A stretch of 55,916 nucleotides of DNA, taken from an uncultured Candidatus Bathyarchaeia archaeon. Its GTDB lineage: Archaea; Thermoproteota; Bathyarchaeia; 40CM-2-53-6; CAYOZM01. The notes beneath the pieces are model-generated. The model made no database searches and had not been told where the DNA came from. It saw only the letters and a list, made by a program, of their open reading frames with translations. Below are positions 1 to 55,916 of the stretch, one piece after another. Each line of letters starts with the position of its first letter. Within the stretch, counting starts at the first letter, position 1. The stretch lies in the NCBI GenBank assembly GCA_964408475.1, contig CAYOZM010000001.1:1-55916 (forward strand), in the 5' to 3' direction. The position numbers and the translations under genes are program-made.

Positions 1-167
1 TGTTCAACAGAATCACGTCTTCAATTGACTGAACATTACTCCAAGGAATCTCCACATCAACTCCCGTCTTCGAAGCAACTATGAGCGAGATTTCTTTCTC
101 CCCAATGCTGATGGCAACGTCTTTGACAGTGCCAACTAAGCTTCCTTTGACATCGATCACCTGCATT
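1..167 (-). CDS. PRC-barrel domain protein (partial; C-terminus runs off the window start)
   Basis: The minus-strand frame from ATG at 167 reads MQVIDVKGSLVGTVKDVAISIGEKEISLIVASKTGVDVEIPWSNVQSIEDVILLN..., a typical archaeal PRC-barrel pattern. It is open at the window edge, so it is absent from the ORF track. The listed 57..248 ORF is a different frame. Confidence 0.5.
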
Positions 168-329
168 CCGCGGAATCTTTGACTTGGGACAAATTTCTTC
201 TGCGAACTTTGACTCAAATTGCTTCACCTTCGACTCTATAGGTCTCACGCGCTTTGCTAATAATAGTTATGATTGTCGCCGCAAGCATATATGGAAGATG
301 AGAAGCTATTCTAAGATGAATTCGCCGAT

Positions 330-1049
330 GTGACAGTCGCGATGAATTCAGAATTCGCAGTCGAGACCGTGGATCTCGTGAAAGTATACAGGTCCGGAAC
401 CATACTCGTACCGGCGCTAAGAGGCGTAAACCTTAAGGTTCGTCGACGAGAGTTCGTCTCGATCGTTGGACCGTCAGGAAGCGGGAAGTCTACCCTCCTC
501 AATATGCTCGGAGCCTTGGACAAGCCTACATCCGGCCACGTCTTCATCGACAGAGTCGACATATTCAAGCTTGGAAACGATAAATTGGCTTCATTTAGAA
601 ATAAGAAAGTCGGATTCATATTTCAAGCTCACAACCTGATAATGAGAACCTCTGTCATAAGAAATGTGGAACTTCCTCTAATCGTCTCAGGTGTACCGGG
701 GAAAATTCGCAGACGTAGAGCCGCTGAACTCTTGGAAAAGGTCGGTTTAGGAGATAAGATCAACAGGAAGCCGACTGAGTTGAGCGGCGGGGAACAGCAG
801 AGAGTGGCGGTTGCAAGAGCATTGGTAAATGAACCTGCGATAATCCTAGGCGATGAGCCTACGGGAAATCTGGACTCGAAAACAGGAGGCGAAGTTGTGG
901 GCCTGATGCGAAAGATGGTACAAGAGCTCGGGACGACCTTCATCGCGGTGACTCATAACCCTGAGGTTGCTAATGCGACTGATAGAATTGTAGTGCTTCG
1001 TGATGGGCAGATTCACCATGAAGACGTTATATCACCACGGACGAATTAG
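330..1049 (+). CDS. ABC transporter ATP-binding protein (MacB/LolD-like)
   Basis: Walker A GPSGSGKST, ABC signature LSGGEQQR, Walker B ILGDEPTGNLD, H-loop VTHN. The start is GTG at 330 or ATG at 342. Confidence 0.9.
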   Translation: MTVAMNSEFAVETVDLVKVYRSGTILVPALRGVNLKVRRREFVSIVGPSGSGKSTLLNMLGALDKPTSGHVFIDRVDIFKLGNDKLASFRNKKVGFIFQAHNLIMRTSVIRNVELPLIVSGVPGKIRRRRAAELLEKVGLGDKINRKPTELSGGEQQRVAVARALVNEPAIILGDEPTGNLDSKTGGEVVGLMRKMVQELGTTFIAVTHNPEVANATDRIVVLRDGQIHHEDVISPRTN

Positions 1050-1085
1050 TAAGAGGATATATCTGAACCAAAGAGGGAAAAGCTG

Positions 1086-2030
1086 ATGAGAAAGACGGTT
1101 GAAACAAGCGTTGTCGTAGCATTGATAGTACTGACCGCCGCTTGTTGGTCAAATAACGTTGGAGTTGTGAACTCCGGTCCAGTTACGCGGTTCGCTCTAG
1201 ACGTGCAAGGAAATCACCTTACCGCAGGATTCAACAATACAGTCAAGATTGCATTGACAAACAAGGGGGAAAACGTCTACGACTTAGATACGGCTCTAAC
1301 GCTTCCTCCGCCGTTGACTCTCTCAGGCGATAACCATTGGCGTGCGCAGTCGGTCAAGAGAAATGGCTCATTGACGATTGAGACACTTATCTATGCACCC
1401 GCATCTGCTATAGGAAACACTTTCGCAGCATCTGTAGTTCTGACTTACAAGGAGCTGGGCTACGTCTACTATACCTCAGAGATGCATTCGTTAGGTTTCG
1501 TCGTTCATGGATGGGTGAAGATGGTTGCTTACGGAGTCGCGGTAAGCCCTGAAGAAGCGGAGCCTGGGACAGATGTGACAATCTCAGCGAATCTTTTGAA
1601 TCAAGGAAACGTGGCGGCTATGTACACTAATGTCACTCTTCTTCCAGCCGAATCTCTCATACTACGAGAAGAAAGCACATCGTATGTCGGCCAGGTTGAT
1701 CCAAATTCCCCAGCTCCCTTTAGTCTGACAGCAAGCGTGGACCCGAATGCCAAGAATGGAACCTATACCGTGAGGATCGCTGTATTCTATCAAGATGATA
1801 GACATATAGTGCATTCATTTATAATCAACGCGCAGTTCGACGTGGTCCCGCCCTCTCCAAAGCCTCCGCCTTCCACGAGTTTGAAACTAGAGGAATGGCT
1901 CATGAAAGGCGAATGGATTTACGTCGGCGGGATAGCGATCGTGATTTTGCTAGTGGCAGTTCTGATTCGTCGCGTAAGAAGAAAACAGCCTGAACTGAGC
2001 ATAGCGAGAGAACTTCCGACGAGGACTTAG
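1086..2030 (+). CDS. Exported CARDB/COG1361-like (S-layer-domain-like) protein with C-terminal membrane anchor
   Basis: It has an N-terminal hydrophobic signal/anchor and beta-rich repeats (PGTDVTISANLLNQGNVAA ... GTYTVRIAVFYQDD). A Pro-rich linker PPSPKPPPS precedes a C-terminal TM followed by RRVRRK. It sits between the ATPase and permease genes. Confidence 0.55.
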   Translation: MRKTVETSVVVALIVLTAACWSNNVGVVNSGPVTRFALDVQGNHLTAGFNNTVKIALTNKGENVYDLDTALTLPPPLTLSGDNHWRAQSVKRNGSLTIETLIYAPASAIGNTFAASVVLTYKELGYVYYTSEMHSLGFVVHGWVKMVAYGVAVSPEEAEPGTDVTISANLLNQGNVAAMYTNVTLLPAESLILREESTSYVGQVDPNSPAPFSLTASVDPNAKNGTYTVRIAVFYQDDRHIVHSFIINAQFDVVPPSPKPPPSTSLKLEEWLMKGEWIYVGGIAIVILLVAVLIRRVRRKQPELSIARELPTRT

Positions 2031-2047
2031 AAGGTATTTATGAAAAA

Positions 2048-3298
2048 ATGAATCCCTTCGATTTGATCGCCCTTTCATCCAGCGCCCTTAAAGAACGGAA
2101 ACTCAGGGCAGCGCTGACCATAGCCATGGTCGTTATAGGGGCCGGGTTGATAACCGCATTGAACGGGATGACCACCGGGATGCTCCAGTACATGGTCGGG
2201 CAGTTCAGCACTCTAGGTGCAAATGTGATAATTGTTCAGCCAGCGTCGTCATCGTTCAGAATGAGTGAACCAGTGCGCATGACTCTTGAACGCTTGCCCA
2301 ATGTTAAGGATGCCGCTCTCTTCATACAGCAGACTGCAAAGATACAATCCGGCGGTAAGACAAAAGCTTCTATAGTGGTAGGAATAGACCAGACCAAGCT
2401 GACACTAATCTTCCCAGCCATAGAACTGGATCGGGGGAATTTCGTTCCACCACACGACTCGATTGGCATACTCTTAGGCAACAGAATAGCTAATCCCACC
2501 GACATGTCAGTCCCATTCGCTCAATATGGCCAGTCGGTTACGATCGAATACAGCTACCTGGAAGGCCAAAAGATGATGACCGCGAAAAGAAGCTTTCGTG
2601 TAGAGGGCATTCTTGCATACATGGGCACATCAGCGATGTTCATTCCGGTCGACATGATGGCATCGATCTCCCTGGCCGCAGCCAACTCCTTGTTCAAGAG
2701 AGGGGGCGGATACGATGGAGTATTCGTCATAGCCAATTCACAAGATCTTGTTGAAGGCATCATGAAGCAGATTGGCAACATCTATGGCACAAGCGTTCAG
2801 ACGCTCTCGGCGAAGTCTATCATCCAGATTGTTCAAAACGTCTTGAGCATGTTTCAACTCTTCATGGGAGGCATAGCAGCTGTGTCTCTAGTGGTGGCTT
2901 CAGTAGGCATTTTAGCAGGCCTCTATACGTCCGTGATGGAGAGGACTAGAGAGATAGGCGTTCTAAAAGCGCTTGGGTTCAAGAACTGGATGATCCTTAT
3001 GCTCTTCCTAAACGAAGCAGTCTTGATAGGGGCTATCGGAGGAGCTATCGGAGACGCTGTCGGAGTAGTTCTCGGTCACGGGATGGCTGTATTAGCTGGA
3101 CAGGTGAGAGGAAGCTTCACACAACAGATTCCTGTGGAACAAGGTCCAGGAGCCATCGGCTACATCGGTCCAATCTTCCCTCTTGACGCTTTTGTCACGG
3201 TATGGCTGTTCTCTGTAGCGCTAAGCGTTTTCGCAGGGGTCTATCCTGCCTGGAGGGCGTCCAGACTCGACCCGGTGGTTGCTCTTCGCAAAGAATGA
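2048..3298 (+). CDS. ABC transporter permease, MacB/FtsX type
   Basis: One N-terminal TM, a large extracytoplasmic domain, three C-terminal TMs, and the FtsX-type tail YPAWRASRLDPVVALRKE. Confidence 0.85.
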   Translation: MNPFDLIALSSSALKERKLRAALTIAMVVIGAGLITALNGMTTGMLQYMVGQFSTLGANVIIVQPASSSFRMSEPVRMTLERLPNVKDAALFIQQTAKIQSGGKTKASIVVGIDQTKLTLIFPAIELDRGNFVPPHDSIGILLGNRIANPTDMSVPFAQYGQSVTIEYSYLEGQKMMTAKRSFRVEGILAYMGTSAMFIPVDMMASISLAAANSLFKRGGGYDGVFVIANSQDLVEGIMKQIGNIYGTSVQTLSAKSIIQIVQNVLSMFQLFMGGIAAVSLVVASVGILAGLYTSVMERTREIGVLKALGFKNWMILMLFLNEAVLIGAIGGAIGDAVGVVLGHGMAVLAGQVRGSFTQQIPVEQGPGAIGYIGPIFPLDAFVTVWLFSVALSVFAGVYPAWRASRLDPVVALRKE

Positions 3299-3416
3299 AA
3301 ATGCATCTCGTGCCCCTGTGAGACAGCGGCGTATCTCTTTGATCGCAGATTTGGCGAACAAACTTTAAGAAACATGAGCGACGAATAATACGCAACCTCT
3401 CGGATGATGAACTAGA

Positions 3417-3998
3417 ATGAGACCTCGCCCTACTTTTGGGGGTATCATTATACTGATCATCGGTCTACTCTTGGTGTTCTTCGGAACGCAGATCTATGTT
3501 GAACATGTGCCTAAACATGATGAAGGACCTTTGATCGAACGTACTGTGGCTGAAGTGGATGAGCTGTATTACAAGGATTTCAGTGCACGTATAGAAGTGA
3601 ATAGTAGTGTCAAAGACGTCGCGGTATCCATATACGGGTCCGCGGAAAGCATTGAAACTGGATCACTGACAGACATCAACTTCTACGTGATGAACGACTC
3701 AAACTTCCTGAAATGGAAGCATAGAGAGAAAGCTGACTACATCCTCACCTTAACCAAGGCAGAATTCAGAGTTGGTTTTGTCGTGAATGACACCGATACA
3801 TACCACTTTGTTATGGATAACACCTCTCCATCGGCTAAGAAGCGCGTAAACTTCGAGGCTAAATACTCTCGCACATTAATGATACCTGAAGAGCGTGAAA
3901 ACCGAACGCTGAATTATATTGGAGCAGTGGCGGCTGCCGCTGGGGTCTTGATCTGCGTCTACGGCATAAGAAAGGAGCCGATTATACCATGGAGGTAG
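3417..3998 (+). CDS. Hypothetical bitopic membrane protein with extracytoplasmic beta-rich domain
   Basis: N-terminal TM (IIILIIGLLLVFFG), C-terminal TM (IGAVAAAAGVLICVYG) and several N-x-S/T sequons. It is the last gene of the ABC cluster on the same strand. Confidence 0.5.
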   Translation: MRPRPTFGGIIILIIGLLLVFFGTQIYVEHVPKHDEGPLIERTVAEVDELYYKDFSARIEVNSSVKDVAVSIYGSAESIETGSLTDINFYVMNDSNFLKWKHREKADYILTLTKAEFRVGFVVNDTDTYHFVMDNTSPSAKKRVNFEAKYSRTLMIPEERENRTLNYIGAVAAAAGVLICVYGIRKEPIIPWR

Positions 3999-4133
3999 TG
4001 TGAGAGAGCTTCTTCTCCCGATGAAGACGCTCCTCCAATGATTGGTAACGCGAAGATTCAAATATACTGTCCATGCTAACACATATGAATGGCATAGAAT
4101 GTTCTGAGAGACTGCTATGGAAGGATAAATTGG

Positions 4134-4400
4134 ATGAGTGCCTTAACTAAGAAACAGATACTGGCAGATCGAACTCTTGCAAATCTGGTAGGTGTAACAG
4201 AGGGAACTCTGGTAAGCTACGCTCAGCTAACCAAGGCTATGCACGACTATATTAAGAAGAACAAATTGAGAAAGGGAGAGGAAGAGCTAGCCAAGCTAGC
4301 TTCTGCACCCCCTACCCCCTCATTAAAATACTGTTCCGCTTGCGGAGCCAAGATACCGGGTTCCGCAATCTACTGCGATACATGCGGCGAGAAGCAATAA
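4134..4400 (+). CDS. Small protein: SWIB/MDM2-like N-terminal helices fused to a C-terminal zinc ribbon
   Basis: LADRTLANLVGVTEGTLVSYAQLTKAMHDYIKKNKL resembles the first half of the SWIB consensus (LaaivG...R.eiiKkmWdYIKenxL). The C-terminus carries CSACGAKIPGSAIYCDTCG. Confidence 0.5.
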   Translation: MSALTKKQILADRTLANLVGVTEGTLVSYAQLTKAMHDYIKKNKLRKGEEELAKLASAPPTPSLKYCSACGAKIPGSAIYCDTCGEKQ

Positions 4401-4498
4401 GACGTAAGCATGGTTTTTCGGTTCTGGCGCTTTCACTTTACGTCGTCATCGGCTCTCTAACCTATACGACGAATCGAAGGTGAACCTTTCCGATTAGC

Positions 4499-4506
4499 TT
4501 TAAATA
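4499..4506 (+). promoter_or_regulatory. Candidate archaeal TATA box (TTTAAATA) for the HMGCS-DUF35 gene
   Basis: TTTAAATA lies about 60 nt upstream of the ATG at 4563. A GGCGGGAG ribosome-binding site is at 4543-4550. Confidence 0.35.
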
Positions 4507-4562
4507 CGCAGAGTCCTCTCTACCATTGACTTTAACCTTCTAGGCGGGAGAATTAGAAAATC

Positions 4563-6104
4563 ATGGCGTCGTATCGGGCGGGAATAATAGGGTACGGGGT
4601 ATACATACCTAGAGAGAGAATCCAAACTGAAAAGATAGTAAGGGAGAGGGAAAAGAAGCGGAAGGATCTGCCGGATTTCCTGCAGAAGGTTAGAGACGGG
4701 CTTCTCTTGAAATACAAATCTGTAGCCGGCCTATGCGAAGATACGACGTCGATAGCGACAGAGGCTGCGGAGAATGCAATTAGGATGGCGCAAATCCCTC
4801 CTGAGAAAATAGGATCAGTCGTCGTAGGCTCAGAGTCCAAGCCCTATGCCGTCGGGACAATAGCCAGACACATAGCGTCTTTTGTCGGAATAGGTCTAAA
4901 CGTATACGTATCGGACATAGAGGGTGCTTGCAACGCAGGGATGCAAGCTGTCAACTTTGTTGAGTCTCAGATTCAAGCGGGTGTCGTCGAATATGGACTT
5001 GCTGTTGGCGCCGATGTGGCGCAAGCGCCTAAGGGCGATCCGTTGGAGTACGCTGCTGGCGCCGGAGCAGGAGCGTTCGTCCTCGGCAAGAATGATCTCT
5101 TGGCAACAATAGAGGATATGGCTCCATACTCGAGTTTGACTATGGACTTTTGGAGGAGAGAAGAGTCCCCAGTGCCAAGACATTTTGGAAAGACCACGGT
5201 TGATGCGTACATTCGACACGTCATCGGCGCAATGGAAGAACTATTGAAGAAGCGTCCTGAACTGAAGATCAGAGATTTTGATCATATAACCTTCCATCAG
5301 CCGTCCGGATATATGCCCTTGAAAACTTGCAAGATGTTAACTCAGCCAAACATTCAGGTCCTAAGCGACAGAAGCCTGGAAGAGAGAATGAGGCTGACAT
5401 CTGAAGATATCGAACAGAAGGTGAAGCCTTGGCTCAGAGTGTTAGATACAGGAAACACTTACGCCGCATCAACTCCGATAGCGGTAGCATCGATTCTTGA
5501 TAAGGCGAAGCCAGGTGATGATATTCTAGCTGTCTCCTATGGTTCGGGAGCCTACACGATCGCAACGTGGTTAAAGGTACAGGATGGAATAGAGAGCAGA
5601 CGCGGTTTAGTGCCGAGCGTGGATAGCTACGTCAATAGAACAGTTGAGATAAAGTTGGAGACCTATCATGACCAATTGGGGGAGAGACTCAGGAGAGTTA
5701 GGAAACGACTGATGTTTCCAAGAATAGTAGGAGAGATTGAGCCGATAAGTTCTGAATCAATCGAGATTCTCATGTGCGATGGCTGCGAGCGGATATATTA
5801 CCCCGTACGAGAGAAATGTCTGGAAGCTGATTGTAAAGGAGTAGGTGAGAAGAAGAGTCTTCCTAAGAGAGCTCGGTTAAGATCATTCAAGAGATTGCCA
5901 CTGAAAAAGATCTTTACTTCAAACTACGATATTCTCAAACAAGGGAAGGTAATCTTGGTTGACTGTGGCCTCAAGGATTTGACACCAGGCATCGAGCTTG
6001 AACCTGTCATAAGAAGACTTGATTACGAAGGCAAAGATGGCTTGATAATCTACGGCCCGGGTTACCGGCCGCTATTCCGCGACGCTTTTCCTAGAACAAC
6101 CTAG
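4563..6104 (+). CDS. Hydroxymethylglutaryl-CoA synthase fused to a C-terminal DUF35 (zinc ribbon + OB-fold) domain
   Basis: The N-terminal ~350 aa are archaeal HMGCS-like: GIIGYGVYIP, VGSESKPYA, catalytic Cys in DIEGACNAG, HITFHQP, GNTYAAS, SYGSGA. The C-terminal ~110 aa carry CDGCERIYYPVREKCLEADC plus an OB-like tail ending IIYGPGYRP, as in DUF35 proteins. Confidence 0.85.
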   Translation: MASYRAGIIGYGVYIPRERIQTEKIVREREKKRKDLPDFLQKVRDGLLLKYKSVAGLCEDTTSIATEAAENAIRMAQIPPEKIGSVVVGSESKPYAVGTIARHIASFVGIGLNVYVSDIEGACNAGMQAVNFVESQIQAGVVEYGLAVGADVAQAPKGDPLEYAAGAGAGAFVLGKNDLLATIEDMAPYSSLTMDFWRREESPVPRHFGKTTVDAYIRHVIGAMEELLKKRPELKIRDFDHITFHQPSGYMPLKTCKMLTQPNIQVLSDRSLEERMRLTSEDIEQKVKPWLRVLDTGNTYAASTPIAVASILDKAKPGDDILAVSYGSGAYTIATWLKVQDGIESRRGLVPSVDSYVNRTVEIKLETYHDQLGERLRRVRKRLMFPRIVGEIEPISSESIEILMCDGCERIYYPVREKCLEADCKGVGEKKSLPKRARLRSFKRLPLKKIFTSNYDILKQGKVILVDCGLKDLTPGIELEPVIRRLDYEGKDGLIIYGPGYRPLFRDAFPRTT

Positions 6105-6261
6105 ATCTATTCTTCAACCCTCTAGAGAAGTCGAAGAAGGTAATTGACCGACAGAAAGCAAGACCGATCGTCAAAACAGCAAATTCCAGTCGTTCATTCT
6201 CCACTCTTTCCAGCTCTTCATTAATTTCTCGGTTTCGCTCTATCTCATCGACTTTAGTCTA

Positions 6262-6456
6262 CTACGTTTCCGGCTCCACTTCTCCGCATAATTTGCAATA
6301 TTTTCCTTCTTGGATGTCGTAGAAGTCTCCGACCTGGTCTATGACGACGGTGCTCTGGAACCTGTGTCCAATTATCTTACATAGCAGATTCACGATTCTT
6401 CGCCGTTCTTTGCTATTGTAGGCTGGCAATATATTAATGTTCCGATATCGGCACAT
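6262..6456 (-). CDS. Small Cys/His zinc-binding protein (hypothetical)
   Basis: 64 aa with CKIIGHRF ... CKLCGE. The C-x4-H ... C-x2-C pattern is seen in many small prokaryotic/phage-like proteins. Confidence 0.35.
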   Translation of the reverse strand: MCRYRNINILPAYNSKERRRIVNLLCKIIGHRFQSTVVIDQVGDFYDIQEGKYCKLCGEVEPET

Positions 6457-6552
6457 GAATGTATCGCGGAAACATAATAGACGAAACGTTAGCTGATCAA
6501 TATTTTTAATTGCAGACCAAACCTAGTCTTGATCATCATAGGGGCTAACTTT

Positions 6553-7710
6553 ATGGGCGATATTTTTCTCACGTGTGAAGAGGTAGAGTTTAGGCAGCGT
6601 GTAAGAGAATTCTGCAAGAGGGAGATCGCGCCCTTATCAGATTTGATCGAGAAGATGGGCGACTATCCACGCGAGATATTGAGGAAGATGGGCGGAGAGG
6701 GTTTTCTAAAGGTTCACCACAGGGTTGAGTCGGGAGGAACCGGTAAGGGTCTAAGCTATGAGGTTATTCTAGCCGAAGAGGTATCCGCTGTCAGTGCCTC
6801 TACAGAAATGAGCCGTTTAGCTTCAGTCACATTATATGGAATGCCCATAAGTCGATTCGGAACGATCGAACAGAAACGCACCTACCTAGCCCCGGTCCTC
6901 CTGGGCGAGAAGATAGGTGCTCTCGGAATCACTGAGCCCGACGTTGGGTCAGATGTGGCAGGAATGAAGACAAGGGCAGAAAAAGACGGCGAAGACTATT
7001 CGATCAACGGCGAAAAGCGGTTCATAACCAACGGAAGCATTGCAGACTTCCTCGTAGTGTTTGCTATAACGAACCCGGAGGCGCATGCGCACAAAGGCAT
7101 GAGCGCTTTTATTGTCGAGTCAAGCCAGCCGGGTTTCGAGGTTGTGAAAGACTTCGAGTTAATGGGTATGAGAGGTGCGCGAGTCGCCCATCTAAAGTTC
7201 AACAACTTACGGGTGCCTAACGAAAACCTTCTAGGAAAAGAGAACGCAGGGTTCAGTGTATTAATGGACGAACTGGATAGTGAAAGAACAGCTATCGCCG
7301 CTGGTATGGTGGGCACCGCTCGAGCGGCCTACGAAGTCGCCGTGAAGTATTCTACCGATAGAGTTCAGTTCGACGTGCCGATCCGGCAATTTGAAGGGGT
7401 CAGTTTCAAAGTGGCCGAAATGGCCGTTAAGATTGAAGCTGCTAGACTCTTGACACTTCGAGCAGCGAGGATGATCGATAACGGTTCGAGAGCGACAAAA
7501 GAAGCGGCTATGGCAAAGTTGTACGCAACTGAAGCCGCTGTAGATGTGACGAATGACGCTTTGCAAGTCTTAGGAGGGATAGGGTATAGCAAAGAATACC
7601 CAGTGGAACGCTATGTTAGGGACGCACGCCTCATGACCATAGGCGGAGGAACAAGCGAGATAATGAAATATCTGATCCAGAGGGAGGTCTACAAAGAGTT
7701 CGGCCTCTAA
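6553..7710 (+). CDS. Acyl-CoA dehydrogenase
   Basis: Full-length ACAD architecture: GALGITEPDVGSDVAGM, KRFITNG, and C-terminal GGIGYSKEYPVERYVRDARLMTIGGGTSEI. ATG at 6553 follows an AGGGG site. The ORF track extends to TTG at 6529. Confidence 0.9.
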   Translation: MGDIFLTCEEVEFRQRVREFCKREIAPLSDLIEKMGDYPREILRKMGGEGFLKVHHRVESGGTGKGLSYEVILAEEVSAVSASTEMSRLASVTLYGMPISRFGTIEQKRTYLAPVLLGEKIGALGITEPDVGSDVAGMKTRAEKDGEDYSINGEKRFITNGSIADFLVVFAITNPEAHAHKGMSAFIVESSQPGFEVVKDFELMGMRGARVAHLKFNNLRVPNENLLGKENAGFSVLMDELDSERTAIAAGMVGTARAAYEVAVKYSTDRVQFDVPIRQFEGVSFKVAEMAVKIEAARLLTLRAARMIDNGSRATKEAAMAKLYATEAAVDVTNDALQVLGGIGYSKEYPVERYVRDARLMTIGGGTSEIMKYLIQREVYKEFGL

Positions 7711-7723
7711 GCTTCATCGCGCG

Positions 7724-8164
7724 GTGTTGGTGCCTTTGGTCCTCTTGCTCGATGAGAAACATATAGAGGCGATTGTGAGGCAATCGGAGAGAGCCTTTCC
7801 AATTGAAGCTTGTGGAGTGCTAATGGGAACCGTTAAGACTCGAATGCGGGTAGTCAAGAGCGTCGAAGCCGCGGAGAATGTGGCACATTCAAGCTGCAGT
7901 TATAAAATAGCTCCTGAGGAGCTTTACCGAATATTAACGAGTGGTGAAGAAAGGGGCGAAAGCCTTGTTGGGTTCTACCACAGCCACCCATCTTGGGAGG
8001 CAGAGCTCTCGAAACTCGACTTGGAACTAGCTTCTTTCCCTAAAATCTCATACCTAATCTATTCCGTAAGGGATCGCGTACTAAAATCATACATTTGGAC
8101 GGGTCGGACATTCAAGAAGGAAAGAATCACAGTCTCCAAGCGTAAGATGACGGTTAATGACTAA
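7724..8164 (+). CDS. JAMM/MPN+ metallopeptidase (Mov34/JAB family)
   Basis: It has the catalytic Glu in IEACGVLMG and the complete JAMM motif HSHPSWEAELSKLD (H-x-H-x7-S-x2-D). 146 aa, GTG start. Confidence 0.8.
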   Translation: MLVPLVLLLDEKHIEAIVRQSERAFPIEACGVLMGTVKTRMRVVKSVEAAENVAHSSCSYKIAPEELYRILTSGEERGESLVGFYHSHPSWEAELSKLDLELASFPKISYLIYSVRDRVLKSYIWTGRTFKKERITVSKRKMTVND

Positions 8165-8190
8165 TCACCCAACATGAGGTCGCGAATTGA

Positions 8191-8361
8191 ATGCCCACTA
8201 ATCTCACTGTCGCAGAAGTGGCTAGGCAGATCCATTCAGATCTGTTTCGTAACTTCAAGTACGCGAAGATCTGGGGCGTAAGTGTAGAGTATAACGGCGA
8301 GAAAGTTGGAATTGACCATATGTTGATGGCTCGAGATATAGTCGAAATACATACTCGGTAG
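8191..8361 (+). CDS. Stand-alone DRG-type TGS (beta-grasp) C-terminal fragment, 56 aa
   Basis: My translation is MPTNLTVAEVARQIHSDLFRNFKYAKIWGVSVEYNGEKVGIDHMLMARDIVEIHTR. It closely parallels the C-terminal TGS of DRG GTPases (IHkdl...FKYAlVWG.SVKhnpqKVGkDH.LeDeDViqI). It is below the 60-aa ORF-track cutoff and lies 26 nt after the JAMM stop. Confidence 0.55.
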   Translation: MPTNLTVAEVARQIHSDLFRNFKYAKIWGVSVEYNGEKVGIDHMLMARDIVEIHTR

Positions 8362-8403
8362 AGACTCGAAATCGATTTATAATCGTATGAGCTTTCCATT
8401 TGA

Positions 8404-8814
8404 TTGGAGGCGACTACATTGTTTCCGGACATCCTCAATGAAGTGAGAGAGATAATGGTTACTGAAGTAGTTACAATAAGCCCTGATCGAGTTATTGCGG
8501 AGGCGGCGAAGCTAATGGAAGATAAGGACGTAGGTAGCGTAATTGTCGTAGAGAACAAAAAGGTGGTAGGGATTATCACTGAAAGAGATTTCTTGCGTTT
8601 GGCTGCTGCGGGTTACGATGTAAGAACGATGAAGGTTAGAGACGGTATGACAAAACCGCCGATAGTTTGCGAACCATCTATGAAGATCACAGACGCCTAC
8701 GCTCTTATGAGAAATCGGCGAGTCAGACACGTTCCAGTAGTAGAAAAGAATGGAGAACTCGTAGGCATCGTAGGATTCCGCGACTTAATCACTCACGGAC
8801 GATTAATACTTTAG
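8404..8814 (+). CDS. CBS-domain pair protein
   Basis: Two CBS repeats (MVTEVVTISPD...VGSVIVVENKKVVGIITERD; MTKPPIVCEP...VRHVPVVEKNGELVGIVGFRD). The start is uncertain: TTG 8404, GTG 8443 or ATG 8455. Confidence 0.85.
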   Translation: MEATTLFPDILNEVREIMVTEVVTISPDRVIAEAAKLMEDKDVGSVIVVENKKVVGIITERDFLRLAAAGYDVRTMKVRDGMTKPPIVCEPSMKITDAYALMRNRRVRHVPVVEKNGELVGIVGFRDLITHGRLIL

Positions 8815-8851
8815 ATGTTTACTCTTTAGGGGCGCAGAGAATGATGAGTAC

Positions 8852-9277
8852 CTAAAGGTAGCGCGATATCCTCGGCAGTTCTCTTCCTAGAATCCTCCTC
8901 GCAGAATAAACTATAGCATTTGCAAATAGAATAGTGAGGGTAGCTACATCCTCGCCGGGCAGCTCCATTTCTAACCCTCCTTTCGAATACATTACACGGA
9001 TGCTATCCTCAAACTCTGGGGCGTACCTTTGAAGAAAGTAATAGATTTCGAATCTGGCGTAAGGTCTCAACTCCATAGTCCAGGCTGTTGCCCCATCAAT
9101 CTCGCAATCAACCAATCTGCCACCCATGTATTCAGCCACTTGGGCGGCCTCTGAGGAAGACAACTGTTTTATAATCTGGACCCTGAACTCCATCGCTCGC
9201 TTGACTAATTCTTCGTGAACCGAGCCGCCTTCAAATGCTGCCAAGCCAATAAGGGTTGATTTATCTATCCTCTGCAA
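8852..9277 (-). CDS. Hypothetical protein
   Basis: A 141-aa ORF with a TTG start and no motif I can name confidently. Its composition looks coding. Confidence 0.45.
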   Translation of the reverse strand: MQRIDKSTLIGLAAFEGGSVHEELVKRAMEFRVQIIKQLSSSEAAQVAEYMGGRLVDCEIDGATAWTMELRPYARFEIYYFLQRYAPEFEDSIRVMYSKGGLEMELPGEDVATLTILFANAIVYSARRILGRELPRISRYL

Positions 9278-9380
9278 CTACGGCACCATACATTGAGAAT
9301 AGGATGGCTTAAGTCTGATCGATAGGCGCGGTATCGTCTCGAGGGCCGCGTTCTCCAGCGAAGATTTTTGTAGAGCCTTT

Positions 9381-9611
9381 TCAGACACTATAGATTTCTT
9401 CGACTGAAAACAACCTATTGTTCGAAAAGAAGCCCTTTAAATCGCAGATCTCACACCAAGCTCCAACCTTTTTCTCCGAGCCTTCAGAATAGTAAATGTT
9501 CATCGCCGCTTTGCCACATCGAGGGCAGATATGGTTGGTCACTTTCTCGAGATCGAACACCTTTCTCTTCCCAATTTGACGGTTCTTCTTCGATTTTAGA
9601 TGAGGGGACAT
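9381..9611 (-). CDS. Small zinc-ribbon protein (hypothetical)
   Basis: CPRCG ... CEICD four-Cys ribbon with a basic N-terminus, 76 aa. Confidence 0.5.
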   Translation of the reverse strand: MSPHLKSKKNRQIGKRKVFDLEKVTNHICPRCGKAAMNIYYSEGSEKKVGAWCEICDLKGFFSNNRLFSVEEIYSV

Positions 9612-9646
9612 TGTATTCGCGCTCGCTCCAAAATTTTAGAGTTCTA

Positions 9647-9655
9647 TTTATAAAT
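9647..9655. promoter_or_regulatory. Candidate palindromic TATA element (TTTATAAAT)
   Basis: It lies 36-44 nt upstream of the minus-strand start at 9611, in a divergent intergenic region. Confidence 0.3.
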
Positions 9656-9883
9656 GAATTATTAAGGTAGGCGATATATTTCGAGGTTCGCTATATCTTG
9701 AGCTTCGATAGGGTCCTTCTAGTCCGAAAGTTGCCGGGTCGACTACATTTTTCTCGTCTATGGCCGGAGCTACACCTTGTAACGGAACGCGCGAAGTATA
9801 GATTCAGGCATGAGCGAAGCCAAAATTCGAATCCCGGCCTAAGCATCATCTTTTTATTCGATTCGTATGTGAAGTTACGAGCT

Positions 9884-10663
9884 ATGAGATTGGATCTATC
9901 GCTCCCTATAATTGTCTTCGCCGTAACCACGATCGCGATAGCGGCATATCCGCTCTGTGAGAGTCGGATGAAAGCGCTGTATAAGCATGAGAGGTTTAGG
10001 ACACGAGACATTGTTCTCTTGATTGTTGCCTTTTCCGTAGTTATCGCGATAACGGCCTTAGCGCCTCAGCTGGCTTTGCTAGTGTTCTTCTTGGCGATGT
10101 ATTCTATTGGGCTATTTCTTTTCGCATATACAATATGGCCTAAGTGGTACTTTGCTGTCCTCTTTCCTGCAATATTCATAGTGCTATATTTCTACCACTG
10201 GACGATTATTGAGCTGGACATCTTCTCTCTTACGTTTGTTGTATTTCTGGCTATGGCATTGAATGGTTTCTTCAGCTGGAAGACCTCCGCACTGTTCGCA
10301 GGTCTGCTAACAGTAGTCGACGTTGTCCACGTGTTTGGCACCAAAATGATGATCTCCTCGGCGTTGAAGATCGTCGCGTTGAAACTGCCTTTGACAATTG
10401 TACTCCCAACATTCCCTTCGGAGGGCCAAGTAATCATAGGGCTAGGCGATATCTTTCTTGCAATACTGCTTTCGCTACAAACCTTTCAGAAGCTAGGGAG
10501 AAATCTCAGTTTGATTTGCGCTCTTTCAATCTCGCTGATGTTTCTTGTCTTAGAGATGGTTCAGCTGAACTTTAAGTTGCATTTCTTCCCGGCCACCATC
10601 GCAGTCGTCGTCGGTTGGTTAGCGACAGTTTGTTTAAGCAAAGCGTTGAGTATCCGTCGCTAG
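9884..10663 (+). CDS. Presenilin/signal-peptide-peptidase-like GxGD intramembrane aspartyl protease
   Basis: It is polytopic (about 8-9 TM). LLTVVDVVHVFGTKMM resembles the SPP YD/WVFGT motif and IIGLGDIFLAILL is a GxGD motif. The C-terminal FFPATIAVV sits where PAL is expected. ATG at 9884 is the first hydrophobic-compatible start; the ORF track extends to 9698. Confidence 0.65.
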   Translation: MRLDLSLPIIVFAVTTIAIAAYPLCESRMKALYKHERFRTRDIVLLIVAFSVVIAITALAPQLALLVFFLAMYSIGLFLFAYTIWPKWYFAVLFPAIFIVLYFYHWTIIELDIFSLTFVVFLAMALNGFFSWKTSALFAGLLTVVDVVHVFGTKMMISSALKIVALKLPLTIVLPTFPSEGQVIIGLGDIFLAILLSLQTFQKLGRNLSLICALSISLMFLVLEMVQLNFKLHFFPATIAVVVGWLATVCLSKALSIRR

Positions 10664-10727
10664 GAATTCCACTTTAGAAGAAACTTCAGTTTAATACTGA
10701 CTTCGATGATAGTTGACTTGCTGAAAC

Positions 10728-11138
10728 ATGTTACGCACAACTGAAAAGATTCAAAGAATGCTAAGTAATGAAGAAGAGACAGAACTCAGTAAGATGAAGA
10801 TGAACGTCGTTAGAGTTCTAGCAGTTTACAAAGGGGTATCTTGGAAAACGGAGCTATTTCTGGACCTAGTGAAACTCTTGCAGTTTCTAGGCCAACCAGG
10901 CATCATAGAGTCTCGAATTCTAGATAAAGCACTTGACTCTCTCGCGTCAGACGGAATTATCTCGGTTGAAAATAGGACAAGAGGGGCAATGCTGAAGAAA
11001 GGCATCTGCAAAGATCGACTACTTCGTCTTAACGACCTTGCAGACGTGAGGAGTGTTCTTGAGAAGGACCCGGTATTTGCCCAATACATGCATAGTAGAG
11101 ACAAAATGATTAGAGATGCTCTCTCAAACTGGATCTAA
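10728..11138 (+). CDS. Hypothetical protein (possible winged-helix fold)
   Basis: A 136-aa ORF in a clean intergenic context. No diagnostic motif. Confidence 0.45.
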   Translation: MLRTTEKIQRMLSNEEETELSKMKMNVVRVLAVYKGVSWKTELFLDLVKLLQFLGQPGIIESRILDKALDSLASDGIISVENRTRGAMLKKGICKDRLLRLNDLADVRSVLEKDPVFAQYMHSRDKMIRDALSNWI

Positions 11139-11568
11139 CTCGCAGGCCGACCTCTGGAGGCGAAGTGGCCCAGAGTATTTTATCCAAGCTTGCGTTGACA
11201 ATGAAGCAGTAGGAACGGGTGCTTTTAGTTATTCCTGTTAACCTTTCGGTTACTCAACCGCATTTTCTACCTACTGGCAAACAGTTTTGATGTATCTAAT
11301 CCTTACATAATACCTCCTTCACGATAATTTAGTGGCTGAACCTATGAGCATAGATTATTCTGAGTTCTACAGGGATGCAAGCGGATACTGGCGACTGAAG
11401 CGCGTCATCAAGAAGAGGAACCGACGAGCGATCTGATATGTGCCTGGCAAGAATTCCCGAAGGCGGCCAAAGTTGGAGATTTCGGGAGGCTAATCAGTCA
11501 CAGCGCCATCAACGAATGACAATTGTTATAAACTGTGTGGAGCCGAATAATCCTAGTGAGGAACTTGT

Positions 11569-11856
11569 TTGAGCGCACAAGCCTGTCCGTATTGTAATCG
11601 AGCTCTCTACTTTTCAAGTGAGGCTGGCATGTGGTACTGCTACAGATGTAGACAGTATTACCCTTACGCCGCGACTGAAGTATACCCAACGGCACCCTAT
11701 TATTATCAGCCGCCTTACTATCCGCAACCGGTCCAGCCAATAGCGTTAAGGTCAGAGCCATCAGGCGTAGCGATCGCCGCATTCATCCTTTTTGTCATCA
11801 TCATAATTCTGATAATCGGTGGTCTTTACATCTACTGGAGAATGTTCTACCTTTAG
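11569..11856 (+). CDS. Tail-anchored zinc-ribbon protein with Pro/Tyr-rich linker
   Basis: CPYCNRALYFSSEAGMWYCYRC ribbon, a PYYYQPPYYPQPVQP low-complexity linker, and a C-terminal TM IAAFILFVIIIILIIGGLYIYW. TTG start. Confidence 0.5.
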   Translation: MSAQACPYCNRALYFSSEAGMWYCYRCRQYYPYAATEVYPTAPYYYQPPYYPQPVQPIALRSEPSGVAIAAFILFVIIIILIIGGLYIYWRMFYL

Positions 11857-11871
11857 GGTAAAGGTTGTAGA

Positions 11872-12228
11872 TTACGTAGCCACAGTCTTCCTTCTTCTCG
11901 ACCGCACTTTCGCGAGAACTAGAAGCGATGTCACTCCAAGTATCACAAAAGCCACGACTACTAGTGCCGGGATTAGAGCCACTATCAGGTACTTTACATT
12001 GAGAGGGCTGAGAACATAAAGCGGGTAAAGTCCTGCAGCCAGCGCTAAGAAAACTACTATGACAAGCTCATCCATTCGCGTCCGAACGACATTCCTAACA
12101 AGTTCCTTCCGTTGGGGATCGAATACCCACTCCTTGTCGCAACGGCCACAGTGGTACGTAAGCCAGCGTCTCTCAGGTTTGCCGACAAGTTCAAGCCCTT
12201 CACTACAGTCCGGACATCGCAAGGCCAC
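11872..12228 (-). CDS. Membrane-anchored zinc-ribbon protein
   Basis: CPDCSEGL...YHCGRCDKEW ribbon, then two predicted TMs and a basic tail RSRRRK. It is convergent with 11569..11856, 15 nt apart. Confidence 0.55.
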   Translation of the reverse strand: MALRCPDCSEGLELVGKPERRWLTYHCGRCDKEWVFDPQRKELVRNVVRTRMDELVIVVFLALAAGLYPLYVLSPLNVKYLIVALIPALVVVAFVILGVTSLLVLAKVRSRRRKTVAT

Positions 12229-12434
12229 TTATTCCACCGCTAATAAGTTAAGCGCATCATTATTTTTGTCTTATTCCTTGGCGACTGTTCACATACAACA
12301 GTGGATTAGAGCAATTCGGTACCTTCTACGCAGTTACATGGCAAGTGTGTCGAGCTTCGATAGGTCGAATTTCTAAATAATACTTTTTTAAAACGTCGGA
12401 AAACTGGATGCGCAAGAACTTGGAGGTGCTTTGA

Positions 12435-12530
12435 ATGGAGAAGAAGACCATCGCGACTATTGCCTTGCTCGCAATAGGTGTGGGCGCCGGAGTAGCTGCT
12501 TTCACTCTCAGGCGCAAGCAAAAGCAATAA
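12435..12530 (+). CDS. 31-aa single-TM micro-protein (candidate)
   Basis: MEKKTIATIALLAIGVGAGVAAFTLRRKQKQ. A GGAGGTG site lies 6 nt upstream of the ATG, a T6A4 TATA-like element is at 12384-12393, and a hairpin follows the stop. Confidence 0.35.
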   Translation: MEKKTIATIALLAIGVGAGVAAFTLRRKQKQ

Positions 12531-12548
12531 GAAACCATTCCAATCCGC

Positions 12549-12573
12549 GAGCGTGGCGTCGATAACCACGCTC
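12549..12573. terminator. Perfect 8-bp stem hairpin between convergent genes
   Basis: GAGCGTGG (12549-12556) pairs with CCACGCTC (12566-12573) around a 9-nt loop. It lies between the micro-ORF stop (12530) and the EndA stop (12650). A terminator function is inferred only. Confidence 0.3.
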
Positions 12574-12649
12574 ACACTATTCTCTAGATTCTGCATCAAA
12601 CTCCTTCTCTGGATGAGGCGCCTTCATAAAGCTCCATTGTGTGCAGCTG

Positions 12650-13219
12650 TTAGGCTCTCCACCACTTAAATATGAGATAGTCGACCTTTTCTCTCTCAGA
12701 ATCTGGTATCGCTATAATGAACTGTTTCCTTACGGTTGTCGCCAGTCTACCTGCTCTGACTATTTCGAAAGGCCCCATGGCTTCTTTCTTCTCCTTTACA
12801 GATATAATGAACGGTGCATGGTCTATTCCCGGTCCATGTTCGTAGACGGCAAAGTCTGCTCCAAACTTTATGCCAGGCGTGACGATGTAGCCCTTCTCCT
12901 TTAGGTCCTTGTACACGAGATAGGCTGAAGTGAACTCCTGGTACGTCTCTCTAGCGAGCTTCAGAAGAGTGCTTCGCTTGACCTTCCTCCCCGTAGTCCC
13001 TTCAAAGACCGCGATCTCCTTCCTCTCGTAAAGGAAAAGGCCCTCCATAAGATCTAGGATGAGAGGCACCGTGAACTCCTGGCCGGGCTTGGGCTTCGGT
13101 ATTCCTACAGGCTTGCCGTAGAATCCTTGTCTGTAGAGTTCGTTCCCGGATCTTGAATCCCAAACAACCAGACGCGTTCCAATAAGTTCCGCTTCAGCTC
13201 TACTAGACATGTTGCTCAT
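12650..13219 (-). CDS. endA: tRNA-splicing endonuclease
   Basis: The catalytic-domain pattern is present: GADFAVYEHGPGIDHAPFIISV ... TTVRKQFIIA (Tyr/His/Lys triad context). At 189 aa it is a single-unit EndA. Confidence 0.85.
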   Translation of the reverse strand: MSNMSSRAEAELIGTRLVVWDSRSGNELYRQGFYGKPVGIPKPKPGQEFTVPLILDLMEGLFLYERKEIAVFEGTTGRKVKRSTLLKLARETYQEFTSAYLVYKDLKEKGYIVTPGIKFGADFAVYEHGPGIDHAPFIISVKEKKEAMGPFEIVRAGRLATTVRKQFIIAIPDSEREKVDYLIFKWWRA

Positions 13220-13882
13220 TCAACCTGAGATTGCCAAGACTCTCACGAGATCTGCGACATCTACCGCCAGATCAGCCATTCTCTCCATATGTTGGATTAT
13301 ATCCCTGACAATCAGAACCGACGGCAAGGGCATCTTCGAATCGAGGACCTCTATGTCAAGTGTTCTATAGCTTGAGTCGATCTTCCTTTCAACTTCCTCG
13401 ACGGTCCTGGTCAACTCCATAGCCTTCGAAGGATTGAAGCTCAACGACAGAATAGTTTCCCTCAGCTTGCTTATTTCATCGAGAACGAGTGACGCGAGAT
13501 CGGAGATTCTTGCAAGATACTTTTTTTCAACCTTCCACTTTCTGTCCAGAATCCCCATCAATCTGAATCCTACAGCTTCAGCGTAATCTGCAATCTCTCC
13601 GACTTCAAAAATCAGTCGCATGAAGTCCTCTCTGCTTATCAAAAGAGATCCGACAGAAGCCACCTCTTCTAGAAGAGTGGCCTTAGACTTTTCAGACTCG
13701 TCCAAAAGCTTCAACATCGCTTGGTAATGTTCTCTTGCGCTTTTCTGTTTTCCTTCCACGACACCGTCGAGCATCAGTGCAAGCTCTCTCGTTATTTCAA
13801 CGACGTTGCGAGCATGGTTCTGGCAGATCTCATACATTCTACGCCTGATCGCAGCCTCAGTTTCCAAAGGAAACGTCATCAC
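13220..13882 (-). CDS. DUF47/PhoU-like (TIGR00153-type) protein
   Basis: An all-helical ~220-aa protein with the SREDFMRLIFEVGEIADYAE segment typical of DUF47. Its stop abuts the EndA start. Confidence 0.6.
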   Translation of the reverse strand: MMTFPLETEAAIRRRMYEICQNHARNVVEITRELALMLDGVVEGKQKSAREHYQAMLKLLDESEKSKATLLEEVASVGSLLISREDFMRLIFEVGEIADYAEAVGFRLMGILDRKWKVEKKYLARISDLASLVLDEISKLRETILSLSFNPSKAMELTRTVEEVERKIDSSYRTLDIEVLDSKMPLPSVLIVRDIIQHMERMADLAVDVADLVRVLAISG

Positions 13883-13962
13883 TCGTCCACCGGCGTCTAG
13901 TTGACTTTCGTAGAATGATACTTCGCTCAGGAATTTAAATGCTAAACTAATTTTCTATGAAG

Positions 13963-15693
13963 TCAATGAAGCCCCATCGCTTCCAGTGAAATGCCAGAAA
14001 AATATCTCCTCATCACTTCAGGAAGACTGCCAGTTTTGACTCTCACCTGCCTCCACGAATCTCTGTCTCTCAATGTCACTGTCTTATCATCCTTTGTTTG
14101 GTAGTCAACCGTTACGGCTAATGGCACCCCAACCTCATCGGCTCTTGCATATCGTCTCCCGATCGAACCTGCTTCGTCGTATTCGACATCAAAATGTTCT
14201 GCAGTTAGATTTTCATAAATTTTCTCCGCCAACTCCGGCAAGCCGTCCTTGCTTACGAGTGGCAGCACTACTGCTTGTATCGGCGCCAGATCTCTAGGGA
14301 TCTTCAGCACAGTTCTGTTTTTGACTCTGGAGTACGCGTACTCTAGAGTCGCGTAAACGAGTCTTTCAGCGCCGAAACTGGGCTCCACAACGTGCGGAAT
14401 GAACCTTCTTCCGGTCTCGGCCTTCTGCTCCAACCTGACCTCTACATGCTCAGGAAGAATTCGCAAGTCTTTACACCGATAGTATCCTTGCTCGCGGAAT
14501 TCCTTCTCAACCTCATCTGGATCAGCTTTAGCGATCAGCTCCAGAACTTCTTGCGTTCTTTCCTTAAAGGCCCGACGTACAGCAGAGGCGACTGGCCGCA
14601 AAACTTTAAACTTCTTTCTAATTGGCTCTTCATGCTTCTCGAAGACTCTAATGTCAACTCCTGAATGCTTCCAATGCATCGAGAGATCGTAATCGGTCCT
14701 ATACGCGTGGCCGGCGAGCTCAGTCCATCCCCATCTCTCCAGGAAAACCTCATGATCATAAGTTTGAGCTGAGTAGTGAGCTCTCTCTCCAAGCAGTTTC
14801 TCATGGAATCTCTGATTGCCTGAAGGTATGCCGAGTTCTGCTACGAACCTCTTCGACAGCGCCATGAAGTATGCCATCCACTCATTCAGTATATAGCCCC
14901 TGCTCAAACAATCAGCGACTGTCAGATCGAGAGGCTCCTCAACGTTTCTCAATCTTAATTCCGCAGGTACAATTCTAATGCGTTCGTTCGCTACGTTTCC
15001 TAGCTGATCGCAACTATTCTTCTCAGGATCGAAGAAGAATTCAAACTCCATTATTGTGAACTCTCGGAGTCTTATAGGTCCTTGTCTTGGAGAGATCTCA
15101 TTCCTGAGCGCCTTTCCTATTTGGGCAACTCCGAGCGGCAGTTTCTCTCTGGCGATCTCTAAGAGCCGTTTGAAATCTATGAACATACCTTGCGCAGCCT
15201 CTGGCCTACAATAACCTACGGCTTCGCTGTATGGGCCGATCGTGGTCGCAAACATAGTTTGAAAGTACTCCGGTTTAGAGAACTCTCCTCCACATTCTGG
15301 GCATCGAACCATGTTCTCTCTCATCTTATGGTCCAGTTCATCGAGAGTCAAAGACTCAGTTTCGACAGACACAGATTCTCTCAGTATATGATCAGCGCGA
15401 TAACGTCGTTTACATTTGACACACTCAACCATGGGGTCTTTGAAATGGGTGACATGCCCGGAGGCTTCAAATACTTTGCTGGGCATGACTATCGGTGTGA
15501 CTATTTCCATCAGATGTTGTTTTCTAACAAAGAAATCTCGCCACTTCTCCTCTATCTTCGTCTTCAGTCCGGCGCCAACTGGGCCGAAATCTATGAACCC
15601 GCTTGCACCACCATATATCTCGAAAGACTGCCAAAAGAATCCTCTTCTACGAGCAGTCTCTTCCAGCATCTCGTACTTGTCCGGCTCAGTCAA
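13963..15693 (-). CDS. glyS: Glycine--tRNA ligase (archaeal/eukaryotic alpha2 type)
   Basis: RRGFFWQSFEIYGGASGFIDFGPVGAGLK at the N-terminus, class II motifs, and a C-terminal anticodon-binding domain. 576 aa. Confidence 0.95.
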   Translation of the reverse strand: MTEPDKYEMLEETARRRGFFWQSFEIYGGASGFIDFGPVGAGLKTKIEEKWRDFFVRKQHLMEIVTPIVMPSKVFEASGHVTHFKDPMVECVKCKRRYRADHILRESVSVETESLTLDELDHKMRENMVRCPECGGEFSKPEYFQTMFATTIGPYSEAVGYCRPEAAQGMFIDFKRLLEIAREKLPLGVAQIGKALRNEISPRQGPIRLREFTIMEFEFFFDPEKNSCDQLGNVANERIRIVPAELRLRNVEEPLDLTVADCLSRGYILNEWMAYFMALSKRFVAELGIPSGNQRFHEKLLGERAHYSAQTYDHEVFLERWGWTELAGHAYRTDYDLSMHWKHSGVDIRVFEKHEEPIRKKFKVLRPVASAVRRAFKERTQEVLELIAKADPDEVEKEFREQGYYRCKDLRILPEHVEVRLEQKAETGRRFIPHVVEPSFGAERLVYATLEYAYSRVKNRTVLKIPRDLAPIQAVVLPLVSKDGLPELAEKIYENLTAEHFDVEYDEAGSIGRRYARADEVGVPLAVTVDYQTKDDKTVTLRDRDSWRQVRVKTGSLPEVMRRYFSGISLEAMGLH

Positions 15694-15803
15694 GTCTCAT
15701 CACGTCTAACTCTGATTCAACACTGTTGTCTCTGTCCTTAGGAATTAAAGATTCTCTATCTGGCGGCCCAATCTCGCGCATCGCCAATGGACGTAATGAA
15801 ATG

Positions 15804-16391
15804 TTAGGGTAGATTATTCCGGTTAGGGAAGAACACCTCAGATCGCTTCACTCCCCATTGATGAAAATGCGGTGCAAGTTTCTTCAAAGCCATTCGACAA
15901 AGACGCACGAAATAGCCTTGCCTCAGTTTTCTTCCTCGACCTAGTCCTTGGCATTCATGCTCTGGCAGCTCAAATTCAAGAGTGCCACTTTCAGACCGTT
16001 TGAGAAGGAAAGGATAAAACCTGCAGACGAGAGGTCGCTTGGAATAAATGCGACAGGAGACGCCATTTAGGAACATGCACCTGTTATTATTCTTCCTAAT
16101 CTCAAACTCGTAAGGTTCAGCGTCTTTCAGTCTGCCCGCAAACTCTTCAATGCGCATGCCAGTCCTACCCGCTATGGCTCGCGCCTCCGAGGCCAATATT
16201 AAGATATGACGAGCACGCTTCTCTGTGTCTCCACAACATATTGCACAGCGAACGCATTTCCACCTCAGATTTTCTGGATAAGCTATGTTCTTCTTTTTGG
16301 AGACAGCGTAGCCCGGGCTGGGTTTGGCTATATTAACGTGGCTAAAGTTATGAGCTGCGGAGTTAAGTTCACTCTTCCCGGTGGATTTCAA
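15804..16391 (-). CDS. YkgJ/UPF0153 family Cys-cluster (zinc/iron-chelating) protein
   Basis: CVRCAICCG (CxxCxxCC) plus downstream CMFL...CRIY...CRFYPF cysteines. TTG start. Confidence 0.7.
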   Translation of the reverse strand: MKSTGKSELNSAAHNFSHVNIAKPSPGYAVSKKKNIAYPENLRWKCVRCAICCGDTEKRARHILILASEARAIAGRTGMRIEEFAGRLKDAEPYEFEIRKNNNRCMFLNGVSCRIYSKRPLVCRFYPFLLKRSESGTLEFELPEHECQGLGRGRKLRQGYFVRLCRMALKKLAPHFHQWGVKRSEVFFPNRNNLP

Positions 16392-16707
16392 ACCGTGACG
16401 ATCTCACTTTCGGTTCTTAGCGAATTCCCTTGGCGAGTGATAAGCCCTGTGAGCTTCATCGCGAGATCAATTTCGCGGAACAAGCGCACCTATCGATTTC
16501 ACTGCATTGAGACGTTAAATCGCCATCGTCTTTCGGTCCTAGGCGTTGGCCGCCTCGTAAACCATTTTGAGCGCAATAGAGTAACCCCCAGCCCTTTATA
16601 TCGTTCGTCGTTTGACTCCGTCGGAGCCAAGAACAATAAATTCTTCCCGTCCCTCAGCCTCGGTGACCGTAACCCTTCTGGATCTCTCTCATCCAATCGT
16701 TCAGTAG

Positions 16708-16884
16708 CTATCTAGCTCTAACATGCTTGACTATAGGCGGCCTGACCTTTCTTAGTATGCGGTAACCACATATCGGACACTTTATCTCAGGAGTCATGGA
16801 GAGTTGCTCAGCTGTAATACTTGAGCCACAGTTGACACACTCATACAGTATTCCTCCGATCCTCTCTTCCTTTCCCTCGGCCAA
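16708..16884 (-). CDS. rpoP: DNA-directed RNA polymerase subunit P (Rpo12)
   Basis: The C-terminal core YECVNCGSSITAEQLSMTPEIKCPICGYRILRKVRPPIVKHVRAR matches the RpoP zinc ribbon. The start is uncertain: TTG at 16884 or 16893, while the ORF track extends to ATG 16965. Confidence 0.7.
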   Translation of the reverse strand: MAEGKEERIGGILYECVNCGSSITAEQLSMTPEIKCPICGYRILRKVRPPIVKHVRAR

Positions 16885-17020
16885 TGAGATCAACCTCTCA
16901 TACTTGCTGCAAACCAATGCAATTAAACGTTTTGCAAAGATCACTCTACAGGATTCGCGGAACATGGCAACGAGCGTGGACAGAAAGAATAAGAAGTCTT
17001 GCAGTTCCTAGAACTGAAGT

Positions 17021-17857
17021 ATGACGGTAGAGCCTTTGAGCACATCGAGAATTTCCTACGACATAATCGGAGACATCGCGATCATTAAACCGATACCGGG
17101 ATTTCAAGCGAACATGATCGAGCTTGCTGGGAAGATTATTGCAGCTAATAAGCACGTGAGAACCGTCCTCAGACAGGTTACTCCAGTCTCCGGGGAATAC
17201 AGAACTCGAGCTCTAGACTGGATTCTAGGCGAAAAGAAAACTGAAACTGTTCATCGAGAGCACGGATGCTGGTTCAAAGTGGACGTAGCTAGAGTATACT
17301 TCTCCCCCCGCCTTATCTACGAGCGGATTCGAGTAGCGAAGAAAGTTAATCCGGGCGAGACGGTGATCAACATGTTCGCAGGGGCCGGATGCTTCTCTAT
17401 AATAATCGCGAAACACAGTCGAGCATCCAAAGTATTCTCCATAGACATCAATCCTGAAGCAGCTAGGTATACGTTTGAGAATGTCTATTTGAACAAAGTT
17501 GAAGGACGAGTCTCGACAATTCTGGGCGATTCAAAAGCGATAGTAGAGCTTCATCTGCGAGAAAGAGCCGATAGAGTATTGATGCCCTTGCCAAATATGG
17601 CCATCACATATCTGGACGCCGCAATCGCAGCGCTGAAATCAAAGCAAGGGGACCTCCACATTTATGATTTCGTGCACGCGAAAAAGGGCGAGAGCCCCCT
17701 CCAAGAGACGCTGGATAAAATTGGATTAAAGCTCAGACAGTTTGAACTGAACGTAATTAGGAAGGATGCGAGAATCGTTCGAACGATTGGTCCTAATTGG
17801 TACCAGACCGTCGTGGACCTTACGCTAGAGAAGGCGTCGAGGACGAACGTGTGCTGA
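17021..17857 (+). CDS. trm5: tRNA (guanine37-N1)-methyltransferase Trm5/Taw22 family (Met-10+ like)
   Basis: YDIIGDIAIIK, FSPRL, and the SAM motif VINMFAGAGCFSIIIAK, then SIDINP. Confidence 0.8.
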   Translation: MTVEPLSTSRISYDIIGDIAIIKPIPGFQANMIELAGKIIAANKHVRTVLRQVTPVSGEYRTRALDWILGEKKTETVHREHGCWFKVDVARVYFSPRLIYERIRVAKKVNPGETVINMFAGAGCFSIIIAKHSRASKVFSIDINPEAARYTFENVYLNKVEGRVSTILGDSKAIVELHLRERADRVLMPLPNMAITYLDAAIAALKSKQGDLHIYDFVHAKKGESPLQETLDKIGLKLRQFELNVIRKDARIVRTIGPNWYQTVVDLTLEKASRTNVC

Positions 17858-18036
17858 GCCGAAAAGCAGGCTCCGTAGATCTTTGCAAAATCAAATTATT
17901 AGCCTATGCCTTGCTTCGAGGCACCTTCCAAGAGATAGTTAATTCTCCAAGCAGAGTGGCGCCTTGTTCTGCTCACGGTGAAAACTGCACCAGAGAATAT
18001 GCTCGTTGCGATGATTCGACATCTGAAATTGATCGG

Positions 18037-18261
18037 TTACTGAACAACCTCGCCACTTGCAAACCTGTTGCCTATCCGTGTGATCTTTATCTTCACATGA
18101 TCTCCAGGCTTGGTATTTGGCACAAATATGACGAAGCCTTGTATTCTTGCTATGCCTTCCCCTCTACGACTGGTCTCTCTAATATCGACTTCATATTCTT
18201 TTCCTTCCTCAACAGGCTTCGAGAACGATCTGCCGCCGAATCTTCTTCTCTCAAAACTCAA
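18037..18261 (-). CDS. TRAM domain protein
   Basis: KPVEEGKEYEVDIRETSRRGEGIARIQGFVIFVPNTKPGDHVKIKITRIGNRFASGEVV is the stand-alone archaeal TRAM pattern. Confidence 0.8.
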   Translation of the reverse strand: MSFERRRFGGRSFSKPVEEGKEYEVDIRETSRRGEGIARIQGFVIFVPNTKPGDHVKIKITRIGNRFASGEVVQ

Positions 18262-18293
18262 AGCTTTCTCACCTCACCTACTTCCTTTCGAAA

Positions 18294-18587
18294 TCACTTA
18301 ACAACGGTCAGCCTGCCGTTTCGTCCGACGTTGAGCTGAGCCTCGCCACGGAACGACGAAACATAACCGTTCTCAATCTTAACGACATCATTTACAGAGA
18401 CTTCATCGATCTGAGTGTTCCACAGAACGAACTTTATCTTCCCAGAGTCGTCAGCGATGATTGCGTTAGCAACTCGATGAACATTAGTGGTCCATCTCGA
18501 AAGAACTTCCCTTGTTGCTGACTTTTCAACAACCTTCCCGCTAACGGTGACCTGCTTCATGCCGACCTTCAAGTCACTGATTCTCAA
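18294..18587 (-). CDS. Single OB-fold nucleic-acid-binding protein (RPA/SSB-like)
   Basis: A 97-aa OB pattern (VTVSGKVVEKS...ADDSGKIKFVLWN...VVKIENGYVSSFRGEAQLNVG). TTG start. Confidence 0.6.
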   Translation of the reverse strand: MRISDLKVGMKQVTVSGKVVEKSATREVLSRWTTNVHRVANAIIADDSGKIKFVLWNTQIDEVSVNDVVKIENGYVSSFRGEAQLNVGRNGRLTVVK

Positions 18588-19038
18588 AAGAAAAACCTCT
18601 CAATTAGCAACACTTGGCTAGCCACGACTTTTTCAAAGAACATCGCAAGACACGCGATCTCCCGAAGGCGTTTGCTATGTTAATGAGAATAGATCTGCAA
18701 AAAAACAAGGCATCGATTATGTGTCTCCTCCGTAACTCGTCGAACACGAAAAATAGCGCCAACATCATGTTGGACTACTGACTCACTTCCCTGCAAGCTG
18801 ACTTGACCTTTAAGACCAAGCACGTTGGATATAAAGATTGTCAATAGAATTGGCCAATTTCAAAAATGAAACTTCCCAATCTGATCTAGATTCGGACAAG
18901 AATACTGAAACTGATATGGAAAACTTTAATATTTCTTACCCGATTCAAAGAGCAAGTTATTGTAAACTCGCAAGGGAGAGAGGATAAGCGCTCACAGATA
19001 TTATCGCACTCGCGCCTATTACAGGCGTCCTAGCTTTA

Positions 19039-20973
19039 GTGTTTGTAGCATATCTAGCCTTCCGTATCGCTAGGCAGGATTCAGGAACAGAAAGGATGAA
19101 GGAGATAGCCGAAGCGATAAGAGAAGGTGCGATGGCATATCTCTCCCGCCAGTACCGTACCTTGGCTGTCTGTGTAATCGCTGTTGCAGTTATACTAGCA
19201 TTAGCGCTGGATTATCGGATTTCTACAGCCTATATTGCAGGATCGGTCTGCTCGGTCCTAGCGGGGTTTATAGGAATGAGAGTGGCAGTTCTTGCGAACG
19301 TACGGACAGCTAACGCAGCTCGGAAGGGCCTCAGCAAAGCTCTATCTCTGGCCTTCAAGGGTGGAGCTGTAATGGGCATGTCAGTCGTAGGTCTAGGCCT
19401 CTTGGGATTGAGCGCCTTCTACTATCTATACGGAGACCCAAATCTGATCTTGGGCTTCAGCTTCGGAGCAAGCTCAATAGCACTATTTGCCAGGGTAGGG
19501 GGAGGAATATACACAAAAACAGCGGACGTAGGCGCTGATCTTGTAGGAAAGATCGAAGCCGGCATACCTGAAGATGATCCTAGAAATCCAGCAGTCATTG
19601 CAGACAATGTCGGAGACAATGTCGGAGATGTAGCCGGCATGGGCGCCGACCTTTTCGAGTCATACGTAAGTAGCATAATAGCCACAATGATCATTGGAGC
19701 AACAGTCTACGGAACCAAGGGAGTGATACTCCCTCTTCTAGTGGCTTCTACAGGAGTCTTGGCTTCTATAGCAGCGACCTTCTCGGTCAGAACGAGAGAA
19801 GGGGCGGACCCGAGTTTCGCTTTGAATAGAGGAACCTTCTCGGCATGCGCCCTCGTGATAGCAGCCGCATACCTAATGACACAATACATCATGGGATCCG
19901 ATTTGGGTCAAGGCATTTTCTACGCGACTCTATCAGGGCTGATCGCAGGTGTCATAGTGGGGTTAACCTCTGACTACTATACATCGGGGAGCAGAAACCC
20001 AACTCAATCGATTGCGAAAGCAGCTGGAACTGGAGCCGCCACGAACGTGATGACAGGATTCTCCTATGGCATGATAAGTACTGTTGTCCCAGTGGTTGGG
20101 ATTTCGTTAGCAACTTTGACCGCATGGTACTTCGCGGGTATCTACGGTATCGCTATGTCAGCGGTAGGCATGCTCTCAATAACAGGCATGGTAGTTGCGG
20201 CGGACTCGTACGGTCCGATAGTTGATAATGCCGGCGGTATAGTGGAGCAGAGCGGACTTGGTGCAGAGGTGCGAAAGATAACCGATGCTCTCGATTCGGT
20301 GGGAAACACAACTAAAGCTATATGCAAAGGATTTGCAATAGGTTCAGCAGCCCTAACGGCAATCGCACTCTTCTCAGCGTATTCACAGGTTACTGGAATA
20401 AAGACGCTCGATGTTCTCAACCCCTATGTAACAGTAGGATTGCTGATAGGCGCAGCTATCCCAGCACTCTTCTGCGGTTTGGCAATACTTGCTGTCGGAA
20501 AGAATGCTTTTAGAATGGTTGAGGAGGTACGGAGACAATTCAAAGAGATTCCTGGGCTTATGGAAGGTAAGGCCCGTCCAGACTATTCTCGATGCGTCGA
20601 CATAAGCACGAAAGGCGCGCTCAGAGAGTTGATTGCTCCTGGACTATCGGCTGTAATAGCTCCTCTCGTAATAGGCTTCATCTTTGGGAGGTACGCTCTC
20701 GGAGGATTGCTCGCCGGGAGTATAGTAACTGGCTTGATCTTGGCGCTTTTGATGGCGAACGCTGGCGGAGCATGGGATAACGCAAAGAAGTATATTGAAG
20801 CTGGAAACCTGGGCGGGAAAGGCACGGCTACACATGCGGCAGCCGTCGTAGGCGATACGGTTGGAGATCCCTTCAAGGACACAGCCGGGCCTTCGCTCAA
20901 CATCTTGATCAAGTTAATGTCGATCGTCGCGTTGGTCTTCGCACCATTATTCGTAATGTACGCTCTTGCTTGA
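19039..20973 (+). CDS. hppA: Membrane-bound H+-translocating pyrophosphatase, K+-independent type
   Basis: [27 protein letters not shown] and [10 protein letters not shown] motifs. GNTTKA (Lys rather than Ala) is the K+-independent signature. The first canonical start is GTG 19039, but a TM1-like sequence ([17 protein letters not shown]) is encoded in frame upstream (see findings). Confidence 0.93.
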
Positions 20974-21068
20974 ATAGCAGACGATACGCGCCATTTCCTA
21001 TTTCTCGCCATTTTAGCAAGTCTAATTAACATTCGCAATCTCAAGAGCAATTGGAGACCGGTTCGTAA

Positions 21069-21842
21069 ATGGTTAGAAGTATCAGTATTCACGCATTGGA
21101 AACTTTTCCACTTGTGAAATGCGGCGACAGCTTGGCGGATATCATTGTACAAGCGGCTGAAAGAGAAGGCCTTCCGATAAAGAGTGGAGACGTAGTCGTG
21201 ATATCTCAAAAGATCGTATCTAAGGCGGAGAGGAGAGTAGTAAAGCTGAGTGAAGTGAAGGTTTCCAGCAGAGCGCGTGAACTAGCGTCCATTACCAAAA
21301 AGGACCCCAGACTCGTAGAGTTAATCTTACATACCTCACGTAGAATTGTCAAGGCAAGTCGTCAAGTCTTGATTGCGGAGACGAAGCAAGGTCAAGTATG
21401 TCTCTCAGCAGGAATAGACAAATCGAATGTTGAAGGCCCAGATTCCTATGCCCTTCTTCCCGAGAATCCGGATAAATCCGCCACTAGGCTAAAACGAAGA
21501 ATAGAACAGTTAATAGGCGGGCGAATTGCCGTCGTCATCTCCGACACTTATAGTCGCCCTTTCAGACGCGGGCAAGTTGACTTCGCCATCGGTTTCTCTG
21601 GAATCGCCCCGATAACTGACTACAGGGGCAAACCTGACCTCTTCGGTTATAGGCTTAGGTTCAAATATGTCGCAGTCGTTGATGAGCTCGCTTCAGCTGC
21701 TGAGCTCGTGAAAGGACAGGGCGCCGAAAGAGCTCCAGTCGTGATTATCAAGGGTCTTCGAGGAATAAGGCTCCGAGAAGGCTACACATCCAGAGGTTTG
21801 AAAATTTCTCGAAGAGAAGATGTCTTCAAAGGCGCTCTGTAA
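21069..21842 (+). CDS. cofE: Coenzyme F420-0:L-glutamate ligase
   Basis: [13 protein letters not shown]...[17 protein letters not shown] and the later GIDKSNV and [18 protein letters not shown] motifs. Confidence 0.88.
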
Positions 21843-21933
21843 CGATAACACTCACTCGCTCCGAATCAACTATTCTATACTTCACGAAAGAAACATACGT
21901 TGTGACTTGGCAATATCTTACCAAAAAGCAATC

Positions 21934-22320
21934 TTATTGAAGATTACCTCCTTTGCAATCTACCTTACCTTTCACCCTACGAAGAAAATTATCACAAGTG
22001 AAACAAAGAATGAAGGACATAGCAGTATTCTTAACTGGGCAGTCAACACTTTCCTTCTTCATTCGTGCAAGCATCTTTCCGCTGGCTACACCTTTGAGGG
22101 CTTGAACGCCTTCCTTGGGAACGGGCAAAGCTTTCGAAAGAGTTTTAACATCAACAACAAAACGTGCAACTTCTTCGCTCAATGCAACGTGCCCCTGAAA
22201 TCGATTCCTCAAACAAATCCTTTCTGAGCTAATAGAACTTATTGACTTTTTGACGCATTTTCTCGTTGCACTCTTACTGATAATTTGATTCGTACGGCTA
22301 AGGATTTGCTCGTTCTTCAT
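21934..22320 (-). CDS. Hypothetical protein
   Basis: A 128-aa ORF in an AT-richer patch with no recognisable motif. A 28-aa upstream ORF (22317..22403) overlaps its start by ATGA. Confidence 0.35.
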   Translation of the reverse strand: MKNEQILSRTNQIISKSATRKCVKKSISSISSERICLRNRFQGHVALSEEVARFVVDVKTLSKALPVPKEGVQALKGVASGKMLARMKKESVDCPVKNTAMSFILCFTCDNFLRRVKGKVDCKGGNLQ

Positions 22321-22647
22321 CTCTTATGATAAAGTATCAGCCCGAATTGCCAAGCCAAGAAGTCCATAGGAGGCGTTCTCCTTCCTTTTACGTCTTTCGG
22401 CATATCTTACTCTTGACGAACTCTCTAGAACTCAGATCAGATTTTTGGCAGGATCGGACCCGCCTTTGACACAGCTCCGCGAGCCAAAACGGGAGAACAT
22501 TTCTACCTTAGCGTACCACAAATGCGACGGAGACCCTCGGCAGCGCTATCCCTAGTTGTACTCACCCAGATGGGACATAATTAGCCTTAAATACGATGGT
22601 AGTGAATTAAGGCTTGGACAAACTCTAAGGAGTTTAAGAAATTCAGA

Positions 22648-22956
22648 ATGGCGGAAGTCTGTTCGACCTGTGGCCTTCCTAAGGATCTTTGTGTCTGCGG
22701 CACTATAAGCATGGAGCAACAGTTGGTCAAAGTTCGTCTTGAGACGAGGAAATGGGGCAAAGCCGTAACGGTTATCGAGGGTTTAGATGCCAAGAGCGTC
22801 GACTTGTCTGATTTGGCTGGCAAGTTGAAGAGTTCTTGCGCCTGCGGTGGTACAGCGAAGAATGACACGATTATGCTTCAAGGCGATCATCGAGACAAGG
22901 TCAAGAAACTGCTCGTTCAATATGGCTTCCCGGAATCCAGCATTGAAGTCCACTGA
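22648..22956 (+). CDS. sui1: Translation initiation factor aIF1/SUI1
   Basis: N-terminal CSTCGLPKDLCVCG zinc knuckle, then the SUI1 core VKVRLETRKWGKAVTVIEGLD...LKSSCACGGT...IMLQGDHRDKV. Confidence 0.9.
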   Translation: MAEVCSTCGLPKDLCVCGTISMEQQLVKVRLETRKWGKAVTVIEGLDAKSVDLSDLAGKLKSSCACGGTAKNDTIMLQGDHRDKVKKLLVQYGFPESSIEVH

Positions 22957-22991
22957 CCCTGTTATGAAATGCGAAGAGCCTAGGTGAGGAT

Positions 22992-23183
22992 ATGGGATCA
23001 ATCATCGAGACACTTTCGAGCCTCAAGAAAGGAACTCGAACTCAGAAGGTGTGCCCAAGATGCGGCAGCACGAACGTTGCAAAGTCGGGGCCATTCGACG
23101 GATGGCTCTTCCCGATTCGATACGTATGTAAAGACTGCGATTATAGTGGCATACTAATCCTCGAAGTCGAAAGGAAGCCGTAG
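22992..23183 (+). CDS. Small zinc-ribbon protein (hypothetical)
   Basis: CPRCGSTN ... CKDCDYSG, 63 aa. Confidence 0.5.
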   Translation: MGSIIETLSSLKKGTRTQKVCPRCGSTNVAKSGPFDGWLFPIRYVCKDCDYSGILILEVERKP

Positions 23184-23295
23184 CCAAATTTCGAACCCCA
23201 AGAACTAGCGTCCGATTAACAACTCGAAGGCCCTGTCAAAGAACTTATGCTTCTATACTTCCATACTCTTGATCTACGTTGGAGGAAGTACTCGC

Positions 23296-24354
23296 ATGAC
23301 TCCGAAGGAGAGAGCTCTCGCGGCTTTGCATCTCGAAGAGTCCGATAGAGTACCGATCTTCGAGGCTTGGACCTCGCGGCTGGTCGTCGAGCGCCTACTC
23401 GGACGGGAATACCGGAATGTGCGAGATTTCATTGATTTCTGCAAGAAGCTGCAGTTAGACTTTGTCGAGGTACCGAATGGAACTCCTCGAAACTTTAAGT
23501 CGACATACCTACGAGAGAATGTCTACGTAGATGAATTCGGCAGAATCTTTGAGTTCAAGGGCGATACAAAGACCGATTGGTACAAGGGACCTTGGTTTAA
23601 AGACATTGAGTCATACCTCGATTTCGAGTATCCAGATCCTCTGGCGACAGGTCGGCTGGATAATATTGAGATCGCGGTGAGAGAAGCAGGTGAACAGTAC
23701 GCAGTAGCAGGAGAGATCGATTGGGGAATCTTTGAAAGATCTTGGACTCCGGTTGGAATGGAAAGTTTTCTCAAAGCCGTTTACACTCAACGATCTGCCG
23801 TTAGGAAGATCATAGATAGATCACTGAAGTTCAACCTTGAACTTGCTAAATCGATCATCGATGCGGGCGTCGACGTTGTGCTTTCAGGGGACGACTTAGC
23901 AGACAATCACGGGCCATTTGTGGGTCTTACAGTATTTAGAGATCTCTTTTTTGAACCGTTGAAGAGTCTAGTTCAGTCCGTTAAGAAACGAGGCGTCCCG
24001 TTCATTCTTCACACAGACGGAAACATCTATCCAATTTTGAGTTTTCTTATCGATGCTGGCATAGATGCGCTTCATCCTCTGCAGCCTCAAGTGATAGATA
24101 TATGGAAATTCAAGGATGCTTATGGGAATAGGATCTGCCTTATGGGCAATGTTGACATTTCTACCGTGCTCCCTTTCGGAAACTCCCAGGATGTCGCAGA
24201 GGCCGTAAGAGTCTGCATCGATGCGGCTGGAGCCGGAGGCGGATATATCCTATCTTCAAGCAACTCGCTTCATGAAGGAATACCGTTAAACAACATAATC
24301 TCTATGGTGGAGGCCGCGAAGAAGTTCGGCCGACACCCCATCAGCGGGAGTTAA
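23296..24354 (+). CDS. Uroporphyrinogen-decarboxylase-family protein (MtaA/CmuA-like methylcobamide methyltransferase family)
   Basis: URO-D-fold pattern: MTPKERALAAL...DRVP at the N-terminus, ILHTDGN, ALHPLQP, GGGYILSSSNSL. ATG at 23296 follows GGAGGAAG. The ORF track extends to TTG 23269. Confidence 0.8.
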   Translation: MTPKERALAALHLEESDRVPIFEAWTSRLVVERLLGREYRNVRDFIDFCKKLQLDFVEVPNGTPRNFKSTYLRENVYVDEFGRIFEFKGDTKTDWYKGPWFKDIESYLDFEYPDPLATGRLDNIEIAVREAGEQYAVAGEIDWGIFERSWTPVGMESFLKAVYTQRSAVRKIIDRSLKFNLELAKSIIDAGVDVVLSGDDLADNHGPFVGLTVFRDLFFEPLKSLVQSVKKRGVPFILHTDGNIYPILSFLIDAGIDALHPLQPQVIDIWKFKDAYGNRICLMGNVDISTVLPFGNSQDVAEAVRVCIDAAGAGGGYILSSSNSLHEGIPLNNIISMVEAAKKFGRHPISGS

Positions 24355-24408
24355 CTTCCGCTTCCTTTTGTCCACATAAAAGGGAAAGAAGTAGAACTCA
24401 AAACAAGA

Positions 24409-26247
24409 TTACGCGGAAGGACTCAGTTCTATGCATGTTTGAAGTTCGGAAGCGACATGGCCTAGACCAAGATTTTCCAACGTTGCCTTCGACGGTACGC
24501 CGCGAGCGTCCCATCCTCGCTTCTTGTAGTACAGATCCAGTAATGAGTTGTATTTCTGTAAGTCTAGCTTAGAGCCTTTGTAACGTCCCATCGTCAAAGG
24601 TTCCTCGAACCACCTCGGCGGAGGCGTATCCATTCTTCGGCTCCAGTTCGACCCATACTCTCGAACCCAGAAAGCTCTAATCAACGAATAGATTCTATCG
24701 CTCACCTTGAAGAGATCGTCTAAGCTGATCGACATACCCGTGGACGCCTTTAAGAACTTCGGATACCAGTCGAGTTCAAACCCCAACTCTATCCATGGGA
24801 ACCTGCACACCACTAAGCTCTCGAACATTCCCCCTCTGATCCTCTGAAACTCGATGACCTTATCGACCTTCTCCGGAACGTACCCCTCACGCCCGAAACT
24901 CGCCTCCCACGAGATTACCCAAGCATCCTTGTGGTGAGCGCCTATCGGCGATGTGCCAAAGGCCAAAGCCATTCCCGGCATTGAGTGACATTCATACGCT
25001 GATATCTCAAGACCTTTGATATTCATAGCCCATTTCCAAGAGTCCCCTACCAAGCGTTCAGCAGCTATCTTCGTTCCTCGACCAAGCAGTTCTCCCAATC
25101 CCCGTCTGTAAGCTACATCTTCGACGATCGCTTTACTAGCTTGAAAATCGCCCCACTCCAATTTCTCCTTTACCAATCCTCTCTCTGAAGCCTCCATCGC
25201 GAATCCTATGGCGTTCCCAAGCGAAATCGTATCCAGTCCGTATTCATCAGCCATCCTATTCAACACCGAAACTTGCTTTAAGTCGGGCAACCCAATATTC
25301 GAACCTAGCATAGCCACGTTCTCGTAGTCCAGCTCAGACGGCGATTCCTCTGCATCGCAAATAACATTCCCGCACATCATGTTACAGTCTGGACACCCTC
25401 TTTGCGAAGTCTTCTGCTTCTCCATCGTTGCACCGCCTATTTCGTCAGCATGATCGAAGACTCCCTCTTTGAAATTGAAACTCGGTAAGACGCTGTTCTG
25501 CTGGCTCCACTCAATCGTTGACATCGTACCCTGCCTTCTCCAAAAAGAATAGTTGGGCTTCTTCAAGATCTCCCTGAAACTCTCCGCACGAAGGCGTTTC
25601 ACCTCTTCCCCGTCTGCCACCGGTATATCACGGTCTCCCTTCAGAACAACGGCCTTAATTCTCTTTGAGCCCATCACAGCTCCCATCCCTGGTCTGCCCC
25701 CAGATCGTCCTTCCTGAGAAACGACCGTCGAATAGCTCACAAGATTCTCCCCAGCTGGACCGATGCTCAAGATCCCCACGTTTCTACCGTGACGCTCTCG
25801 AAGCTTCCTCTCCGTTTCAAAAGTTCCGATTCCCCACAGATCTTCTGCGTCAAGTATCTCGACTACTTCATTATTGATTGAGATGTAGCTCGGCTTCTTC
25901 GCCGCGCCTGATATGACAACAGCATCAAAACCTGCTTTTCTCAAGTGAACAGCGGCCAAAGAACCGAGATTACCATCCCCGTAGCCTCCGGTTAATGGAC
26001 TCTTCGCAGCCACAACTAGTTTACCGCTACTTGGAAAACCTAGACCAGTTAAAGGTCCAACTGCAAAGATTAGTGGACACTCTGGGGATAGAGCGTTCAC
26101 GCCACGATCCGTCTCGTCCCATAGAATCTTGGCGGCCAAACCTCTACCGCCCAAGTAGGCTAATGCCGTCTCAGCATCATACGCTTGAAATTCCGCTTTC
26201 GCCTTTCGCAAGTCGAGCCTAAGTATTCTACCATTCCACCCCTTCAA
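24409..26247 (-). CDS. aor: Aldehyde:ferredoxin oxidoreductase family (tungstopterin) enzyme
   Basis: N-terminus GWNGRILRLDL, GGRGLAAKILWDE, and SGGRPGMGAVMGSKRIKAVV. Length and C-terminal domain are typical of AOR. TTG start 6 nt after GGAGGA. Confidence 0.93.
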   Translation of the reverse strand: MKGWNGRILRLDLRKAKAEFQAYDAETALAYLGGRGLAAKILWDETDRGVNALSPECPLIFAVGPLTGLGFPSSGKLVVAAKSPLTGGYGDGNLGSLAAVHLRKAGFDAVVISGAAKKPSYISINNEVVEILDAEDLWGIGTFETERKLRERHGRNVGILSIGPAGENLVSYSTVVSQEGRSGGRPGMGAVMGSKRIKAVVLKGDRDIPVADGEEVKRLRAESFREILKKPNYSFWRRQGTMSTIEWSQQNSVLPSFNFKEGVFDHADEIGGATMEKQKTSQRGCPDCNMMCGNVICDAEESPSELDYENVAMLGSNIGLPDLKQVSVLNRMADEYGLDTISLGNAIGFAMEASERGLVKEKLEWGDFQASKAIVEDVAYRRGLGELLGRGTKIAAERLVGDSWKWAMNIKGLEISAYECHSMPGMALAFGTSPIGAHHKDAWVISWEASFGREGYVPEKVDKVIEFQRIRGGMFESLVVCRFPWIELGFELDWYPKFLKASTGMSISLDDLFKVSDRIYSLIRAFWVREYGSNWSRRMDTPPPRWFEEPLTMGRYKGSKLDLQKYNSLLDLYYKKRGWDARGVPSKATLENLGLGHVASELQTCIELSPSA

Positions 26248-26842
26248 TATCGATCCTCCGAATCTACACTACACACGAAGGAAAGCTTTTTAGATTTGTC
26301 ATCCAACTCTAACGCGGAATGTTCAACCAGTTCCTCTACGACGGCTGAAACGCTCTTGACTATGTCTTCTTATAATACCTGCAAGAGGCTCTCCTTTCAA
26401 AACATCTCGTGTTACAATCTACCCCGAGCAAACATCGTCGGCCCGGCGGTCGCTTCGCGCATTCAGAAGAATCGCAAAACCGGGCTTGATTCATTCTTCC
26501 TAAACAACCAAAACAAATTCTAGTGTAAAGTCGTTCCATCTCTGCCTCTCTAAAGCCTTCAGGCTCCCAAGGGGCGCTCGTTCTTCCACCTCCACTAACT
26601 GATTGCGAGAAACAATCTTAAGTTGATATCGTTCAATCACATGAACACGAGTTGTCGCTACCCGTGGTCAAGTATACTTTCGAACACCTTGCCGAGTTGA
26701 CTAACAGCAAGGGATCGATGAAAAATGGATGTGTCAAACGCCAGAGTTGCCACTATTGCTCTACAAACTCGTATAAAAAACAGGTTACACAGAAACTGAA
26801 GAGGCACTCGCTAGGACGACAGTCACGAAACGTTGTTTGCTC

Positions 26843-27769
26843 CTAGATATTGAGTTTGAGAGTCTCCTTCAATCCCTTGTACCGGTTTCTAACAGTAACC
26901 TCAGTGACATTCGCCACTTCAGCGATTTCTTTCTGGGTTTTCTTCTCTCCTTCGAGTACGCAAGCGACATATAGGGCCGCTGCAGCCAGCCCCATGGGGT
27001 CCTTTCCTGCGACTATGCCCTTCTTTCGTACCTCCTTAAGGATCTTGATCCCTCTTCTCTGCGTTTGCATTGTTATACCTACCTTCGTTGCTATCTTCGA
27101 GACGCACCTAACCGGATCCTCAACCGGCATCCGCATATCAAGTTCACGCAGAAGCAGCCTGTAACACCTTGCCACATCCTTCTTCCTGATTCTGCTGGCT
27201 GCCGCTACTTCTTTCAATGTTCGAGGGGTCTCAGATGATCTGCAAGCTGCGTATAGAGAGGCCGCTGCTATCGCGACTATTGATCTTCCTCTCACGAGCC
27301 CGCTATCCAGTGCTTTACGATAGATTATCGCAGCTCTCTCCTTTACAGGCGCAGGAATATGGAGTCTATCGGTCAGTCGATCTAGCTCTGCCATGGCTTG
27401 AGCCAGGTTTCTGTCTACTGAGGAGTGAACTCTAGTTCTGATCTGCCACTTTCTAAGCCTCAGCATCTCAAGCCTTGTAGCCAGAGGAAGCTGTCTTCCG
27501 TAAGCATCTCGATTCACGCGATCTATGACTGTTGAAAGACCTTTGTCATGAATTGAATATGAAATAGGGATACCGACCCGACCTCTCTCTTCCTTCTCCT
27601 CCTTCGTGAACGCTCTCCATTCCGGTCCACGGTTCATCGCGTGCTCGCTCAAGACGAGCCCGCAATCTTGGCAGATGATCTCGCCTAGATCGTAATCCTC
27701 AACGAGGTTGTCACTGCCACACTCGGGGCAGTTTGTGACTCTTTCAGACCTCTTTCCCGATGACGCCAT
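26843..27769 (-). CDS. tfb: Transcription initiation factor IIB (TFB)
   Basis: N-terminal zinc ribbon CPECGS...CQDCGLV, B-finger/linker, two cyclin-fold repeats, and a C-terminal HTH (IAEVANVTEVTVRNRYK). Confidence 0.95.
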   Translation of the reverse strand: MASSGKRSERVTNCPECGSDNLVEDYDLGEIICQDCGLVLSEHAMNRGPEWRAFTKEEKEERGRVGIPISYSIHDKGLSTVIDRVNRDAYGRQLPLATRLEMLRLRKWQIRTRVHSSVDRNLAQAMAELDRLTDRLHIPAPVKERAAIIYRKALDSGLVRGRSIVAIAAASLYAACRSSETPRTLKEVAAASRIRKKDVARCYRLLLRELDMRMPVEDPVRCVSKIATKVGITMQTQRRGIKILKEVRKKGIVAGKDPMGLAAAALYVACVLEGEKKTQKEIAEVANVTEVTVRNRYKGLKETLKLNI

Positions 27770-28046
27770 TTTCTTATCCTCTACTCAATGGAGCAATCTA
27801 AGCCATCATCAAACGACAAATCATCCGAAACCCAGGAGAATCGGAGTCCGTTCGTCTGGCCCAGAGCCAAATCAACGTGGCTCCTTGACTATTTAAGCCT
27901 TTCGGTCGGCATTGAAGCGCAAAGAACTGCCTGCGATCTGCCCTTTCAACTGCATCGATTAAATGATCGGCGGAAACAGCGTAAACTCTTAAAGTCCCTA
28001 ATATCATCACTTAATGGGTTTGGAACGAACCGACACCAAACCACGT

Positions 28047-28178
28047 AGCCCGGTCGTCTAGCGGTCAAAGTGGGCTGAGACACGATCAAGGATAGCGGGC
28101 TCTGGATCCTCCACCGAAGGGAGAAGATACCCGCCGACGGGAGTTCGAACGATCCTTCCGAAAATCTCCCCCGGGCTA
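28047..28178 (+). tRNA. tRNA-Gln (anticodon CUG) with three introns
   Basis: Exons 28047-28068, 28090-28105, 28129-28149 and 28165-28178 join to a 73-nt cloverleaf: AGCCCGG-TC-GTCT-AGCGGTCAA-GGAT-A-GCGGG-CTCTGGA-CCCGC-CGAC-GGGAG-TTCGAAT-CTCCC-CCGGGCT-A. It shows 7/7 acceptor pairs with A1:U72, U8, A14, G18G19, U33, G53 T54 T55 C56, A58 and C61. No CCA is encoded. Confidence 0.85.
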
Positions 28179-28194
28179 CTACAAAGACCGCGGT

Positions 28195-28593
28195 CTAACG
28201 CTTTCTTACCGTGACAGTTCCTGATGCAGAATCCACAATTACGTAGTCGCCATTTGCAATAGCCTTGATCGGATCGGCTTCCAATCTATCAACTAAAGGA
28301 ATACCGGCAAGTACGCATCCGGCCGCGATTATGGGCTCTGTCTCCCTATTTATGATTGCAGCTGGAGCCACTCCGTTCTTCGCCATCGAATAGATCGTAT
28401 AGGACCCAACAGTGCTACCTTTCCCCATCGGAAAAACCAAAATCTTCCGCCTCAACCATTTTCCCTCAAGATCATGGTTCTTCTCGACTACCTTTCCTGT
28501 CGTCGGATCCACGCCGCCAAGAAAGGACAATGGCAGGCTTGTGACGAGTGCCTTTGCAGCAGCTCTCCCGGGAACTAGGAATCGTCCCTTCAT
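28195..28593 (-). CDS. Aconitase X swivel-domain protein (DUF126): phosphomevalonate dehydratase small subunit
   Basis: The DUF126 pattern LSFLGGVDPTTGKV...GKILVFPMGKGSTVGS. ATG at 28593 lies 7 nt after the large-subunit stop. The ORF track extends to TTG 28614. Confidence 0.8.
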   Translation of the reverse strand: MKGRFLVPGRAAAKALVTSLPLSFLGGVDPTTGKVVEKNHDLEGKWLRRKILVFPMGKGSTVGSYTIYSMAKNGVAPAAIINRETEPIIAAGCVLAGIPLVDRLEADPIKAIANGDYVIVDSASGTVTVRKR

Positions 28594-28600
28594 TCTAATT

Positions 28601-29800
28601 TCATTCGACTGCAAATCTCACGCACTCTCCAAACGGCTTCAGAGCCACTTGGACTTTGGACAGGGAAGGAAGATAGTGCGCCGCCTTGCAGGAATTCGTT
28701 AGAATCTGCTCAACGCCCATCTTTTCAAGTGGGGACACCACCATACAAGTGTCTCTAACAATCATACCCCCAGCCCTTACAATAGGAGATATGTACCCGC
28801 GCTTGTCAGCCTCCTCGTAAGTCTTCCTAGAAGTGAAGCACCAAAGCTTTCTCTTAAGCCGTTTTCCACTCACAAGTTTCGCTACCATGCCAAGTTCTTC
28901 TAGACTGCAATGTGGACAGCCTAGACAGACATGTCTTGGTCTTTCGGCAGACGTCAGCTCTTCCTTAACTGACTGTAACTCAGAATTGTTTAACGAAATT
29001 CTTTCGAGAGAATGAAGGTCGCGCTTCCTCACACTAAGACTCTCGGGTGTTGTCCCATCAATATGATAAAGCGCAATCGCTCCTGATGTCGCCATACTAG
29101 CGCCGAGACTTTTCAAGTGGTCTAATTTTCCTTTCGCGTTGATTCCTGTGATGAAAGGCACACAATAACCAAGTCTTCGCCCAAGAGAGTATCCAAGCAG
29201 ACTGAAGTCAAGGTCGCTCTGCAGTTCGCTCTGAACTTTGACCACGTGCGTTGGTCTTCTATTCTCATCAAGGTGAAGCCCATAAAGTGGGGTTCTGCCC
29301 GTTATGGAACTCGCAAGAGCAGTTGGACCTCCTTCCCTATTGGTCCTAGCCCCTAGAACGGAATTCGCGAAAGATATTGCCGATGATTCAGCCCATGCGA
29401 CACTTTCGCCAAACCTAGGTCTATTGCCTACAAAATAGGGGATGCAAGTGCAGGTAGCATACATTCTCATCATGTTGAACACTGAAATGATTCTCAGCTG
29501 TTTACGGGCGAAATCTCGCGGTATTCCCATTCGACGCCATTCTGTCAAGTCCGTTCCAGCAGGGTTGAGCGTTGTCTTTACCATCGCTTCAGCACCTTTC
29601 CTGCACAAATCTTCAAGGAACTCTAACCCGGCCTCGCCGATAGTCTTATACGATACTCCCGACACGTGCACGCTCCTTACTCGGATCATTCTTTCCGCGT
29701 TAAAGATACCGCCGACCGCGACAAGCAGTTTCATCGCTAAGGCTTTCGCTTCGCCGCGTTCCCCTTCGAGCATTGTTTCCTCTTGTCCTGTCAAGAACAA
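28601..29800 (-). CDS. Aconitase X catalytic-domain protein (DUF521): phosphomevalonate dehydratase large subunit
   Basis: N-terminus FLTGQEETMLEGERGE, conserved cysteines (TCIPY, CLGCPHCS) and ~400 aa length typical of DUF521/AcnX. TTG start. Confidence 0.85.
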   Translation of the reverse strand: MFLTGQEETMLEGERGEAKALAMKLLVAVGGIFNAERMIRVRSVHVSGVSYKTIGEAGLEFLEDLCRKGAEAMVKTTLNPAGTDLTEWRRMGIPRDFARKQLRIISVFNMMRMYATCTCIPYFVGNRPRFGESVAWAESSAISFANSVLGARTNREGGPTALASSITGRTPLYGLHLDENRRPTHVVKVQSELQSDLDFSLLGYSLGRRLGYCVPFITGINAKGKLDHLKSLGASMATSGAIALYHIDGTTPESLSVRKRDLHSLERISLNNSELQSVKEELTSAERPRHVCLGCPHCSLEELGMVAKLVSGKRLKRKLWCFTSRKTYEEADKRGYISPIVRAGGMIVRDTCMVVSPLEKMGVEQILTNSCKAAHYLPSLSKVQVALKPFGECVRFAVE

Positions 29801-29825
29801 GCCGATTCAGCCACGACAGTTGCGC

Positions 29826-31136
29826 CTAGTCGCTACTAGGTATAGTAGCCTTCAAAAACTTCTCTTTCGGTTTCAGAAGGCTTCTAGTGGCGTCTACGCC
29901 TACCTTGGTCGTAAGCGCAAGTTCTTGATTCGAGGACGGGTCGAGTGTGGAGCCTCGAGCGTTGGGTATGACGATCAAGTCCTTGTCACCTTGAAATCTT
30001 GTGGCGATTGCCCACTCGACCTCCTGCAGCTTGTCTATGTCTATATCGGTGTCCACTACGACTGCGTGTTTCAGCGAAGGATGGGAAGCAAAGGCAGCCA
30101 GCAAAGCGTTCTTGCCGTCACCTTCGGTCTGCTTCTCTATAGAGATAATGGCGTGAAGCCAACAACATCCGCCGGGCGTAAGCCTTACCCCTTTTACACT
30201 TGGAACGACGGCTCTGACCCCATCGAGGATCTTTGACTCGAAGGGAAGACCCATTAATAACCGATGCTCGGCTCCTCCGGGCAAGAGCGCTTGGTAAACA
30301 TAGTCTTTGCGGTGCATGATGCCAACGACTTGGACAAGAGGCTGTTTTCTAACGATATCGTACGTGCCGGTGATGTCTACAAGGGGCCCTTCAGAGACTT
30401 GTTTTCCTAGAAGTATCTTGCCTTCAAGGACGAGTTCAGCATCGCTAGGAACGCAAGCGTCCACATGCTCGCAAGTTGTGAGTTCTAGACCTTCGTGCAT
30501 AAGGGCGCTTGCGAGTTTGTACTCACTTACCCCGAAAGGAAGGGGCGATGATGCGGCCAACGTAACCGCGGGGTGTATCCCTATCGCTATTCCTATGTCA
30601 AGGCTCTTACTTCCTTGCTCTTGAGCCATCTGGCACAAGCGGTATAGATGGCGTGGAACGATCCTGATAGATAGATGATCCCGGTCAACTACCATCATCC
30701 TGTGAATGGACACGTTCTCGACCCTGTCGTCAAGGCTCTTTGCTGAAACTATTCCTGATGTTATGTACGCGCCTCCGTCTTTCTCATAATGTCGAAGGAT
30801 CGGTATTTGATCAAGTCTCGGCTTTTCTTGAACTTCCTTCACAGGGCCGTCACTAGAAACCTTGGGGTTCGACGGATTTCTCATCGAATTTATAAGAAGA
30901 TCTAAAATCTCATTTTCTACAGCTCCCAGTGCCATAGAAATTCTCTTCCTCGAACCACATATCCCTGAAACCAGTCTGTTGCGATGGCCCCGAACCCTCT
31001 CAAATAAGAGCGCGGGACCAGTATCATGCTTTTTCATAAGAAAAGCCGCTTCGTATCTCGTCGAAACAGGATTTTTTATCTCAAGAAGTTCGTTGTTCCT
31101 TCTCAGTTCTTCGAGAAACCATCTAAGATCACTCAT
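29826..31136 (-). CDS. UbiD-family decarboxylase (anhydromevalonate phosphate decarboxylase candidate)
   Basis: The UbiD N-terminus MSDLRWFLEELRRNNELLEI, full UbiD length, and operon context with AcnX and UbiX. ATG at 31136 follows GGTGA. The ORF track extends to 31196 and would then overlap ubiX. Confidence 0.85.
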   Translation of the reverse strand: MSDLRWFLEELRRNNELLEIKNPVSTRYEAAFLMKKHDTGPALLFERVRGHRNRLVSGICGSRKRISMALGAVENEILDLLINSMRNPSNPKVSSDGPVKEVQEKPRLDQIPILRHYEKDGGAYITSGIVSAKSLDDRVENVSIHRMMVVDRDHLSIRIVPRHLYRLCQMAQEQGSKSLDIGIAIGIHPAVTLAASSPLPFGVSEYKLASALMHEGLELTTCEHVDACVPSDAELVLEGKILLGKQVSEGPLVDITGTYDIVRKQPLVQVVGIMHRKDYVYQALLPGGAEHRLLMGLPFESKILDGVRAVVPSVKGVRLTPGGCCWLHAIISIEKQTEGDGKNALLAAFASHPSLKHAVVVDTDIDIDKLQEVEWAIATRFQGDKDLIVIPNARGSTLDPSSNQELALTTKVGVDATRSLLKPKEKFLKATIPSSD

Positions 31137-31164
31137 GGCGTTCACCAAAACCCTCATGGGAGTC

Positions 31165-31740
31165 TCATTTGCCAGCCAATCCCTTCCACGGCTCATACAG
31201 TTCTTCTTGAAGACCTATATGCGTCGCTATTTTTTCGACAATGAAGTCTACTAGGTCTTCGATGCTCTTGGGTCTGTGATAGAATCCGGGACATGCAGGA
31301 GCTATCAGAACCCCCAATTTCGAGAGCCAAAGCATGTTCCTCAGGTGGACGGCGTTCAAAGGAGTTTCTCGGGGCACCAATACAACCTTCCTCCTTTCCT
31401 TTAGCGCTACATCTACCACACGAAGCAGAAGGTTGTTGGAGTATCCCTGAGCTATAGCTGCTAGGGAGCCCATGGAACAGGGGACGACAGCCACTGCATC
31501 GAATCTCTGTGATCCGCTAGAGATGGGGGCAGCCAGGTCGTCGATCTCATAGTGCTCACTCGCAAGTTCAAACAGATCACCCTTGCTTAAGCCCAATTCG
31601 TGTCTTATGATCGTCTCGGCTGGTCTCGATACAATAACGCAAGTCTCTACATTCTTCCTCGAAAGAAGCTTCAAGAGATTCAAAGCGTAGATAGCGCCAC
31701 TCGCTCCAGTTACGCCAACAACGACTTTCATATCTTTCAC
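31165..31740 (-). CDS. ubiX: Flavin prenyltransferase UbiX
   Basis: VVGVTGASGAIYA N-terminus, VVPCSMGSLAAIAQGYS and LVPRETPL motifs. 191 aa. Confidence 0.9.
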   Translation of the reverse strand: MKDMKVVVGVTGASGAIYALNLLKLLSRKNVETCVIVSRPAETIIRHELGLSKGDLFELASEHYEIDDLAAPISSGSQRFDAVAVVPCSMGSLAAIAQGYSNNLLLRVVDVALKERRKVVLVPRETPLNAVHLRNMLWLSKLGVLIAPACPGFYHRPKSIEDLVDFIVEKIATHIGLQEELYEPWKGLAGK

Positions 31741-32173
31741 TTACGAGGACTGCTTTCTTCTCGACTCTCCTGAATATGTATGAAAGATATCGTTCTTCTT
31801 TGAATAAAGAATTACCGAAAATCCCATGAAGACCGAGATGAAACCGCGTCCTGAAAAAACCGGGGCGTTCCGCGCGTTTACAGTGCCTGCCCCCTACGTT
31901 CAGACAATTAATCATCCAAGAAATTGGAGAAATCATACGTCCCTGGGCATCTGTAATCAAACGTTTACCTTGTATCGAAGCAGGGCGTTAGCGGCCGCCT
32001 TAGAAACGCGAGAACGGTGAAAACTCAATCCTATTTATTTGCCAATTCCTCGCTTAACTTCGTCTTATTCGGGATCTTGATAGACCCGAAAGTATCTCTA
32101 GAGAAGCGTTAAGTACGAAGCAACATACTTCATCTGGAAAGTCCTCAACGCGTGATGAGCGAAGCGGCGCCAA

Positions 32174-32710
32174 ATGAGTCAAACAAGTTCGAGAGCGTCC
32201 CAAAAAAATACCTCGGTCTCGATGAAGAGACCCAAGAAATTTCGAGTCGTCGCAGTTGGAGGAACTTTTGATCTGGTTCACAAAGGTCATAGGAAGCTCC
32301 TGGACACCGCTTTCGAAATTGGAGAGACAGTTATGATCGGCGTCACTAGCGATCGATTTGTCAAGAAACTCCACAAGCCTCACAAGGTTGACAATTATGA
32401 GATACGGGAGAGGGAGTTGAAGAAGCTTCTTAGGCGAAGGAATTGGCTAAACAGGAGCATTATTGTCAAGTTAGAAGACCCTTACGGCCCAGCAATAGAA
32501 GAGAACAAGATTGACGCACTAGTCGTTAGCCATAGGACGGTGCCGACTGCACAACTCATTAATCGTATGAGACGTCGAAAAAGCCTTAGACCGCTTAACA
32601 TCGTTCCAATCACGCTAGTGCCAGCTCAGGATTCTCGACCGATATCGACCACAAGAATCCGCAGGGGCCGAATAAATAAAGAGGGACGTGTACTCTTTAC
32701 GCTAACTTGA
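32174..32710 (+). CDS. coaD: Phosphopantetheine adenylyltransferase, archaeal type
   Basis: The cytidylyltransferase fold VAVGGTFDLVHKGHRKLL and IGVTSD. The alternative ATG at 32222 gives MKRPKKFRVVAVGG. Confidence 0.8.
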   Translation: MSQTSSRASQKNTSVSMKRPKKFRVVAVGGTFDLVHKGHRKLLDTAFEIGETVMIGVTSDRFVKKLHKPHKVDNYEIRERELKKLLRRRNWLNRSIIVKLEDPYGPAIEENKIDALVVSHRTVPTAQLINRMRRRKSLRPLNIVPITLVPAQDSRPISTTRIRRGRINKEGRVLFTLT

Positions 32711-32846
32711 ACACAGACAGTTGATGAGTGCGGGGCTCCAATTTTTTGGAAGGTCCTGCAACCCTCCAATTTATCGTACCTTCTTCGGGACAAATTTAGG
32801 AATAGCACGGAGACGAATGTGGCCACGGAATCGAATAGTGCAACTA

Positions 32847-32866
32847 ATTCTGAAACGTTTAAGAAT
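32847..32866. promoter_or_regulatory. Near-palindromic operator-like site ATTCTGAAACGTTTAAGAAT
   Basis: A 20-bp dyad with two symmetric mismatches. It shares the CTGAAACGTTT core with the site at 32975-32993. Confidence 0.4.
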
Positions 32867-32931
32867 TCAGCCGTCGCGAGATAAGTTTCGTGCGAGATCA
32901 TGATGATTTGACGCACATTCGGCTGAATTCT
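32862..32931. repeat. 12-bp perfect inverted repeat AGAATTCAGCCG / CGGCTGAATTCT with a 46-nt spacer
   Basis: Arms at 32862-32873 and 32920-32931. The left arm overlaps the first operator-like dyad. Confidence 0.6.
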
Positions 32932-32974
32932 GATACCTTGCAGAGTAAGCTTTAACCGCTCAAAAAGGGAATAA

Positions 32975-32993
32975 ACCTGAAACGTTTCAGAAT
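32975..32993. promoter_or_regulatory. Operator-like site with perfect 14-bp palindrome CTGAAACGTTTCAG
   Basis: The palindrome core is 32977-32990. It ends 16 nt before the ATG at 33006 and abuts the AGAGG ribosome-binding site. Confidence 0.45.
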
Positions 32994-33005
32994 AGAGGTC
33001 TGCAG

Positions 33006-33443
33006 ATGCAACGCGCGAGAATTGGAAGGATACCGGCCGAAGATTACTACGACGAACGACAAAGACGTTGGGTCTGGCTCTTCCCTCGAATCGACAGAAA
33101 GATGAGCGCAGATCAGATCGTTGACCTCGATACCTTTTGCCAAATAATCTTTCCTCATAGTGTCAAGAGGCAGGGCGTTGCCAAAGCAATCATAGAAGCG
33201 TTTGTTGAGAATAAGAAACCCATGTACCTAAGAGAACTCCAATACAAAATTCTGGAGCGAATAAAAGTCAGCACTCAGACGTTGAGCGATACCTACAAGG
33301 CGATGCTCAAGAGCGGAATGCTCGAGAAGAAATACCGGAATGACCCGACATACGTTAGTCGCCAGTTCAGCAATCGACTGAGAGATTTGGCTCAATACTG
33401 GGACAACTATCTGGTCGCAAAGAAACTCGTTCCAAGCCAGTAA
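33006..33443 (+). CDS. Hypothetical protein, possible winged-helix DNA-binding regulator
   Basis: The segment MYLRELQYKILERIKVSTQTLSDTYKAMLKSGMLEK looks like HTH plus wing. Palindromic sites lie immediately upstream. Confidence 0.45.
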   Translation: MQRARIGRIPAEDYYDERQRRWVWLFPRIDRKMSADQIVDLDTFCQIIFPHSVKRQGVAKAIIEAFVENKKPMYLRELQYKILERIKVSTQTLSDTYKAMLKSGMLEKKYRNDPTYVSRQFSNRLRDLAQYWDNYLVAKKLVPSQ

Positions 33444-33692
33444 AACATTGAACGACACGGCAAAGATGCGACATCGACCTGGCCCTTTCACCCCAAAATT
33501 CACCTTTCGTTGACGAGCCTGCGCTTCTAAGGTCGCCAAGAAACGTGGAGAAAGACATTCGAAAAGGATAAGAATCCAAGGATAAACTGGATAGGGACCG
33601 CTGAGGTTTCTATCAATTGAACTGGAGTTTGCGGTTTCGATTTCTTAGAACATCTCTGATAGTTCCAATTTTTCGAACAGCGCGGTTTCGAG

Positions 33693-34136
33693 CTAAGTTG
33701 CATATCGTGTATCTGGTTTAGTTTGGTCAGGTCCTGGAGGAGTGGGCAAGGGAGGGAGGGGCGGGGGTACTCCTATCGTGCGCGATAGAATTATTGACTC
33801 AGCCATTGCGGCATTGGAGATTGTTTGAACGATTATCATCGGAATCGGCTTCTGTTGCTTATGTTCTTCAAGCACTCTGCCAACTTCATCCTTCTCTCCC
33901 GTGATCTGAGCTCTCCCCCTTAAGTTAATCTGGGCGATCGAAGGAGTAAACGCAACCGCAAACACGAACGGCGCTTCTAATATCGAGTCAGACCTCCTCT
34001 CAAGGTCAAGGATGTTGATGTTCACCGCTATCTGGACTTGGGCCGGTAGCGGTCTGTCCACCTCCCATAGCCGCTCTGCGGAAAGCTGAGTAATGAAGAC
34101 ATTGACTCGTAGCAAACTCCAATACCCCTCATTCAA
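33693..34136 (-). CDS. Hypothetical protein with Pro-rich C-terminal tail (weak SecB-like pattern)
   Basis: A 147-aa ORF with tail PPPLPPLPTPPGPDQ. The resemblance to the SecB-like fold is only a by-eye impression. Confidence 0.4.
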   Translation of the reverse strand: MNEGYWSLLRVNVFITQLSAERLWEVDRPLPAQVQIAVNINILDLERRSDSILEAPFVFAVAFTPSIAQINLRGRAQITGEKDEVGRVLEEHKQQKPIPMIIVQTISNAAMAESIILSRTIGVPPPLPPLPTPPGPDQTKPDTRYAT

Positions 34137-34257
34137 CTTAGAGGTCTCTAGTCTTAAGGGTTGTCTACTACGCTATTCTTCCATGTCTTCAAGCCTGAAG
34201 AGTTCCGGGATCGCTATATGGCGTTCCTTTTGATGCGGCTCCATTTGGTACAGTTTT

Positions 34258-34509
34258 CTACGCATTTGGATCCTCCTCTTCAATTTTGGTCGGTTCCCAA
34301 AGGGAGTGCGCGCGTCTGGGCGAAATCCTCTGAATAACCAGTCGTCTCCCGACGATCTTAACTAGAAGAAGATTGCCTTCTTTGAACGGAAAGAGTGAGT
34401 CCTCAGTCAACTTCGTTGACAAGTATATCCTGGGCGACCTATAGAAGGCTCCCTGCTTCCTAGCGGGCTTCTTGGTTACGGTAAACTTCGTCACTATTTG
34501 GGAGACCAT
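34258..34509 (-). CDS. Small hypothetical protein (possible AbrB/SpoVT-like fold)
   Basis: 83 aa. RIYLSTKLTEDSLFPFKEGNLLLVKIVGRRLVIQRI resembles a swapped-hairpin beta-barrel pattern. Weak. Confidence 0.3.
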   Translation of the reverse strand: MVSQIVTKFTVTKKPARKQGAFYRSPRIYLSTKLTEDSLFPFKEGNLLLVKIVGRRLVIQRISPRRAHSLWEPTKIEEEDPNA

Positions 34510-34902
34510 TTACTTTACCACATGGAACACCGAATAGGTTGGCAAAAAATTATAAAATATTTATGATAAACGGAGTAGCAATTGCTAATCATTTCGAGCC
34601 GACATTTTGATAGTTCCATGCCTTAACGACTTAGACGGCCAAGACGACCGTAGCTGAAACAGGTCGACGCGGAAGATCTCTTTGAGCGATTTTTCACAAA
34701 CGTTTCTACCATGAGTAATTGTTACGGTTTTTTGGAGGACCGCACTTCGGTTTGAGCAATGTTGGACACGGAGAACTTAGCATTGCTGCCAGAAGACTAT
34801 AGATAGGTTTTCATATAAGCGCGGTGGCATAGTTTTGCCAATGTTAGGAGGAAAAGAATTCTGTTAAATGAGATTAGATGGCATGGAAGAGCAGGACAAG
34901 GG

Positions 34903-35412
34903 GTGATAACAGTCAGTCGACTTCTAGCATACGCGGCTCTCATGGAAGGTAAGTATGTCCAAGCTTTTCCTGAGTTCGGACCGGAGCGACTCGGCGCGCC
35001 GATCCGAGGGTTCACTAGGATAAGTGATCAGCCTATCGAGATCCACAGTCAAGTCTACACTCCAGACACTGTTGTAGTTCTCGACGGGACGCTTTTGAAG
35101 ACGGTTAACGTAGCGGAAGGACTTGTTCACGGAGGTAAGATTGTTATCAATACAAGAAAGGAACCGCTAGAGATCAAAAACGAACTTGGCCTCATGAAGG
35201 CCAGCGTCTACACCGTCAACGGCACTAAAATAGCTCTCGATATTCTTGGAAGGCCCGTAGCAAATACAGCTATGCTAGGAGCGCTACTGAAAGTTTCCCC
35301 GTTGACATCGCTTGATAGTTTGATTAAAGCAATGCTAGAACGTTTTCCAGGACCCTTAGGCACCAAGAATGAGAAGGTAATGAGAATCGCATATGAGGAG
35401 GTAAAAGGATAA
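34903..35412 (+). CDS. porG: Pyruvate/2-oxoacid:ferredoxin oxidoreductase gamma subunit
   Basis: LLAYAALMEGKYVQAFPEFGPERLGAPIRGFTRIS is the PorG core. The conserved N-terminal EIRWHGRAGQG is encoded upstream of the GTG at 34903, so the true start is probably ATT 34858 or CTG 34861 (see findings). Confidence 0.9.
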   Translation: MITVSRLLAYAALMEGKYVQAFPEFGPERLGAPIRGFTRISDQPIEIHSQVYTPDTVVVLDGTLLKTVNVAEGLVHGGKIVINTRKEPLEIKNELGLMKASVYTVNGTKIALDILGRPVANTAMLGALLKVSPLTSLDSLIKAMLERFPGPLGTKNEKVMRIAYEEVKG

Positions 35413-35414
35413 CC

Positions 35415-35693
35415 TTGGAGAGAGAAAAACCAGGATGGAAATCTATTCCGATTGGAGGAAACTTGCTGGAGCCGGGTTCGTCGACGAAATATAAAACCGG
35501 CGATTGGCGAACCTTCAAGCCCGTAATTGACCTGAAGAAATGCACGAAATGCTTAATCTGCTGGATCGATTGCCCTGAGCCTTGCATTTTGAGGACTGAA
35601 ACTGGTGTGGAGATCGATTACGCGTACTGCAAGGGGTGCGGAATATGTGCAGTGGAATGTCCGGTGAAGGCGATTGCAATGGTGGAGGAGTAG
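35415..35693 (+). CDS. porD: Pyruvate/2-oxoacid:ferredoxin oxidoreductase delta subunit (2x[4Fe-4S])
   Basis: CTKCLICWIDCPEPC and CKGCGICAVECP cluster motifs. TTG start right after the porG stop. Confidence 0.9.
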   Translation: MEREKPGWKSIPIGGNLLEPGSSTKYKTGDWRTFKPVIDLKKCTKCLICWIDCPEPCILRTETGVEIDYAYCKGCGICAVECPVKAIAMVEE

Positions 35694-35696
35694 AGA

Positions 35697-36875
35697 ATGG
35701 AAAAAGTTGTCGGGTTGAATGGTGACGAAGTAGTCGCATATGCTGCCAAACAGAGCGGAGTAGATGTTGTAGCAGCATACCCCATCACACCACAGACGAT
35801 AATAGTTGAACTCTTCGCGAGGTACGTAGCCGATGGAGAAGTTCACGGCGAGTATGTCTGTGTAGAATCGGAGCACTCAGCGATGTCGGCTTGCTTAGGG
35901 GCGAGTCTCGCAGGTGCCCGGGTCTTCACGGCTACAGCGAGTCAGGGGCTTGCATTGATGCACGAAATGCTCTATATCGCGTCAGGCCTCCGCTGTCCGG
36001 TAGTTATGGCTGTAACGAACAGAGCTCTGTCCGCACCTATAAACATCCACGGCGATCACTCGGACATGATGGGGTCTAGAGACTGCGGTTGGATCCAAAT
36101 CTATGCAGAAAACGCTCAAGAGGCTTACGATTGGATGATACAGGCATTCAAGATAGCCGAAGCGCCTGAAGTTCTGCTACCAGTTAGCGTCAACTTGGAC
36201 GGGTTCACCATCAGCCACTCGATGGAAGGGGTCCACGTGCTTGAGGACGAGGATGTTGCTAGATTCCTGCCGCCAAGAAAAGCAGAAGTCACTTTGAACC
36301 CAGACAAGCCGATTACAGTCGGAGCACTCGTCCTGCCAGATTACTACTTCGAATTCAAGGCCCAGCAAGAAGATGCAATGAAGAGAGTTCCGCAAGCGTT
36401 TATACGTGTTGCAGAGTCCTACGCGAAGGTTTCTGGAAGAAATTACGGCATATTGAACGCTTACGGAATGGAGGATGCCGAGGCGGCGATACTTTGCTCA
36501 GGTAGCACCGCTGGAACAGCAAGAACCGTCGCGAAAGATCTCCGTGAAAAGGGTTTGAAAGTTGGAGTTGTAAAACTCTGGCTATACCGACCATTTCCTG
36601 TTGAGGAGATCATTTCTGCGATCAAAGGAGTGAAAGCACTGGCAGTGCTCGATCGGGCTTTGAGTTTTGGGGCGCCGTATAGCGCTCTCGCTGCTGATAC
36701 TATAGCCGCACTCTATCGGTCCAATATTGATATCAGAATTCTGAATGTTGTTTACGGACTTGGAGGTAGAGACGTTACTCCAGGTGATCTGAAGTCTATC
36801 TTCGAGGAAGTTATCGAGATCGCGAGGACGGGTAGGGTAATCACGCCGGTGAGATTCGTTGGGGTGAGAGAATAA
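35697..36875 (+). CDS. porA: Pyruvate/2-oxoacid:ferredoxin oxidoreductase alpha subunit
   Basis: GDEVVAYAAKQSGVDVVAAYPITPQT at the N-terminus. 392 aa. Confidence 0.9.
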   Translation: MEKVVGLNGDEVVAYAAKQSGVDVVAAYPITPQTIIVELFARYVADGEVHGEYVCVESEHSAMSACLGASLAGARVFTATASQGLALMHEMLYIASGLRCPVVMAVTNRALSAPINIHGDHSDMMGSRDCGWIQIYAENAQEAYDWMIQAFKIAEAPEVLLPVSVNLDGFTISHSMEGVHVLEDEDVARFLPPRKAEVTLNPDKPITVGALVLPDYYFEFKAQQEDAMKRVPQAFIRVAESYAKVSGRNYGILNAYGMEDAEAAILCSGSTAGTARTVAKDLREKGLKVGVVKLWLYRPFPVEEIISAIKGVKALAVLDRALSFGAPYSALAADTIAALYRSNIDIRILNVVYGLGGRDVTPGDLKSIFEEVIEIARTGRVITPVRFVGVRE

Positions 36876-37801
36876 TGGTAGCATTAAGAGATCTTCCGAC
36901 AGAAGAGCCTCGGGCTCCTGGGCACCGCCTCTGTGCCGGTTGCGGCCCTGCCATAGTCTCAAGAATGGCTATGAAAGCTTTGAGAGGGCCCACCGTACTA
37001 ACAAATGCAACAGGATGCCTTGAGGTAGGGACTACTATTTACCCATTAACATCTTGGCGAATTCCTTGGGTACACGTAGCCTTTGAGAACGCTGCTGCTG
37101 TAGCTAGCGGTATAGAAGCGGCTTACAAGGCGATGGCAAGAAGGGGGGGATGGAGCAAGAAGGTTGATGTGATAGCTTTCGGCGGGGACGGCGGAACCTT
37201 CGACATAGGGATACAAGCGCTTTCCGGAGCGCTAGAAAGGATGCACGACTTCGTATACATCTGTTACGACAATGAGGCGTACATGAATACTGGCATTCAA
37301 AGATCCGGTGCGACTCCACGGGGTGCATCAACTACAACAAGCCCTGCTGGAAAGAAGATCCCTGGAAAAGTTGAATGGAAGAAGAACTTGGCGGCTATTT
37401 GCGCAGCCCATGGAATCGACTACGTGGCAACGGCTTCCCCAGCGTTCATGTTAGACTACATATCGAAGGTTCGAAAAGCGATAGAGGTAGACGGCCCAGC
37501 AGTTATCCATGTGATTTCACCCTGCCCGCTTGGCTGGCGTTCAGACCCTGCGAGTACAATAAAGATAGCTAGACTAGCGGTGCAAACTGCTTACTTCCCA
37601 ATATACGAAATCGAAAAAGGAAAGTACAGACTGAATTTGAAGGTGCCGAAACCATTACCGATCGAAGAGTTCCTCAAGACTCAAGGGAGGTTCGCTCATC
37701 TCTTCGAACCTGAGTTCCGAGCTGAGATAGACGCAATTCAGCAGCATGTGAATGAAGAATGGAGCAATCTGCTTCAACTTTGCGGAGAAGCAAAAGCCTA
37801 A
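36875..37801 (+). CDS. porB: Pyruvate/2-oxoacid:ferredoxin oxidoreductase beta subunit (TPP-binding)
   Basis: CAGCGP, GDGGTFDIG, and YDNEAYMNTGIQRSG (TPP motif). The start overlaps the porA stop (TAATG). Confidence 0.9.
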   Translation: MVALRDLPTEEPRAPGHRLCAGCGPAIVSRMAMKALRGPTVLTNATGCLEVGTTIYPLTSWRIPWVHVAFENAAAVASGIEAAYKAMARRGGWSKKVDVIAFGGDGGTFDIGIQALSGALERMHDFVYICYDNEAYMNTGIQRSGATPRGASTTTSPAGKKIPGKVEWKKNLAAICAAHGIDYVATASPAFMLDYISKVRKAIEVDGPAVIHVISPCPLGWRSDPASTIKIARLAVQTAYFPIYEIEKGKYRLNLKVPKPLPIEEFLKTQGRFAHLFEPEFRAEIDAIQQHVNEEWSNLLQLCGEAKA

Positions 37802-37828
37802 GTCAATAGGTATTCTTGAGGAAACTAG

Positions 37829-38341
37829 ATGACTGCAAAGAAAATAGTGGCAGTATTCTTAACCTGCATAATTCTATTCCTTCTAGTCTATCCTTCAATA
37901 GGCTCCGGAACTCTACAGCTGAGGGTTAAGAATACACCTGTTAAAACCGAACAGACAGTGGAGCGGATCTACGTCACCTACAGGCTTGTTACGGCACATC
38001 CATCAAACATGGCAAACGATTCGGGGTGGAGAGTGGTCGCAAATGAGACCAGAAGACTCGAGCTGGTAGCGTTAACCAATACGACTGAACTGTTCGTGCA
38101 ATCTCGCCTAGCCGCTGGAGAATACGACAAGATAAAGATCCAAATCACTAACGCATCAGCGATAGTCAACGGGACCGAAGTCAAGTTAGAAGCGCCTCCG
38201 AGAGACGTCACGATCGTCGTCGAATTTACTTTGCGGATAGACAGAGAAACGATTGTTCTCTTGGACTTTCAGAGTAATTACCATGAAATCGTAACTCTGA
38301 AGCGTCTATTGCCGGTTGTCAACGCAACTGTCGTTCGGTAG
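37829..38341 (+). CDS. Secreted/membrane-anchored beta-sandwich protein (DUF4382-like impression)
   Basis: An N-terminal signal/anchor (VAVFLTCIILFLLVYP), then GTLQLRVKNTPV...GEYDKIKIQITNA...VLLDFQ as in DUF4382-type proteins. Confidence 0.45.
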   Translation: MTAKKIVAVFLTCIILFLLVYPSIGSGTLQLRVKNTPVKTEQTVERIYVTYRLVTAHPSNMANDSGWRVVANETRRLELVALTNTTELFVQSRLAAGEYDKIKIQITNASAIVNGTEVKLEAPPRDVTIVVEFTLRIDRETIVLLDFQSNYHEIVTLKRLLPVVNATVVR

Positions 38342-38453
38342 CGTAGATCTTCCGGACAGGTTACTCGAAACAAGAGCTCTTCCAAGGAACTCGCGTCGAC
38401 CGAAATGCAGAAAAATGACAGCTGTGACAAACCTTAGGAGGAGATCAAATTTC

Positions 38454-38990
38454 ATGTGCATAGTAGGCAAGAGCGAACTCGTTGAGTTGATTCAAAAGTA
38501 TAAGTGCATACACCCTTTCGACTACGAACTATTGGACGGGGATGGATATGTACTGACGGTCAAGGAGGAGACTACCCTCCACTACCTTGAACATAAGAAC
38601 CTAGTATCCTACGAGATAGTCTTCACTCCTCCCAACATGGTGGCGCACCTAACAGCCAAGAGTAGGTATGGTCGCATGGGCCTTTCATTTCTCAATGCTG
38701 CAAAAGTCCATAGCGGATTCATCGGCAGGCTGGCTTTGGAGCTCGTCAACCTAAGCAATGACAGACAACCTATAACGATTAAGAGAGGCGACCCACTGAT
38801 GCATATAGAGTTCATAACTAGAGAGGGTGAACCTTCTCCTTACGCAGGGTCTTACATGTTTCAGTACATGAACTCAGAGGAAAAAGCACTCTACATAGGT
38901 CTATTAACCAGACATTTCAAAGGTCTGTTCGACAAGAGCCGTCTCGAAACAATGGCAAGGAAAAGCATCGAAGTCTCCGAAACCCGTTAG
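38454..38990 (+). CDS. dCTP deaminase/dUTPase-superfamily protein
   Basis: LTAKSRYGRMGLSFLNAAKVHSGFIGRLALELVNLSNDRQPITIKRGDPLMHIEF parallels the Dcd core (GRSSlgR...GfiD.GF.G.itLEl.N). ATG at 38454 follows TAGGAGGAG. The ORF-track N-extension from 38316 overlaps the previous gene. Confidence 0.75.
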   Translation: MCIVGKSELVELIQKYKCIHPFDYELLDGDGYVLTVKEETTLHYLEHKNLVSYEIVFTPPNMVAHLTAKSRYGRMGLSFLNAAKVHSGFIGRLALELVNLSNDRQPITIKRGDPLMHIEFITREGEPSPYAGSYMFQYMNSEEKALYIGLLTRHFKGLFDKSRLETMARKSIEVSETR

Positions 38991-39067
38991 ACTTGGAGCT
39001 CACTGCTTGCGGCTCACACCTTCAAAAGGCTCTTCTCGCTACTGGCAGATCGGGTCGTAGAAAAGCG

Positions 39068-39943
39068 CTATTTACTCTTGCGCCTTTGTATACGCGCGAA
39101 GATTGCAATAGCAAACAGCGCGATAACAATGCCGATCATAGTGACTTCACTGAAGCCTTGTCCCAGATCCAATGTTATGATATCACCTTTGGCGGTAGCG
39201 TGGCCTATCGCTGTTATTGTTGCTCTTGGATCTATCTGAGCGCGAACGTGTTTCGTTGCATTGTCTTCTTTGAACTTGACCAGAAGGTCCAGCGTGGGTT
39301 GAGCGCTGAACTTCCATGTGGTCGATTGGGTGCTGAAATTGTATGTTTTACTCCACTTCTCGATAGGTAGTTCAAAGCTGCTGAAGTCAAACAGAGTTGC
39401 GTTTCCCGCTTCATCTCTGGCCATAGGCAGGGTCATAGGCATTGTTCCGCGCTTGTAGAATATCGTTTCCGTTCTGTTTCCATACCTCTCCACCTGAGGT
39501 AGAATGCAGTTCTGTCCAACGAGGTTGAGACTTACATTGCCAACTCGAATGTCCTGCTCTATTGTGAAGGACTTCCACGTGCAGTTGATATCGAGAACGT
39601 CCCCCTTTCTGGATTGTACACCCACCACCTCAAGTCGGACTGACACGTTCATCCAGCCGGTGTTCGACGTCACATTCATCGAGAGCTCCTTAACTGAAGC
39701 TTGCTGACACTTGGCTCTCAAAGCACTCTCAAGTTTATTCGAGGCGTCGGTCAAGTTTTCGCCTGACAGGCTCAAGCTTAACGCAGGGAAATCAGTCATG
39801 TTCTGGTAGATTGAAGATTCGATCTTTACCATCACGCCATCCGTTTGAATCTGAATCGAGACTTCACTTGCCTCCGCGGGAGCTATTTCGTACACGAAAA
39901 ATATCATAAGCAACACAAGAGCTGCCGCAATGATTCTACTCAA
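39068..39943 (-). CDS. Predicted surface glycoprotein (signal peptide, C-terminal TM anchor)
   Basis: N-terminal signal (AAALVLLMIFFVYEIAPAEA), C-terminal TM plus RIQRRKSK. I count ten N-x-S/T sequons in 291 aa. Confidence 0.55.
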   Translation of the reverse strand: MSRIIAAALVLLMIFFVYEIAPAEASEVSIQIQTDGVMVKIESSIYQNMTDFPALSLSLSGENLTDASNKLESALRAKCQQASVKELSMNVTSNTGWMNVSVRLEVVGVQSRKGDVLDINCTWKSFTIEQDIRVGNVSLNLVGQNCILPQVERYGNRTETIFYKRGTMPMTLPMARDEAGNATLFDFSSFELPIEKWSKTYNFSTQSTTWKFSAQPTLDLLVKFKEDNATKHVRAQIDPRATITAIGHATAKGDIITLDLGQGFSEVTMIGIVIALFAIAIFARIQRRKSK

Positions 39944-40055
39944 CGTTCAAACGCCGACCTCAGCTTATCCATTTCCATTTTTGGGCTAGTTCAGTCATTG
40001 GTCGTAACCAGAAACGAAGCTATCTATTTAATACTAGTGATTTGCTTTCCGCTCG

Positions 40056-40385
40056 TTATCGAACTTTCGTTCCTGACGGAACTTCTTCCGGAACTGTAAG
40101 CCAAACAGGCTTTCCGGCCAAGTCGGCTGCCAAAAGCATGCCTTTTGACTCTATTCCCGCTATCACTTTCGGCGTCAAGTTAACCAAGACTACCACAAGT
40201 TTGCCCAGAAAATATTCAGCAGGGTAAAATTCAGCGCCCCCTACCACGGTCTGGATCGTCTGTCCTCCTATGTCGACATTAACCTTAAGGATCTTCTTCA
40301 ACTGAGGTATTTTCTCAGCATTCACAATCTTCCCTATTCGAATATCCAACTTTTGAAAATCTGCAATCGTCAATGACATCGACAT
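40056..40385 (-). CDS. tRNA-binding domain protein (Trbp111/CsaA/MetRS-C-like)
   Basis: FQKLDIRIGKIVNAEKIP...LKVNVDIGG...VVGGAEFY...VVVLVNLTPKVIAGIESKGMLLAA. Confidence 0.85.
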   Translation of the reverse strand: MSMSLTIADFQKLDIRIGKIVNAEKIPQLKKILKVNVDIGGQTIQTVVGGAEFYPAEYFLGKLVVVLVNLTPKVIAGIESKGMLLAADLAGKPVWLTVPEEVPSGTKVR

Positions 40386-40493
40386 CTCACCAGTGAAGCT
40401 ATGTGTTACTCTCTGGCTGCTTCAAAAAGTTTTTGCACAATGTTGCGAAAACGTGAGATAAGCGTTGGCCACGGTCTTAAGCTCTAAGATTCA

Positions 40494-40500
40494 TTTATAT
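40494..40500 (+). promoter_or_regulatory. Candidate TATA box (TTTATAT) for the corrinoid activase gene
   Basis: It lies about 40 nt upstream of the ATG at 40540. Confidence 0.3.
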
Positions 40501-40539
40501 GTGCTCATAATAGTCTATGAGAAATGAGTTTGGGGCACG

Positions 40540-42432
40540 ATGCCGAAGAGTCTTCTAATTCTTCAGCCTGAAGGAAAACGTTTGAAGGTTGGTGTCGGCA
40601 AGACTATTCTTGATATCGCTCAAGAAGCTGGAGTTGACATTCAGTCGGTATGCGCGGGCAAAGGAATATGTGGAAAGTGCAGAGTAGTTGTTCGCGCTGG
40701 GTCGGAGTACCTATCTCAAGCTTCAAGGGTTGAAAGAGTAGTCTTCTCAGATGACGAATTAGAGAAAGGTTACAGGTTGGCCTGTAGAGCGATCATCGGA
40801 AAATCGGGAACGATCACAGTTGAGGTTCCTCCTGAGAGCAGAGCGGGTCTACAGCGACTATTGGTGTCCGGTGTCGAGACGAGAGTTGAGTTCGAACCTG
40901 CTGTGCGAAAATATATGGTTGAAGTTAGAAGACCGACTCTTGAGGAGCCGAGGTCAGACATGGATAGGCTATTGGATGCGTTGTCTAGACGTAGAGAAAT
41001 ACGTATTGAAAGGATCTGCTTGGGCGCTTTGAGACGCGCACCTCATGCGGTCAGGAGTGCGGAGCCTAACGTCACGATCACCGTCTGGAACAACAAGGAA
41101 GTAATTTCGGTTGAAGCGGGAAACAAGCAGACAAAGCTATACGGCTTCGCCGTCGATGTCGGCACTACGAAGTTGGCTGGATATCTTGTGGACCTAGACC
41201 TCGGAACGATCGTCGCAGCAGTGTCCTCTACGAACCCTCAAATACCATACGGAGAAGACGTAATTTCAAGAATGTCTTTCATCATGAAGGACCTGAAAGG
41301 GTTAAGCCAACTACAGACTTTGATCATCAAGGAAGTAGACAAGCTTATCCTTGAGGCATGTAAACACGCTCATGTTACACCCGATCAAGTGCATGAAGTC
41401 ACAGTAGTCGGCAACAGCGCGATGCACCATATCTTCTTCGGCATATATCCAGGATACGTTGCTCTCGCACCATACCCCACAGTTCTGCGAGATCCAATTG
41501 ACGTAAAAGCTAGTGAGCTTGGAGTAGACATCAATCCATGCGGCAACATTCATGGACTGCCGCTGATAGCCGGATTCGTTGGAGCTGATGCTGTGGCGGA
41601 CATCCTCGCGACCCAAATGTACGCTTTGGATGATATTGCGATGATGATAGATATTGGAACGAACACTGAGATTGTCATTGGTGATAAGAATAAGCTAACT
41701 GCCTGCTCTTGCGCTTCGGGCCCCGCCTTTGAAGGTGCTCACATCAAGAACGGTATGAGAGCGGCGACAGGAGCTATAGAACGGGTCTACATAGACCCCG
41801 ATACGTTCCAAGTCGGATACGAAACCGTCGACAATGCTAAACCTTCAGGCGTCTGCGGCTCCGGCGTCGTTGATGCTGTGGCTGAGATGTTAATGAGAAG
41901 AATTATTGATTCCTCAGGTAGGATCAAGACGGAGCTAGGCTTGCCTAACATAAGGGTGAAGGATAGGATACCAGAACTCGTCCTCGCTGGCGCGAGCGAA
42001 ACAGGGAGTGGCAATGAGATAGTGATAACCCAAGAAGATATTAGACAGATACAACTTGCTAAAGCCGCTATCTACTCTGGGATCTCAATCTTGATGAGGC
42101 GACTCGGAATTTCAGCCGCAGATATCTCAAAAATATTTCTCGCCGGCGCATTCGGCACATACGTGGATCCTCAAAGCGCACGAGTTATTGGGATGTATCC
42201 CGACATCCCACTGAGCCGAGTTCAATTCGTGGGCAATGCCGCTGGCTCGGGTGCTAGAATGGCTCTAATGTCGATTGAAATGAGGAGAAAAGCGGATGAG
42301 ATTTCAAAGAAAGTCGACTACATAGAACTCGGTGCTGATCCAAACTTTCAAAACGATTTTCTCAACGCGACCTATCTGCCCCACAAGAACATCGATTTGT
42401 TTCCAAGCGTAAGAAGGCTATTGCAGAATTGA
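40540..42432 (+). CDS. Corrinoid reductive activase (RACE/RamA-like): N-terminal [2Fe-2S] ferredoxin + ASKHA ATPase domain
   Basis: Plant-type ferredoxin motif CAGKGICGKCRV...C, then DVGTTK, DIGTNTE and CGSG/GNAAGSGA ASKHA-type phosphate motifs. 630 aa. Confidence 0.85.
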   Translation: MPKSLLILQPEGKRLKVGVGKTILDIAQEAGVDIQSVCAGKGICGKCRVVVRAGSEYLSQASRVERVVFSDDELEKGYRLACRAIIGKSGTITVEVPPESRAGLQRLLVSGVETRVEFEPAVRKYMVEVRRPTLEEPRSDMDRLLDALSRRREIRIERICLGALRRAPHAVRSAEPNVTITVWNNKEVISVEAGNKQTKLYGFAVDVGTTKLAGYLVDLDLGTIVAAVSSTNPQIPYGEDVISRMSFIMKDLKGLSQLQTLIIKEVDKLILEACKHAHVTPDQVHEVTVVGNSAMHHIFFGIYPGYVALAPYPTVLRDPIDVKASELGVDINPCGNIHGLPLIAGFVGADAVADILATQMYALDDIAMMIDIGTNTEIVIGDKNKLTACSCASGPAFEGAHIKNGMRAATGAIERVYIDPDTFQVGYETVDNAKPSGVCGSGVVDAVAEMLMRRIIDSSGRIKTELGLPNIRVKDRIPELVLAGASETGSGNEIVITQEDIRQIQLAKAAIYSGISILMRRLGISAADISKIFLAGAFGTYVDPQSARVIGMYPDIPLSRVQFVGNAAGSGARMALMSIEMRRKADEISKKVDYIELGADPNFQNDFLNATYLPHKNIDLFPSVRRLLQN

Positions 42433-42888
42433 AGATATTGACATGTTCCTTGAGAACGCGATTCGCGGGTATCGCCTGAAAATCTTAGATGAAGAACTAT
42501 CGTTAACTTTAGGCCTAATCCCGTATATCCCACCCCTATAGGCGTCTAGCGTGTCAGCCATAGAACAAGTTGGAAGCGCTCTTTCCGCTAACCCGATCGG
42601 CCCTCTAGAAAACGAAGCTCGTGCCTTTCACGCGAATGAGCTCTACAGCCATCACAATAAGAGCATACTAGGCGCACGATCTCAGCCTCTTCTGAGATTC
42701 TTACAAGTTGTTCTGGCATCACTACAGAAGATTCCTAATTACTATATCTCTTTGAACTACACAAGCTTGGGCTTGATTTGATGTACAGGTCTTCTCGTAC
42801 GCCAATTGTAACAGACTACTCCAAATGCTAACTCTTAAGAAACAGTTCCTTCAAATCCATAATCTTCAAACGGAAGAAGTGGTGACTT

Positions 42889-43266
42889 ATGAAGGAAGTG
42901 ATTATCTCTGACAAGGCGCCTAGGCCTGTTGGCCCATACTCTCAAGCAATCAAAGTTGGAAATCTGATATTTGTCGCGGGTCAAGCAGCAATCGATCCCA
43001 AAACTGGCGAAATCGTAAACGGAGGCATTAAGGAGCAAACGCAGCAGACGTTTAGGAATATAGAAGCAATTTTGAAGACTGCGGGTTTGACGCTTGAGCA
43101 CGTCGTCAAAGTTAGCGTTTTCCTAAAGAATATCAGCGACTACAAGATGATGAACGAGGTTTACGCCACGTTGTTCAAACGAGACCCACCTGCTAGGACG
43201 ACGGTGCAAGCAAATCTACCTCTAGAGGGCATACTGATAGAGGCGGATGCGGTAGCCGCGTTATAG
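42889..43266 (+). CDS. ridA: RidA/YjgF/L-PSP family reactive-intermediate deaminase
   Basis: APRPVGPYSQAIKVGNLIFVAGQ...PARTTVQANLPLEGILIEADAVA. Confidence 0.9.
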   Translation: MKEVIISDKAPRPVGPYSQAIKVGNLIFVAGQAAIDPKTGEIVNGGIKEQTQQTFRNIEAILKTAGLTLEHVVKVSVFLKNISDYKMMNEVYATLFKRDPPARTTVQANLPLEGILIEADAVAAL

Positions 43267-43466
43267 TGCGAGGATGCCATATTTCCAACAGTCTGCATTA
43301 GAGGGTACGCTAGCGATATAGGTCTCAAGATTACATGGACCGCGAACAGGGTCGCCAACGTTACTGCACCTTATGCTACGGGAGAAATTGATTTTTGTAA
43401 TCTGACTGAAGGGTTGCCGCTAGGACTACGGCCGCGTCCGAGAGCGAAGCGCAGATAGTTCCGAGA

Positions 43467-43760
43467 TCACTTTCCTTTCTCTTGGCCAGAAGAACGCTTC
43501 ACAATTTCCTCGGAGAGTTGTTCAGCAGTCTTTCCTTGAACATCTATTCCAAGTTTTCGAGCAGTTTCCTGTAGGATCTGCTTTTCACTCTCAGTCTTGG
43601 GCTTTGGGGGTTCTTCTGCGATAGGTTCGGAAGAGGCTTTTCGGTACTCCCTGATTGTTTCCCCAATTGCCTTCGCAAGTTGAGGAAGCTTTCTGCCCCC
43701 AAAGAGGATAAGGACTATAACCAGAATTAGAGCTATCTCCCAAGGACCTATGAACGGCAT
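43467..43760 (-). CDS. tatA: Twin-arginine translocase subunit TatA/E
   Basis: MPFIGPWEIALILVIVLILFGGRKLPQLAKAIGETIREYRKA. The ORF track extends 11 codons upstream to 43793. Confidence 0.85.
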   Translation of the reverse strand: MPFIGPWEIALILVIVLILFGGRKLPQLAKAIGETIREYRKASSEPIAEEPPKPKTESEKQILQETARKLGIDVQGKTAEQLSEEIVKRSSGQEKGK

Positions 43761-43879
43761 CCATACCACTGCATTAGCTGTTTTCCTCTTCATTCTTCTT
43801 AAGTTTTCCTAAAGGTTAACCATGATCATTTGAAGTTCGAATTTGCAGGGCCGTTGAGCCTTATCGGACAGAATTGATG

Positions 43880-44848
43880 CTAAATGCTCAGCTGGACACC
43901 GGCTTGCTTAAGGAACGCGTTCAGCTCAGCTCTATAGGGCATCGCCGTTATCGCACCTCGTTTCGTGACTACTAACGCACCGACTGCATTGGCTACCGTT
44001 ACAGACTTCTCTAAGTCCCATCCTTCGCATACTCCGACTAACAGGCCGGCATTCCATCCGTCGCCAGCACCAGTGGTGTCAACTGGCTTGACACTGAATG
44101 CTGGCTTCCTGATCACTCTCCTTTCCGCGGTGTTCACAAAAGACCCCTGCGCACCGAGCTTTATTCCAACCGTTCTAGGACCGAGCTTCAGAGCCCTCGA
44201 TGCCGCCTTATTAGGCTCCGCGGTTCCCAGAACAAATTGAGCTTCTTCTTTAGAGAAAGTTGCAATATCTGAAAGCTCTAAGGCTTTTCGATATGTTCTC
44301 CTCAGGATCTCCTCGTTATCCCAGACATCTGACCGAAGGGTGGGATCGAAAGAAACGGCTACCCCTGACCTTCGGGCGATTCTCATAGCATGAAAAACCG
44401 CTCCTCGAGACGGCTGTTGCGAAAGGGCAAAACCCGAAACATGAAGAACCTCAGCTCTCGATATGTAGTTCGGATCGATATCGCCGCGTTCAAGCGAGCT
44501 ATCAGCTGTCTCTCCAGTCCAAGGTCTTCGATAGAAAAGAAATGTTCGCTCGCCTGTAGTGGGCTCATTCGCCACGAATGTTATTGAGGTTCGCCTCTCT
44601 TTTTTCCGCTTGACGTTTGACACGTCGACCTCGTTTTCACGGAGGATTCCGACCAAGAAATCGCCGAATGGGTCTTCTCCTACGGCAGTTATTACGCCTG
44701 CGCTTATGCCTAGCCTAGAGACGCCGACCGCTGTATTCATTGGCGCTCCCCCGAAGCACTTCTCAAATGTTCTAGCTCTTGTGTAAGGCACTGGTTCAGT
44801 CGAAACGAAATCGACTATTATTTCGCCGATTGCAATCAAACGACTCAT
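43880..44848 (-). CDS. PfkB-family sugar (or keto-deoxy-sugar) kinase
   Basis: GGAPMNTAVGVSRLG N-terminal motif and DTTGAGDGWNAG C-terminal motif. Confidence 0.9.
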   Translation of the reverse strand: MSRLIAIGEIIVDFVSTEPVPYTRARTFEKCFGGAPMNTAVGVSRLGISAGVITAVGEDPFGDFLVGILRENEVDVSNVKRKKERRTSITFVANEPTTGERTFLFYRRPWTGETADSSLERGDIDPNYISRAEVLHVSGFALSQQPSRGAVFHAMRIARRSGVAVSFDPTLRSDVWDNEEILRRTYRKALELSDIATFSKEEAQFVLGTAEPNKAASRALKLGPRTVGIKLGAQGSFVNTAERRVIRKPAFSVKPVDTTGAGDGWNAGLLVGVCEGWDLEKSVTVANAVGALVVTKRGAITAMPYRAELNAFLKQAGVQLSI

Positions 44849-44992
44849 ACGTTATACCCTTGGACTTAACCATCCATCGTAAATTAAACGTACTAAACAA
44901 TTTAAAACAGTTAAGGCAAGAGACTGATCACTCCGCAATAACGGCTAATCTTAAATCACTAACGAGCAGTATTGAAAACCTAGGATGGCGCC

Positions 44993-45895
44993 ATGAGTTT
45001 TTGGAAACTGTCAGTCGGCGATTGGGTTTTCGCGTCGAAGAGAACTCGTTTCTTCAGTTTTGAGGAACAATTTGCGCTTAAGGAAATCGTCAGACGGATC
45101 TCAGAAATAGGCCTAGACGGCATCGACTTTCTGGTAACCGACGCAAACGATTGGAACGGACAAAGGATTGCAGAGACCCGAAATCTCGTCAAGTCTGCAG
45201 GACTTGAGGTGATCTCTGTTTCTCCAGATATATGGTCCTCTTGGCCTTTCGGATCACTTGTCAATCCGAGTAGAAAGGAAAGATTGCGCGTAGTAAGACA
45301 TGTTAAGGAGACCGCTGCAATAGGCAAACAACTGGGCGCAAAACTGCTCAACGTATGGCCTGGGTCTGATAGCATGATCTCTCCTAAGGGCGAGTCATAC
45401 TGGACTATCTGGGATAGATTCGTGAAATCCGTAGCCGAATGTGTTGACAACGCATCGGATGAGGGTTTAAAGGTCACAGTGGAATACAAGCTGAGAGATC
45501 CAGCCGAATTCCAGATCCTGAACAACTCAGACACCTTCATGAGGCTGGCTGAGTCGATTAGATCGTCGAAACTCGGAGCATGTCTAGACACTGGGCATGC
45601 TATTCAATGCCGGGAGCATCTTCCATCAGTTGTTAACAAACTGGCTAAGTGGCTTTTTCACGTTCACTTGGACGACAACTACGGCGACTGGGATGATGAC
45701 CTACCTCCCGGCTACGTTCATGACTTTTCTCAGTTGTTCGAAGCGTTGAGGATGGTCAATTACAGAGGATACCTCATGTTCGACCTCTTCCCGCTTGTCG
45801 ACCCGTTTGGTGAGGTACGAAGAAGCAAGGAGTACGTGCAAACAGTGTGCTCGAGAATTCGTTCAGGAAGGACTTGGCTCAAGAGGCGTCGTTGA
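44993..45895 (+). CDS. Xylose-isomerase-like TIM-barrel protein (sugar/sugar-phosphate isomerase or epimerase)
   Basis: AP-endonuclease-2/XI-like pattern: GLDGIDF, LNVWPG, CLDTGH, HVHLDDN. Confidence 0.85.
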   Translation: MSFWKLSVGDWVFASKRTRFFSFEEQFALKEIVRRISEIGLDGIDFLVTDANDWNGQRIAETRNLVKSAGLEVISVSPDIWSSWPFGSLVNPSRKERLRVVRHVKETAAIGKQLGAKLLNVWPGSDSMISPKGESYWTIWDRFVKSVAECVDNASDEGLKVTVEYKLRDPAEFQILNNSDTFMRLAESIRSSKLGACLDTGHAIQCREHLPSVVNKLAKWLFHVHLDDNYGDWDDDLPPGYVHDFSQLFEALRMVNYRGYLMFDLFPLVDPFGEVRRSKEYVQTVCSRIRSGRTWLKRRR

Positions 45896-46015
45896 AGAAG
45901 CGGTATGGACTAGAAAGTCGCTTTCACTCGGTATTTCCGGATTCAAAACTCTTCTCGGTACGAAAGATATCTTAAATTTTGAATCTGAATAACTATCCGT
46001 GAGGCCGAAAGGACG

Positions 46016-46660
46016 ATGAATGAAGAGAAGCAGATTGAGGAAGAGCTTAAGACCGATTTGATAAAGTGCATGATCTCCCTCCATCAAAGAGGTCTAATGA
46101 CAGGTGTAGGCGGGAATGCAAGCGCAAGAATTCCTGGTTCAGATGAGATATGGATAACTCCAAGCGGGCTTTACAAGCCTAGACTTCGAGTTGAAGACTT
46201 GGTTAAGATAGATCTTCAAGGAAACATTGTTGAGGGCGTATTCAAGCCTTCGATGGAGTGGTACTTTCACGTAGCCATTTACAAGAAGAGAAGCGATGTA
46301 AATGCTGTCGTCCATACACATAATCCCGTCGCCACGGGTTTGGCGCTAGCTGGAGTAACCATCAAGCCGATAACACTAGAGGCAGCTCTAATGTTGGCTA
46401 GAGTTCCGATAATCCCATTCGTTTATCCTGGAACGAAGGAGCTGGGTGAAGCCGTAGGGGAACACGTGTTAGGCAATAGACTGTTGCTGCTACAGAACCA
46501 TGGAGTCATAGCCGCGGGCTACGATCTGATAGAGGCAGTCTCAGCCGTCGAGATACTCGAAGAATGCGCAACCATGATGCTGGTAGCGAGCCACTTTCGA
46601 GAGCCGGCTGTGATTCCTCCGCACGATATAGAACTGATAAAGAAACTCTACAGGATCTAA
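46016..46660 (+). CDS. Class II aldolase/adducin-family protein (FucA-like aldolase or AraD/UlaF-like 4-epimerase)
   Basis: GGNASARIP, VVHTHNPVATGLA, LLLQNHGVIAAG. 214 aa. Confidence 0.85.
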   Translation: MNEEKQIEEELKTDLIKCMISLHQRGLMTGVGGNASARIPGSDEIWITPSGLYKPRLRVEDLVKIDLQGNIVEGVFKPSMEWYFHVAIYKKRSDVNAVVHTHNPVATGLALAGVTIKPITLEAALMLARVPIIPFVYPGTKELGEAVGEHVLGNRLLLLQNHGVIAAGYDLIEAVSAVEILEECATMMLVASHFREPAVIPPHDIELIKKLYRI

Positions 46661-46674
46661 GTGGAGAAAGATGC

Positions 46675-48561
46675 ATGGTTAACGGCTACGTAGGGCAGCT
46701 GCTGCGAGTAGATCTTTCAACGAACACCTTGAAAACTGAGGCTTTGGATCTTGACCTAGCTAAGAAGTACCTAGGCGGTAGCGGTCTGTCAGGGAGGATA
46801 ATCTACGATGAAGCACCGCCAGAGGTCTCGCCGTTCGATCCCGATAACCGACTTGTCTTCATGACCGGACCGATAACTGGAACAATAGCGCCGGCCTTCG
46901 GCCGATACGTCGTCTGTACGCGGTCTCCTTTGACAGGAATATGGGCTGAAGCCCATTCCGCAGGTTTCTGGGGGCCCGAACTGAAGTTTGCAAACTTCGA
47001 TGGGATAGTTATACAAGGGAAAGCTGAATTTCCAGTCTACCTTTGGATCAAGGATGGAGAAGTAGAAATCAAATCCGCGGAGTGCATCTGGGGAAGAGAT
47101 ACCTTTGAAACTGAAACATTGATCAAGAAAGAATTGGGGGAAGAGAGACTTAGAGTTGCTTGCATAGGTCCTGCCGGAGAGCGACTTGTTAAAATTGCTA
47201 ATGTAATGAATGACCTTGCAGAGGGAACGGCGCGGACAGCTGGAAGATGCGGAACTGGAGCCGTCATGGGTTCAAAGAACCTGAAGGCGATAGCGGTTCT
47301 GGGAACTCGATACTCTGTCCTTCCTGCTGCAAGAGACGAGCTACTGAAAGAGTATGTGAAGAAGATACACATCACTATCAGAAGCCATCCCACGGTTCAA
47401 ATCTACGCTTCTTTCGGAACCGATGGAATAATGAATATGATGCATGAGTACGGAGATGTACCGATAAAGTACTGGACCGAGGGATACTGGCCGGAGGGTG
47501 TGGACAAAATTAGTGGAGAAGCTATGGCAAGGAGAATACTTGTCAAACAGAATGCTTGCTACAGATGCCCAATAGCTTGCCGAAGATACGTGAAAGTAAG
47601 TGAAGGGCAGTATCAGACTGTTGAGGGTGAGGGCCCTGAGTATGAGAGCGCTGCTTCGCTCGGCGCTCTATGTCTTAACGACAATCTCGAATCTATCGCC
47701 AAGGCAAACGAGTTGTGCAATAGATATGGCATAGACACGATATCGACGGGGAGCGTGATGGCATTCGCGATGGAATGCCGCCAAAGAGGTTTGATAACTG
47801 ACCACGACATAGATGGAGTGGACTTAAGGTGGGGTAACCATCTGGCTATGATCGAAATGATACATAAGATTGCAAGAAGGGAAGGATTCGGAGCTACACT
47901 TGCAGAGGGAGTCAAGAGAGCAGCGGAGATCATAGGACACCGCGCCGATGAGTTTGCAATGCATGTGAAGGGGTTGGAGATACCTATGCACGATCCGAGA
48001 GCCTTCAAGGGGATGGGCCTCCAATACGCGACATCGCATAGGGGGGCATGCCATTTGAGAGGACTGGTTTACGAAATAGAACAGGGCGGCAGAATTCCGG
48101 ACTTGGGAATACATGAGCGAGTGGAGAGATTTCCAGTCGAGGGAAAAGCTCGAATCGTGATAACGATGCAGAACTGGCACGAAGTACTGGACAGCCTGAT
48201 AATGTGCAAATTCGCCTTTCTCCCGCCAGGCTCGGTTGCAGCTATATTCTCTATGGTAACGGGTTGGACGGTGAGGCATCAAGAACTTATGGAAGCTGGA
48301 GAAAGAAGCTGGAACGTCAAGAGAGCATTCAATATCAAATGTGGCGTTACCGCGAGGGATGATACATTGCCGAGGAGACTCTTATCTGAACCGCTGAGAA
48401 ACGGCGGGTCCAAAGGTCAAATAGTCGAACTAGACAAAATGCTTCCGCAGTATTATAAGTTGAGAGGGTGGACCCCCAATGGCATCCCCACAAAGGAGAA
48501 ACTAGACTCACTGGGTCTACATGATATAGCAAACGACTTAGCGAAGTACGTAGCCAACTGA
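46675..48561 (+). CDS. aor: Aldehyde:ferredoxin oxidoreductase family enzyme (second paralog)
   Basis: N-terminus NGYVGQLLRVDLS, GGSGLSGRIIYDE, CGTGAVMGSKNLKAIAV, and CYRCPIACRRY (4Fe-4S ligand context). ATG at 46675 lies just after the aldolase stop. The ORF-track N-extension overlaps the aldolase gene. Confidence 0.93.
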   Translation: MVNGYVGQLLRVDLSTNTLKTEALDLDLAKKYLGGSGLSGRIIYDEAPPEVSPFDPDNRLVFMTGPITGTIAPAFGRYVVCTRSPLTGIWAEAHSAGFWGPELKFANFDGIVIQGKAEFPVYLWIKDGEVEIKSAECIWGRDTFETETLIKKELGEERLRVACIGPAGERLVKIANVMNDLAEGTARTAGRCGTGAVMGSKNLKAIAVLGTRYSVLPAARDELLKEYVKKIHITIRSHPTVQIYASFGTDGIMNMMHEYGDVPIKYWTEGYWPEGVDKISGEAMARRILVKQNACYRCPIACRRYVKVSEGQYQTVEGEGPEYESAASLGALCLNDNLESIAKANELCNRYGIDTISTGSVMAFAMECRQRGLITDHDIDGVDLRWGNHLAMIEMIHKIARREGFGATLAEGVKRAAEIIGHRADEFAMHVKGLEIPMHDPRAFKGMGLQYATSHRGACHLRGLVYEIEQGGRIPDLGIHERVERFPVEGKARIVITMQNWHEVLDSLIMCKFAFLPPGSVAAIFSMVTGWTVRHQELMEAGERSWNVKRAFNIKCGVTARDDTLPRRLLSEPLRNGGSKGQIVELDKMLPQYYKLRGWTPNGIPTKEKLDSLGLHDIANDLAKYVAN

Positions 48562-48578
48562 AAAGCGAGAAGTGTTAG

Positions 48579-49478
48579 TCATATCCTTGACTTCAAATAT
48601 TCTGCCATGATCGGCGCTATCGGAATAACGCTCTCGGGCTGTAAGATAGAATCAGTTGTAACTATCTGGCTGACACCTGCCTCACGTAGCCTCTCTCTTG
48701 CATTGTCGATGAAGAGAGCGTGCGTCACAGCTACCACAACTCTCCTAGCACCCTTCGCCAGAGCAAATTGAGTTGCTTTGAGAATTGTTCCACCTGTGCC
48801 AAGTATGTCGTCGAATATAACGACATCCTTCCCCTGAAGATCAGCTGTCTTCTCGTAGATCTTAGGGTATTCCCACCCAGTCTTCCTCCTCTTCCTTAGG
48901 AAGACAAAGTGATCTCCGACTATATCTCTAATCATATCCGCAAGTGGTGTGTGACCTCTGTCCGGAATTATTGTTGCCGGAGCTTCTATACCCAAATTGC
49001 TCTTCACGTAACGGGCGAGCGCTCTACCCGCTGAAAGATTGTAGGCCTTAACTCCGTAAAGAGAGAATGGGCCGAGTCGTCTGTACAGGTGAACATCTAA
49101 CGTGTAGAGTCTATCCACACGAATAGCATTCAGAATCTTCGCAACTGTGCGAGCGCTTATCGCCTCGCCTCTTTTAAACTCCTTGTCTTGCCTAGCGTAA
49201 GCCAGGTATGGAATGATCACATCGATTCGTTTGGCCTTCAACCTTCTGAAAGTGTCTAAAGTTATGAAGAGTTCTACGAGGCATGTGTCTTGAGGTGGAG
49301 CTGTCGACTGCACGTAGATGACATGTTTTCCTTTAACATCGTCCAAGATTCTGACGTAGGTCTCCTCATCTGGGAACCTTTTAACCTCCAGCCCTCCCAG
49401 ATCTGCCCCGAGCGCTCTCGCCAGCTCTTCCGCTACGTTTATGGAGTTGGAGCAGGTTCCGCCGAAAACAATCTTCAC
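48579..49478 (-). CDS. prs: Ribose-phosphate pyrophosphokinase
   Basis: KRFPDEETYVRI, YLAYARQDK, and the PRPP loop VVIFDDILGTGGT. GTG start. Confidence 0.9.
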   Translation of the reverse strand: MKIVFGGTCSNSINVAEELARALGADLGGLEVKRFPDEETYVRILDDVKGKHVIYVQSTAPPQDTCLVELFITLDTFRRLKAKRIDVIIPYLAYARQDKEFKRGEAISARTVAKILNAIRVDRLYTLDVHLYRRLGPFSLYGVKAYNLSAGRALARYVKSNLGIEAPATIIPDRGHTPLADMIRDIVGDHFVFLRKRRKTGWEYPKIYEKTADLQGKDVVIFDDILGTGGTILKATQFALAKGARRVVVAVTHALFIDNARERLREAGVSQIVTTDSILQPESVIPIAPIMAEYLKSRI

Positions 49479-49736
49479 TTGTATACAGCCCCTTTCGGCC
49501 GCCGTACAGACCTATCTTTGGCAAGAATGGTTTAAGTCTCTTTCGTAGCAGGATCGTCACGCTCAGTTGATTATGCAGGAAACCTTTAGAGCTTGCTCTG
49601 ATCGAAAGCATGAGGCCTCTGCATTGGCTGTGTTTGAGCCTTCCTTTCAGGAAACTGTTTTGGAACTACTGCTATACAAAACATCTAATACATAGATTCG
49701 GGTAAAATACGGTGCCGGATCTGAGGCTTAACGAGT

Positions 49737-50414
49737 TTGAATCGTGCGAGGCCAGCGGTAAAGATTGCACCATCGCTCCTGTCAGCAGACTTCAGCCAGC
49801 TAGGGGTTGAAGTTAAGAAAGCAGAGGAGGGAGGTGCAGATCTACTGCACTTCGATATAATGGACGGCCACTTCGTTCCGAACATAACCTTTGGACCTAT
49901 GATTATAGAGGCGTTGAGAGATAAGACGAGTTTGCCTTTCTATGTGCATCTGATGATAGAGAAGCCTGACGAGTATATTGAGCGCTTTGTAGAGGCCGGA
50001 GCTAACCTCTTGATAGTTCATGTTGAAGCCTGCAAGCACCTGCAACGTACGATCCAGCATATCAAGGATCAAAAAGTCGGAGTTGGGGTGGCGCTGAACC
50101 CTGCGACTCCCTTGGATACGTTAGAGTATGTGTTAGGCGATTTGGACATGATCTTAATTATGACGGTTAACCCCGGTTTTGGAGGGCAGGAGTTCATCAG
50201 AATGATGCTCCCCAAGATTAAGAGAGCGAGACAGATGATTGATGAGGAGGACTTCAAGATAGATTTAGGCGTTGACGGAGGCATCAATGAGGAGACGGCA
50301 CCACTTGCCGTAAGGATGGGAGCAACTGTCCTTATAGCTGGAACAGCCGTCTTCGGCCACACAGACATTAAGCGGGTTATTCAAAGCTTGAGGCAGAGTA
50401 TAGAAGCAATTTAG
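49737..50414 (+). CDS. rpe: Ribulose-phosphate 3-epimerase
   Basis: KIAPSLLSADFSQLG, HFDIMDGHFVPN, MTVNPGFGGQ, VDGGIN. TTG start. Confidence 0.9.
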   Translation: MNRARPAVKIAPSLLSADFSQLGVEVKKAEEGGADLLHFDIMDGHFVPNITFGPMIIEALRDKTSLPFYVHLMIEKPDEYIERFVEAGANLLIVHVEACKHLQRTIQHIKDQKVGVGVALNPATPLDTLEYVLGDLDMILIMTVNPGFGGQEFIRMMLPKIKRARQMIDEEDFKIDLGVDGGINEETAPLAVRMGATVLIAGTAVFGHTDIKRVIQSLRQSIEAI

Positions 50415-50637
50415 TCTATCGTACGATCAAGCCGTACAAGATCATGGCTGTAGAGTATCAGAGCCGCTGAATCCTTGCGTTCGCGGCAGTGGCTCTTGGG
50501 ACTGAAGCAGTTTGCTTGGATGCGGATGAAATCGCAAGAGATGCGCGGAGTCTTTCACTTCTCTCCTAGCTTATGCTTATGACATGCTGTCACGAGCAAA
50601 GACTAGAGACCTCTAGCCTGGAAGAAACTAGCCATCT

Positions 50638-51666
50638 TCATCCGAAGAAAGTCTTCGCCGCATCTAGCAACTCTGAGTCGACTGTCTTTATTTCGGCCAC
50701 AGCCTTCTCCAACTCGACCGGAACTATCTTCGTTCCTCTGAGGCTTACCATCATTCCAAACTTTCCATCCTTGACTAAGTCCACCGCTGACACGCCGAAT
50801 CTTGTTGCGAGTACGCGATCGTATGTTGAAGGTGAGCCCCCTCTCAATATGTAGCCTAGGACGGTTGCTCTCGTTTGAGCTCCAGTCCGCTTCTCTATCT
50901 CTTCAGCTAGGAACTGGCCTATTCCTCCCAGTCTGACGTGGCCGAATTCGTCCAAGCGTTTGTCTTGAGCGATTAGGCCCTTCACGTTCTTCAGTGAAGC
51001 TCCCTCAGCGACCACGATGACCGTAGCCTTTCCTTCCGCCGTCCTCCTCTTAACGAAATCAGCGACTTCTTCTATGTCGAAAGGTTCCTCGGGGATCAAT
51101 ATCAAGTCGGCTCCACCAGCCATGCCTGCATAGATTGTGATCCACCCTGCGTGTCGCCCCATAACTTCTACAACCATGACTCTATCATGGGACCTGGCGG
51201 TGTCCACAATCCTATCTATGGCTTCTGTAGCGATGTTCACGGCCGTATCAAACCCAAAGGTTACATCTGTGGCGGATAGATCGTTGTCAATCGTCTTCGG
51301 AACGCCTACTACCTTGAGGCCTCTCTTCGCAAGTTGATTCGCTGCGCCTAGAGTATCTTCACCCCCGATTGCGATTAAAGCATCCAACCCCATCTTCTTC
51401 ATATTTTCAAGAATCGTTTCCGGCCCACCAGCCCTCTTCATAGGGTTCGTTCTAGAAGTCTTCAGAATAGTTCCTCCCGTCTTCAAGAGGTCGGCGACAT
51501 CATCATATCTAAGTGGCACAGCCTCGCGTTCGAGCATTCCTGCCCATCCATGCTTCACTCCAACCACCTCGAACCCATACTTCTCCGATCGCTTCACTAT
51601 AGCCCTGATGACCGCATTCAATCCCGGGCAGTCTCCGCCTCCAGTGAGTACTCCAATCCTCAACAC
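50638..51666 (-). CDS. 6-phosphofructokinase, PfkA family, with PPi-type signature residues
   Basis: IGVLTGGGDCPGLNAVIRA. IGGEDTL has Asp where ATP-PFKs have the second Gly of GGDGS. VPKTIDND has Lys where ATP-PFKs have Gly. Confidence 0.9.
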   Translation of the reverse strand: MLRIGVLTGGGDCPGLNAVIRAIVKRSEKYGFEVVGVKHGWAGMLEREAVPLRYDDVADLLKTGGTILKTSRTNPMKRAGGPETILENMKKMGLDALIAIGGEDTLGAANQLAKRGLKVVGVPKTIDNDLSATDVTFGFDTAVNIATEAIDRIVDTARSHDRVMVVEVMGRHAGWITIYAGMAGGADLILIPEEPFDIEEVADFVKRRTAEGKATVIVVAEGASLKNVKGLIAQDKRLDEFGHVRLGGIGQFLAEEIEKRTGAQTRATVLGYILRGGSPSTYDRVLATRFGVSAVDLVKDGKFGMMVSLRGTKIVPVELEKAVAEIKTVDSELLDAAKTFFG

Positions 51667-52535
51667 TTACCACGTTCCCCCCAAGCTTTCCCAGCACAAC
51701 CGAAGAGACGCATCTTCTCTCTTACAGCTTCCTTCATCTCAAGCTTGGCTCTGGCAAGTATCTTGCGTGGATCTATCTCATCAGGCTTCTCCTTTAGAAC
51801 GATACTGATTCCTCGGGTGAACGCTTTCCGTAGCTCCGTATCGATGTTTATCTTACAGATCCCGGCCTTGACGGCTTCTCGAACCATGTCGTCTGGGGCT
51901 CCTGAAGCACCATGTAGGACGAGGGGGATCTTCACACGCTTTCTAATCTCTTCTATCAATGGTATATTCAGTGCGGCTTCCCTTTTCCTCATCCCATGAA
52001 CGGTACCAACAGACACCGCGAGAGCATCCACCTGAGTCTCGTTCACAAATCTTTCAGCCTCATCCGGGTCAGTCATCATAGCCTCTCGCTCCGCAACTGA
52101 GATCTGGTCCTCAACCCCACTTATCCGACCTAACTCCCCCTCTATAGAGATACCTACCATATGTGCAATCTCTGAGATCTTCTTCGTGTTGGCCATGTTC
52201 TGTTCCAGCGGGAGCTTCGATCCGTCATACATGACGCTTGAAAACCCCGACCTTATGCACTTAACCACTTGAACAATGTCTGTACCGTGGTCTAAGTGAA
52301 GCGACATAGGAACCGTCGCCATCTCGGAAGCTACTCTCGATATTCCTAGTATGTAGTCGAGTCCAGCATACTTGATCGCACCCTGACTAGCTTGAAGAAT
52401 GACTGGCGACCTCTCCTCCTCAGCGGTCTCAACGATCGCCTGGACGATCTCCATATTGTTCATATTGAACGCTCCGACAGCGTACCTTCTTTCTTGAGCT
52501 TTATTCAAAAGAAAAGCATTTGTAACGAAGCCCAT
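51660..52535 (-). CDS. fba: Class II (metal-dependent) fructose/ketose-1,6-bisphosphate aldolase
   Basis: YAVGAFNMNNMEIVQAIVETAEEERSPVILQ, HLDHG, VMYDGS, LVLHGASG. Its stop overlaps the PFK start by 7 nt. Confidence 0.9.
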   Translation of the reverse strand: MGFVTNAFLLNKAQERRYAVGAFNMNNMEIVQAIVETAEEERSPVILQASQGAIKYAGLDYILGISRVASEMATVPMSLHLDHGTDIVQVVKCIRSGFSSVMYDGSKLPLEQNMANTKKISEIAHMVGISIEGELGRISGVEDQISVAEREAMMTDPDEAERFVNETQVDALAVSVGTVHGMRKREAALNIPLIEEIRKRVKIPLVLHGASGAPDDMVREAVKAGICKINIDTELRKAFTRGISIVLKEKPDEIDPRKILARAKLEMKEAVREKMRLFGCAGKAWGERGKC

Positions 52536-52810
52536 CTCTCGCAGCCCCTTCCCCTACATGGATACGCAAGGGACTGAAAAAGTTTGCGCGGAACCATGTT
52601 AAACTTGAGCCTCGCAGGACTCACTTTGGAAACTCTTCCAATAGAGTGTTTGCTGTTATGGTGTTCAGTGTTCAAATCGATTCAACTATTTGTATGACAA
52701 GGAGAACCGAATAGTGTGTGTAATCGGCAGATAGCTCGAAGGTGTCAACTTCATAGCCCTATGATATATAAACGTCAATTTCAGTGTTATATGGAAGGCG
52801 ATAATAATCT

Positions 52811-53473
52811 ATGAGGCTCTGGCTGGATACAGCGAATATTGATGACATTAAGACAGCTGTCAGTTGGGGCGTGATATCTGGCGTAACGACGAACCCGTCA
52901 TTGGTTGCCAAGGAGGGTTTCGAGGTTCCGTTCAAAAGTGTCGTCAAGATGATATGCGACATAGTCAACGGTCCTGTGAGCGCTGAGGTTGTCAGCCTAG
53001 ATGCAGATGGGATGGTAAGAGAGGCTAAGGAGCTTTCATCTCTCTCCCCTCACGTAGTCGTCAAGATACCTATCACGAAAGAAGGTTTGAAAGCTATTCG
53101 CGCGCTGAGCCAACTCGGGATAAGAGTCAATTGCACGCTCAGCTTTTCTGCGAACCAAGCTCTACTAGCAGCTAGGGCAGGGGCCGCATATGTCAGCCCG
53201 TTCTTAGGCAGGCTTGATGACATTGGGAACGAAGGTATGCAGATCCTCAGGGACATAGTGCGGATATTCAGAAATTACGATGAGATAAAGACGCAGGTGA
53301 TAGCTGCTAGCATAAGGAATCCGATTCACGTCATCGAGGCAGCAAAGGCGGGAGCTGACGTGGCGACGATACCGTTCAGCGTTGTTGAACAAATGCTGAA
53401 GCATCCGCTGACAGATATTGGCATACAGAGATTTTCGGACGATTGGAAGAAAAGCGGAATTAGCTTCAGGTAA
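52811..53473 (+). CDS. tal: Transaldolase (short Fsa/TalC-type)
   Basis: [12 protein letters not shown]...[20 protein letters not shown], and the [11 protein letters not shown] Lys/Asp context. 220 aa. Confidence 0.9.
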
Positions 53474-53500
53474 CAGAATTGAACCTCGAGGATTGAGATC

Positions 53501-54364
53501 ATGACTATTTTTGACGATAAGAGGAGACCGCACGACGATGAAGTCGTCGCCAAATTGAATAGAATTGCCCTAAAGCTTAGACGGAATATTTTGATTATGA
53601 CGACTAAGGCTGGCTCTGGTCACCCGGGCGGTTCGCTTTCTTCAGCGGACATTGTGACCGCGCTTTACTTCCATCACCTTAGACATGACCCAGAAAACCC
53701 GAAATGGGAGGATAGGGACCGATTCGTGCTATCCAAGGGTCACGGTTGCCCGGCACTTTACGCAGCTTTGGCTGAATCGGGTTACTTCCCAGAAGATACG
53801 CTTTGGACTCTTAGAAAGATGGGCAGTATCCTTCAAGGGCATCCAGATATGAATAAGACTCCTGGTGTTGAAGCGTCCACTGGAAATCTGGGTCAAGGAC
53901 TCTCTGTTGCGCTTGGCATAGCTCTAGCCGGGCGGATCGATCGTAAGAAGTATCGTGTATTCGCCTTGTTGGGCGATGGGGAAATAGATGAAGGTCAGAT
54001 CTGGGAAGCGGCAATGGCTGCTGCTCACTATAAGGTTGACAACCTTACGGCGATTCTTGATTTGAACGGGATACAATTAGACGGGTTGACGAAGGACATT
54101 ATGTCTTTGGAGCCTGTTGCTGACAAGTGGCGAGCGTTTGGCTGGCATGTTATAGAGATCGATGGCCACAATATGAGGGAGATCCTTGATGCCTTGGATA
54201 GAGCTGAACACGTGAAGTACATGCCCACAATAATAATCGCCCACACGGTTAAGGGTAAGGGTGTCTCATTCATGGAAGGTCAGGTTAAGTTTCACGGTAC
54301 CGCTCTCACCGAGGAACAGTTGGTTAAAGCGCTGGAAGAATTGAAGTTGGAGGCTGAGAATTGA
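53501..54364 (+). CDS. tkt: Transketolase, N-terminal (TPP-binding) subunit
   Basis: GSGHPGGSLS, LSKGH, GNLGQGLS, LGDGEIDEGQIWEA. Confidence 0.95.
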   Translation: MTIFDDKRRPHDDEVVAKLNRIALKLRRNILIMTTKAGSGHPGGSLSSADIVTALYFHHLRHDPENPKWEDRDRFVLSKGHGCPALYAALAESGYFPEDTLWTLRKMGSILQGHPDMNKTPGVEASTGNLGQGLSVALGIALAGRIDRKKYRVFALLGDGEIDEGQIWEAAMAAAHYKVDNLTAILDLNGIQLDGLTKDIMSLEPVADKWRAFGWHVIEIDGHNMREILDALDRAEHVKYMPTIIIAHTVKGKGVSFMEGQVKFHGTALTEEQLVKALEELKLEAEN

Positions 54365-55323
54365 TTAGGAAGGCCGCCACTAGGGAAGCTTATGGAGAAG
54401 CCCTAGTTGAACTGGGAAGAGTCGATAACCGGATTGTCGTGTTGGACGCTGATCTCTCAACTTCAACCAGAACAATTCTCTTCGCTAAGGAGTTTCCAGA
54501 CAGATTCTTCAACTTCGGTATAGCGGAAGCGAATATGATGTGCGTAGCCGCTGGGCTTGCCTCTTGCGGTAAGGTAGTTTTCGCCAGTACATTCGCAGTC
54601 TTTGCGTCTGGGAGAGCGTATAACCAGTTCAGAACCTCCATCGCGTACCCTCAGCTTAATGTGAAGGTGGTTGCGACGCATGGTGGTATAAGTGTTGGAG
54701 AGGATGGGGTTACGCATCAATGCGTCGAAGATATAGCTATGATGAGGGCTTTGCCGCACACAAATGTGATCGTCCCCGCGGACGGCATCGAAACCAAGGA
54801 GGCGGTGAAAGCGATTATCGAGTGGCCTGGGCCGGTATACATGAGGCTTAGTCGCCCAGCGACGCCTTTGATCTATGAAGAAGGCTACAAGCTTAACGGG
54901 AGACCTCTCAGATACAAGGTCGGCGATGCTGTGAAACTTATGGAAGGCAAGGATGTAACAATAGTAGCTACGGGGATAATGGTGAGTGAAGCTTTGACAG
55001 CGGCGGCCAGCTTGGAGAAGGAAGGTATTAGCGCGGCTATAATGAATGTTCATACAATTAAACCGCTAGATGAGTCCGCAATAGTGAAGACAGCCAAGGA
55101 GACAGGAGCGGTCGTTACAGCTGAAGAGCATAGCATCCTCGGCGGCCTAGGCGGCGCTGTGGCGGAGGTTCTGGTCGAGAACGCTCAGGTGCCCATGATC
55201 CGGGTAGGAATCAGAGACGCCTTCGGAGAATCAGGGACCACAAGTGAACTACTTATGAAGTATGGGTTGACCGCTCCAGATATCATCGAAGCCTCAAAGA
55301 GAGCCATCAAGATGAAAAAGTAA
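54361..55323 (+). CDS. tkt: Transketolase, C-terminal (pyrimidine-binding) subunit
   Basis: FNFGIAEANMM, GEDGVTHQ, and the C-terminal TK domain. The TTG start overlaps the upstream TGA (TTGA). Confidence 0.95.
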   Translation: MIRKAATREAYGEALVELGRVDNRIVVLDADLSTSTRTILFAKEFPDRFFNFGIAEANMMCVAAGLASCGKVVFASTFAVFASGRAYNQFRTSIAYPQLNVKVVATHGGISVGEDGVTHQCVEDIAMMRALPHTNVIVPADGIETKEAVKAIIEWPGPVYMRLSRPATPLIYEEGYKLNGRPLRYKVGDAVKLMEGKDVTIVATGIMVSEALTAAASLEKEGISAAIMNVHTIKPLDESAIVKTAKETGAVVTAEEHSILGGLGGAVAEVLVENAQVPMIRVGIRDAFGESGTTSELLMKYGLTAPDIIEASKRAIKMKK

Positions 55324-55447
55324 ACGCATATGTTATCAGCAGATATTCAGTACTTTGATTTAACCCAGAGCTCTGTTACCGATCACTCAGAGCTTGTCGA
55401 GATCAAAGAGCTGAACGCTGTGGAAGTAATAATAGATTTCGGAACGA

Positions 55448-55916
55448 TCAAGAGATCGACGTAAGTTCTTTTAGGATCGCGATACTTCTACTTGTGCCTA
55501 AGCGATTTGCTCCAGCCTTAATCAGCTGGCAAGCCTGATTGAAATGCCTTATTCCTCCTGCTGCCTTGACACCCATTTCGCTGCCCACGGTTCGCCGCAT
55601 GAGCTTAACATCGCGAACTGAAGCCCCTGAAGGCCCATAGCCAGTTGAAGTCTTGACGAAGTGTGCCCCTGCATCCTTTGCGATAAGGCATGCCTTTACC
55701 TTCTCCTTATCCGTCAAATAACCTGCCTCAATAATAACTTTGACAACAGCCCCTTCGGCCGCCCTAACAACTGCTTCAATATCACTCCTCACATGGTCAT
55801 AGTCCCTTGACCTTAATGCGCCAATATTCATCACCATATCAACCTCGTCAGCTCCATCCGAAATTGCAAGACCAGTCTCGAAAGCTTTAACTTTTGTGAA
55901 AGTGGCACCGAATGGA
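55448..55916 (-). CDS. deoC: Deoxyribose-phosphate aldolase (partial; N-terminus beyond the window end)
   Basis: ...[16 protein letters not shown]..., KVIIEAGYL, and the Schiff-base Lys in HFVKTSTGY, then VKAAGGIR. The reading frame stays open to the window edge. Confidence 0.85.

Follow-up and report, generated by a model that had tools for sequence, protein, structure and literature searches.

Background

The canonical archaeal tRNA intron, as Marck and Grosjean are said to have described it in 2003, lies at position 37/38 of the tRNA and carries a strict hBHBh' motif, where BHB stands for bulge-helix-bulge. Throughout this work, H denotes the central 4-bp helix of the motif, h the outer helix on the exon side and h' the outer helix on the intron side. 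In Thermoproteales (Pyrobaculum, Thermofilum and Caldivirga), multi-intron tRNAs were reportedly found via SPLITS/SPLITSX by Sugahara et al. in 2007 and 2008 and by Fujishima et al. in 2010.

In the BHB itself, a 3-nt bulge lies on either side of a 4-bp helix (PMC7714728). Thermoproteales and Thaumarchaeota are well known to have tRNA genes with several introns, non-canonical BHB introns among them, and three introns per tRNA gene are given as the maximum in reviews (PMC4033280, PMC8450103). In the Asgard archaea Atabeyarchaeia and Freyarchaeia, introns are present in 92-95% of the tRNA genes and several introns in more than half; single genes are tabulated with as many as four introns, two-intron tRNA-Gln(CTG/TTG) genes are listed as well, and some of the introns were missed by tRNAscan-SE (PMC11291895). 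Since multi-intron tRNAs have been reported in Thermoproteales, Thaumarchaeota and Asgard archaea, the kind of gene considered here is already known. Bathyarchaeia are among the most abundant uncultured archaeal groups of sediments and soils, and our literature search found no description of tRNA introns in Bathyarchaeota or Bathyarchaeia.

Here, we analyse a locus in a stretch of 55,916 nucleotides from an uncultured Bathyarchaeia archaeon (hereafter referred to as the window). Judging from sequence comparisons, positions 28047-28178 of the plus strand very probably represent a functional Bathyarchaeia tRNA-Gln(CUG) gene with three protein-spliced BHB introns at positions 21/22, 37/38 and 59/60 (Table 1).

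Table 1 Coordinates of the candidate tRNA-Gln(CUG) gene, its exons, introns and BHB motifs, and neighbouring features in the window
Feature	Position	Strand	Characteristics
TFB gene	26843-27769	-	flanks the tRNA-Gln gene
Promoter-like TATA element CTTAAAG	27988-27994	+	~53-59 nt upstream of the mature 5' end
Candidate tRNA-Gln(CUG) gene	28047-28178	+	132 nt
Exon 1	28047-28068	+	22 nt, positions 1-21: 5' acceptor strand, U8, C9, 5' D-stem strand, D-loop AGCGGUCAA
Intron 1 (D-loop)	28069-28089	+	21 nt, D-loop/D-stem junction 21/22
Intron 1 BHB	H 28063-28066:28084-28087; bulges 28067-28069 and 28088-28090; h' 28070-28072:28081-28083
Exon 2	28090-28105	+	16 nt, positions 22-37: 3' D-stem strand, A26, 5' anticodon-stem strand, C32 U33, C34 U35 G36, G37
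Intron 2 (anticodon)	28106-28128	+	23 nt, canonical position 37/38
Intron 2 BHB	H 28100-28103:28123-28126; bulges 28104-28106 and 28127-28129; h' 28107-28110:28119-28122
Exon 3	28129-28149	+	21 nt, positions 38-59: A38, 3' anticodon-stem strand, variable loop CGAC, 5' T-stem strand, T-loop UUCGAA
Intron 3 (T-loop)	28150-28164	+	15 nt, position 59/60
Intron 3 BHB	H 28144-28147:28159-28162; bulges 28148-28150 and 28163-28165; h' 28151-28152:28157-28158
Exon 4	28165-28178	+	14 nt, positions 60-73: U60, 3' T-stem strand, 3' acceptor strand, discriminator A73

Exons and the spliced product

An earlier note on this DNA had proposed that the segment is a tRNA only after removal of the three introns listed in Table 1 and that the product is a textbook tRNA-Gln with the A1:U72 pair. 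The letters and coordinates of the segment match that description, and both proposals hold: the joined exons, AGCCCGGTCGTCTAGCGGTCAAGGATAGCGGGCTCTGGACCCGCCGACGGGAGTTCGAATCTCCCCCGGGCTA (73 nt), are called by ARAGORN as tRNA-Gln(ctg) with a full cloverleaf. The spliced product has a 7-bp acceptor stem beginning with A1:U72 and followed by the discriminator A73, a 4-bp D-stem that includes two G·U pairs and closes the D-loop AGCGGUCAA, a 5-bp anticodon stem with the loop CUCUGGA, a 4-nt variable loop, and a 5-bp T-stem with the T-loop UUCGAAU. All 21 of the 21 stem pairs form, and U8, A14, G18 G19 and U33 are all present. The anticodon CUG, the A1:U72 pair and A73 agree with the criteria for an archaeal tRNA-Gln, and A1, U72 and A73 are common to 17 of 17 intron-less homologs (alignment A2). 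Archaeal tRNA-Gln, a substrate of non-discriminating GluRS and GatDE, is further marked by a D-loop smaller than in tRNA-Glu. Its A1-U72 pair and its D-loop are recognition features of GatDE (PMC2943598). The bases that follow A73 read CTA, so that the CCA encoded at this place in most orthologs is absent from the window gene and must be added enzymatically.

BHB motifs of the three introns

The register of each BHB was anchored on the exon junctions fixed by homology, with cuts placed after the second base of each bulge. The cutting rule then holds at all three window introns, with 4/4, 3/4 and 4/4 pairs in H, respectively; the earlier claim that such cuts give all three exon junctions thus stands in this homology-fixed register. 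The BHB of 3-nt bulge, 4-bp helix and 3-nt bulge that had been drawn for each intron is likewise present, with the modification that intron 1 is of a relaxed type.

In intron 1, H is GGUC:GAUC (4/4, including one G·U), the bulges are AA/A and AA/G (the slash marks the cut), h' has 3 bp and h only 1 bp; because the exon-side helix is so short, the motif is a relaxed HBh' rather than a strict hBHBh'. Its 3' bulge runs into an internal loop with A14-C16. The boundary, whose freedom to slide over TCAA had been noticed earlier, may be moved leftward by as much as 4 nt with no change in the product; the earlier placement around 20/21 is not retained, since the BHB puts the boundary between A21 and G22 (raw positions 22/23), that is, at 21/22. 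Intron 2 has the canonical geometry with one mismatch: H is CUCU:GAAG (3/4, C34·A being unpaired and one of the pairs a U·G), the bulges are GG/A and AU/A, h' has 4 bp and h is the 5-bp anticodon stem. Intron 3 shows a strict hBHBh' motif, with H UUCG:CGAA (4/4), bulges AA/C and AA/U, an h' of 2 bp and the 5-bp T-stem as h; its boundary slides 2 nt to the left over AA, and among the orthologs its length varies from 12 to 24 nt while H is kept. Both outer helices measure at least 2 bp in intron 2 (with its H mismatch) and in intron 3, and h of intron 1 measures 1 bp.

In 20,000 shuffles of each intron, H together with h' arose by chance in 0.11%, 0.24% and 0.12% of cases for introns 1, 2 and 3, respectively, and all three motifs together appeared in none of 100,000 shuffles.

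Orthologous genes and turnover of introns

A TFB scan of the GTDB species representatives yielded 80 loci with 67-97% amino-acid identity, nearly all of them labelled Bathyarchaeia or Bathyarchaeota; together with the genes around the tRNA, they assign the window to Bathyarchaeia. In the related loci, a tRNA-Gln gene lies in the same place, upstream of TFB and in divergent orientation. Introns of these orthologs were mapped by splice-aware alignment and a BHB-aware solver, and the spliced products were checked with ARAGORN.

In 21 species, the gene is a contiguous 73-nt sequence without introns (18 with the anticodon UUG and three, L061, L063 and L067, with CUG), in which exon 1 is joined directly to exon 2. 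Their identity to the window's spliced sequence is 86-93%, with BLAST E-values down to 9e-25. Furthermore, a 31-mer spanning the first two exon junctions was found uninterrupted in 22 metagenome contigs of other archaeal lineages, where it belongs to tRNA-Gln(CUG) genes with different acceptor and T stems; none of the 22 contigs came from samples that hold the window's species. The intron-less relatives and these contigs indicate that the proposed exon junctions recreate a naturally contiguous sequence. In our view, homology settles the identity of the gene, and it is this comparative evidence that we regard as decisive.

The layout of the window (21/22, 37/38 and 59/60) is present in nine other species (L049, L026, L020, L022, L025, L014, L033, L034 and L057), and nine three-intron orthologs have an identical exon 1. 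Other three-intron combinations are 21/22, 37/38 and 53/54 (L029), 10/11, 21/22 and 37/38 (L028), and 10/11, 29/30 and 37/38 (L031), while L012 (and the truncated L011) has introns at 10/11, 29/30, 37/38 and 53/54. Two introns occur at 29/30 and 37/38 in the soil clade (L036-L048 and L039), at 21/22 and 37/38 in L052 and L055, and at 10/11 and 37/38 in L053; L056 (UUG) has the 21/22 intron only. For L017, the solver gave no Gln, and a hand-built four-intron solution is a tRNA-Gln whose 29/30 junction has a poor BHB. Thus, the syntenic tRNA-Gln gene contains from zero to four introns at six positions (10/11, 21/22, 29/30, 37/38, 53/54 and 59/60), and species at ~87% TFB identity have the 37/38 intron alone in common with the window. 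We do not treat the four introns of L012 as a record, since four-intron tRNAs are tabulated in the 2024 Asgard data. Copies of the three introns outside the orthologous site were found neither in the window nor in the 90 loci searched, a result that speaks neither for nor against intron transposition, of which similar introns in other tRNA genes would be the mark.

These data raise the possibility that BHB introns are being gained and lost rapidly, and still today, in Bathyarchaeia as in one more lineage of this sort that has not been described before, a tentative proposal to which we would give slightly less than an even chance. If other tRNA genes behave alike, the class would offer a dense natural series for the insertion and loss of archaeal tRNA introns. 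In that case, many tRNA sets of Bathyarchaeia metagenome-assembled genomes (MAGs) would also be wrong wherever annotation is not BHB-aware, and so would the inferences on completeness or codon usage that rest on them.

Covariation in stems and BHB helices

Ten three-intron orthologs (the window and the nine other species) were aligned as A1. Under the tRNA and BHB structure, 97% of the cells of this alignment are paired, versus 41-60% when the partners are slid. Compensatory double changes were observed at five pairs, and 0 of 500 shuffles reached the observed values; the changes include 12:23 in the D-stem and both 27:43 and 29:41 in the anticodon stem, and the BHBs contribute a pair in H of the D-loop intron and a pair in h' of the anticodon intron. 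Across the orthologs, pair 27:43 is A:U, G:C or G·U and is always paired, and in L057 a U:A pair of the D-loop H is replaced by C:G and accompanied by a different 5-bp h'. Outside A1, h' of the D-loop intron differs by clade (for example, gug/cac, ggagc/gcucc, gguc/gacc and gugg/cuac), always abutting the bulge and H. In the set of ten, exons and BHB helices stay paired, while intron loops and lengths drift. Such a pattern points to purifying selection on the tRNA-Gln gene.

Detection by standard tools and a covariance model

The earlier note had stated that standard annotation often misses such genes. This is the case here: ARAGORN and the Rfam models are blind to the unspliced gene. ARAGORN, run on the unspliced DNA of the window and of the region with default settings, with -i, and with -i and a lowered threshold (-ps), called no gene; no tRNA was reported for the whole 56-kb window either by ARAGORN or by an Rfam scan at the gathering threshold, and an Rfam scan of 27950-28280 at E <= 10 gave no tRNA match, only a spurious lncRNA match. 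When ARAGORN -i was applied to the multi-intron tRNA-Gln orthologs, they were mislabelled as Gly, Asn, Arg, Pro, Glu, Ser or SeC.

Detection by a covariance model had been named earlier as a check, and here the gene was found. The model was built from 17 intron-less tRNA-Gln genes only, and the whole window was searched with filters off. The single significant match lies at 28089-28178 on the plus strand (18.2 bits, E = 0.006), where 28092-28105 is aligned to the anticodon arm and insertions of 24 nt in the anticodon loop and 16 nt in the T-loop correspond to introns 2 and 3. Exon 1 is missing from the match because of the D-arm intron. In addition, the intergenic gaps of the window were scanned for hidden tRNAs by a 7-bp acceptor stem and U8, a design that genes with acceptor-stem introns would escape; among the 64 candidates, only 28047-28178 was tRNA-like.

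An important question is whether the cloverleaf could be a chance artefact, given that three free deletions can make many sequences tRNA-like. Folding after the removal of pieces is indeed a weak test when taken alone, because the BHB-aware intron-removal solver yields spurious non-Gln cloverleaves: its top solutions for L017, L040 and L046 were identified by ARAGORN as Thr or Gly. The real sequence, however, scores 26, the maximum, versus 12-16 for 40 dinucleotide shuffles; the spliced sequence matches contiguous orthologs with the low BLAST E-values given above, and the covariance-model match is independent of any choice of introns. We assign chance an almost negligible probability and consider it already refuted by the comparative data.

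Folding of the unspliced precursor

The minimum-free-energy fold of the unspliced precursor is no more stable than those of shuffled sequences (z = -0.17), and the three-BHB structure proposed for the precursor is ~10 kcal/mol less stable than this fold (-35.8 to -37.3 versus -46.9). The BHB of intron 3 appears in the single-sequence fold. For intron 2, both this fold and RNAalifold favour a register shifted by 1 nt, which would give a wrong product, since A38 would be cut out. In the relatives L055, L031, L017 and L039-L048, which have GGAG or GGGG on the intron side, H pairs perfectly in the register given for intron 2 in Table 1, and for this reason the canonical register is taken as the functional one; we take the C34·A mismatch to be tolerated in the window's clade. 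The minimum-free-energy fold was accordingly rejected as a guide to splice sites: its register removes A38, and the comparative data favour the canonical one.

In the D-arm, the minimum-free-energy fold pairs 28054-28057 with 28082-28085 and in this respect differs from the proposed BHB. This pairing fits another solution, in which the D-arm intron comprises 19 nt after raw position 16 (28063-28081) and leaves the D-loop AGCACGAUCAA; its H has 3/4 pairs, its h' 3 and its h 5, and it ties the proposed solution at 26 on the cloverleaf score, a crude measure. The resulting product, however, lacks the universally conserved G18 G19, and all intron-less orthologs and contiguous metagenome genes read ...TAGCGGTCAAGG... 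or ...TAGCGGACAAGC... instead. When RNAalifold was applied to the ten orthologs with no structure supplied, the D-loop BHB at 21/22 and the T-loop BHB were recovered exactly, and in L057, L028, L055 and L056 the BHB at 21/22 is backed by h' helices that differ and covary. Given the loss of G18 G19 and the conflict with every contiguous ortholog, the 19-nt intron was rejected as very improbable, and the 21-nt intron at 21/22 is retained.

Genomic neighbourhood and the question of decay

The tRNA-Gln gene is flanked by TFB and by the genes for the AcnX small and large subunits on the minus strand; the latter are followed by UbiD-family and UbiX genes, and upstream there is a gene for aldehyde ferredoxin oxidoreductase (AOR). 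The promoter-like CTTAAAG element is preceded by an A-rich AAA at 27983-27985. The whole motif AAAnCTTAAAG (27983-27994 in the window) is found again ahead of the tRNA orthologs of L049, L026, L020, L022, L025, L014, L033, L034, L028 and L012, at ~-45 to -60, in flanks that have otherwise diverged. Its conservation, together with general knowledge of archaeal promoters, is consistent with a putative BRE/TATA promoter with a short leader.

The exact TFB protein is present on 13 metagenome contigs, of which 10 were examined. The 132 nt are identical in all 10 of these same-species contigs, and a 211-nt flanking stretch differs in 8 of the 10.

Another question is whether the locus still works or is a decayed tRNA-Gln pseudogene with three insertions, neither expressed nor spliced. 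The change of CCA to CTA where most orthologs encode CCA, the absence of a call by standard tools, and the 56 kb of genome in view, which leave room for another tRNA-Gln(CUG) copy, can all be read in this way. Decay is nevertheless difficult to reconcile with intact exons in which every stem pair forms, with a correctly placed BHB at each insertion, or with a three-intron layout that nine other species share, where both tRNA stems and BHB helices show compensatory changes. The conserved promoter-like motif and the invariance of the gene in 10 population contigs with variable flanks point in the same direction. The earlier note had linked the pseudogene reading to an intact intron-less copy elsewhere, and the metagenome scan revealed none with the window's acceptor stem among its 22 matches. 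A pseudogene is therefore highly unlikely in our assessment, and a functional gene with three introns is the reading we follow below.

Proposed splicing pathway

Transcription would start from the TATA-like element near 27988 and give a precursor with a leader of ~25-30 nt. Each intron would pair with the exon bases just upstream of it to form a 4-bp helix and two 3-nt bulges, so that the D, anticodon and T arms of the precursor would each hold a BHB, independent of the other two. The endonuclease EndA would then make six cuts, after the second base of each bulge, the ligase RtcB would join the four exons, and the ends would be trimmed and CCA added. Cleavage by EndA and ligation by RtcB is the most likely mechanism, with the enzymes, the transcription and the order of events given here as we infer them. 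The (alpha-beta)2 form of EndA, which accepts relaxed motifs, occurs mainly in TACK archaea, Bathyarchaeota included (PMC7714728), the handling of relaxed motifs by an (alpha-beta)2 endonuclease is also described in PMC4033280, and RtcB is the archaeal tRNA ligase (PMC4090602). The pathway is the known EndA and RtcB route and implies no new mechanism. Because the H helices of introns 1 and 3 sequester G18 G19 and U54-G57, the D-loop/T-loop elbow would be blocked until both introns leave, which suggests to us that splicing precedes the elbow-dependent steps.

Comparison with known systems

The locus extends multi-intron tRNA genes to Bathyarchaeia. The practical value of this lies in annotation: since ARAGORN and Rfam miss such genes or ARAGORN mislabels them, tRNA inventories of Bathyarchaeia MAGs prepared without BHB-aware tools are likely to be incomplete or wrong. 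The syntenic orthologs, with 0-4 introns at six sites, also represent a ready series for the study of intron gain and loss.

As in Thermoproteales, there are up to three short BHB introns per gene, placed not only at 37/38 but also at non-canonical sites of the D-arm and T-arm; relaxed motifs occur, and the sets of introns differ between close species (PMC4033280, PMC8450103). Unlike in Thermoproteales, the host belongs to Bathyarchaeia, an uncultured class of mesophiles to moderate thermophiles, with ~48% G+C. The Atabeyarchaeia and Freyarchaeia of Valentin-Alvarado et al. 2024 are likewise uncultured soil and sediment archaea, although they belong to another phylum, and the comparison sets one window gene against their genome-wide data (PMC11291895).

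Intron 2 resembles the canonical 37/38 intron in that positions 32-35 contribute its 4-nt H, the bulges measure 3 nt, the 5-bp anticodon stem acts as h, and h' has 4 bp. It differs in that H contains C34·A and U·G in the window's clade, while being perfect in some relatives. Finally, the window gene has two further introns at non-canonical sites.

Orthologs with four introns

The L-numbered loci are related Bathyarchaeia-type loci found through the TFB protein, and the orthologous tRNA-Gln gene lies upstream of the TFB gene (see the table). In the Bathyarchaeia MAG carrying locus L012, the TFB of which is 87% identical to that of the window, the tRNA-Gln(CUG) gene contains four bulge-helix-bulge (BHB) introns, located at positions 10/11 (20 nt), 29/30 (18 nt), 37/38 (20 nt) and 53/54 (19 nt). 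The central 4-bp helices (H) of these introns have 4/4, 3/4, 3/4 and 4/4 pairs, respectively, with intron-side helices (h') of 3-4 bp, and the spliced product was identified as tRNA-Gln by ARAGORN. Locus L017 probably also harbors four introns, at 21/22, 29/30, 37/38 and 53/54, and its hand-built spliced sequence received a tRNA-Gln call. At its 29/30 junction, H has just two of four pairs and one surplus C is left over; the cause may lie in splicing that is nested or proceeds stepwise, or in a misassembly.

Features of the tRNA-Gln loci and their surroundings
Feature	Locus or contig	Position	Strand	Remarks
tRNA-Gln(CUG)	L012, CAYXJU010000006.1	5288-5437	-
tRNA-Gln	L011	8-143	-	same case as L012; cut by contig end
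tRNA-Gln	L017, CAVSBL010000002.1	2200-2354	+	contig of 2.36 Mb
AAAnCTTAAAG motif	window	27983-27994		recurs upstream of L049, L026, L020, L022, L025, L014, L033, L034, L028 and L012
C34·A mismatch, H of 37/38 intron	window	28102 and 28124
Shared core, introns 2 and 3	window	28106-28122 and 28150-28162		GGATCCTCCACCGAAGG and CGATCCTTCCGAAAA
AcnX small subunit, AcnX large subunit, UbiD-family decarboxylase and UbiX genes	window	28195-31740	-	downstream of tRNA
TFB contigs with bacterial names	L015 DATKOK010000086.1, L021 DATIYC010000125.1, L089 CAZIKS010000267.1			names: Methylomirabilota, Acidiferrales, Pirellulales

Pairing and sequence of the introns

In all ten window-clade orthologs, GAAG faces CUCU in the 37/38 intron, resulting in a C34·A mismatch in H; U34, as in a UUG anticodon, would pair perfectly with GAAG. 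The CUG orthologs further off possess GGAG or GGGG and a perfect helix. This pattern is a hint that a UUG isoacceptor gave rise to the intron or to the gene as a whole, or else that H just tolerates the mismatch. Introns 2 and 3 of the window gene (37/38 and 59/60) have a common core, GATCCT(C/T)C...CCGAA, which may reflect chance, a constraint imposed by the need to pair with exon bases, or the remains of a duplication that carried an intron from one site to another.

Flanking sequences and neighboring genes

The flanks of the orthologs are diverged except for the motif AAAnCTTAAAG, conserved ~45-60 nt 5' of the mature tRNA start; this motif probably serves the tRNA gene as its BRE/TATA promoter. 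In the last 30 nt before the tRNA, the leaders of L012, L022, L028, L029 and L031 contain GGCCCGG or AGCCCGG, which duplicates the 5' acceptor sequence, and those of L020, L025 and L026 contain a G+C-rich hairpin resembling it (GCCCGA...TCGGGC); the window leader has neither. These elements could be leader structures, remnants of intron/exon rearrangement or chance occurrences. At the other end, CCA is encoded immediately 3' of discriminator A73 in most orthologs; in the window's species (28179-28181) and L022 it is replaced by CTA, and the 3' end must therefore come from the CCA-adding enzyme.

The downstream genes were labelled using Pfam, except for UbiX, which was assigned by eye. We take this set to fit the archaeal modified mevalonate pathway, presumably as phosphomevalonate dehydratase, anhydromevalonate-phosphate decarboxylase and its prenyl-FMN synthase. 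Archaeal TFBs 67-86% identical to that of the window were also found on three contigs filed under bacterial MAG names, which are probably mis-binned Bathyarchaeia contigs.

Isotype assignment and comparison with known tRNA genes

With its intron-search setting (-i), ARAGORN labelled multi-intron tRNA-Gln orthologs upstream of TFB as Asn, Gly, Arg, Glu, Pro, Ser or SeC (L036, L038-L040, L043-L048, L053, L055, L056 and L028), in every case with a single large false "intron". The error is systematic, and MAG annotations would inherit it. Regarding intron number, reviews up to 2021 give three introns as the maximum per tRNA gene (PMC4033280, PMC8450103); four-intron tRNAs were already tabulated in the supplementary data of a 2024 Asgard study (PMC11291895).

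Follow-up and report, generated by a model that had tools for sequence, protein, structure and literature searches.

A class II aldolase and an aldehyde:ferredoxin oxidoreductase (AOR) encoded side by side in an uncultured Candidatus Bathyarchaeia archaeon (GCA_964408475.1, contig CAYOZM010000001.1) belong to a gene pair that is inherited together and kept throughout the phylum, and very probably work as a functional couple. The best overall explanation of their neighborhood, to which we assign a probability of roughly 55%, is that this couple acts on a deoxyhexose and is supplied by a TIM-barrel isomerase and a PfkB-family kinase encoded next to it. The window (the whole stretch of DNA analyzed) comprises 55,916 nt, and the four genes lie at positions 43880–48561.

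All four genes of the original prediction were confirmed at their coordinates with strong Pfam family matches. The PfkB-family sugar kinase (322 aa, fructokinase/IolC-like; minus strand, 43880..44848; PF00294, 220 bits) diverges, as had been described, from an XI-like TIM barrel of the two-metal aldose-ketose isomerase class (300 aa; plus strand, 44993..45895; PF01261, 118 bits), and on inspection the A/T-rich 144 nt between them (44849..44992) presumably hold divergent promoters. The plus strand continues with a class II (zinc) ketose-1-phosphate aldolase of FucA size (214 aa; 46016..46660; PF00596, 169 bits) and a tungsten-type AOR of the canonical type (628 aa; 46675..48561; PF02730, 259 bits and PF01314, 518 bits). 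The plus-strand genes had been considered a tight string, which holds for the aldolase and the AOR but not for the TIM barrel and the aldolase, which are 120 nt apart. The spacer between aldolase and AOR (46661..46674) measures 14 nt and not 12 nt as first counted (TAA at 46658–46660, ATG at 46675), and it contains a GGAG (46663–46666) 8 nt before the AOR ATG, implying that the two genes are co-transcribed and translationally coupled, as far as can be predicted from sequence. The longest AOR frame opens at 46564, overlapping the aldolase; the start was placed at the in-frame ATG 46675 because the alignments with AOR homologs and PDB entries begin there. The gap before the aldolase (45896..46015) contains a TATA-like box (TTAAATTTT, 45972–45980) and a GAGG (46001–46004), so that separate transcription is allowed, and a possible promoter of its own for the aldolase-AOR pair would fit the occurrence of this pair elsewhere without the TIM barrel. 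Glycolytic and pentose-phosphate genes, including rpe, transaldolase, and transketolase, are located immediately downstream of the AOR.

Orthologs of the window AOR and aldolase were compared across 401 Thermoproteota genomes. An aldolase ortholog was present in 32 of the 36 genomes with an AOR ortholog (5.6 expected by chance; odds ratio 89), and in half of the genomes holding both (16/32) the two genes were adjacent, far beyond chance. The aldolase precedes the AOR on the same strand, mostly at a distance of 8–37 nt, in loci L001, L005/L039, L038, L041–L048, L064, and L066 (Ignisphaera), and the same order was found in families f45, f46, f50, f68, f69, and f75. A dedicated sugar operon is not the general context of the pair, since in many lineages it is surrounded by housekeeping genes (e.g., thiolase and MoeA in f4; also L064) or is unlinked (f40, f51); in f39 a SerRS gene is inserted between the two. 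The 13 partner AORs tested form a single clade (support 100/99) that leaves out the nine other AOR-family genes of the own genome, and within the tree the window AOR is sister to the AOR of the rhamnose-type cluster L001 (69% identity; 79% for the aldolases). A search of the own genome for class II aldolase-family genes returned one match, the aldolase itself. In full-length comparisons with AOR structures (9MQX, 553 bits; P. furiosus 1AOR, 519 bits; also 9G7J, within this range), the window AOR keeps all of Cys288/291/295/494, Glu313, and His448 of 1AOR. Canonical AOR is generally regarded as acting with broad specificity on the aldehydes of amino-acid fermentation; the clade of the window AOR differs in having a fixed aldolase partner, pointing to a defined physiological aldehyde.

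The active site of the aldolase is of the aldolase and not of the epimerase type, the alternative that a comparison of FucA/RhaD with AraD/UlaF had been proposed to decide. E81, H100, H102, and H162 align with FucA E73, H92, H94, and H155, while E122 aligns with RhaD E171' and would be a RhaD-like second catalytic Glu; the acceptor carbonyl is protonated by Glu171' in RhaD and by Tyr113' in FucA (PMC6202814). All three epimerase residues of AraD are absent from the alignment, with Glu at the position of AraD/UlaF Asp76, Ala at Asp120, and the C-terminal tail that carries Tyr229 missing. No NCBIfam equivalog cut-off was reached, the best match being an L-ribulose-5-phosphate 4-epimerase subfamily model (134 bits, cut-off 251), and among solved structures FucA (4C24, 121 bits) was followed by the 5-deoxyribulose-1-phosphate aldolase DrdA (6BTD, 109 bits). 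The substrate of the pair is probably a 6-deoxyhexose that yields lactaldehyde; archaeal aldolases resembling FucA can use many different aldehydes (PMC9700705), which makes lactaldehyde less certain as the product.

The closest PDB entries to the TIM barrel were 3KTC (91 bits) and the L-rhamnose isomerase (L-RhI) of P. stutzeri (45–48 bits). Its E164, D199, H202, H225, D234, and D264 correspond to Glu219, Asp254, His257, His281, Asp289, and Asp327, i.e., to all six metal ligands named for L-RhI (PMC11485043), and this full two-metal L-rhamnose/xylose-isomerase set makes it a candidate sugar isomerase. It also carries the DDDL motif and terminal Asp seen in both L-RhI and XI. A UlaE-like identity was ruled out by the isomerase ligand set and the missing E-D-H-E pattern. 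TIM-barrel orthologs (36–43% identity) have FGGY kinases as neighbors, and the same DNA also encodes a class II aldolase in some cases (L061, L072). The PfkB kinase passes no NCBIfam cut-off (IolC_N, 255 bits against 300; fructokinase, 224 bits against 450); in the PDB it comes nearest to the fructokinases 3HJ6 and 5EY7, and its nearest characterized relatives act on C6, not C1. Because no RhaB-like kinase was found in the own genome, it is the sole kinase candidate adjoining the pair, a candidate ketose kinase of the route.

Clusters of isomerase, kinase, aldolase, and AOR genes with apparently equal function exist in other archaea. The L001 cluster combines a RhaI-like isomerase (382 bits to TIGR02635), the aldolase-AOR genes, and an FGGY kinase, with a GH106 gene and a LarA above the lactate-racemase equivalog cut-off nearby. 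L111, L109, and L115 contain an operon of aldolase, AOR, rhamnulokinase-like FGGY kinase (479 bits to TIGR02627, 37% identity to E. coli RhaB), and XI-class TIM barrel, which in L111 has a sugar transporter divergently upstream. Among the genomes examined, no second case of the orthologous PfkB-TIM-aldolase-AOR arrangement was encountered. The close relative L059 (82–84% nucleotide identity) keeps the PfkB kinase (86% amino-acid identity) in synteny with the TIM barrel but lacks the aldolase-AOR pair of the window; a 2-oxoacid dehydrogenase cluster follows instead, with another class II aldolase and a Zn-ADH within 8 kb, an arrangement of the same logic built from other parts. The idea of one four-gene module is not fully supported, as PfkB-TIM and aldolase-AOR each occur without the other. 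The predicted deoxy-sugar route is the best supported reading of the pair (through conservation, active-site residues, TIM-barrel ligands, and equivalent clusters), and we put the chances that the TIM barrel and PfkB kinase feed the pair at about even.

In such a route, the TIM barrel would isomerize a free aldose to the ketose, which the PfkB kinase would phosphorylate, presumably at C1. The zinc aldolase, with its RhaD-like Glu/Glu pair, would then cleave the ketose-1-phosphate, most likely of the 6-deoxyhexulose type (e.g., L-rhamnulose-1-phosphate), to DHAP plus a short aldehyde, for which L-lactaldehyde is the likeliest candidate. The AOR, whose translation directly follows that of the aldolase, would oxidize the aldehyde to the acid (lactate) and pass the electrons to ferredoxin, while DHAP would enter the downstream glycolytic and pentose-phosphate genes. 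The logic of isomerase, kinase, and zinc aldolase giving DHAP and lactaldehyde is that of E. coli RhaA-RhaB-RhaD and FucI-FucK-FucA followed by AldA/FucO, and the window proteins share the Zn histidines and Glu117/Glu171' pair with RhaD and the two-metal ligand set with L-rhamnose isomerases. Unlike in E. coli, the host is archaeal, the aldehyde step would fall to a ferredoxin-linked tungsten-type AOR rather than to an NAD enzyme, the kinase belongs to the PfkB and not the FGGY family, the isomerase is short (300 aa) and only a distant relative of RhaA/RhaI, and the FucA-sized aldolase stays below all equivalog cut-offs. RhaEW, a fused L-rhamnulose-1-phosphate aldolase/L-lactaldehyde dehydrogenase of Chloroflexi, Bacilli, and others, shows aldolase activity only if the dehydrogenase can work (PMC3870299). 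It likewise ties a class II aldolase-family enzyme closely to the oxidizer of its aldehyde product, although as a gene fusion with a short-chain NAD dehydrogenase, whereas the window has two genes and an AOR with tungstopterin and [4Fe-4S]. We found no literature description of a rhamnose-like sugar route with a ferredoxin-linked AOR in place of the NAD step.

A rather unlikely alternative is that two independent units are merely neighbors, the aldolase and AOR serving salvage or detoxification and the PfkB kinase and TIM barrel a separate hexose entry (aldose to ketose to ketose-6-phosphate, into the downstream glycolytic genes). The separate PfkB-TIM synteny in L059, the housekeeping (f4, f39, L064) or unlinked (f40, f51) settings of the pair, the C6 fructokinase resemblance of the kinase, and the potential promoter before the aldolase would all suit it, as would the near-equal aldolase scores (DrdA 109, FucA 121, ribulose-1-phosphate (Ru1P) model 106 bits). 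Pair substrates could then be 5-deoxyribulose-1-phosphate or methylthioribulose-1-phosphate (radical-SAM by-products; DHAP-shunt-like, giving acetaldehyde), or ribulose-1-phosphate from nucleosides, giving glycolaldehyde. 5-Deoxyribose salvage, or the DHAP shunt, uses the kinase DrdK, the isomerase DrdI, and the class II aldolase DrdA to produce DHAP and acetaldehyde (PMC6079011). The window has a comparable enzyme set, including the aldolase match to DrdA. As far as is known, DrdK is of the MtnK family and DrdI of the MtnA family, so that neither is a PfkB kinase or an XI-like TIM barrel, and we know of no AOR in that pathway. The haloarchaeal Ru1P pathway also combines a FucA-like aldolase giving DHAP and glycolaldehyde, a separate redox enzyme, and a PfkB-family kinase (PMC9700705), as in the window a short aldehyde being removed by a redox enzyme; there, however, an NADH enzyme reduces it, and the window aldolase reached 106 bits with the Ru1P aldolase model, whose cut-off is 300. 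Neither R15P isomerase nor RuBP phosphatase is encoded beside the window pair, no RuBisCO was found in the own genome, and in Ignisphaera the HAD-family gene adjoining the pair encodes a phosphoglycolate phosphatase and not a RuBP phosphatase. Independence is further opposed by the closest aldolase and AOR relatives (L001) and the f50 operon, which lie beside rhamnose-type isomerase and kinase genes, by the FGGY kinases next to TIM-barrel orthologs, in some loci (L061, L072) together with a class II aldolase, and by the repeated presence of LarA homologs no more than about 5 kb away from the pair (with high scores in L001 and L066; distant LarA-like genes of about 22% identity in f4).

It is improbable that the pair supplies lactate for coenzyme F420, or that it works in the anabolic direction, with the AOR using reduced ferredoxin to convert an acid into an aldehyde and the aldolase then joining this to DHAP. 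L-lactate for F420 has reportedly been proposed to arise from a FucA-like aldolase and a lactaldehyde dehydrogenase in Methanocaldococcus jannaschii; the own genome holds three F420-0:gamma-glutamyl ligase (CofE family) homologs, one in the window (21069–21830), in L108 the pair has a CofE gene at a distance of 5.5 kb, and the pair is frequently found outside sugar clusters. None of the other F420 lactate-branch genes was seen beside the pair, however, and the deoxyhexose route is read as catabolic because of the kinase, isomerase, and transporter of the L111 operon and the GH106 gene next to the pair in L001.

The other predicted reading, a UlaE/UlaF-like 3-epimerase/4-epimerase pair converting pentulose-5-phosphate to xylulose-5-phosphate for use by the downstream pentose-phosphate genes, with an unrelated AOR, is most improbable: AP_endonuc_2 and Aldolase_II families do stand side by side as in UlaE/UlaF, SgbU/SgbE, and AraD, the top NCBIfam match of the aldolase bears the 4-epimerase name, and the AOR is followed by rpe, transaldolase, and transketolase genes, but every residue test failed, both epimerase catalytic sets being missing and the TIM-barrel motifs being those of L-RhI/XI, and the AOR is the conserved partner of the aldolase.

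The four genes lie where the original prediction placed them and each has a strong Pfam match: a PfkB kinase on the minus strand (43880–44848) and, on the plus strand, a XI-like TIM barrel (44993–45895; 300 aa, hereafter TIM), a class II aldolase-family protein (46016–46660; 214 aa) and an aldehyde:ferredoxin oxidoreductase (AOR; ATG at 46675, end at 48561; 628 aa). The longest AOR frame opens at 46564, inside the aldolase gene; alignments with relatives and with solved AORs begin at the ATG at 46675, which leaves a spacer of 14 nt behind the aldolase TAA, not 12 nt as first reported, with a GGAG at 46663–46666. The tight plus-strand string initially described holds for aldolase and AOR only, because TIM and aldolase are parted by 120 nt with an A/T-rich, TATA-like box. 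Genes for a class II FBP aldolase, PFK, transaldolase and transketolase are situated just downstream of the cluster. The source is an uncultured Bathyarchaeia archaeon, with a genome assembly of 1.22 Mb that is 91% complete.

In the comparison of aldolase and epimerase residues that the original prediction had proposed, the 214-aa protein keeps the aldolase-type Glu and the zinc histidines and lacks the AraD residues. It was aligned with E. coli FucA, RhaD, AraD, UlaF, and YgbL among others (24 sequences, 19 archaeal rows). The zinc ligands H100, H102, and H162 (His92, His94, and His155 of FucA; His141, His143, and His212 of RhaD) are invariant in 24/24 sequences, and the catalytic Glu is E81 (in PSMEW), equivalent to FucA Glu73 and RhaD Glu117, a position occupied by Asp in AraD and UlaF. 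The acceptor carbonyl receives its proton from the adjacent subunit, through Tyr113' in FucA and through Glu171' in RhaD (PMC6202814). The FucA Tyr113 column holds Thr120 in the window aldolase; two residues further on, E122 falls in the RhaD Glu171 column, within a loop whose alignment may be off by 1–2 positions; of the 19 archaeal rows, one has Asp here and all others have Glu. At the neighbouring-subunit proton-donor site the protein thus appears RhaD-like and not FucA-like. The epimerase residues of AraD, which we take to be Asp76, Asp120', and Tyr229' (the last on a C-terminal extension; E. coli AraD positions taken from the alignment), correspond to Glu81, Ala124, and nothing in the window aldolase, which ends 17 residues before AraD.

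None of the NCBIfam equivalog cut-offs tried for the aldolase (FucA, RhaD-type, Ru1P-aldolase, and others) was reached, with 134, 126, 125, 121, and 106 bits as best scores where 250–300 would be required. Among solved structures the protein comes closest to S. pneumoniae FucA (121 bits) and to DrdA, a 5-deoxyribulose-1-P aldolase (109 bits). For these reasons no specificity is assigned to the family, and the protein belongs to the FucA/RhaD-type aldolases but to no named equivalog. The aldolase tree was poorly resolved and was left out of the fine placement. A scan of genome contigs beyond the window with the aldolase sequence by itself matched only an actinomycete gene (35% identity).

The metals of P. 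stutzeri L-rhamnose isomerase (L-RhI) are bound by Glu219, Asp254, His281, and Asp327 (M1) and by His257 and Asp289 (M2) (PMC11485043). All six ligands are matched by identical residues in TIM (E164, D199, H225, and D264 for M1; H202 and D234 for M2), which also carries a DDDL motif and has 3KTC (uncharacterised) and the P. stutzeri enzyme as best solved relatives. TIM is therefore a likely isomerase of the two-metal L-rhamnose isomerase/xylose isomerase class. It did not reach an equivalog cut-off for either L-rhamnose or xylose isomerase (RhaI models 37–39 bits, xylA_Arthro 33 bits, cut-offs 447–647), and is a distant, shorter relative of the RhaI/XI equivalogs with a substrate not readable from homology. 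The single-metal site of UlaE/OtnI type (E-D-H-E, without DDDL) is absent, Asp264 and DDDL being found instead; Glu in the last ligand column and a lack of DDDL characterise E. coli UlaE, YgbM (OtnI), the barrel L059_TIM2, and the TIM barrels of loci L108 and L064. An alternative put forward earlier, that TIM and aldolase are a UlaE/UlaF-like epimerase pair, is rejected because TIM has the DDDL and terminal Asp, unlike UlaE, and because the aldolase is devoid of the AraD residues.

Both AFOR domains (PF02730, PF01314) match the AOR, which scores 519 bits to P. furiosus AOR. The motifs CYRCPIAC, GPEYES, and GACHLRG as well as the Cys of LIMCKF align with 1AOR residues, and Cys288, Cys291, Cys295, Cys494, Glu313, and His448 (1AOR numbering, counted in the alignment) are conserved; we take the four cysteines to be [4Fe-4S] ligands and Glu313 and His448 to be active-site residues. 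The protein is a canonical, intact AOR of the 1AOR type, with W or Mo as metal, two options not separable by sequence. The aldolase is the only class II aldolase gene in this genome, versus eleven AOR-family genes. For 1.22 Mb this is an unusually large set (29–45% identity to the aldolase-linked AOR), with members, e.g., at 24442–26250 on the minus strand of the window and on contigs C44, C14, C36, C17, C27, C21, C4, C100, and C61. At family level, the kinase matches IolC_N (255 bits), fructokinase (224 bits), and, with its C-terminus only, Khk (E = 2e-4). The nearest characterised relatives of this PfkB kinase phosphorylate at C6, and it is as a putative ketose 1-kinase (ketohexokinase-like) that we infer C1 as its position.

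The conserved unit is the aldolase–AOR pair and not the four genes: the neighbourhood conservation expected from the original prediction was seen for the pair, which recurs across Thermoproteota, and was not seen for the quartet as such. An AOR comes next after the aldolase gene, in the same orientation, in L001 (a rhamnose-type cluster; aldolase 79% identical), in Bathyarchaeia families f4 and f19, in L064, and in an Ignisphaera locus (L066). A first tally, with an adjacent AOR in 13 of 15 close homologs, was lineage-biased; about half were adjacent in a phylum-wide sample of 401 Thermoproteota genomes (AOR orthologs at ≥ 50% identity). Here, 62/401 genomes had an aldolase ortholog and 36/401 an AOR ortholog, and both were present in 32 of the 36 AOR carriers vs. 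5.6 expected (odds ratio 89, Fisher 9e-26, shared ancestry uncorrected). Among the 32 genomes with both genes, these were adjacent in 16, over nine families, unlinked or on separate contigs in 12, and separated by a same-strand seryl-tRNA synthetase gene in 4 (family f39; L116:10163–11446, L117:11301–12572). In a fifth genome (L004), a seryl-tRNA synthetase gene follows the aldolase and the AOR is located 90 kb off. The AOR tree groups the 13 partner AORs in a single clade (100/99 support) from which nine other AOR-family genes of the window's genome are excluded, the window AOR being sister to that of L001. The observations thus made cover gene identity and catalytic residues and, for the pair, conservation, co-occurrence, and co-inheritance. 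Neither aldolase nor TIM was found at the thresholds used in the sole same-genus genome of the sample (G188, 94% complete), so that both units, the pair and TIM, are accessory within the genus.

The gene order RACo-RidA-TatA-PfkB-TIM is kept in a close relative (L059; 82–84% nucleotide identity). Behind TIM, L059 has a 2-oxoacid dehydrogenase cluster and a single-metal TIM barrel, and after these a class II aldolase distinct from that of the window (40% identity; its clade is the one found alongside RhaI and FGGY genes) as well as a Zn-ADH. Because other genes come after PfkB-TIM there, aldolase and AOR are best seen as a cassette that landed beside PfkB-TIM; the functional logic is kept nonetheless, since in both genomes PfkB-TIM precedes an aldolase and a redox enzyme for aldehydes. 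Against a single module count the housekeeping genes that surround the pair in many lineages, the C6 specificity of the kinase's relatives, and the many aldehydes accepted by FucA-like archaeal aldolases (PMC9700705). The L059 insertion right after TIM encodes all subunits (E1 alpha, E1 beta, E2, E3) of a 2-oxoacid dehydrogenase complex (L059:5772–10419), and a similar one with a lipoate ligase is convergent with the aldolase–AOR pair in L048 (222–5860); such complexes are unexpected in presumed strict anaerobes, and they recur beside class II aldolases.

Equivalent clusters were found elsewhere. In L001, genes for a FGGY kinase and for a homolog of RhaI-type L-rhamnose isomerase (382 bits to TIGR02635) border the pair, with a GH106-family gene and a LarA above the lactate-racemase cut-off at ≤ 7 kb. 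Family f50 has a tight aldolase-AOR-FGGY-TIM barrel operon, present in a single-contig genome of 2,077,567 bp (L111) and in two more genomes; its kinase shares 37% identity with E. coli RhaB and falls short of the cut-off of the rhamnulokinase model (479 vs. 528 bits), its barrel also bears the two-metal signature, and in L111 a sugar transporter is divergent from it. In Ignisphaera, LarA and two FGGY kinases lie 5 kb from the pair. Orthologs of the window TIM (36–43% identity) are encoded directly beside L001-type FGGY kinases, in some stretches together with class II aldolase and AOR. From these neighbourhoods, an isomerase/kinase/aldolase/AOR quartet recurs with non-orthologous isomerases and kinases, and the window holds its version with PfkB and a short barrel. 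E. coli-type RhaA (PF06134) does not track the pair: across 201 Bathyarchaeia genomes it occurred in six f21 genomes only, none with the aldolase at E ≤ 1e-30, in a scan blind to the RhaI-type isomerases of L056 and L057.

In the proposed route, TIM would isomerise an aldose, most likely a 6-deoxyhexose, PfkB would phosphorylate the resulting ketose, presumably at C1, the aldolase would split the ketose phosphate into DHAP and an aldehyde, most likely L-lactaldehyde, and the AOR would convert the aldehyde to the acid with ferredoxin, with DHAP meeting the enzymes encoded downstream (class II FBP aldolase, PFK, transaldolase, transketolase). Acid/aldehyde couples have a potential low enough for ferredoxin reduction. 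Four elements of this route are putative: its substrate, the direction in which the AOR works, the regiochemistry of the kinase, and the participation of PfkB and TIM. In its full form, to which we give roughly one chance in four, the partner AOR clade would be a dedicated L-lactaldehyde:ferredoxin oxidoreductase in physical complex with the aldolase, channelling the toxic aldehyde in the manner of the bacterial RhaEW fusion, within a phosphorylative 6-deoxyhexose pathway of anaerobic archaea that uses both sugar halves and draws low-potential reduced ferredoxin from the aldehyde half; in the window it would operate with a short two-metal TIM deoxy-sugar isomerase and a PfkB 6-deoxyketose 1-kinase, both unrecognised enzymes.

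A serious rival is a salvage role of the pair, with 5-deoxyribulose-1-P or ribulose-1-P as substrate. A role in F420-lactate metabolism is less likely but would be compatible with CofE-family genes in the window's genome: an F420-0:gamma-glutamyl ligase homolog is encoded at 21069–21830 on the plus strand, 49% identical to that of L108, and two more are found elsewhere, three homologs that bear on the question of F420 production by this archaeon. Directly upstream of the Ignisphaera pair lie a form III-like RuBisCO and a HAD protein (L066:5432–7554), from which a Ru1P/pentose-bisphosphate route was considered; it is weakened, as the HAD protein resembles archaeal phosphoglycolate phosphatases and the window's genome is without RuBisCO. 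An OtnI/OtnK/OtnC-like tetronate route (aldolase 125 bits to OtnC) was rejected since TIM falls outside the OtnI (YgbM) class and also because the AOR, as conserved partner, requires that an aldehyde be produced. Myo-inositol catabolism, evoked by IolC_N as best match of the kinase, was set aside (score below cut-off; iolB, iolD, iolE, and iolG not nearby), and nothing supported a sulfoquinovose-type route with a PfkB 1-kinase.

A sugar-aldolase pathway with AOR at the aldehyde step was not known as described to the original prediction, and full-text searches of an open-access library on AOR with lactaldehyde, rhamnose, or fuculose brought up no paper on it; for Bathyarchaeia with rhamnose or rhamnulose, the papers listed contained no description of the aldolase–AOR combination either. 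Among described systems the bacterial RhaEW comes closest, a fusion of rhamnulose-1-P aldolase with a lactaldehyde dehydrogenase that is NAD-dependent (PMC3870299). New here would be a ferredoxin-linked tungsten-type enzyme at the aldehyde step of a phosphorylative deoxy-sugar-type route, together with an unusual isomerase and kinase. Tungsten-type AOR-family enzymes are abundant in anaerobic archaea, as the eleven of this 1.2-Mb genome illustrate, and we know of a physiological substrate for almost none of them; a fixed aldolase partner offers a concrete, testable substrate for one AOR clade. To our knowledge, only non-phosphorylative routes for rhamnose and fucose have been described in archaea. 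If the proposed route is true, archaea would possess a phosphorylative deoxy-sugar pathway, strict anaerobes could oxidise the aldehyde part of rhamnose or fucose to gain reduced ferredoxin for hydrogen or acetogenesis, as opposed to excreting propanediol, and the view of plant and algal polysaccharide use by Bathyarchaeia in sediments would be extended.

Further relatives of these genes were noted. A cluster from another Bathyarchaeia lineage (L061:2700–16870) combines AOR, a luciferase-like oxidoreductase, a KDG-kinase-like PfkB, a TIM ortholog, a FGGY kinase, a class II aldolase, an enolase-superfamily dehydratase, a RraA-like aldolase, and an MFS transporter, as if a phosphorylative and a sugar-acid route had been placed next to each other. 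The TIM ortholog at G037:C19:2674–3528 (L075; ~36% identity), directly followed by a FGGY kinase, contains one in-frame TAG, which may reflect loss of function as a pseudogene, recoding, or an error in the sequence. On contig C27 of the window's genome, a TIM paralog (L076:2211–3110, minus strand; 30% identical to the window TIM, with a near-complete two-metal signature) lies 6 kb from an AOR paralog (9297–11108, plus strand), and the two may form a second isomerase–AOR association; this paralog is also the closest relative, within that genome, of the isomerase of the f50 operon.
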